Shown here: positions 1-64,000 of the stretch, in pieces
Position numbering within the stretch: position 1 is the first letter of the stretch
Layout: every line of letters begins with the position of its first letter
Origin: Antechinus flavipes
Lineage: Eukaryota
Direction: 5' to 3'
DNA: 64,000 nt
NCBI RefSeq assembly: GCF_016432865.1
Contig: NC_067399.1
Location: forward strand, 390,290,001-390,354,000
Translations under genes and position numbers: made by a program
Notes under the pieces: generated by a model
The model's input: only the letters and a program-made list of their open reading frames with translations
Database searches by the model: none
What the model was told of the DNA's origin: nothing

Positions 1-1
1 G

Positions 2-1981
<1,980 letters not shown>

Positions 1982-3084
1982 GATTTGATATGTGCTACAA
2001 TACATAGAGGCTAGGTTTTATGGCATCCTTCCCTTTCCTCTTTCATTAGTTGCTTGTCTTCCTATAGCATGAAAAGAGTAATATTCCATACTTTTACATT
2101 TTGTCATAAGGTTTTAAATTTCCATTCCAATCCTACACACATATTTTCCTTTTCTCCCTGCATTCTTTCCCTGTAAATCTTTCTCTTCTCTTTTTGTTCC
2201 CTTACATCTTAAAATTATACCCTATTAATTTTTTTAATAAGTGGACCACCATATGTTCCCTTTCTCATTTAAAATTCAAATGTTAACATTTCTTAGTCAA
2301 GTAATTCAGCCAATGTTTTTCAAGTGCTCAAATTTGATTGTGACTCCTTACTCTCACTCAGACTTATCCTTTCCTGTATGACTAACAAAAGAATGTTTAC
2401 CAAGCATTCTTTCTTATTATGACAATAAAAATAATTGTGGTTCTCTTGAAGGGCATTCTAAGCATCTACTCTGACCTTCGGGGGGATTTTTCTCCTCTTA
2501 TTTACTCTCCACCACTTTTAACATTTAAGATCTTCAGAGAACAGTGATAATCTTGTAACTTATTAGCTGTGGCCCTGTAATTTTTATAATTTACCATATA
2601 CTTAAAAAAAATTAAGATTGAAGCTATTTGCTTGGATTTTGTTCTTAAGTGTTGCATTGACATCACTGAAAATATTCTTATTTGTTGTTTCTGATGTCAG
2701 TTCCCTAAACAATGTCTAAAAAACAAGGTCTAATAAAGAACTAATGATTGATGAAAAAATTGGTATAACACATCTTCATGAAGGAATGAAAAAATTATAT
2801 GGTAAATTCTTGTGAAGAAAGAGTATGTGAAAAAAAGAAAGACTATGTGCTGGTTTGGAGACAATTGGGAAATACTAAATGAAGACTTCTCATCATTGAA
2901 TATTCCAATGACATTGCTCATTTATGATGATTTCTAATCTTTACACATTCTCAATATAAATTTGAAGAAGTGGGGTCATGCCTGTTGTTATTGTTCTTTA
3001 AAGTCATCTTTATGAGCTACTTTGTATGTGTTTATGCCACTTTTCCTCTTTAGTTCCATAGATTTGAATATTTGCATCATTTGC

Positions 3085-3190
3085 ATGAAGTCCTCTACCT
3101 TGCAGGGTTGTTGTGAGGTTCAAATGAGATGTTTATAAAGTTCTTAGCACAGTACTTAGCAAATAATAAGTATTAATAAATGGTTATTAT
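3085..3190 (+). mobile_element. MIR-family SINE 3' fragment
   Basis: CTACCTTGCAGGGTTGTTGTGAGGTTCAAATGAGAT...CTTAGCACAGTAC. Confidence 0.7.
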
Positions 3191-4819
3191 TTTCTCCCCT
3201 CAGGGCCTGAAAATAAGTTTAAATAACTATGACTTTGTTTTCTCTTTTGATTATTTAAATAATTTTTCAATATGAAGGAACATTCCACTTCATGAGTGTC
3301 ACCATTTTGGACAATGTTCATGCTTTTGTAATATCTGTTTGAGATCTTGGAGAGACTTCATACATACCTCTTCTGCATTTTATTACGGAATGTCTGACTC
3401 AGAAGGTTTTCCTAATTTTTCAACTCAGTGTTCAATCAATGTTCAATTTTGAAGAAATACTATTTATGACACATTTTTAATTTTTACAGAACATATTATC
3501 ACTTGAATTTGAAAGTAGAAGAAAGTTGTATTTATTTGAGGTCACTTTATCCTTTAACCTGCAAAAACATTTTTATTATTTTAAAAGATAGATTAAGATA
3601 ATAAACCATATCTCACTCTATCACTATTTGGAATTCAATGTTAATTGGGATTCAATGGGATTCAAGCACTTTTCTTCTTTTCATGAGCTGATGCACAAAG
3701 ATGGGTGATTTTTTTCAAATTGAGGAACAACTCACCAATGACTTAATAGACAATTGATAGAGAAGAGCCTCTGGCACACAAATATTCAGTGGCTCAATTA
3801 TGGTCACATAAGTAATAAACATCAAAAGAGAAATTTTTTTACTGTTCATTCCTGACTCCAATTAAACAGGTTTTCTCTTAAGCCATACTGTCTCTTTTTG
3901 GGAGTAACATTTCCACTTAAAAATGATCCTGTTGTTTGCAATTCTAGATCTATGATCTTACATCATTAAAACCTAAAATAGAGAGTGTGAAAGTGGGATG
4001 GAGGGGGTGTTTTCAGTGTCTTAACATTAACAGTAGGATTGGTATATACTGCATTTGAATTTTATTCTTTTTCTTTTTTCTTCCCTTTTGCTCTTCTGGT
4101 TGTTTTAAAAATTGATTTAGCAAATTAGCAATTTTGTAAATCAAAGTCATTGTCTTCTTGGTAGTAGAGGAAAGGAACAAAATTAAAAGCTATTTCAGAA
4201 TTATTCCCTGTCTCTGTCTCAGTCTCTCTTTTTGTGTCCCTGTCTTTCTCTATTTCTCTTGGTTTAGGGTTTAAAATTTTTAAGCACTTTATTTCTGTCT
4301 TAACAAACACCAAAAATTACGTATAAAAGAGAAAAGATTGTTGTACATAAAATCCCAAATCTCTGTTATTTATATTTTATTTTAAAATGCACATATTATG
4401 AATTTAATATTATTTTTAAAATTGCACTGCTTGTCTATGTTTTCTTCTCTCTGCTGTGCCAGGTGTTAAGATGCTAAAATAATGTTTGTTTTTTTTTAAT
4501 TTCTTATCTCTTAAGAAATCCTGCCTCCCAACATTCCTATAAAAGTTATTGTCTAAGAAATGAAGTTCCATTTGCCAGATTCTCCTCCTTTCTAGACCAA
4601 TTGGCTGAAATCATCATCTATTGCCCACACTCAGTCTATGGTGAACCTTCCACCTAGGAACCTTCCTTTTCCTAGGAAACATTATTTTGACCTGAGCCCT
4701 CATTGCCAGAGTGTCAGTTTCCTAGGTGGTATTGTTATTGTTCAGTGATATCTGCCTCTTTCTGGTCCCATTTGGGATTTTCTAGGTAATGATACTAGAA
4801 TAATTTCACATTTCTTTCT

Positions 4820-4960
4820 CTAGCTCATTTTACAAATCTGGAAACTGAAACAAACAGGGTTAAGTTCCTTGTCTAGGGTTACACAGCTTCAAATTGTCTT
4901 GAGGCAAAATTTGAACTTAGGAAGATCAGTCTTCCTGACTCCAGGCCTGGCACTCCTGTC
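4820..4960 (-). mobile_element. MIR/CORE-SINE fragment
   Basis: CTCATTTTACAAAT..GGAAACTGAAAC..GGTCAC-like core..TTCCTGACTCCAGG. Confidence 0.65.
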
Positions 4961-5303
4961 AACTGAGCCAACTAAAGGCTTTGGGTGGTAAATACTGAAT
5001 GATAAAACGGTGATATCTAAAGTCTGGTAGCAAAGAGACCTTTGATCGCAGAGCCTTTCCACCATTTGAGTTGTGAAGAGGAAAGATCTTTGATTACCAG
5101 AAATAATAGATAGGGAATGTTTTATATTTTTCGTTTTATAGGTTCACAGACTTGAGCGCAATAGGAAGCATCAGCTGTCTTCAGTCTGGATAGTGCCACT
5201 TTCTTTCTCCCTCCCTCTCCCTGGTCTATCCACTCTTTATCATTTACTCTCTGTGTCTGCCTCTTGATCTCAAAAGTAGTCCCTCTTAGTACTGAAAAAT
5301 TGA

Positions 5304-8153
<2,850 letters not shown>

Positions 8154-8439
8154 AATAACTACGCTTAGAATACAGTTTTAAGGACAGACTTTGAATGTCT
8201 TTCCTCCCCATCAGTTTTACACACTCATTCTAATTTCTTCCTTAAGAAATTCAATATATAACTTGTATGCAAATTTCATATTCACAGTTGTATCCTCTCA
8301 TTTGCATTAGTATTAGAAATGAAGTAACATCCTGTAGATATTGAAAAATTTTGCTTCTAATCTCTCTCTCTAAAGCTTTTTATTTTCAAAACATAAGCAA
8401 GGATAATTTGACAACATTGACTCTTGCATAGCTTTGTGT

Positions 8440-8830
8440 TTCAGATTTTCTCCTTTTTTTTTTACCACCTCACCAGATGGCAAGCAATTCAATATTAACA
8501 TGTTAATATTAAACATGTTAAACTATGTTAATATGTTAAAGCCAATATGTATAAATATATGTATACAATTCTCTTGCTGCACAAGAGAAATAAGATTAAA
8601 AAAAAATAAATGAGTAAGAAAACAAAATGAAAGTGAACAACAACAAAAAGAGTGACAATGTTATGTCTATATTCAGTTCCTACAGTCCTCTCTGTGTGTA
8701 GATGGCTCTCTTCATCATAAGATCATTGGAACTGATATCAATCATCTCATTGTTGGAAAGAGTCACTTTCATCAGAGTTGATCGTCGTATAAAATTGATG
8801 TTGTCATGTATAATGCTCTTTTTGTTCTTC
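8440..8830 (-). mobile_element. LINE-1 3'UTR fragment (old)
   Basis: Homologous to the L1 3' end at 22600-23030 (CCAGATGGCAAGCA, GCTGCACAAG, TGTAGATGGC..CATCA); boundaries approximate. Confidence 0.7.
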
Positions 8831-9885
8831 TGCTTCTAATTTCACAACAAAAGTTCTGCAGTTGTCTGCTAAATTTTTCTTTTGAAATGTAAACAATCCA
8901 CATTTAAATTTTATCCTTCTTTTCTTCAATAAAGCTGGTTTTGGCACTGCTGTGCACCTCAATTTCTTTATATGAAAAAATTATGTTGGCCTAGATCATA
9001 TCTAACATCTATTACAGTATTAACAATTTGTTGCCCTATTATTCTTATTAAACAACTAGAATATGAAAAAAATATTGCCTTAACTTTAAAGAACAGAGAA
9101 AAGTTTATGCATGTCTTTAAAAATATGTCTTAATATGCTACCAAAATGGATAATTATTGTGTCATTTTTATATTATCTAATTGACCTTTACAAACTGTTG
9201 TGTGCAAGCATTTGTTCCTATTTCTAACATTTGTGTTGAAAACTAGAGAGTCTGATATCATTTAGAGTCTTCTTTCTACCAGAAGTCAATTAATCACCAC
9301 ATCTTGTAGATATTTATTGGTTTACACTTATTTTTTGAAACACTACTTCTTGCTGTAAATCAGGTAATCATTTTGACTGAAGATTTCTTTTCTTTTTTAT
9401 AATAGAAGCATTAACAATTAGGTATAAAATATTTAGTCACATTCTCTATGAATCTCAGTTTCCTGATGTGTAAAATTAGGATAATGGCAGTACTTATCTT
9501 ACAGGATTATTGTAACAATAAAACAAAATTGGTCATGTAAGACTTTTCTCAAATCTTAAAGTACTATAAAAATAAGAACTATCATTAACATTCAGGATCA
9601 ATAAGGCTACTTCCTATTTTATCGTATTTTCACATTGTCTTATATGAAATAAATTAGAGTAATGTACAGTAGTACAATAATGATCACAGTGAAACAAAAT
9701 GAAGAGCCATCAAGTGACGCATGAAATTTTAAAATAGCAAGTATAGCTGAAAGTTTAGCTCAAGAAGAGCCCTCATTCACTACATATAACCAAGGGAAAT
9801 GTTTCTGAGAGCAAATGGAGTTCAATCTGATCACTGGTGAAGGAGATAAAAAAAATTTTTGGAGGACCTAAACTTAGGATAGAGT

Positions 9886-10066
9886 TGTGCTGTAGTCAGC
9901 TCCTATGAGCTTGGTAGGGATGACTGTTAAATTTTTATTGTGTGTATTTATACCTTAGAAATCAGCAATTGCTATAAATGAAGTCTTGGATTATTGGTTT
10001 CTTCATTGTCTAGATTTTTTTTTTAAGTGCTAACCATTCAAATTTAAGTTGAAAAGTCTGTGTGTG

Positions 10067-10097
<31 letters not shown>

Positions 10098-10183
10098 AAT
10101 ATGGGTAAGTGTGTGTGTAGGTATGCATATTTCATTCTTTCCTTCTCTCCAGCTTCGTTGTTAAATATTTATCAGCATACTCC
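9886..10183. mobile_element. MER63-like hAT non-autonomous DNA transposon with internal (TG)n
   Basis: Ends resemble MER63 termini as recalled (GTGCTG..CAGCTC...TGTTAAATTTT; GTTGTTAAATATTTATCAGCA); not database-verified. Confidence 0.55.
10059..10097. repeat. (TG)n microsatellite
   Basis: Direct reading. Confidence 0.95.
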
Positions 10184-10589
10184 TTTGTTATTCTAGAAAT
10201 GTCACTTGACCTCAGAAAAAGTATAATAGAAGATGTAGAAAATGAAGTCATCACCAGACTATTAACTATACATTATGACTATAGTGATTGGTATTTATAT
10301 AGAACTTTACAATTTTTAAAATAAAATTTAAGTTTTACGAATGCTTTACATCCATTATAGAATAGAGCCTTGTAGCACCGTGATCTGACTCCCCTAAATT
10401 TCTATGGTACAACTCACAATCCTGGTAAAGCACTAGGAATAGCATGTCACTTCCGGTTTTCCAGAAATTTAATACGGCCCGCTGTGTGAGGACTGAAAGC
10501 ACCATTGTAGGCTAAGTTAGTTGTGTGAAGCAGAGCTAAGTCCACTTATAATGGTACCTGAAAGAGAGGCAATTAAACAGAAAAAACGG

Positions 10590-12760
10590 TTTTTTTCCAA
10601 GTTTTATTCTTTATGGTTGGAGTGGGCTCAAACATCTTTCAATGGAAGAGGAGAAGAAGAATGATGCCCATTATAGGTAATGTGGGAGGAGTGGGGGAAG
10701 ATTCTTTTTGAGAATAGCAAATAGCAATTTGGAACTATGCTCAGAAAGTTATCAAACTGTGCATTCCCTTTGACCCAGCAGTGTTTCTCTTGGGCCTATA
10801 TCGCAAAGAGATCTTAAAGGAAGGAAAGGAACCCACATATGTAAAAATGTTTGTGGCAGCCCTTTTTGTAGTGGCAAGAAACTGGAAACTGAGTGCATGC
10901 CCATCAGGTGGAGAATGGCTGAATAAGTTATGAAATATGAAACATTATTTCTTATGGGACATTATTGTTCTATAAAAAATAATCAAGAGGAAGATTTTAG
11001 AAAGGCCTGGAGAGACTTACATGAACTGATTCTAAGAAATGAGCAGAATGAGGAGATCATTATACAATGCAACATCAATATTATACGACAATCAACTCTG
11101 GTGAGCATGACTCTTTCCGACAATGGGATGATTGATGCCAGTTCTAATGATCTTGTGATGGAGAGAGCCATCTACACCCAGAGAGAGGACTGTAGGAAAT
11201 GAATGTGGATCACAACATAACATACTCATTCTTTAAAAAAGAGAGAGAAGGAATAGCAGGCAGTATTTGCAGTTCGATTATGAGAACAGGTATCCATCAT
11301 AAAAGAAAAAAAACTGAGCCAGGAGATGCTGCTTGACCCCAATGTAAGATCTTTCTAGTTCTTTCCAGGCTGAATTGCAGATGTGAGACATAAATGACCA
11401 TTTCCCATTCTAAAAGGATCCTAAATTGCTTCTGAAAATCTACGGGGATGGTTGTTTGGGAAAGCTGAAGGGATGTAAGAAGCAACTGGATTCAGAAATA
11501 CCCCAACTCACATTTTCACATTCAAATTACTGCAGCACTGACAGGCAAAACACCTGGAACTCATAATGGACAAAGTGTTGGACTGTTATGAACAAGCTAA
11601 AGTTAGAATTATTCTCATGAAAAAAGATTAAAATTAAAATTAAAATTAAAAGAATTATTATCATGGCTGTGAATGGTGGATCCCTACCTACCTTTGAGAT
11701 TATTCAATTCTAGGTTTTGGTTATGGATGTTAATGACAACACTTTTGTATTTAGATGTTAAATAGAGTTAAAGTCCCTGATAATAGCCCTATAGATTCCT
11801 TGGCTGTCACCATATTTGCTAAAGATTTTCATGTAAGAAATCATCAAAAAATATCTTATGTATTTTCTATGATTCTGATGAAATTCAGAAACGGTAAATT
11901 TAATTGAAAAAGTGGTTAAATTTTGGGACTAGTCAGTAATAGGAAAATATATTGAAGCTACAGATGGTAATGGTATTTCTGAAAAAATGCATTCTTTTTT
12001 TGACAGTGATTTTTATCATTTTGTTAGTTATTTGACAACCTCAAGAAGAGAGATTTTTAAGTTGTAATTAAGTTATTTACATATGAACTTAGATCTTGAA
12101 AAGCTTATCAGAAGATCATGGAAATATGGTTTGCTCTATTTGGGAAGACCCCTTTTTTATACCGATACCAGTTGAGAATATTTGTTTCTTGTTAACCAGG
12201 AGATCAATATATAGGAAGAGTAAGACTGAGCACTATTGTCCTCAATTTGGGGTTCTCAAATCTCAAAACTGAGCTAAGCCTCATAGTGATAATTTCTGAT
12301 ATAAATGACAATGCTTTACTCAGTCTACATTGTGTACTTCTAGGAGGACAACAATTTTCCCCTCTACATTGTTGGCATCAGTGACAGGACTTGGAGACCA
12401 ATTCCAAAGTTCCTTACTCTGTGATGCTTCCTGAGACTGTAGGACAACACCCCTCTCCCCCACCCCTCCTTAGCTTAGATCCTCATTAAATCAGACAAAG
12501 ACTTTATCCTCCGAAATCCTTGGATAATAAAGCCAATCAGATGTTCCAGTTCATTTTGAGAATATATGATGGTGGTTCCTCAGTCTTGGGCAACCAGGCT
12601 ATGGTTGCATTTGTAGTTCTGGACCATGAACCATAGATCTTTTTTCATGTTATATTCACATCAGAATGGCAAAACTCTTTTCAATGACTTGGTGCCCCAG
12701 GTTGCAGAATCTGATTACCTGGTCACTAAGGCAATGACTGTGGATGGAAACTGGGTGGGA
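10590..12760 (+). pseudogene. Heavily decayed PCDHB pseudogene A, interrupted in EC1 by an L1
   Basis: Recognisable relics: 11250-11400 (CAGTATTTGCAG...GCTGAATTGCAG..ATAAATGACCAT), 11770-11830 (CCTGATAATAGCCCTATAGATTCC), 12240-12750 (CTCAAAACTGAG, GATATAAATGACAAT, TTCCAGTTC, ACCTGGTCACTAAG). Weaker signal-peptide/EC1-like sequence at 10590-10710. Many indels and stops; boundaries approximate. Confidence 0.75.
10705..11236 (+). mobile_element. 5'-truncated LINE-1 (ORF2 C-terminus and start of 3'UTR) inserted in pseudogene A
   Basis: GCAATTTGGAACTATGCTCAGAAAG...CTTTGACCCAGCAGTG, same family as 22570-23425. Confidence 0.85.
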
Positions 12761-13844
12761 TGAGAAATCACTAGGAAACTTTCACCTCCAGAGAGTCTGA
12801 AGCCATCCAATTTCCATGCCTCAAAAAAAAATTACACTTTATAATCTTGACTAATAGGTTATACCAAATGTTGTTCCTAGGCTTCATAATTGAAATGAGT
12901 ATTTAGTTATCCTAGTAATTATAATATATATAATCAATTAGTTTGAAGTCTGTAAATTTGTTTTTGGCTTTTTGAAGCAGTTAAAGTGTGATCATATAAC
13001 TATATATACCATAATATCATAATATTCCTATTTTATAATTTGATACAAACTTTTGTTTTTCTCCTTTGAAAGATGCTAGTACATTAATGATGTTGGATAT
13101 TTTTCATACTTTTAGAATGACATTATCCAAACAAGTTCCCCTATTATCAATCCAAAATATCTTTATTATCAAAAGATGAGGGGGAAAAACAAACCATTTT
13201 TATGGAATCATTACAAGATTAAGGATGTGAAATAGTTTTAAAGCCCATATAGAACCATGAGAAGAGTATTCTTGGTCAAATACAGGACAATTTTGGACAA
13301 TCCTTGAAAGAGGAAAAAAGCAAAATAATTTTCTCTTGTTATTTGATGCTTTTAAACTTATTTAGTTCTGTTAAAGGTTTAAGATAAAGTTTTGTTTCTT
13401 TTTATATGTTTATTTACTTTTTCTTATGTTGACAATTTTTGCTATGCAATGAAAATAATTTTTTTAAAAGCATGCCATTCTTCAAAATAGCCTAGTGCTT
13501 TTGATCTATTCTCAGTTCTTCAGCAGCAATAGAACATGATCTATCAAAAGGTTTCAATGTTCATATGTGGGGAACAGCATGGCATAGCAGATAGAAAGTG
13601 TTGGATAAGGAGTCAAAAAGAGCTGGCTTCAAATTTCATTCCTGGAATTTATTAGCTATATGACTATGGACAACTCACCCATATTCTGTGAGCTTTAGGC
13701 AACTCCTTAATATTTGAGATTATAGGAGAGTTGTTATCAATATATTTTTTCATACATTGTATGTATGGGGTAGGGTGGGGGCAGATAGTGAAGACTTGAA
13801 GAACTTAGAAACCATGATCTTCTACAGAAGATGATGGCTTGCCT

Positions 13845-13918
13845 GGGGCAGCTAAGTGGCACAATGGATAGAGCAGCAGCCCCGAAGTCAGGAAGACCTA
13901 AGTTCAAATCTGACCTCA
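13845..13918 (+). mobile_element. tRNA-derived CORE-SINE 5' part, cut by the gap
   Basis: GGGGCAGCTAAGTGGCACAATGGATAGAGC...GTTCAAATC (A and B boxes). Confidence 0.8.
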
Positions 13919-14059
13919 NNNNNNNNNNNNNNNNNNNNNNNNNNNNNNNNNNNNNNNNNNNNNNNNNNNNNNNNNNNNNNNNNNNNNNNNNNNNNNNNNN
14001 NNNNNNNNNNNNNNNNNNNNNNNNNNNNNNNNNNNNNNNNNNNNNNNNNNNNNNNNNNN
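13919..14059. other. Assembly gap (141 N)
   Basis: Run of N. Confidence 1.
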
Positions 14060-14404
14060 CAACTGGAATCTGTCATCCTCAATAACAAGCTGAATTTTGC
14101 AGAAGAAGGAGTATTTTTTATAGGGAACTATGACACCAACAAATCTCTGTTTTATTCTGTGTGATGAATTTTCATTTATGAGACAATTTTTATAATCATA
14201 TGAGGCCAAAGTAATGATTAAAGATATCATTAGCTAATGCTGAGTGTTTATAAAAGATAAACTTCTAAAGTTTAAAGAGAATGATAGTGTTGAATTTACT
14301 GTTTGCTGGAGAATGATAGTGCTGAATTTGCTATTATGAACAGGATCTTCATATTGATTCAAGACAGACTAATAAAATTGGATACCCAAGATTAACCCCG
14401 CTTT

Positions 14405-14549
14405 GGAGCAGCTAGGTGGTGCAGTGGATAGAGCACCAGTCCTGAAGTTAGGAGAACCTGAGTTCAAATCTGGTCTCAGACACTTAACACTTCCTGGCTG
14501 TGTGACCCTGGGCAAGTCACTTAACCCCAACTGCCTCAGGAAAAAAAAA
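14405..14549 (+). mobile_element. Full-length short marsupial CORE-SINE (WSINE1-like) with target-site duplication
   Basis: GGAGCAGCTAGGTGGTGCAGTGGATAGAGC...GGGCAAGTCACTTAACCCCAACTGCCTCAGG-polyA; ATTAACCCC..CTTT flanks both ends. Confidence 0.85.
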
Positions 14550-15019
14550 TTAACCCCCCCTTTTTAATCTTATCTGACACATTGAATTTGAATTCTAGAT
14601 ATCAGTTCCTAGAATCAATTGCTTCCCTCATAAATACAGGCAGCTGAGTATATATACAGCATTCTGAAAACCAAAAATATGAGAAACTTTCAAGCCTTCT
14701 ATTCATTTTCCTCTGAGGAAAAATGACTATGTCTTTGAGCAGATGGAATGGTTGTGATATAAAAGTTGTATACTTTATCCAGGTCATAGGCCAGACCTTT
14801 AGATCATTACAAAATCTTCAAAAGTTTGAAAGCATACCAAAAATCATGAGTAGGCCATAAGATTTTGCTAAATTAGGTCCTTTACAACTTGAGCAATCTA
14901 TAGCTGACTATCTTCAAGGTCTACAATATTTGGTGATATTTTTCATTGTATAATTCTCTAGCATCAAAGGGAAGACAATTTGATTTTTTTGAGGATACAT
15001 TATCATGTATTATGGCAGC

Positions 15020-15260
15020 TAGTTGACATAATATATAGAATGCTAATGTTGAAATCAGAAAGACCTGAATTTAAATTCTGTCTCAGACAATTGCTAGCAG
15101 TGTGACATGAACAAGTCATTTCATATTCCTCAGCCTCAGCTTTTTTATCAGTAAAATTGTAATAATAAACAATTCTCACAGAGTTGTAAGGATCAAATGA
15201 CAAAACATATGTAAAAGTCTTAGAGAAACTTAGTACTACATAAGTGCTAGAAATACTATT
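15020..15260 (+). mobile_element. MIR/CORE-SINE
   Basis: AGACCTGAATTTAAATTCT..CTCAGACA..AAGTCATTT..TCAGTAAAATTG..GAGTTGTAAGGATCAAATGA. Confidence 0.65.
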
Positions 15261-15983
15261 AGCAAGAATTCAAAAAAAATTCTTATTTCTAAAAATCTTA
15301 TATGCCCATGTCTTTTTTCATCTCAGAAGAGGGAATGACTATTCCATCTAATTTTACCTGTCTCCTATACCATTTGGAAAGTGGTTCATTTTGCTTCCTG
15401 TAAGAGCTGGTTGAGCAGGAGAATAAAGTTTTAAAATTGTCTCTTCATCCTGTAAATGTTACCTCAAAATCTCTAAAATGCTTCTATAAGCAAGTACCCT
15501 GTCTACTGTTTCTTAAGTATTATTCATTGCATAACACCTGACATAGTCTCTGCAGAATCCTAAAAACTAATCTATATTGTCATCTTACTGACTGAAAAAA
15601 TCACTTGCCTCAGTAGACTGTGTCCTAAATTCCTGTGGGGGGGAAAAACCCAACCTTTATTTGTGGGCAATCATGAGTACTTGAAATACTTTGAAGATGA
15701 AAATGACTCTGAGAAATTTTAAATCATAAATTGAAAACGTGTTACCCCTCCAATTCGATATCTATTTTTAGAGTATATGTGACCTACCTTAATGATTTTT
15801 GCAAATGCGATTCAACTTATCCAGAGAGTTCGCATTGTCACCATAGATAGCAAAACATTTGTAAAGATTTACAATTGTAATATTCACATGAACTAAATAT
15901 AAATAACATAGTTCTGCCCCCAATTCATTTTTGCGACTTTTCTCGCTATATATATATACTTAAATTTCTTTCATATATAGATT

Positions 15984-16163
15984 TTATGGGAAAATATTAA
16001 GTTATCGTTTCAGATACCTGGCGACTATGCAGGTAAAAAAGGCTCCGTGTGCAACTCAACTCCTATCAGAATTAAAGTAGAGTTGGGAAATAAACTCGGT
16101 CCAGGCGAAACTTTGTAAGGAGTAGCTGAGAGCCCAAACCGCAGCTTCCTGAGACAGCAACCC
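15984..16163 (+). promoter_or_regulatory. Orphan degenerate PCDHB promoter/5'UTR (no gene body)
   Basis: 47/60 ungapped identity to the gene 3 promoter (15984-16043 vs 16603-16662); 5'UTR homology continues to 16163. Confidence 0.8.
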
Positions 16164-16320
16164 CAAATGGAATCATGAAGAGTTGAATACGCCTGAACAA
16201 CAACAATAAAGGGATACCTAATATTTGATAGAAATACAAACATGGCAAACCATTCCACTATCTTAGCCAAGAAAACCCCAAATGGAATCGTGAAGGGTTG
16301 GAGTTGAACAACAACAATAA
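16161..16320 (+). mobile_element. Tandem-duplicated Mar1-like SINE 3' tail
   Basis: Two CCAAATGGAATC.TGAAG...GAACAACAACAATAAAGGGATACCTAATATTT units; same structure at 26176-26350. Confidence 0.75.
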
Positions 16321-16635
16321 AGGGATACCTAATATTTATTAGAAATTCAAACTTTAAAGGAGCAAATGACTATTGCACAAAGAATGGAATTTTATTTTGT
16401 TTTAAGAATATAGACGATCTATAATAATGATAAAGTGAATACAACTGGTTGTAATATGGCCTGGTAGGTTAATAGAGGTAATATAATCATTTTCCACATC
16501 TATCAATTACCAGTATTCACAGAAGATAATAAATCACAATTCTAATCTTTCTCTCCCAAATTTCACTAATTGAGCAACTCCTTAGTTCTTTTATGAGGAG
16601 TGTTATGGGAAAAGATGAAGTTATTCTTTAAGGCA

Positions 16636-16659
16636 CCTGGTGGCGCTGCAGGTTAAGAA
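16636..16659 (+). promoter_or_regulatory. CSE/CTCF site of gene 3
   Basis: CCTGGTGGCGCTGCAGGTTAAGAA, CGCT at 16644. Confidence 0.85.
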
Positions 16660-16829
16660 GGCAAGGAAGAGCCCAGCTTTCCAACCGAACAAAAGCAGAA
16701 TTGGAGGAGAAAAAAACTCATACAAGAGGACGCTTTGTAAGGAGGAGCAGAGAGCTCAAACCCGGCTTCCTGAGACAGCAACCCACGCTTGGCAATTGGA
16801 ATTAGAAAGAAAAGGCAAAATTTCTTTGA

Positions 16830-19175
<2,346 letters not shown>

Positions 19176-20759
19176 AAACAACTACATTCTTATTACAGTA
19201 TTACAACTGATCAACAGAAATTTAATATTGTCAATTTGTAAAATTTTTTCTCATGCTATTTCATTAATCTTTTATTTTTGCCTAGCAGGGGAAACTTTAA
19301 ATTTAATAATGAAAGTTTTTTTTAATATGGTGCAAATTATTGTTGGTCCTGAAAGTTTTTTCAATGATCTTGGTTTTTGTAAAATATTTGGTAGCTGATT
19401 AATTGGATATATAATAGTCCACATAGTTTGCAAAATATTAATATTGTTTTATCATTATATTCTATCCAAAAGAGTAAAATTAGAAAATAGATTGTTTCCT
19501 TTGAAATTTCAAATATTCCATAGTTTAGCTTTAAGACTCATTTCAAAATTCATTTAGATGTTTTTCTTTCTATTTATCTTTGAGTACAACTTTCACTATA
19601 GGATTGCATTTATCAAGCTAATGATTATGAGACTCTTTCTCCTACAGTGAATATACTATCCATAATTTAAATTTCTGCCACAATTAAATATAAGAGCAAC
19701 TCCTGAGTAGTGGCCAATAAATGCTAGGCTTCTTATAGAGGCAGAGTTAACTAAAATCAGATTTACCTATAACCAAAATTAATTGTATTTTTTTCTTAGA
19801 TATTAAGTTAACAATATTATGATTTTATATTGGAAAGAATTATGATTAAAGTATGGCACAAAACTTAAAGAAATGGGAATTTCTCATTAAGATCTCACAC
19901 TTTTCTGTTTAATCCCTATTGTTAACAGTAATAACTGATTATTCTATCCCTACTTTTTCCTCCCAGGCCTAAGTAAAAATGAACTTTTAACCCATTCTTA
20001 ACTTTAATTCAGTAAATTTAGCCATTGAAATAAACACTCAAATATTTACATTCTGGCAAAATCTGGCTTGAACATTTTAGTTTTCAAGTTGATTATATGT
20101 AAATATTTCTTACAGTGGTTTTGTCAAACCCTTCAAAATAGTTATAAATTTATTTTTAAAGTTTTGTTCTTAATTCTTTCAATTAATTTTATGGACATTC
20201 CAAAGAAAGTCTCTAAACTACCCATTGAGGGAAAATTTCAGTTTCTGCTGCATGACCTGAATATGGCAAAATATAGAAGAGACATTAACACTATTCCCTT
20301 GTTTAGATACAGAGAACCTGCACCTGAATCAATCTATGATAAGTTATTGATTTTTCTAAAGAACAGATTATACTCCTTTCAATTTTCTCTTCAACAGATA
20401 GTTTGGAAGTTCTATAAATTTGTCTTTGATAGTTATATAATCTAAATTCAGATATAATTAGTTTTCAAATAGCTCTGCCTTGGTTTTGTGTGTGTGTGTG
20501 TGTGCATGTGAATTCCTATATTTTGCACACAAACAAAAAGCAACCCAGTTAAATGGAACACAATTACATGATAGACATATACTAGAATTTCTCTTCAATC
20601 ATTACTTTTTAAAGTCATCGATTATATGTGTGACCATTTAATCATACAAAACAGAGAGACCTACTATAAATGTTGATTTACTTTCCCCCTATCTTCTAGA
20701 ATAGTTTTTATGGATGGTATTTACATCTAAATTATGTCAACACATTTTATATTTCTTTT

Positions 20760-21571
20760 CCTTTTTTGTCTTTGTTTTTTTGATAGTAGCAGTTTATTTT
20801 CAACATCCACTCTTGCAAAACTTTGTGTTCCAAATTTTTCTCCCTCCCTTCCTCTTATCCCCCATCTCCTAGATAGTAAATAATACAATATGGGTTAAAC
20901 ATGTGCAATTTTTCTAATCATATTTCCATATTTATCATGCTGCACAAGAAAAATCACAACAAAAAGGAAAAATGGGAAAGAAAAAAAAGCAACAAACAAC
21001 AAAAAAGGTGAAACACTATGTTGTGATTCACATTTAATCCCCATAGTCCTCTTTCTGGATGTAGATGGCTTTTTTCATCACAAGTCTATTGGAATTGGCC
21101 TGTTGAAAAGAGCCAAATTCATCATAGTTGATCATTTCATAATCTTGTTGTTGCTATGTACAATGTACTCTTAATTCTACTCACTTCACTTAGCATCAGT
21201 TCACGTAAGTCTCTCCAGGCCTTTCTGAAATCACCCTTCTGATCATTTTTTATAGAACAATAGTATTCCATTACGTCCATAACGTTCAATAACTTATGCA
21301 GTCATTTCTCAGCTGATGGGAATTCCCTCAATTTTCATTTCCTTGCCACTACAAAAGGGGCTGCTACAAACATTTTTGCACATATGGCCCCCTTTCCTTT
21401 TTTTGTGATCTGTTTGGGATACAGACCCAATAGAGACACCATTGAATCAAAAAGTATGCACAGTTTGATAGCCCTTTGGACATAGTTCCAAACTGCTCTC
21501 TAGAATGGTTGGATCATCTCACAACTCCACCAACAATGTACTTATGTTCCAGTTTCCTCACATTCCCTTCA
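20760..21571 (-). mobile_element. 5'-truncated LINE-1 with TSD
   Basis: L1 ORF2 end and 3'UTR on the minus strand; ACATTTTATATTTCTTTT at 20742-20759 and 21572-21589. Confidence 0.85.
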
Positions 21572-22569
21572 ACATTTTATATTTCTTTTTTTTAAATGCG
21601 AAATACAAAATCTTCAAAATCTATTCTTATGTAAAGAATATTATAAAACTAAGGTTGCACAAACAACCACAAACCTATTATTATGATATTATTATTCTTG
21701 TTTGTTTTCTTTCTTCTATTTTATTTATGGCATAACTTTGAATGTCTAGATCATGTATTCACTTGACACTTCTTTTAATAAATGGTGCAAGCTATTGATC
21801 TAAACATAGTGTTTCTTAATTCTTTTTCCATATTCCTAACTAGTTTTATCAAAACTTTACCTGTGGTAGTTCGTTTCACTAGGTTTAGCAAACACCATAA
21901 CATTGTCTCAGTTGATTTTGACTTATACATACTTAATCAAATTACCAACTTTTCCATTTTTAAAAAATCCATACTACATTGTTTTGGTGATCAATATATT
22001 TTTCAGTTTAGTTTCAGTGAAGATCATACTAGATTCCTTTATTTCCCATTTTTTAATTCCTTTAGATGAATTTTGTTATAACTTTGTATGATTTTACTAA
22101 ATGATCATTTGGTAATTGTTTAGCAAGGGACCAGATGTTCAAATTAATTTATATAATATTGTTATTTTTAAATTAATATGGCAAAATAATGAGCAAGTTG
22201 TCTTTCTTAATTTCTGTAAAGATTGTTTTGCAATTACAATCACAAAATTACTGTCTGTCCTTGTTAGTAGATGTCTAGATATGTTATGCATTTTGTGGTA
22301 ATTTGAATGAAATTTTGTGTTCTATTCCATTCTGCTGAGTTTTGTTGGCAATATATAGGCACATTATCTTCGTGGGTTTTATTTACTATTTTGTTCTTTA
22401 CTGAATCTATTAAATAATTTCTATAATTTTTAGTTGACTCTCTAGTATTATCTAAATAATTAATCGTATCTTTATCACAATTACCTCTTTTTTACTCATC
22501 TTTTTCATGGGAAACCTTACTTTCTTCCACACTTCAACCAGTCTTGAAGTATATGAAAATCATTTCTTT

Positions 22570-23425
22570 TTTTTTTAATTTAAATTTTATTTTATTTAAT
22601 AATAACTTTGTATTGACAGAATCCATGCCAGGATAATTTTTTTACAACATTATCCCTTGCACTCGCTTATGTTTCGTTTTTTCCCCTTCCTCCCTCCACC
22701 CCCCCCCAAGATGGCAAGCAGTCCTATATATGTTAAATATGTTGCAGTATATCCTAGATACAATACATATTTGCAGAATCGAACAGTTCTCCCGCTGCAC
22801 AAGGAGAATTGGATTCAGAAGATAAAAATAACTCGGGAAGAAAATCAAAAATGCAAATAGTTCACATTCATTTCCCAGTGTTCCTTCTTTGGGTGTAGCT
22901 GTTTCTGTCCATCATTTATCTATTGAAACTCAGTTAAGTCTCTTTGTCATAGAAATCCACTTCCATCAGAATACATCTTCATACAATATCGTTGTCGAAG
23001 TGTATAATGATCTCCTGATTCTGCTCATCTCACTTAGCATCAGTCCATGTAGGTCTCTCCAAGCCTCTCTGTATTCATCCTGCTGGTCATTCCTTACAGA
23101 GAAATAATATTCCATAACATTCATATACCACAATTTACCCAGCCATTCTCCAATTGATAGGCATCCATTCATTTTCCAGTTTCTAGCCACTACAAACAGG
23201 GCTGCTACAAACATTTTGGCACATACAGGTCCCTTTCCCTTTTTTAGTATCTCTTTGGGGTATAAGCCCAATAGAAACACTGCTGGATCAAAGGGTATGC
23301 ACAGTTTAATAACTTTTTGGGCATAATTCCAGATTGCTCTCCAGAATGGCTGGATTCGTTCACAACTCCACCAACAATGCATCAGTGTCCCCGTTTTCCC
23401 GCATCCCCTCCAACATTCATCATTA
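22570..23425 (-). mobile_element. Relatively young 5'-truncated LINE-1 with 15-bp TSD
   Basis: Minus-strand ORF HCWWSC..WRAIWNY = L1 ORF2 C-terminus; polyA tail; GAAAATCATTTCTTT at 22555-22569 and 23426-23440; TT/AAAG endonuclease-type site. Confidence 0.92.
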
Positions 23426-24970
23426 GAAAATCATTTCTTTAAAAAAAAACTCTACCAACATGTACTGGTACATATCAAATACGGATCTTAGTGTTTTATT
23501 TTGCTCATAATATTACTGACCTGTGCCAATTCAATAGATGCTAATGAAATGGTGATTGCCTTTTGATGTGTTCTAATATGTGCATATTCCTTTTCAATCA
23601 TGCTCATGACTGATTGTGTAATGTCCGACCTCAACATAACTGTGATTTGGTTACATAAGCATAAAAATTATTTAACTAATTGTAGCTAGTCAAGAAGACA
23701 CTTTACCATGTCAAATTTGCTTTTTGTTACTCTAAACACTGCCTTTAAGGTCACAGGATTAATTTCATTATTTAGTTGAACTATTCAAATTTTCTAGTGT
23801 ACATAGATCAATTACACAAATAGTTGAAGGTGGATCACCTTGTATGATCTTTACACCTTTAGTCTTAGATGGTATAATATTTGAATGAGAAACTAAAGAA
23901 TGCAGTTAGACAAGGGGAAAACCTGGAAAGATTTTGAAAAAAATAACATTTAGTTTGGTTAATTTCCTATTAATATCTGAGGTAAATTGAACAAAACGTG
24001 TTACATAAATATAAACATTAACTTAAATATTTCCCTCTATTAAAGTTCAGCTTTTACTGAAACATATGAATACATTGAAATCTCCATTGATGAATTGGTA
24101 TACTTTTATAAATGAAATCTCTAACTTTGTTACTTAGTGTTTATGAAATAAATTGAATTTTTAAAATATGCAGTGAAATTGTAATGAAATCACTATAGGA
24201 TTGACTCCAGCAAAATGAAATGGAGAATGGAGTCAGTGTCCTTAGAAGTCTAAGGATGTATCAGATCAATATTACTGATATTTTGATTATATATATGCAT
24301 ATATACTTATATATATACATATATATATATTTTAACCTATTTTTTTTCTTTATTATAGCTGGGACATTCTTGAGCAAATAATTTTTCCCTCAAGTCTTAA
24401 ATTAGTTATATGTAAAAGAAGGGGGCTGGATGAGATCATTATTTATTTATTTTCTGATTTCAACATTGAATATTTCTGTGGTTATTCCTTAATTTTGTTT
24501 AAATAGACTTGGAATTAATTTTTTTTCTCACAAAGCCTGTTGTTACATTAGTCATTATCACTGTCATTAGAACCTAGTGAATAATGGAACCCAAGAAAAT
24601 TAATACAAATTGATGGCTGAAAAAAAAATACTCCCTTCGTCCATGGGCATTCTTTGTGTGTTAAAAAGTTAAAAAGAAGTGCTCATTTACTCTAACTTCA
24701 GAATTTCTTAATTTACAATAGCAAAAGTTTAAAGTTGGAAACTTGAAAAAAGTTGTAACTACTTATAGTTTTTTGTCAGTAAGTTCTTGCTTAGTCAAAT
24801 ACATATCATCTGGGAAACAATGCTTTTTCTTTTTTTATTTCCCTTTGTTTCACAATAACTGCTACTTATTTAAATTTAAGAAAAACATTTGGCTCTAGCA
24901 TCTTATGAATATAAAATTTCTATACCTGAAATTGTTAAAGGTGGTACTTTGATACTGAAAGGAACATTAA

Positions 24971-25060
24971 AAGTGTAACTTCTCTGTCAGGATGCATGAT
25001 GGCAAGGAAGCCTTACAAAAGTTTAAAAGAACAGCAATTTTAGAAGATGCCATCACTCAG
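24971..25060 (+). promoter_or_regulatory. Degenerate promoter of pseudogene B
   Basis: AAGTGTAACTT..GCATGATGGCAAGGAAGC..TTTAAAAGAA parallels the gene 6 promoter, with the CGCT box lost. Confidence 0.55.
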
Positions 25061-25241
25061 AACAAAAAGTTACCTTGGGAAGGAAAGCGATTGAAGACTC
25101 AGCAAGGCCTAAGAGACGTTTTCTTTTAAAGCTATGAGGCAATGGAAATACTGAATTTAGAGTTCCTTCTACTAGGTAACTGGGATGGATGTTTATTAAG
25201 ATTTTCTCTTACTAAAAGGATACATATAGGATGTCACATCA

Positions 25242-25998
<757 letters not shown>

Positions 25999-26000
25999 CA

Positions 26001-26220
26001 TTGGAGACCACCAGACTTAAAGTCAGAAACACCGGAGTTCAAATTTAGCCTCAGACACTTGCTAGCATTATGACTTTGGCTAAGCCACTTAACCATGTTT
26101 GCCTCAGTTTACTTATCTGTAAAATGAATTGGAGATGAAAATGGCAAACCGTTCCAGTATCTTAGTCAAGAAAATCCCAAATGGAATTATAAAGAGTTGA
26201 ATACAACTGAACAACAACAA
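26001..26220 (+). mobile_element. Mar1-like CORE-SINE (5'-truncated) followed by a duplicated tail to ~26350
   Basis: CORE (CCTCAGTTTACTTATCTGTAAAATG) plus RTE-like tail ATGGCAAACC.TTCCAGTATCTT..CAAGAAAA..CCCAAATGG...GAACAACAACAA. Confidence 0.8.
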
Positions 26221-26646
26221 TAAAGGGATACTTAATATTTGATAGAAATACAAACATTCCACTATCTTCGCCAAGAAAATCTCAAATGGAATCATGAAGA
26301 GTCGGATACAGCTGAACAACAACAATAAAGGGATACCTAATATTTATTAGAAATACAAATATTAAAGGAGTAAATGATTACCACACCATTAAAGAATGGG
26401 ATTTTGTTTTGATTTAAGAATATAGAACATCTATAATAATGATGAAATGAATACAACTGTTGTAGTATATGGCCTGATAGGTTTTAAATAGAAGTAATAT
26501 AATTATTTTCCACATCTATCAATTAGCAGTATTCATAGAAGATAATAAATCACAATTCTAACCTTTTGCTCCCAGATTTCACTAATTCAATGACTCAGTT
26601 CTTTTACGAGAGGTTTTATGGGAAAAGATTGTTACCCTTTTGGGCA

Positions 26647-26670
26647 CCTGGTGGCGCTGCAGGCTAAGAA
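26647..26670 (+). promoter_or_regulatory. CSE/CTCF site of gene 4 (intact despite the frameshift)
   Basis: CCTGGTGGCGCTGCAGGCTAAGAA, CGCT at 26655. Confidence 0.85.
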
Positions 26671-26715
26671 GGCAAGGAAGAGCCCAACTTTACATCAGAA
26701 CAAAAGCATAATTAG

Positions 26716-29186
<2,471 letters not shown>

Positions 29187-30299
29187 AAAGAATATCTAGT
29201 TTTCCAAAATAGCTCTAATTTGGTTAAATACTGAGATTTGCCAACTAAGACTTAACTTTTTGTAAATAGTTTCCTATTGTACTTCATTACTTAAATTTTA
29301 TATCAATAGTTAAAGTCTAACTTCCAATATTAAGTTATTGATAGTTATGAAAATTTGTTAATTTGGGATTAAGATAGTTTAGCCACCCAGTAAATTAAAT
29401 AAATTACAATGCTATATTTAATATGTTTTTGCCTAATATAATTTAAAACATAATCAATTCTAAATAGTTAATATGGAAATTGGCTTTGCTTCCCTCTTAA
29501 ATTAAATTTTTTTTCTCTTGTAAGGCTTTTATATGCTGGTTGGAACCTTTGTCTGCAATGTGGGTTATTGTCACAAATGGAAAGAGAACAGTGACTCCTC
29601 TCTATAGACAATTTTCTGAGAACACAGATTAACATGTGGCTCTAACTAATAACTCTTTAAAAATAAAATATTAAAATTAGCAAAGTATTAATAGATGGGA
29701 TAGTATCCATATGGGAAAGAAAAGAAAATTTAATATGGGACTTAAGAAAATAGATGTGCCATCTTTGAATCTGGTATTTTTCCTCCTATGAATCCTTAGT
29801 CAACAACAACTTATTGTTTTACTCTGTGTTTTTTCTCCCAGGCTTAAGTAAATAACTTTGACACATTCTGAAATTCTTCTTATAATCAAAAGAAAATGGA
29901 TTATGTGAACCTGGTTCTGAGAAATCCTTGTATTTAAGAATCCCATATTATGATTTTCTTAATATAAGCAGTTAAAGTAGTAAACACTTAAAGATTTAGT
30001 AAGATAAAGTGTCATGTTACTAACATAGTATTCCCAATGAGCAAATGAGTGCTTCCTCTAGCTAAGCAATATTTCTTATTTTCTTACGAAAGTAGAATTT
30101 CCTTTCTGTTTCATGGGTTCAATTTGTCAAAATTTCTGGGAAGATATGAATTCTCATTATCTCTTGTGTAGACATAAATGGTCTGAATTTAACTCTATAA
30201 GTGATTAATTGTTATGAAAGCTAGTTTCTATATGACTTATGTCCCCTTCTCTACTGAACACTTCCAAATAAGTCACATCTATTTTGATGTCTTATATAG

Positions 30300-30520
30300 G
30301 CAACCACGTGGTGTAGTGGATAGAGAATTAAGTTGGGAGTCAGGAAGACCAGTTTTTGACACTCACAGTATGAGTCACTTAACCTCTGTTTGATTCAGTT
30401 TCCTCGTCTGTAAAATGGTGATAATAATAGCAATTATCTTCCAGGTCATTGTGAGAATCAAATGAAATAATAATTTCAAAGCAGCTAGAACATAGTAAGT
30501 GCTACATAAATGCTACCTGT
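30300..30520 (+). mobile_element. MIR/CORE-SINE
   Basis: GGTGTAGTGGATAGAG..GAGTCAGGAAGACC..CAGTTTCCTCGTCTGTAAAATGG..GTGAGAATCAAATGA. Confidence 0.7.
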
Positions 30521-30904
30521 TACTCTTATACTCAGTTCTCAGTCACAATCTACTTTCTAATTAGCTATGTTTATATTTCTGAAATCATCTTAAAAACAAT
30601 TCAACATAACATAATATAATTTTAAAACAGATGCATATAATAATATTTTTGTAATATATGTTCTTCAGGATTATAGAATTTATTTGTTACTCTTTGTCAT
30701 CATACCAAATTGATGGTATATCTTCTTATAAATATTAAATGCTTATTCTTGTCCAATTCTCTAAAGTTTCTTCGGGGTATAACCATGTCTAAATTATTTC
30801 AATATATTTTTTAAAATAATAGGTAATGTCGATTAAGTGGTTTAAGGTTTGCGAACCACTTTTTATAATTTTACAAAACTCTTCTGATTCTCACATCTAC
30901 CTCC

Positions 30905-31040
30905 TAAGGTATTTGTTACTATTATCCCCATTTTACAGATGAAACTGACAAACAGAGAGCTTAATTGACTTTCCTGGACTCAAACTAGATAGTGTCTGAG
31001 ACAGAATTCTAAATCAGATTCTATGATTCCAAGAACTGTT
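30905..31040 (-). mobile_element. MIR fragment
   Basis: TATTATCCCCATTTTACAGATGAAACTGA..TTAATTGACTTTCC. Confidence 0.65.
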
Positions 31041-32686
31041 CTTTATTATCAGTGGCATCTATCTGCCTTTCTATGAGTTTTATATTTATGATATGAAATG
31101 AAGACTAAAATCAAAAGCCTTTTCCAAAACAAATCCCTGTGCCATAGCGCCATATTCTTCTCCTTAAAGAAGCTTTTGACCCAACTCTAAATGAATGTTT
31201 TAACCCTCTATTTATTTTTCAATGTGTCCATTATGCTATAGTCTCTATTTAAATATCTGAACTAAAATGGCAAATGGGACAGTCAGTAAGTTAATGCAGG
31301 CAAATCCTTGGCTATTGAAAAAAAAATTTCATGCTCTGGAAGAATCTAGCTTGGATTTCAATTTCTGTGTGTATGTCATATGTTATCTTTATTACAAAAT
31401 AATTAACTGCTTTTTTATCCTATTTTTGTTTTCATTTTATTCAGCTTTTTAATATTTGAAAATATTACCTCCTTTTAAAAATATCAACAAATGTTATTGC
31501 TACTAATGTAACCTTAATTCATTGTGTTATTTTGCCTACAAGATTGTTCTGCTTTGCATGAAAAATCAAATTTGTCATGTTGTCATTTCTATTTCAGTTA
31601 TCATTATGAAGCATTTTGCAAACGTGTAATGGTAATTTGATGAATATTTCAGTTCAATGGCAAGAACTAAGATAATTTATTTTTCCAATTTTTCCAAAAT
31701 TGGTTTCAATTATGTCTTCAAACACCACCTTTTGTGATTTTTATGGAAAAAATTTCAGGCACAACACTTAATTTTAATCTGGCTTATTCATTCGTATAGT
31801 TGTATGTAATTAAATTTAATGTGGAGTGATAAACAGTTTGCATATTTCATCTGTATAGCTCTAGCCTTAAAATGCATCAACACTGACAAATTGAAATGAA
31901 CCTAAACTATGAAAAACATGATTCAATTTGCTAATTTCCTTCTAATAAATTGATTAAACTAAGTGATAAGTCTGATTTTGTTGACATGAAGATAATAATT
32001 GTTTTGTGACATTTTCAGTTAAAGGTACATCTTGACATCATCTTTCTACTAGCTTTGTATTGTTTTGCCTAAATAATAATTACAAACTCATGAAATTCTT
32101 TCTATACATACTCAGAACTTCACTTCCCCAAGTTTGTATACTCTGCAGATTTCTTTACTCGGTGGGTGTACTGCTTTTGAAAGTGAAATTTCAATTTTTT
32201 GCCTCATCCCTAAATGAAGTCCTGGATTTTAGTACTTTTCATGGTGAAAATAGAAGAAAATATTTTATGTGATGTTCTTTTAAGATAAGCAACTTATATA
32301 AAGAGGCCAATTAACATTAGCAAAGTTCAGTGGAAAATGGAGTCAACAGTGATTTTTATAAATCAGAATGAGGAATATTCAGGTATTTCTTTTCCTTGAT
32401 GTTATTTTTATATCAGTCTTTAAATACCCTTGGGAAACATCTCTCTCTTCCGCTCCCCCCCACCCCTCATAGTGATCTTCAATTCATTATATATAAAAGG
32501 AAATGTTTGGACTAAAATCACTAGATGGTCTTCAATATACCTTCAAATTCTAACATTTAGAGAGTGTATAGTTTCTCAATTTCCCGGAATTCAGGATTTG
32601 ATAAGATTTTTTTCTCCAAATGTGGTACTAATTCAGCTAAGAGATCTGAAAGAGATTTTAAAAGGTGGAGTTTATGATTAAGGACT

Positions 32687-32710
32687 CATGGTGGCGCTGC
32701 AGGCTCAGAA
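32687..32710 (+). promoter_or_regulatory. CSE/CTCF site of gene 5
   Basis: CATGGTGGCGCTGCAGGCTCAGAA, CGCT at 32695. Confidence 0.85.
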
Positions 32711-32832
32711 GACAAATTCCACTACCCAGAGAAAACAGAACCTGCAAGAACAGTCAGAAAGAGAAGGCTTTCTCAGGCGTTTCTCAGACTTGGAGCTACC
32801 AATAAGGACGAGCAGAGAATAGAAATAACTAG

Positions 32833-35295
<2,463 letters not shown>

Positions 35296-36849
35296 TTATA
35301 TATAAGAATTCTTCAACTTATATTTAACATGTAAATTGTGTAAAATTTAAGTATTTCTGTGACTAGCTGCTTAGATACTGAAATTTCCTAGATCTGTGGT
35401 CTTTACACATGCGCTCAACAATTTGATTCCTAATAATACTGGATCCACATCATAGACAGAAAAACTTTTTACTGGTGATTTTCCTTAACAGAAATTTTAG
35501 CTAGCTATTAAGTTGAATATATAGTATTCTTACATTTATGTCATCTGCCTGTTAATGTTGACTTTTTAAATTCTATTAAACTTTTAAATAATAAAATGGA
35601 AAGTTGAATTATCTTCCCTCTTAACTTTTTTTAATTAGATATTTTGGGGGGTTAATTTCGGTTTTAGAATTTTTGTATACTTTCCCCCAATATCTGTATG
35701 TTTACCTTATACTTCATAGGTTTGTGAAGTTAGTACCCTTGCAGAGGTTTACTTCTATAATAGGCTAATTGATTTTAGAAGTGAGTTGCCTGATTAAAAT
35801 AATAGATGAATTTCATTAATTTAGTACTTCCTTCTGAAAATGGTATCAATCACAGGAAAGATTTGTTCTTTACTATATTTGGGAACTCTAAGAACCTTAC
35901 TCCAAAAAAAGCAGTATGTATAAATGATAACCCATCTAGGCTCAAAAAGATGAAGAGATTTGCTCATGGTTGCCAAAATTAGTTAACGTCAAATGCAGGA
36001 TTTAAATCTAGCTCTTCCTGAGTCTTTATCTAGTATTTTACCCACAATGCTATGATGACTGTTCTTTCAGAATATCTCTCAGAAATGATTATTGTTCTCG
36101 AAAATGAGTTACCTGCCATTATAATTTTTTTGTATTTAAGTTTCAGAAATTGAAAGAGAAGTTTGCAATTAAATGGCCTTGTAAGAGGAATATCTGTTAT
36201 GGAACTAAAACTGGTTGTAGCATAGCAAGAGTGGGGAAAATAGGAGCTTGTAGTGACTTGGATTAATGGAGATCCATTGCTATTTCAACTGAGTCCTTCT
36301 TTGACCTGAAATTAGTTGTATAAAAACTTGATATATCTTTAAGCTTTCTCTGGTCTTAGTTTCACAATCTATAATAAAGAAAAATTTGAACTATATGAAC
36401 TAAAGCAGTGTGCAAACTTATTGAGACAACCAATAATTTTGATAAGGTTCCATTTTGTGACAGTAATGGTTATTTTGTGTACTTCTATTAACTCAGTAAG
36501 CTAACTCAGACCTTGACCAGAAAAAAAAATAATTGAGCTGAACTTTAGGTTTCTATCAGTTGAGTGTGGAATTTCATAGCATACATGAGTATTTCATTAC
36601 TGCTTTTGATTAGTTTTAATTAGTTTGATTAAGTTTTAAAGTATGGCTACTGCCCCAAGAAATGAAGAAAAGTCACAGCTCTTAAAAAACATGTTTCAGT
36701 GGCTTTGAGATAATACAGTGTCTATTTGTATTGAAAAGTCAAACATTTCAAGAATCGCATATGGTCACAATAAGTAAGAATCAATCACATTTAAATTTTT
36801 TTTAATTTTCATTTTCTCTAGTTACACGTAAACAAAAGGCCAACTTTTT

Positions 36850-37125
36850 TTCTTTTGGTTATACATTCTTCATATATTTCCTTCTGAAGCATATTGGGAG
36901 AAAAAAATCAGAACAAAAGGGAAAAGCCATGTGAGAGAAAGTAAAAAAGAAAAAAAAGAAAAAAGTGAACATAGCATGTGTTGATTTACATTCATTCTCC
37001 ATAGTTCTCTCTCTGATATGGATGATGCTTTACATACAAAGTTTTTTAAGGTTGATTTGGATCACTAAACTATTGAGAAGAACCAAGTCTGTCATAATTG
37101 ATCAACGCACAATCTTGTTGTTATT
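36850..37125 (-). mobile_element. LINE-1 3'UTR fragment (old)
   Basis: AAAATCAGAACAAAAGGG..GTGAACATAGCATGTG..CCATAGTTCTCTCT; boundaries approximate. Confidence 0.65.
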
Positions 37126-37144
37126 AAAATGTGATTGAATTAAA

Positions 37145-37164
37145 ACACACACACACACACACAC
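37145..37164. repeat. (CA)n microsatellite
   Basis: Direct reading. Confidence 0.9.
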
Positions 37165-38224
37165 CTGATCCATTATTTCAGAAAGACAATCCAATTCTGA
37201 AAAAAAAGCAGACATTCAAAAGAACATAGCCTCTAGAAAGGTTGTTATTAATTTCTTAGCAGTTCAACACAGGCTTCTTCTTGAAGGTGGAATAAGAGTA
37301 TAAACATCAGGGGGAAAGTACTGCTAATTAGTGCTGTGAAGAACAAATGTTTGTTATATGCAAGGTAATAAGTTTCAAATATTGGAGAAAGTTCATTTTG
37401 ACTAATAAAGTTCACTTTTTCATTGAAGGCTATACCAAAACTATTGTCAGAAAAGTATAAGGAAGTCTGAGTTATCTGGATATCTTCAGATTGTGAAACA
37501 TCCACCAAAATTGTTTAGAGAATTTTTTTTTTTTACTTTAAGCAGTCATAGATGTTTTTATTCTCAGAGAAAATTAAAATTCTTTTAGATATGTTGATAT
37601 ACCACAATACAGAATAATTTCAGAATGGCAGAAATTCCAAAATAAAAATGAGACATTAAAACGTTTCTTTACACCACCACATAGATAATGAAAGATAAAA
37701 GATCCATTCAAGAAATGGATAAACATCCTTCTTGGGCATTTCAACCCTCTAGATAAGTGTAGTTTTTATATCTATTGTGTTAAATGTGGTTTCAAGATGA
37801 AAAATTATGGAATGCATGAAAATGTTATGAACTTAATTCTAAATAATGCAAAACCAGTTGTTGCAATAACAATAAGAAATTTTCAGTATTAAAAGTTTTT
37901 AAAGTTATAGAACTTATTGTATTAAACAAATTTAATTATTTTTCTTAAGTGTTAATTATTTCTTATTAAATAATCCCCAAATTATGTGTAATATCCCTTT
38001 AGTTCTAAAACTTTGAATGCCTTCATTTTGTAATTTGTAAGAATTCCTTCATTTTGTAAATACAAAATTTGGAACAAACTTCAAATTTGAAAAATATTTT
38101 TCTCCTCGCCTTAAAGAATATTATTAGTTCAGACATCAGGATTGTTTTGAATACTTAATAAATAATATGATTTAAAGAGTGAAAAAAATAGTGATTTTAA
38201 AAGAGTGGTAATTTAAAAAAATAA

Positions 38225-38430
38225 AAGAAATCCTACATATGCATCCAGAGAGATGACTATGGAGACTGTAAATTAACACATGCTATGTTCACTTTTTTCC
38301 TTTTTTTCCTGCTTTTTTCCTCTTGTGTTCTTTCCCCTTTGTTCTGATTTTTCTCTTCCAACATGATTCATAAAGAAATGTGTGTTTTAAAAATGAATGT
38401 ACGTGTATAACTAGGAAAAAATAAAACAAT
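38225..38430 (+). mobile_element. LINE-1 3'UTR end (old)
   Basis: ATCCAGAGAGATGACTATGGAGACTG..CATGCTATGTTCAC..TGTTCTGATTTTTCT, the reverse complement of the 36.9-kb type fragment. Confidence 0.65.
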
Positions 38431-38799
38431 TTTAAAAAACATTCTAGCATAGAACATAATTAGAAAATTCATGTTGATAGTTTTTTCAAATCCCAGATTC
38501 TTCTGCTTTCATAAATTCCTAATATACAATAAAAATATCCTGTGAAATAGAAGCTGAAAAGAAATTTGTAAGGATATATGTGTGTATGTGTACACACACA
38601 AATAATTTCTAGAGTAAACTGAATAATTACATATGGACTTCTCAAGTGCACATGAGAAATATAAAAATGCAGCTTTCATGTAACTATCGATCAGTTGAAT
38701 TAAATTCAAGAAAAATATTAATATTACAACATTTTGAGCATAAAATTTATATTACCTAAATGAGTTTTGACAAGTTATTGCTGAAACAGATTTAAAGTA

Positions 38800-38838
38800 T
38801 GTAATTTGTCAGTTACATAGTATGAGGAGTAAGAAGGC
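38800..38838 (+). promoter_or_regulatory. Degenerate promoter of pseudogene C
   Basis: TGTAATTTGTCA and AAGAAGGC flanks are identical to the gene 6 promoter; the core between them is 9 bp shorter and lacks CGCT. Confidence 0.65.
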
Positions 38839-39099
38839 ATTTTAAATTACCTTCTATAAGTATACAGTACACTACATTACAGAGAAAATAGAATTTGAAG
38901 GAATTTGAAAGAAAAGGTTTTGTGAGATTTAGTGGGAATGAAATATTACCTGTAAGAACCCCCAAATTCAGAATTCCTTAAAGCAAAAACAAACAAACAA
39001 ATAAATAAATGGATGAATTAATAAATGAATAAATCAGGTTACTGGGGGGAAATGTGGTTGATTGTGCCAGTATCTGTTCTTGAAAATTGCTCTTCACCA

Positions 39100-40810
39100 A
39101 TACACAATTGAACAGACAATTGATATTCCTTGTTGCACTGTTTCTAGTTTAAAGCAACTTTAGGGCTGGAAAATCAGTAGCTGGGGAAATGAGAAAAGTT
39201 TTATAGCCAATATGACCAAGTCTTTTCGTTTATTAGTGGTGGACCTGGTGAGAGTGGGTGGGGTGGGCCCAGTAAGGGAGATTTAGTTCTAAAGAAGAAA
39301 CTGGATGGGGAATAACTTCATGGAACCTCCAATCCTACCTGAACTATGGGTGCTAGGCAGAAATAAACATCATACTATTTTCTTGGATGTGGAGATGCTT
39401 CTGAAAGTATCAGGAATGATGAAAAAGTAAGATACATTTGCTGAAGATCACTGAAGATATGAATACTGAATCAACAGAATCCCAAACTGCATAGTCAGTA
39501 CCAACTCTCATGACCTCAAATTCTCACTCTCAAGGATGGCAGAAAGTTCTGGAAACTAATGTTAAACAACTGGATCGGAAGGAGCAGCTGAAATGAGATT
39601 TTAACTTTCACAGTAATAAATGGTGGGTCTTCATTTAGATGTGAGAAGCTTTCCAACTGAGATGTAGGTTGAGGATGATATTGAAAATGCCCCCATGTTT
39701 ACTCAGTCACAGTATGAAATATGGGTCCCTGAAAATGCCTCCATTGGCTCTCTTCTTGTGATTGTCTTGGCTATAGAGTTAGACTTGGACTTCTGCAGAT
39801 ATGTATTGTATTCCAAGCTTACGATGAAGTTAATCAAAACATTTGAAGAAAAATCATATCTTTAAAGAAATCTGACTGAAAAAAAATTACTTGACTTCAA
39901 AGCAATTCAGATATGTGGCATATTTATTGAGACCATAGACCTATGGCCTTTTTCAAGAAAATGTATGGTTTTGATTTTAAGTGAAAGGTTAGAGTGAAAA
40001 GACCATATCATCATTGATTGGCTCCACTTTTGAGAACCTGACTGAGACTATAGTTACTGATTGTTACATACATGATCTAGGACATGATCAAAGGACAATG
40101 GGAGGATAGTTTGCTTTATCCAAGAATATCTTCCTTTTATTCTAAAACGAGAGTTGAGAAACTTCTATACACTCAAAACAGAGACAGCAGAGTACAGACA
40201 ACCTGACTGAATAAAACATTATTATTACTGAATCAATATGGGAAATGCCCAGGCTCAAAACTTAACATAATGTCAGTGCTCATCTCCAATGACAACTCAC
40301 CAGTTTGTATACAGATAATCTATCGGCTTCACTTTGCTGCATCTCCTATTAAAGATGTGTCCTCTTTTGTTTACTTCAACTCAAAATAGAAAGTTTTCTT
40401 TTTTAAGATGAGTGAACTATTGAGACACCCAAACTTTTCATTTCTCTGTAAGGGTGACTGATGGCAGCTTGCTGGTTCTGTGCCAGATGTTGGTTTAGGT
40501 TGTAGTTCTGGATGAAGTACCCACTTCAGAATAGCACGTCTCCCTGAAATGCCTTGGTACTTGAGAATAGAAACAAGTTACCAAGGTGGTGGCTATGGAT
40601 GGGAACTTGAGGGAGAATTCCTCACTTTAGTGACAAGTCCATGGGATTTCCAGACTCATCACTCTGTGGGCCAATAACAAGAAATGAAACTCATTAGTGA
40701 GAGATGCCATTAAGCAAAGATTGGTGGAACTGCTGAATGAACTGACTACAGTGTCCTACTAGATGGCTTTTCTGAATTCTATATGCAACTCCAAAAATCA
40801 GCTAAGGAAT
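39100..40810 (+). pseudogene. Heavily decayed PCDHB pseudogene C
   Basis: Signal-peptide relic (AACAGACAATTGATATTCC), EC1 (AAAGAAGAAACTGGAT), EC2-EC6 relics up to GATGGCTTTTCTGAA at ~40765; multiple deletions. Confidence 0.8.
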
Positions 40811-43026
40811 TAGTTCCAAGTTCATGTTCTGTCAGATTATTGACTAGCCTTCATGTAATCAATATTAATAAAATGAGATAAGTTATATTTTCTCTTAGAT
40901 ATCTAAAATAATATTTTATCTCAGGATATTTTTTTCTTATATACCTGAGTTTTTCTTTCACTTTATAAGTTTTTAGTTCATGAACCTAGTATTTTTGAGA
41001 CTTTTTGGTCCCTCTTGGATATTTTACAAACAAGGAGTTTTTGCTCATTGCCACCAATTGCATTGTGACTGTGCAATGGATAAGAGGAAATAATTTCTCC
41101 TATAAAAGTCAACTTATACTAAACTACATAAACATCCCCTCTAGCTAATTAAAAAGAACAACTTAATGTCTTATTGAGGGAGAAATTGGCTGTTACCTTC
41201 AGGAACTAAAATTGACAAAAATGTTAAAATGAAAGTTTATAGCCACATTTAGACATAAACAGAATATTCTGGTTGTGAATAATTAATTTTCCCATAAACC
41301 AAGTTCTACATTATTTAACTTTTCTAATTAGCCAACACTTTGAAAGTAACATACAATTTATTTTTAGTAGTTTTATAGTCAAAGTTCAGACATAAACCAC
41401 TTTTCATATTATTAAACTTAATTTGTGAAATTACTTTTTAGGATTTTAAACATTTTTGGTCATTGACACCAGTTTCATGATGACTGTGCAATGGATAAGG
41501 ATTTCTCCCCCAAAAAGTTAACTAAGAACATAGAATAACATAATTTTAAGTAATTATAATTTTCCATAAAATATTAACACATCTTAAGAAAAATATTCAA
41601 CAGTATTAATATAATTTGTTGAAAAGAAAAGTAAAGTTTACTAAACTCAAAAACTGCCTTGAAATTGTTCAGTGCTCAATTGTGTTATGTTTTAATATGC
41701 ATCTAGTTTATTTCAATCATCTTTATGAGTGATTTTTAAAAGTTTATCAACTCAATTGTAAAAGATCTTATTATGATTATGTAGGCATGGAAATTAACGA
41801 TATTTAGTGGAACTTCAGGTCCAATAGGCAATTAACCTATTTTATTTTCTCAAAATCATTCCTGCTAACTTTCTCAAGTATTACTTTTAATCACTTCTAT
41901 GAACTTAAAAAAGCATAAGCATTTTTATTGACATTGTTTAATTTTCTACTTTATCTAGATAAATTAAACGCAGAGCTACAAACAAATTACTTTTTTGCCT
42001 TAGACTTTATTATCCTTTGTGAAATGAAATAAAGAAGTGAACAAAAAAATCAGAGGAAAATCTGAATGAACAATGGAAACTCGAGTTTAGTTGGATTTAA
42101 TTCCACTCAATAAAAAGATAAAAATAAATTTTAGATAAAAAAATTGGTTCGGAATATCATTTTATTTGGCTATTTATTTTATCATGTAGATCCTAAGGTT
42201 CCTGCTCCCTTTTCCCTCCCCCCCATATCAATAAGCCATATCAGTTTTTCACTTGTTCTGACCTTTGTCCAAGACATTGTTTTTAACTAAAAACACTGAT
42301 GTCAGTGTTAAAATGCACTAGAAATTAATTCTATGATTTTGGTATTCATCTCTAAGAAATTATTCCAATATATCAAGAATTTTTGATTTTGTGAGTGTAG
42401 GAATTCTCCCAGTGATGCAGACTTTTTAAAATGGCCTTATTTTATATCTTTGGAGAGTTTTCTGAAGCTTGGAAGATCAAATTATTTTATAGATAATATA
42501 GTGTCAAAGACAGAATTTTAATCCAGCTCTTTGACTGGACAAATCTTTAATTCCCTCCACTGTGCTGTATCATTTCTCTAAATTTCTCTGAAAATGACAT
42601 AATTTTTAAAACTGAGCTCCCTGAAAAGGAACATCATAATTTTACTTCGATTTCAATAATTAAAAGGATGTAAACAAATATATAAGATAGCTTATATAAG
42701 GGGCCATTGTTATGAAATAGTCCAGATACATTATGGGAAAATAAAATAGAGAATGGACTAATAACCTAATAAATTAGGCTTGAGGGACGTGAATGAAATT
42801 CACTGAGGTGTTTTTTTTTGTTTGTTTTTTGTTTTTTTTTTTTGTTTTTTGGGGTTTTTTGGTATTTTAGTTACAAATACTCTCTTGAAGCAATCTAAAA
42901 TTATTATTATAGTATCCAGTATCTTATTAGACAGGCCTGGCCTTATTTCCATCATTTGTAAACATAAAAGATTAAATTATATGACTTATAATATCATTAT
43001 AATTCTAACTTTCTAGTAGTTTGTGA

Positions 43027-43191
<165 letters not shown>

Positions 43192-43378
43192 TAGGAAAGA
43201 TTTAGGATAAATTTAGGACAGAAAAATTAGTGTTCTACAAATTATCACATTATTTTTTTTTCTATGTAACAATATGGTAAGAATCTACTCAATAGAACTT
43301 ACAAAAATACCTTAAACAAATATTGTTTTGGTTTTTTTTTAAATTCTCATAGATTATGTCTTAAGAAATTGCTTATTT

Positions 43379-43492
43379 GGTGGCAGCTAGATGGTGCAGT
43401 GGATAGAATCTCAGACATTTAATACTAGTTGGCTCTTTGATCCTGGGCAAGTCACTTAACTCCAATTGCCTCACACCCCGCCAAAAAAAAAA
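43379..43492 (+). mobile_element. WSINE1-like SINE with internal deletion, upstream of the gene 6 promoter
   Basis: GGCAGCTAGATGGTGCAGTGGATAGA|ATCTCAGACATTT...GGGCAAGTCACTTAACTCCAATTGCCTCA-polyA. Confidence 0.8.
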
Positions 43493-43926
43493 TGGAGAAA
43501 AAAAGAGAATTCTTTGTGTCTTTTAAAATACATTTTATTTAATAATTTTATTTTTACATCTCAATAAATTCTGGGAATGAGAAGGTTTTTACTTTTTTTT
43601 GTCTTGGTTGTCATCGCAAAGCCCTAATAAGTCATAAAAAATAAACTTCTGAGGTAAGACACTGAAGAAAAATTGGGACACCTCTCCATCATAACAAGTT
43701 GATTAATTTTAATCACCTTTTCATGACATTACTGATTATTCAAATAAGCTCTTCATTGTTTTGCATTGTTCTAATAATTCTTGTTTCTGTTCTTGAGTTC
43801 TGGGAGAAAGCTGATCCTAGAAATCTAAGAATATAATTTTCATATTAAGTTAAAGAACTTTAATCTAGATTTTTTTTTTTTGGATCGTGAACGGACTTTA
43901 CAGAGTGTAATTTGTCAATAAAGTCG

Positions 43927-43950
43927 CATGGTGGTGCTGCGGAACAAGAA
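43927..43950 (+). promoter_or_regulatory. Variant CSE of gene 6 (CGCT->TGCT)
   Basis: CATGGTGGTGCTGCGGAACAAGAA ~230 bp upstream of the ATG; flanks match the gene 7 promoter. Confidence 0.75.
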
Positions 43951-44086
43951 GGCGATTAAAAGAATTGTAAATTCTGCAGACTCCATTACCAAAACAAAGA
44001 CGGGTTCGGAAGAGAAGACTCCGCAGGTCTTAGCAAAAACTAAAATGTTTCCATAAGGGCTGTTCAGAATTACAAATAAGGAGTAG

Positions 44087-46537
<2,451 letters not shown>

Positions 46538-48129
46538 AATAACTATAGCATCAATTAATGATTCTATCTTATTAATATGATAATTTTAAGTGACTTTTTC
46601 ATCTTTTTTATTAGATTGTACTATAGCTAACTTTTTTGTGCTCCATTTTGTTCCATGTAAGCAATAGTTTAGTAATGTATTAAACTTGTTTTCTAGACAT
46701 ACATATAAAGACATACATAGTCAGTTTACTTAGATTTAGAAGGGACTTTAGATTGTTATATAGTTTAACTCTTTTATCATACAAAAAAAAAATAGACCCA
46801 GTGAATTTAAGTGTCTTGTTAGGACAGATCTGTTGCTTGTTGCTCATGGAAAAATGCAATATTTTTACAACAGTTTATGTTGTTAGTGTGTTAATACAGT
46901 GAAGCAAAACCATTTTCACATTTCCATTGTAAATGAAGGTTTGGCCACTAGTAGCACATATTCTAAAACTGAAACTGTATAGTGTTGATTAGTATGATTC
47001 CTGCTTAAAGATTGCAAATTCATTGAGCACCCCACATTTTGGATAAAATATTTCATGTATCTTGGCTCTTAAATCTCTTCATGTCTTTATATCAAATATG
47101 AGATGAGTGAACCTTTGAAAAATATGTTTTCTATGGTTACTGAATAATATTTTACTGGAGTTTTTAAAAATGTGGATTAAGTAGTTACAGGAGATATAAT
47201 TTTGATCTAATGGTATTTTCAGGATTTTAAAAAACTTCTTGTATTTTCTATTGTGTTAATGTAAGTTAAGGCTTTCCACAAATGGTAGCTCCTTTTATCA
47301 CTGGTCCTATGGAATGTGTTTACAAAATATGGAATGGTTAAAAAGTAATTTGTTTTGGAAACTCTGGCTATAAATTAAATGTTCAAGAATCCAAAAAAAA
47401 GCGTTTAGAGTTTTTCAGTGTATGAATGATCACTAATGACTGGTCATTAACTGGACCTGAAATTATGATTTGTTTGATGTTTCAAGTTTACCTACTACTG
47501 CTCTGCTTTCATAACAGAGATAAATTCAGTCTCACAAGTCTTCACCGAGGTTGGCACCATACATTTGCGTCTTAATTGGAAGGGGGGATTTGGGAAGACA
47601 TAGAAATGCACATTGTCAGAATAAAGGGACAGGCAAAAGGAAAAGAATGTAAAAATAAAGGGAGTGAGAAAGGATAGAAATAAAGAGACCAAAAGTGATA
47701 AAGAGGAAAAAAAGAGAAAAGAAGAAAAAAAAGTGCAGATCAAGAAGATGTACATATATCAAGACTAATGATAGGCTTAGGTGTCATAGGCCAACTTCAG
47801 AGTTTTTCTCTCCATTGTTTTATAGTGATTGGGTAACTCTGTGATAAGTATATCTAAAATATTTTAAAGAAATCATTTGAACTATGAAGAAAAAAAATCC
47901 TATAAATCCCATTTCAGAAATCCATTACACAAGGTTTTAAGACAACTAGGATTTCACTTCTATTTTGGAAGTTCACATAGACTGAAATAATGAATAAAGA
48001 GAAGGATTTGGAGAAAATTTTCAAGTCTTTCCTCTGGTATTCATGGAACTGTGTTACTAAGGGCAAGTCACATAGCAAGTCAGTTGCCCTAGATAATGGA
48101 CCTATGATTTCTTATATTCAGGAGTTCTT

Positions 48130-48420
48130 TCCAATGATGTAAATCTTAATACATCCATGCATCCATTCTGTGTGATTCTAGTGTATTTTCTTCCAAAATT
48201 TTGCCACAGGAGATGCAACATGCAGAAGGTCTTCGTCGCACTTTTCTTTGTCCCAATGGTATTGGAACGTTTTGGCTGTATGCCTATCATCTTTTCCTCT
48301 TGCCATGTATCCAGATTATTTTCTCTTCTTATCATGTGATTTCTTGATGATGTACTTCTGTTTTTCTTCAGTCTCTTCATTCCAAGTTTCAGCTAGATCA
48401 CAATCATTATCTGCTGCTTT
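48130..48420 (-). mobile_element. RTE-clade LINE 3' fragment
   Basis: A minus-strand frame gives KRK*SGYMARGKDDRHTAK, a decayed RRWAGHVAR..DNRWT motif of the RTE ORF C-terminus. Confidence 0.55.
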
Positions 48421-48905
48421 TCCATTTACCTCTGTGTGATATATTCAAATTTTGTTTTTTACAGGCACTGCTATTCCTTGTCTTATAGCCAGATATCAAC
48501 AAAATTTTCTGATTCTATAAATTACAAATGAACTTCAACCTGTGTTTTTCTTTTAGCCTTTTAAAGATTTCCCTATAGAACTGTAATTAAAGCTGTGGAG
48601 TCTCCCTCCACCTCAACCAGTGGAAGTTTAAATAAACATGAGCCAATCAACTTTTGACTTGATGGAGAAGGAAGATGAGAAAAAGTTATTAAATAAGGAC
48701 TCTAAAATGGAATTTTACCTTAATGATTTAAATATATACACGTATCACACTCAGCAAAGTAGCAAAAATGACAAGAGATGTCAATGATTGGAGAATCACA
48801 AGAAGACAAGAATGCAATTAGTGAATTCATGAATTGGTCTTACCATTCTGTAAAACAATTTGCACATCTGTAGAGAAAGAAATCACTAATGTTCATTCTC
48901 CTTGA

Positions 48906-50867
<1,962 letters not shown>

Positions 50868-51880
50868 AAATTGAAAAAAGAATGTTTTCAAGAATTGATA
50901 TATTCATTGATTTTTCAATATTTTTCATCTCTAATAGAAGAATTGAATTTGTTTTCTTTTCTACACCTTTTATTCGATAGAATATTGATTTGATTAATTA
51001 GCTGGGTCTTTAACCATTTTATGCATGCTTCTCCCTCATCTATCCTCCCTTGTTTCTGTAATAACATTTTACACTTTTATGTTAGAACTCAAAAGAATGC
51101 TAAACAATTTAAACTTGACAATTGTATTCTTCTGTCTTAGCTATCCACCAGTGAAGTGAAGCTTATCTTCACTTACAAATCAAGACATCACTCTTCTGAA
51201 GTCATTGGTCCTGTTTGAGAAAGGATGAACAAGAACAACAATAGGGTTGTTAGTTATGAAGAACTGAGCCCTTTTAGATCCTCTGCTCTTTTCTGTGCTA
51301 TTTAGTGTATTCTATGTCTTTCACAATACATGCTTTCTAACATTTAAAATTTTCAACACAAAAAAATGGTGTCACTAAAAGCAATAAGCTTGTTCCAAAA
51401 GCAAAATATGTCCATTTGATTCTCTTGTATAGTTGGTATTCTTGAGAATGATTGATGATGAGTATTTTATCATTGTGATTCAATGTGTATCTATACTTCC
51501 CCAACTTGTAGATATGATTATAACATATCTATTTCCCACAGTGTTGTGATTGCTGTTGTTTGTCTTTTTTTTTTTTTTTTTTGAGATTTATTCCTGGAAA
51601 TATGTGAACAAGATGAAGCATTTTTATCCTTTTAAATGAATTTGGGTTGAATTAACTAAAATAACTATCTTTGTCTGAATAAAATTTTTAACTTCATTGT
51701 CCATCATGGCATCATGCAGATATTCTCTCTATCTGTGCTTTACTATATCAGTCATTCACTTTGGGACAAATCACCTTAAAAATAGTCAGCTCTCCACCTT
51801 ATCTTATTTTTTTTCTATTTAGATAAATAGTATGGCTTTTCTTACAGGCTAAGTGGATTGTTCTCAACCATGAACTGAGA

Positions 51881-52215
51881 TATATTTAGAAAATCCTAAA
51901 GAATCAACTAAAACACTATTAGAAACAATTAGCAACTAACACTATTAGAAACAATTAACAACCTCAGCAAGTTTTATAGGATATAAATAAACCCACACAA
52001 ATCATTAGCATTTCTATATGTTACCACTAAAATTTAGCAACAAGAGATATAAAGAGAAATCCCATTTAAAATAACTGAAGACAATATAAAATACCTGTCA
52101 AGATATAGCCAGGAACTATGAATACAATTACAACACACTTTTTACACAAGTAAAGTTTGAGCTAAACAATTGAAAAAATATCAACTTCTCACGGGTAGGC
52201 TGAACTAATCTAACA
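51881..52215 (+). mobile_element. LINE-1 ORF2 (RT region) fragment
   Basis: TATATTTAGAAAATCCTAAAGAATCAACTAAAA..AAACCCACACAAATCATTAGCATTTCTATAT; internal ~26-bp tandem duplication. Confidence 0.8.
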
Positions 52216-52959
52216 ATTAATTGAGAGATGTTACAGGGGAAATTTGATGTAATAGGCTTATGGAAATGGCAAGATATTATAAAGGTCAAGAATTGAATAA
52301 AGAACTGATTATCTGAATGAATAAAAGCTTGGTCTGATTAAAATGCATTATTATTTCAGTTACATCTTAAAAAACAACCATTAGCTGATCCTTCTAATAC
52401 TACGATATGATATTGGATAAATCTCTTCCCCTCTCTTTGGCTCAATTTTATCGTAAAATAAATAATCATATAATAAGGATCCATGCAATCCTAACATTTT
52501 ACGATAATTCACTTAATTTTATTTAGATACATTGGGCTGGAATTCAAGAATTTATATGTCTTCTAACAAATCAAGTTACAAGGTAAATACCACTCATATT
52601 CATGGAGCATAATGAAAGCTAAGCAGATAGGAATGATTGACTGAGAATACAACCTTGCTGCAGAAGTTTTTACATTATCCAGAAGTTTTGAGGAAAAAAC
52701 TTTATTTCCTGTAATGTCAGAAGTGACGAAATACAATGAAAATAGTTTTTATTTTAAAGCAAAATTGTTAATTACCTATTTAATTTATGACTTTATACTC
52801 GGTAGCCCTTGTATTATGAACAGCTTCATTAGCAGGGTAAATGATGTTTTCTCTAACCATAATTGATAAGTGTCTTGGGAAGACAACATAATTTCCTTGG
52901 TTTTCATAAGTACTATAACTAGAGTGGATTAATAGGTAACTGGGTGAGACATAGAAAAG

Positions 52960-53165
52960 AGTACAGAACTTGTAGTGAGGGAGACGCGAATTTGAATACT
53001 ACTTCAGAGCTTGCTAGTGTGACTGGGCAAATCACTTAATTTTTTGAAGCTTCAGTGTCCTCATCTTAGCAATAATATCTTCTTCACAAGGTTACAAGGA
53101 TTAACTGAAAAAATGTAAAAAACGTTTTGTAGATCCTAAATCTCAATACAAATGCTAGCAGTAAC
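52960..53165 (+). mobile_element. MIR/CORE-SINE just upstream of the gene 7 CSE
   Basis: GCTAGTGTGACTGGGCAAATCACTTAA..CTTCAGTGTCCTCATC..TCACAAGGTT; boundaries approximate. Confidence 0.6.
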
Positions 53166-53242
53166 TGTTATTAGTTTATCTGAAAGGATCTATATATTTT
53201 CTGACTGAAAAGGATATAAAGAGTAATTTGTCAATAAAGACG

Positions 53243-53266
53243 CGTGGTGGCGCTGTAGACTAAGAA
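53243..53266 (+). promoter_or_regulatory. CSE/CTCF site of gene 7
   Basis: CGTGGTGGCGCTGTAGACTAAGAA, CGCT at 53251. Confidence 0.85.
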
Positions 53267-53428
53267 AGAATAAAATGCTGCAGAGCCTGTGGATTGGCTA
53301 AACTCAGAGAAAAGAAAACACAAAAGCTACGCCCGGGGAAGGAGATGTTTTCCAAGCCATAGCCGGAGCTGAAGAAATATTAGTAATTGCTATCTGGGAG
53401 AACAAATAAACTCATCAGAATCTCTTGA

Positions 53429-55888
<2,460 letters not shown>

Positions 55889-57123
55889 AGGTATGAAGTG
55901 ATGAAAATGCACGTGTGATTTTGTTATATTTGCTACGGACATTGCTCCCAGTAGTCTGTATTGCTTAGAATGTTAGAGAGTTACTGTAATGGTACTCTTC
56001 AAAAAAATTTTTTTTAAATTTCTGCAGGTTCAATAGTTCAGTCATTTGTATACTCATGCATTGCATTCATTTGCATTATCTTCTTTTTAAATTCAAAGAA
56101 CAGAATTTTGTTTGACATTTGCTTGATTAAAGTGACACATTTGAGCTCTAACCCACTCTCTGAGCCCATATGATCACTCTTAATGTTCTAATTTCTATGT
56201 CCCTATCCTACCAATCTTTACAGAAACAATGAAGATGAGTATAATGTGGATGCTAGATGCCCTTGAGTTATGGGGAACGTAGGTCAATCTTTGTTATCAT
56301 CTGCACTTTACAATTTCATATTCTCTTCCCATTGTGTTTCAATACAAGTAAATGCAGTCTTTGCTCTATTGTATTCTTTCCCCTACAAAAATCATAATTA
56401 TTCTGAGTAAGGCCTAGAAGTTTCTTTTGGCATATGTCTTATTCAACTCCATATCTATTTCTGTGTGACATTTTAGAAATAAAATAATTATATGCTTTCC
56501 TGAAAATTAATATCATATGCCAACTGAAATAATTTTTATGCAAGATACATAAATGTATTTAAAGAACCTAGACAAATTTTTATCAAGTATAATTTTAAAG
56601 AGTATTTTTATGAGGATTTGTTTTACCCAACAAATACTTGGCACATCCCTGAGAAATTTTTAAAAATACACCTATTTTATATTTTTAGAAAATTTAATCT
56701 GTGTTTTTGGGTTTATATTATGATTACTTGCCAATACTACTTCCCTTTTCCCAAAGAACTATAATTTATAACAGAATAAAGCAGATGATAAAAATAAACC
56801 ATCAAAAAGACCGAGTGTGCTAGGTTCTGCACCTTAACTCTCCATCTCTCTACTAAGAGAAGGAAACTATTTTATGTTGTACTCTATAGTTAAGATTGAT
56901 TGTTGCATTTAACTTCATTCTAATATTTTTAGTGTTGTTTTCATTTAAATTCTTGCAGTCCCTATTTATATTATTACCTTGATTCTTTCTTTTTCATCAG
57001 TTCATATTTATTTTCAAATGTTTCTGATTTGCATCTAACCGTTGTTTCTTATAGCTTAATACAAATCAATTACATTCATATACCATAATTATTCAGCTGT
57101 TCCGTAGTTAATGAGCACTTCTA

Positions 57124-57150
57124 TAAAACAAAACAAAACAAAACAAAAAC
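57124..57150. repeat. (AAAAC)n microsatellite
   Basis: Direct reading. Confidence 0.85.
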
Positions 57151-58036
57151 AATAGTTTTTGCTACAGCAAAATCTGTTTTGCTATGAATATTTTAGTTAT
57201 ATGAGACTTTTGTTTAATATAGATCCCAATTTCACATATAGAAGTGAACAGATATCATTAATCATCTCTGGCTCACAAAATGTATTAACGAAGCTTTGGG
57301 GAAAATATTAATTGGATCGATTCAAAGAAATAAATGTAATTTTGTGAATCTTCATATTCTTCATTGATCTCAAGATTGTTTTAATATTGCTGGACAATTT
57401 TCTTAAACTGGAATTTTAATAGTAAATTAACCCCTCTAAATAATATAGTTCTGGAGCCAAATGTATAGACAGTGACCTAGAATTTAAATACTTTGTTTCT
57501 CTTGAACCTATGCGCACTTGCAAATATGTCCTCCTTGATTTGAAAGTGTTTAAAATAATTTAATTACGTACTTTCTCCACTACTTCACTTCTTATCCTCT
57601 TCTCTCTTGATCTCTTTGCCATGGTTTCTCTGTTCTTTTTCTGTTTTGTCTCTTGTCTCTCCTATTTTCTGACTATCCCTGTTTTTGTTTCTGTTCTGTC
57701 TCTGCTCTGGATAGAGAAAGTAAGGCCTAATATATTTTTTTGACTATTGTCTCTGTATATCTCTGTCTCTCATTATTTCATTATTCTCTCCCTCTTTCTC
57801 CCCTGCCCTCCCTTTCTTTCTCCCTCTCAGGAGATCAGGAGACAAACAATGTGGGTGATTATGTGTTTTATCATTTCACCACACCAGTCTGTAGAGCTCT
57901 TTCCAAATCCCCTATACCATAAGAGAATGGCGTTTCAAATCCTGGATAGCAAAATATTCTATAGACATTAGATGTCTGACATACTTTGCAAAACAGCAAA
58001 CCATAAAAACCTAAGTTTTAACTTCTAGTAGTGACA

Positions 58037-58060
58037 CTTGGTGGCGCTGCAGGCTAAGAA
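58037..58060 (+). promoter_or_regulatory. CSE/CTCF site of gene 8
   Basis: CTTGGTGGCGCTGCAGGCTAAGAA, CGCT at 58045. Confidence 0.85.
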
Positions 58061-58148
58061 GGAGACACTGGTTCTGCATTCTGGTTTCTTAGAAATTGTG
58101 AAACAGACTAGAAGACCGAGACAAAGGCAGAAGAAGCAACGTTATTAG

Positions 58149-60665
<2,517 letters not shown>

Positions 60666-61791
60666 AGATGAAATATTTTCCCCCACAAATTCTATCAAGA
60701 ATATTTTTTTGTCTCTGAATGAGTTTTTAAATACATCTAAGAATGTGTTTTAAGTGCTGATTTATCTATTTTGTCCCTTTGTTTTCCAAGTTTTAAATTT
60801 TCTTTTCCACCTTTGTATAATAAAAATTGAGGATGTCCTTCAGAACATATCCTTTCATTGCATTACTTGTAAAGGATTTTGCAGCTAACATCCCTTAAAA
60901 TCAATTTTTCCATTTTAAAACCAAATTTATCCTCAAATAAAGTACATTTCAACTATCTAAGCATATACATGCTGCACAATTTCTTTCTCTAAGTCTTTTT
61001 ACTCAACTTTGAATGGATACAATTATGCATAACTTATCTATTTTTAAAATTCCATGGTTTTCTCTGCCTATTTTTCCTTCCATTCATTAATAATTAATGG
61101 AATATACCCCTAAGCCCAATTTTAGTTAGTATATGAAGCCATTATTTTCGTTGAGTTGGCAGGTGCTCAGGAGGTTGACTATTTTTTCTCCCTTTTTTGT
61201 TAGAATTTATTGTCACCCTCTTCTTAAATCTTTATTTAATTCTCTGAAGATATACTACTTACTTGGCAAGAAAACACATGTGAACCATATCTCTTCCTCT
61301 TAATCTACCATTGATAGAACAATATATGGAAAAGATGACCACAAATATCTTTATGAAGTCAGGGGAGAGTGTCTTCAGCAATTTCAATAGTCACATACTT
61401 AATAAACTATTTCTTGTCTCTCTGTAGCTCTTGATAATTGATTCAATTTTCATTTCCAAGTGTGGCTGTGGTAAAATTCTTCACTGAGACAGGTAGTGAT
61501 GCCATAAACAGATAAAGAATACCACAATTATGCTTGTGGAGTGGCAGGTCACTTTTGTGGTAGAAAATGAAAGAGGATAGTATCAGCGTCCCATGAATGG
61601 TTTTTCCTCTTCATTTAACATTATTTTTCAATACTTCTCTAATCTTAGAAAATAGTCTATGTTTACCTAAAATACTCTGTGCTTGAATTTGTTTGTCTCC
61701 TGAAACATACATGAAAACATCAACTTTGCAAGAACCAATAGATTTTAACTATTTTTACCGAACTGTACAATCCTTGCGTTATTTGATTGAG

Positions 61792-61818
61792 CCACTTAGT
61801 GGCGCTGTAGACCAGGAA
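61792..61818 (+). promoter_or_regulatory. CSE/CTCF site of divergent gene 9
   Basis: CCACTTAGTGGCGCTGTAGACCAGGAA, CGCT at 61803, ~260 bp upstream of the ATG. Confidence 0.8.
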
Positions 61819-62061
61819 GAAGCCTTTCGGAAAATCCCAGAGCGAAACTCTGTCACATGAAACCCCTTGCTTTCGGAAAAGCACTTGGGTCTGCAGGGCG
61901 CTTTCAAGCTGTGCCTAAATCCTGACCTCTGCTATTGGAAACATTGTCGTAGCTGGAACCTGAACAGTGGAGTCCTGTGCCCATCTGACCCTTTTTCTGA
62001 CTTGGGGGTCACCACAACCGCAACGCTGTGTTTAGTAACCAGTTGATGTGGAGAGACAGTA

Positions 62062-64000
62062 ATGGCGCCAGCACCGCGGGAAATAATCAGGCAAGTTCTC
62101 TTTGTTTGTATTTTTATCTTTGGGAGGTTCCGTGTGGAGTGTGAAACCATTCACTATTCTATATCTGAAGAAATAGCCATCGGCTCCTGCGTGGCTAATT
62201 TTGCAAAGGACTTGGGTCTGGATGTGAAAGCGTTGCCTTCTCGGCAGGCTCGGCTAGTTGCGGCTGGTAATGGGGAGCATTTCCTATTGGACCTGAAAAC
62301 AGGGGAACTGCTCACAAAGGACCGAATAGATCGGGAAGAAATATGTGCCCAGATGGACGAATGCATCATCCGTTTTGAATTATTGCTGCAAAATCCATTG
62401 AGGTTCTTCCGGGCAGAGTTAGCTATTTCTGATATCAACGATCATTCGCCTCAGTTCCCAGAGGATGAATTCATTTTAAAGATCCCCGAATCCACTACCG
62501 TTGGCACGCGCTTCCCCCTGGAGAGTGCGCAGGATTTAGATGCAGGGGAAAATGCCCTTCAGAACTACACGCTCACTCCACCAAATGAGCCCTTCGTTTT
62601 GCACACTAGGGAGCAGAGCGATGGCAGCAAGTACCCGGAGCTGCTCCTGGTAAAGGCCCTGGACCGCGAGGAGCAACCAGAACTCGAGTTCCTACTCACC
62701 GCTGTGGATGGTGGAATCCCGCCCACCTCGGGGACCGCCAAGGTCCGTATCATTGTCTTGGATGCAAATGACAATGCCCCAGTGTTCTCTCAGTCTCTGT
62801 ACCAAGCTACTGTGGCAGAAAACAGTCCAACGGGCTCAGTAGTGACTATTGTATCTGCAGTTGATTCAGACCAAGGTCGCAATGGAGAAGTGACTTACTC
62901 ATTCAGTCAAAATGCCGGTAAAGGTCATCGTGCTTTCCAGATAGATTCTCTGACGGGGGAAATTCGAATCTCTAAACCTCTAGACTTTGAAGTGACTGAA
63001 AAATATGAACTAAGTGTTAGGGCCACCGATGGAGGAGGATTATCCTCGCATTGTAAAGTCCTTGTGGAGGTGGAGGATGTGAATGACAACCCCCCTGAAG
63101 TGACAGTGACATCTCTTTCCACTCTACTCCCTGAAGACTCTTTACCTGGAACAGTGGTGGCCCTTTTTAGCGTCCGTGACAAGGACTCTGGGGACCATGG
63201 GAGAGCCTCTTGTTCCATTCCAGATGACATCCCTTTCATCCTGAAGCCGATTTTCAACAATTACTATGAATTAGTGACAGATGCAGCCTTGGATCGGGAA
63301 AGGGTTTCCAATTACAGCATAATGATCACTGCCGTAGACTCGGGATCTCCTAGTCTCTCAACTAGGGAAACTGTCACAGTGCAAATATTAGACATCAATG
63401 ATAATCTCCCTCTTTTTAATCAATCGTCCTATACCATGTATGTGACTGAGAATAACAGTCCTTTCCTGATGATTGGAGCGCTAAATGCTACTGATTCAGA
63501 CTCGGGGCAGAATGCTAAAGTGACATATTCTATCTGGCCTGAGAACAATAATTCTCCCTTTTCCTCCCCATTCATTTCTATCAATTCAGAAAATGGACAA
63601 GTCTACATTCTGAAGACTCTTGATTATGAAGAAATCAAAGACTTCAAAGTGACTGCGCAAGCATCGGATTCAGGGGCCCCTTCCTTGAGCACTAATGTTA
63701 CGGTATATATAGTCATCGTGGATGAAAATGACAATGCCCCAGTTATTTTATACCCTATTCAGAACCACTCTGCTTCTTATAGTGAACTGGTCCCTAGGTC
63801 GGCTGAAGAAGATTACTTGGTTACTAAAGTGGTGGCTGTGGATGAGGACTCAGGTCAGAACTCCTGGCTTTCCTACCAGTTACTTAAGGCAACCGATCCT
63901 GGGTTGTTCATTGTATGGTCTCATAATGGAGAAGTTCGAACTTCGAGATCCATCAGCGACAGAGATGCTATCAGGCAGAAACTCATTATTCTTGTAAGAG
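62062..64000 (+). CDS. PCDHB: Divergent protocadherin beta-like gene 9 (runs off window end; not in ORF track)
   Basis: Hand translation from ATG 62062 (MAPAPREIIRQVLFVCIFIFG...) is open to 64000, covering EC1 through most of EC6; own CSE at 61792-61818. Confidence 0.9.
   Translation, partial: MAPAPREIIRQVLFVCIFIFGRFRVECETIHYSISEEIAIGSCVANFAKDLGLDVKALPSRQARLVAAGNGEHFLLDLKTGELLTKDRIDREEICAQMDECIIRFELLLQNPLRFFRAELAISDINDHSPQFPEDEFILKIPESTTVGTRFPLESAQDLDAGENALQNYTLTPPNEPFVLHTREQSDGSKYPELLLVKALDREEQPELEFLLTAVDGGIPPTSGTAKVRIIVLDANDNAPVFSQSLYQATVAENSPTGSVVTIVSAVDSDQGRNGEVTYSFSQNAGKGHRAFQIDSLTGEIRISKPLDFEVTEKYELSVRATDGGGLSSHCKVLVEVEDVNDNPPEVTVTSLSTLLPEDSLPGTVVALFSVRDKDSGDHGRASCSIPDDIPFILKPIFNNYYELVTDAALDRERVSNYSIMITAVDSGSPSLSTRETVTVQILDINDNLPLFNQSSYTMYVTENNSPFLMIGALNATDSDSGQNAKVTYSIWPENNNSPFSSPFISINSENGQVYILKTLDYEEIKDFKVTAQASDSGAPSLSTNVTVYIVIVDENDNAPVILYPIQNHSASYSELVPRSAEEDYLVTKVVAVDEDSGQNSWLSYQLLKATDPGLFIVWSHNGEVRTSRSISDRDAIRQKLIILVR

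What the first reader, a model, noticed from the sequence alone, without database searches (positions are those of the whole stretch)
61792..64000. Deeply divergent, bird/reptile-like PCDHB at the 3' end of the array, missed by the ORF track
Seen: an open frame from 62062 with its own CSE and an unrelated 5'UTR. It differs from all eight neighbours through EC1-EC5: EEICAQMDECIIRFELLL, a one-residue EC2 insertion (YTLTPPNEPF), [80 protein letters not shown], plus an extra Cys in GSCVAN. From memory of family sequences, these signatures resemble chicken/sauropsid PCDHB more than human PCDHB2-16 (unverified). Inference: a relic of an ancient amniote beta lineage retained in marsupials and possibly lost in placentals. 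It could act as a C-type-like outlier of the beta cluster.
Basis: partly seen in the sequence, partly recalled or inferred. Interest (0 to 1): 0.8.

Follow-up and report, generated by a model that had tools for sequence, protein, structure and literature searches.

The report
Third, ancient beta-protocadherin lineage in marsupials
The frame is a real, intact beta-type clustered protocadherin gene that sits last in the marsupial beta array and belongs to an old lineage that is neither PCDHB1 nor the ordinary betas, has no placental counterpart among annotated proteins, and groups most closely with bird beta genes.

Summary
An open frame starts at 62062 and runs off the window. Its own CSE/CGCT box lies 264 bp upstream. 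It encodes a signal peptide and six cadherin repeats, and is 50-56% identical to eight neighbours that are 60-78% identical to each other.

The window is Antechinus flavipes. The full gene is one 768-codon exon. It has 1:1 orthologues in eight marsupials of four orders. Antechinus-koala dN/dS is 0.21.

It is not PCDHB1. Marsupials carry a separate PCDHB1 (75% identical to primate B1) 76 kb upstream of the window, and that gene lacks a CSE. Placing this gene inside the marsupial expansion is rejected (AU p=1.5e-6). It also lies outside the gamma-A and gamma-B representatives. In koala the next gene downstream is the first gamma-A exon, so this is the last beta.

Maximum-likelihood trees put it beside the bird beta clade (99/97). 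The grouping holds in both halves of the protein and in slow sites, and the two groups share a one-residue EC2 insertion. Without birds, its position relative to other mammalian betas is unresolved.

No eutherian or monotreme orthologue appeared. The "C-type-like" idea has no support: the gene has an alternate-type CSE and evolves at the same rate as its neighbours. I found no paper describing the lineage. Interest is moderate.

The parts
61798..61810 (+). CSE core with CGCT box (AGTGGCGCTGTAG), a forward CTCF-site-like promoter element 264 bp before the ATG
   Evidence: One of 8 pattern matches, one before each gene, 0 expected by chance. The koala orthologue keeps GGCGGCGCTGTCG at -266, and the flanking promoter sequence is conserved.
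61811..62061 (+). Promoter-proximal region and presumed 5' UTR (transcription start not mapped)
   Evidence: Lies between the CSE and the ATG. Contigs of runs X21 and X22 cover 61555-62081, but the library type is not on record.
62062..62142 (+). Start codon and signal peptide (aa 1-27)
   Evidence: The translation MAPAPREIIRQVLFVCIFIFGRFRVEC precedes the mature ETIHYS. The mature N-termini of solved protocadherin structures align from aa 28.
62143..63999 (+). EC1 to most of EC6 (aa 28-646). Inter-repeat Ca-binding motifs: DINDHSP, DANDNAP, DVNDNPP, DINDNLP, DENDNAP. The exon continues 368 nt past the window to a stop codon.
   Evidence: Pfam hits. The linker D/N residues are invariant in alignment A1. 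The full 768-aa single-exon gene, with TM segment and Cadherin_C_2, is at L003:13818-16124.
62566..62595 (+). YTLTPPNEPF: EC2 segment carrying the one-residue insertion
   Evidence: Among about 430 retrieved proteins of 1,300 residues or fewer, the insertion occurs only in the marsupial orthologues and in bird beta proteins.

Best explanation
This is a working single-exon beta-type clustered protocadherin gene. It is the last beta gene before the gamma cluster in marsupials. It represents a third beta lineage, separate from PCDHB1 and from the ordinary, species-expanded betas. The lineage split off before marsupials and placentals diverged, and most probably in early amniotes, because its closest relatives are the bird beta genes. 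It survives as one conserved copy in marsupials and has no annotated placental or monotreme counterpart. Inferred mechanism: like other alternate isoforms, it is probably chosen stochastically through its forward CSE/CTCF site looping to the beta/gamma enhancers. It would then reach the membrane as a six-EC protein that recognises itself in trans through EC1-EC4. Given how different its EC1-EC4 is, this would add one very distinct recognition specificity to the marsupial neuronal code. Shown here: gene anatomy, position, orthology, purifying selection, exclusion from B1, ordinary betas and gamma, and the CSE. Inferred only: promoter choice, binding behaviour and expression pattern.
For: The frame is intact with six EC repeats. 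The full gene is one exon with a TM segment and Cadherin_C_2, and no Cadherin_tail. Orthologues of 84-97% identity exist in Sarcophilus, Sminthopsis, Macrotis, koala, Petaurus, tammar and opossum. Antechinus-koala dN/dS is 0.21, with all six EC domains between 0.11 and 0.35. The genes o7, o8 and o9 are syntenic 1:1 in koala, followed 6.4 kb later by a gamma-A-type exon. A separate marsupial PCDHB1 exists in 12 species and is 75% identical to Papio B1. It lies 76 kb before the window and has no CSE within 1 kb. In the careful ML tree, o9+birds has 99/97 support, B1+ordinary betas 98/96, and the beta clade 100/100. AU tests reject o9+B1 (p=1.3e-4) and an all-mammal beta clade (p=1.7e-3). Even without birds, AU rejects o9 inside the marsupial betas (p=1.5e-6) and o9 with therian ordinary betas (p=5e-4). 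The o9+bird grouping recurs in EC1-3 (93) and EC4-6 (54), and in the slowest 70% and 50% of sites (93, 81). Without o9, birds keep the same place in the tree. The EC2 insertion is shared. The CSE is present. Published reviews state that the CSE marks alternate genes and is absent from b1, ac2, gc4 and gc5 (PMC7811963).
Against: With birds removed, the deep position is unresolved. An all-mammal beta clade (p=0.54), o9+B1 (p=0.28) and o9+ordinary betas (p=0.37) are all allowed. The o9 and bird stems are both long (0.32 and 0.37), and several bird rows have deviant composition. Long-branch attraction plus a convergent one-residue insertion is therefore possible. The o9+bird-only pairing sits inside an archosaur group, which fits the species tree awkwardly (AU for archosaur monophyly p=0.023). 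The Antechinus copy has lost its last ~26 codons to a one-base insertion that the Sarcophilus protein does not show. Transcription is not shown, because the library type of the two covering runs is not on record. The absence of eutherian and monotreme orthologues rests on annotated proteins only.
Confidence: 0.72

Rival explanations
1. It is an early mammalian beta paralogue, sister to B1 plus ordinary betas or to one of them. It would have arisen within the mammalian stem and then been lost in placentals and monotremes. On this view the bird affinity is long-branch attraction and the shared insertion is convergent.
For: Without birds, none of the mammal-only placements is rejected (p=0.54, 0.28, 0.37). 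Both stems are long and bird composition is deviant. Single-residue indels do recur: Mesocricetus B18 and Chelydra have independent insertions nearby.
Against: With birds included, the all-mammal clade is rejected (p=1.7e-3). o9+birds survives removal of fast sites and splitting of the protein. Bird placement does not depend on o9. The insertion is at the same alignment position, next to a Pro and before N/S-E.
Confidence: 0.25
2. It is the marsupial orthologue of PCDHB1, displaced to the 3' end of the array.
For: NCBI names the tammar and bilby proteins 'beta-1-like'. Over EC1-3, mouse Pcdhb1 gives the best single-stretch PDB score among those shown (373 bits against 290 for gamma-B4 and 287 for gamma-B2).
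Against: A separate marsupial PCDHB1 (820 aa, 75% identical to Papio B1, within a single 90%-identity cluster across 12 marsupials) sits at the 5' end and groups with eutherian B1 at 100/100. o9 is only 54-57% identical to B1. AU rejects o9+B1 (p=1.3e-4). o9 has a CSE and B1 has none.
Confidence: 0.01
3. It is a fast-evolving or decaying member of the local marsupial expansion, that is, a pseudogene in the making.
For: The Antechinus tail is cut short by a frameshift, and the bilby tail is also aberrant.
Against: AU rejects nesting in the marsupial betas (p=1.5e-6). The frame is open in eight species. dN/dS is 0.21, the same as the intact neighbours o7 and o8. The Ca-binding linker motifs are all intact.
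Confidence: 0.02

Closest known systems
Ordinary beta protocadherins (PCDHB2-16 in human, Pcdhb2-22 in mouse, and the eight neighbours in this window)
   Same: Single exon of about 770-800 codons. Six EC repeats, a TM segment and a short Cadherin_C_2 tail with no constant exons. Forward CSE/CGCT box 150-260 bp before the ATG. Tandem + strand array between alpha and gamma. Similar dN/dS.
   Different: Only 50-56% identical to them. Excluded from their clade, which already includes the monotreme genes. Carries a one-residue EC2 insertion. Remains a single copy rather than being part of the species-specific expansion.
PCDHB1
   Same: Also a divergent, single-copy beta kept 1:1 across marsupials. 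Shares the EC3 motif [19 protein letters not shown].
   Different: B1 is at the 5' end and isolated, lacks a CSE, is more conserved (all 12 marsupial copies fall in one 90%-identity cluster) and exists in placentals. This gene is at the 3' end, 1.4 kb from its neighbour, has a CSE and has no placental counterpart.
Bird beta-type protocadherins (annotated 'protocadherin beta-15-like' or 'beta-4-like')
   Same: Sister clade in ML trees. Same EC2 insertion. Single-exon beta-type genes in tandem (Rhea loci).
   Different: 57% identical. Birds have many copies, while marsupials have one. Whether the bird copies occupy the same gamma-proximal position was not examined.
C-type protocadherins (alpha-C1/C2, gamma-C3/4/5)
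   Same: Divergent from the array they adjoin and placed at the 3' end of a run of variable units.
   Different: Not related in sequence: EC1-3 scores are 264-322 bits to C-type structures against 373 to Pcdhb1. Not spliced to constant exons. Carries the CSE that ac2, gc4 and gc5 lack.

Membership tests
Clustered protocadherin, beta subfamily | Signal peptide, six extracellular cadherin repeats, one TM segment and a short variable cytoplasmic domain | tested here: met
   Pfam finds Cadherin_2, Cadherin repeats and Cadherin_C_2 on the full 768-aa product. The TM stretch is visible in the translation.
Clustered protocadherin, beta subfamily | Whole protein encoded by one exon ending in its own stop codon, with no constant-exon tail | tested here: met
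   The gene is called as one CDS at L003:13818-16124. Orthologues are 790-792 aa without PF15974 Cadherin_tail. Splicing itself was not examined with reads.
Clustered protocadherin, beta subfamily | Lies in the tandem array between the alpha and gamma clusters, in the same orientation | tested here: met
   PCDHB1 lies 76 kb upstream on the same strand. In koala a gamma-A-type exon follows 6.4 kb downstream.
Clustered protocadherin, beta subfamily | Groups with beta variable exons rather than alpha, gamma-A, gamma-B or C-type | tested here: met
   The beta clade has 100/100 support and excludes the gamma-A and gamma-B representatives.
Clustered protocadherin, beta subfamily | CSE with CGCT box upstream of the start codon (all betas except B1) | tested here: met
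   Present at 61798-61810, one of 8 matches with 0 expected by chance. The definition is from PMC7811963.
PCDHB1 orthologue | Forms a clade, and reciprocal best match, with eutherian PCDHB1 | tested here: not met
   The best non-eutherian match of Papio B1 is Antechinus 'protocadherin beta-1' at 75% identity, not this gene. In the tree the B1 clade is 100/100 without it. AU p=1.3e-4.
PCDHB1 orthologue | First gene of the beta array, isolated, without a CSE | tested here: not met
   This gene is last in the array, 1.4 kb from its neighbour, and has a CSE. The Antechinus B1 gene has no CSE-like site within 1 kb and no called neighbour within 10 kb.
C-type clustered protocadherin | Sequence kinship with alpha-C or gamma-C variable exons | tested here: not met
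   PDB scores to gamma-C3, gamma-C4 and alpha-C2 are well below those to Pcdhb1. The gamma-C5-like frog sequence served as outgroup.
C-type clustered protocadherin | Constitutive, biallelic expression in neurons | not testable with these tools
   No single-cell or allele-resolved marsupial data were available. Contig coverage in runs of unknown library type says nothing on this.
Gamma cluster variable exon | Spliced to the three gamma constant exons (Cadherin_tail) | tested here: not met
   There is an in-frame stop in all orthologues and no Cadherin_tail in any annotated product. Rare splicing was not tested.

The most novel reading that the evidence does not exclude
The amniote ancestor already had at least two distinct beta paralogue types. 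One gave rise to the turtle/crocodile genes and to mammalian B1 plus ordinary betas. The other became the beta type that dominates in birds, and among mammals it survives only as this single gene at the beta/gamma border of marsupials. On this view the beta cluster is not a single paralogue subgroup shaped only by lineage-specific duplication, as published comparisons concluded (PMC2764143). Placentals and monotremes would each have lost an ancient recognition specificity.
Probability: 0.55. Interest if true: 0.55.

Novelty: new member of a known kind. Interest (0 to 1): 0.45.

Why it matters
Published comparisons describe the beta cluster as one paralogue subgroup with no one-to-one orthologues between major vertebrate groups, evolving only by lineage-specific duplication and loss (PMC2764143). 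Here the mammalian betas fall into three old lineages:

- PCDHB1.
- The ordinary expanding betas.
- This gene, which is kept 1:1 across four marsupial orders and is missing from placental and monotreme annotations.

This gives a dated marker for the history of the cluster. It is also a natural case of a lost or gained recognition specificity between marsupials and placentals. Finally, it provides a handle on the beta/gamma border, because it carries the last forward CTCF-site promoter before gamma-A1. It does not change how protocadherins are thought to work.

Tried and rejected
1. The exhaustive representative search returned only giant cadherins and fused gene models, and gave no usable relatives.

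2. Whole-chain PDB bit scores were misleading, because extra repeats in longer chains add cross-hits. Gamma-B4 looked best until the per-stretch scores were read: 290 bits against 373 for Pcdhb1.

3. The first whole-protein homologue list was saturated by sauropsid and fused proteins and showed no eutherian B1. A search restricted to EC1-EC2 and a search with Papio B1 as query were needed.

4. The gene is not the B1 orthologue, not a fast member of the marsupial expansion and not a gamma exon (see rivals).

5. Looking up neighbour o8 from the second Met failed; the annotated start is the first Met.

6. Wu 2005 (PMC1449604) is not held in the library. Four paper searches found no description of this lineage.

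7. The runs of 'organism A' are listed as holding 41% of the words, but the one laid (X12) put nothing on the gene and matched only a conserved piece of o8 with mismatches. This is unexplained and was not used.

8. Ranking expression of o9 against o8 from contig depth was not attempted, because the runs were selected for holding o9.

Full report
**What is there.** Translating window 62062-63999 on the + strand gives 646 codons from an ATG to the window end without a stop. The ORF lister skips this frame only because it runs off the end. Pfam finds a Cadherin_2 domain followed by Cadherin repeats. The frame is 48-56% identical to the eight other protocadherin ORFs in the window, which are 60-78% identical to each other. 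The pattern RGTGGYGCTGYRG occurs eight times, always on the + strand, against none expected by chance. One copy lies roughly 150-260 bp before each gene's likely start codon, and this gene's copy is at 61798-61810, 264 bp before its ATG. This is the CGCT-box conserved sequence element (CSE), the CTCF site of protocadherin promoters (PMC7811963).

**Source and full gene.** Exact look-ups of neighbouring proteins place the window on Antechinus flavipes chromosome CM028218.1, at window coordinate plus 390,290,000. The locus fetched around neighbour o8 contains the whole gene. It is one exon of 768 codons with a transmembrane segment and a Cadherin_C_2 tail, and no ORF of 150 aa or more lies in the 6.3 kb beyond it.

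**Orthologues.** Orthologues were found in seven other marsupials:
- Sarcophilus: 97% identical.
- Sminthopsis: 95.5%, partial model.
- Tammar and koala: 88%.
- Petaurus: 87%.
- Bilby and opossum: 84%.

Most are 790-792 aa, and none has a constant-region tail. Antechinus-koala dN/dS is 0.21. All six EC domains fall between 0.11 and 0.35, and the values for the syntenic neighbours o8 and o7 are 0.19 and 0.21. The gene is therefore under ordinary purifying selection, neither more nor less than its neighbours.

**Position.** Antechinus PCDHB1 lies 76 kb before the window on the same strand. No gene is called within 10 kb of it, and no CSE-like site lies within 1 kb upstream. In koala the orthologues of o7, o8 and this gene follow each other in the same order. 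6.4 kb further on comes an ORF whose best matches are gamma-A-type proteins, followed by a gene model with a gamma constant tail. No TAF7- or SLC25A2-sized ORF lies in between. In opossum nothing is called within 10 kb downstream. The gene is therefore the last beta before the gamma cluster.

**It is not PCDHB1, not an ordinary beta and not gamma.** A search with Papio PCDHB1 returned, just below the eutherian B1 proteins, "protocadherin beta-1 [Antechinus flavipes]": 820 aa and 75% identical over the full length. Its 90%-identity cluster holds B1 from 12 marsupial species, several of which also have the present gene. The present gene is only 54-57% identical to B1.

A careful ML tree was built from 70 sequences and 618 columns under LG+C20 PMSF. 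Its main groupings are:
- A beta clade with 100/100 support, excluding the gamma-A and gamma-B representatives.
- Marsupial plus eutherian B1 (100/100), sister to the ordinary betas (98/96). The ordinary betas include the monotreme genes (100/100).
- That mammalian group sister to a turtle/crocodile group (97/94).
- The five sampled orthologues of the present gene (100/100) sister to the bird beta clade (99/97).
- These two together next to an alligator/goose pair (86/80).

AU tests reject this gene plus B1 (p=1.3e-4) and a single clade of all mammalian betas (p=1.7e-3).

**How far the bird link can be trusted.** Both stems are long (0.32 and 0.37), and several bird rows have deviant composition, so I tested for long-branch attraction.

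Results that weaken the deep placement:
- Without birds the gene still falls outside the turtle-plus-mammal group (SH-aLRT 91). However, the alternatives are no longer rejected: all mammalian betas together p=0.54, with B1 p=0.28, with ordinary betas p=0.37.
- Forcing the archosaur genes into one clade without this gene is marginally worse (p=0.023). The exact pairing with birds alone therefore fits the species tree awkwardly.

Results that stand even without birds:
- Nesting within the marsupial ordinary betas is rejected (p=1.5e-6).
- Nesting within the therian ordinary betas is rejected (p=5e-4).

Results in favour of the bird link:
- Without this gene, birds keep the same position beside the alligator/goose pair (88).
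- The pairing recurs in EC1-3 (93) and, weakly, in EC4-6 (54).
- It also recurs in the slowest 70% and 50% of sites (93 and 81).
- Independently of any substitution model, the one-residue EC2 insertion occurs in all eight marsupial orthologues and in the bird betas. It occurs in no other protein among about 430 retrieved proteins of 1,300 residues or fewer.

My reading is as follows. The lineage is certainly older than the marsupial-placental split, because B1 has members from both and the ordinary-beta clade has members from all three mammal groups, and this gene nests in neither. It is probably, at about 0.55-0.65, an early-amniote lineage shared with birds.

**Absence elsewhere.** In two searches with this protein, the best eutherian and monotreme proteins reach only about 51-57% identity overall and 58-59% in EC1-2. 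An orthologue at the 65-75% identity seen for B1 would have ranked near the top. This covers annotated proteins only; genomic relics could not be searched.

**Function.** Nothing sets this protein apart mechanistically from alternate clustered protocadherins:
- The Ca-binding linker motifs between all repeats are intact.
- It has a beta-type tail.
- It has a forward CSE, which published work associates with CTCF/cohesin-mediated stochastic promoter choice. The CSE is missing from b1, ac2, gc4 and gc5 (PMC7811963). Beta genes are expressed monoallelically and combinatorially in mouse neurons (PMC3431597).

The most likely role is therefore one more stochastically chosen homophilic isoform with an unusually distinct EC1-EC4. 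The "C-type-like" suggestion is unsupported, given the CSE, a dN/dS equal to the neighbours and no sequence kinship to C-types.

Transcription is only suggested. Two small runs from the same study as the genome assembly cover 61.5-64.0 kb almost continuously and cover o8 only in patches. Their library type is not on record, and they were selected for holding this stretch.

**Comparison with the literature.** The anole cluster paper states that the beta subcluster is a single paralogue subgroup without one-to-one orthologues between anole, human and coelacanth, evolving exclusively by lineage-specific duplication and degeneration (PMC2764143). Four full-text searches found no description of this marsupial lineage. 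Databases label it inconsistently as beta-1-like, beta-16-like, beta-5-like or even gamma-C3.

**Verdict.** The functional speculation is not supported. It is a new, old-branching member of a known family and of moderate interest.

Noticed in passing
L003:16050-16190 (window-extended 64294-64434), compared with L006:12143-12420: The Antechinus copy has a one-base insertion (AGA GGA ATT TAA against koala AGT GAA TTC AAA) that ends the protein 24 residues early and removes the SEFKFLKP...PQLENSEMFP tail. The old reading frame and its stop codon are still recognisable downstream. The Sarcophilus orthologue (97% identical) keeps the full 792-aa tail, so this is either Antechinus-specific or an assembly error. 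The bilby tail is also aberrant.
   Followed up: partly
window 26806-29186: Gene 4 is split into two overlapping ORFs (526 aa and 267 aa, overlapping at 28383-28386). This is a frameshifted beta gene or a sequencing error, and it matches another first-reader note.
   Followed up: no
(no window coordinates): No monotreme PCDHB1 orthologue appeared: platypus and echidna hits to Papio B1 are only 57-58% identical and fall among the ordinary betas. Yet the tree puts the B1/ordinary split before the monotreme divergence. Monotremes may have lost B1, or it is unannotated.
   Followed up: no
L006:18819-21265 (koala): The first gamma-A-type variable exon after the beta array is broken into a 643-aa and a 150-aa ORF in the koala assembly. 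The annotated gamma model starts inside the second piece.
   Followed up: partly
L006:12380-18818 and L003:16125-22421: No TAF7- or SLC25A2-like ORF lies between the last beta gene and the first gamma exon in koala, or in the 6.3 kb after the gene in Antechinus. From memory of the human locus, both genes sit there in human.
   Followed up: partly
cluster 1: The 90%-identity cluster holding this protein also holds o8 orthologues that are only 53% identical to it. The apparent cause is a 1,653-aa fused o8+o9 model from a devil assembly bridging the two. That may explain why the window's own protein did not appear in the homologue lists.
   Followed up: partly
window 13919-14059: A run of 141 N (assembly gap) lies between genes 2 and 3. 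It was left untouched.
   Followed up: no
window 61792-64000, runs X1-X18: Eighteen runs of a coded 'organism A' all report exactly 0.41 of the sampled words. The one laid (X12) put no contig on the gene, so this looks like an index artefact or filtered records.
   Followed up: partly
(turtle proteins P0050, P0053, P0061): Some turtle 'beta-1-like' isoforms of 934-944 aa carry a Cadherin_tail domain. This suggests that beta-like variable exons are spliced to constant exons in turtles, at least in the gene models.
   Followed up: no
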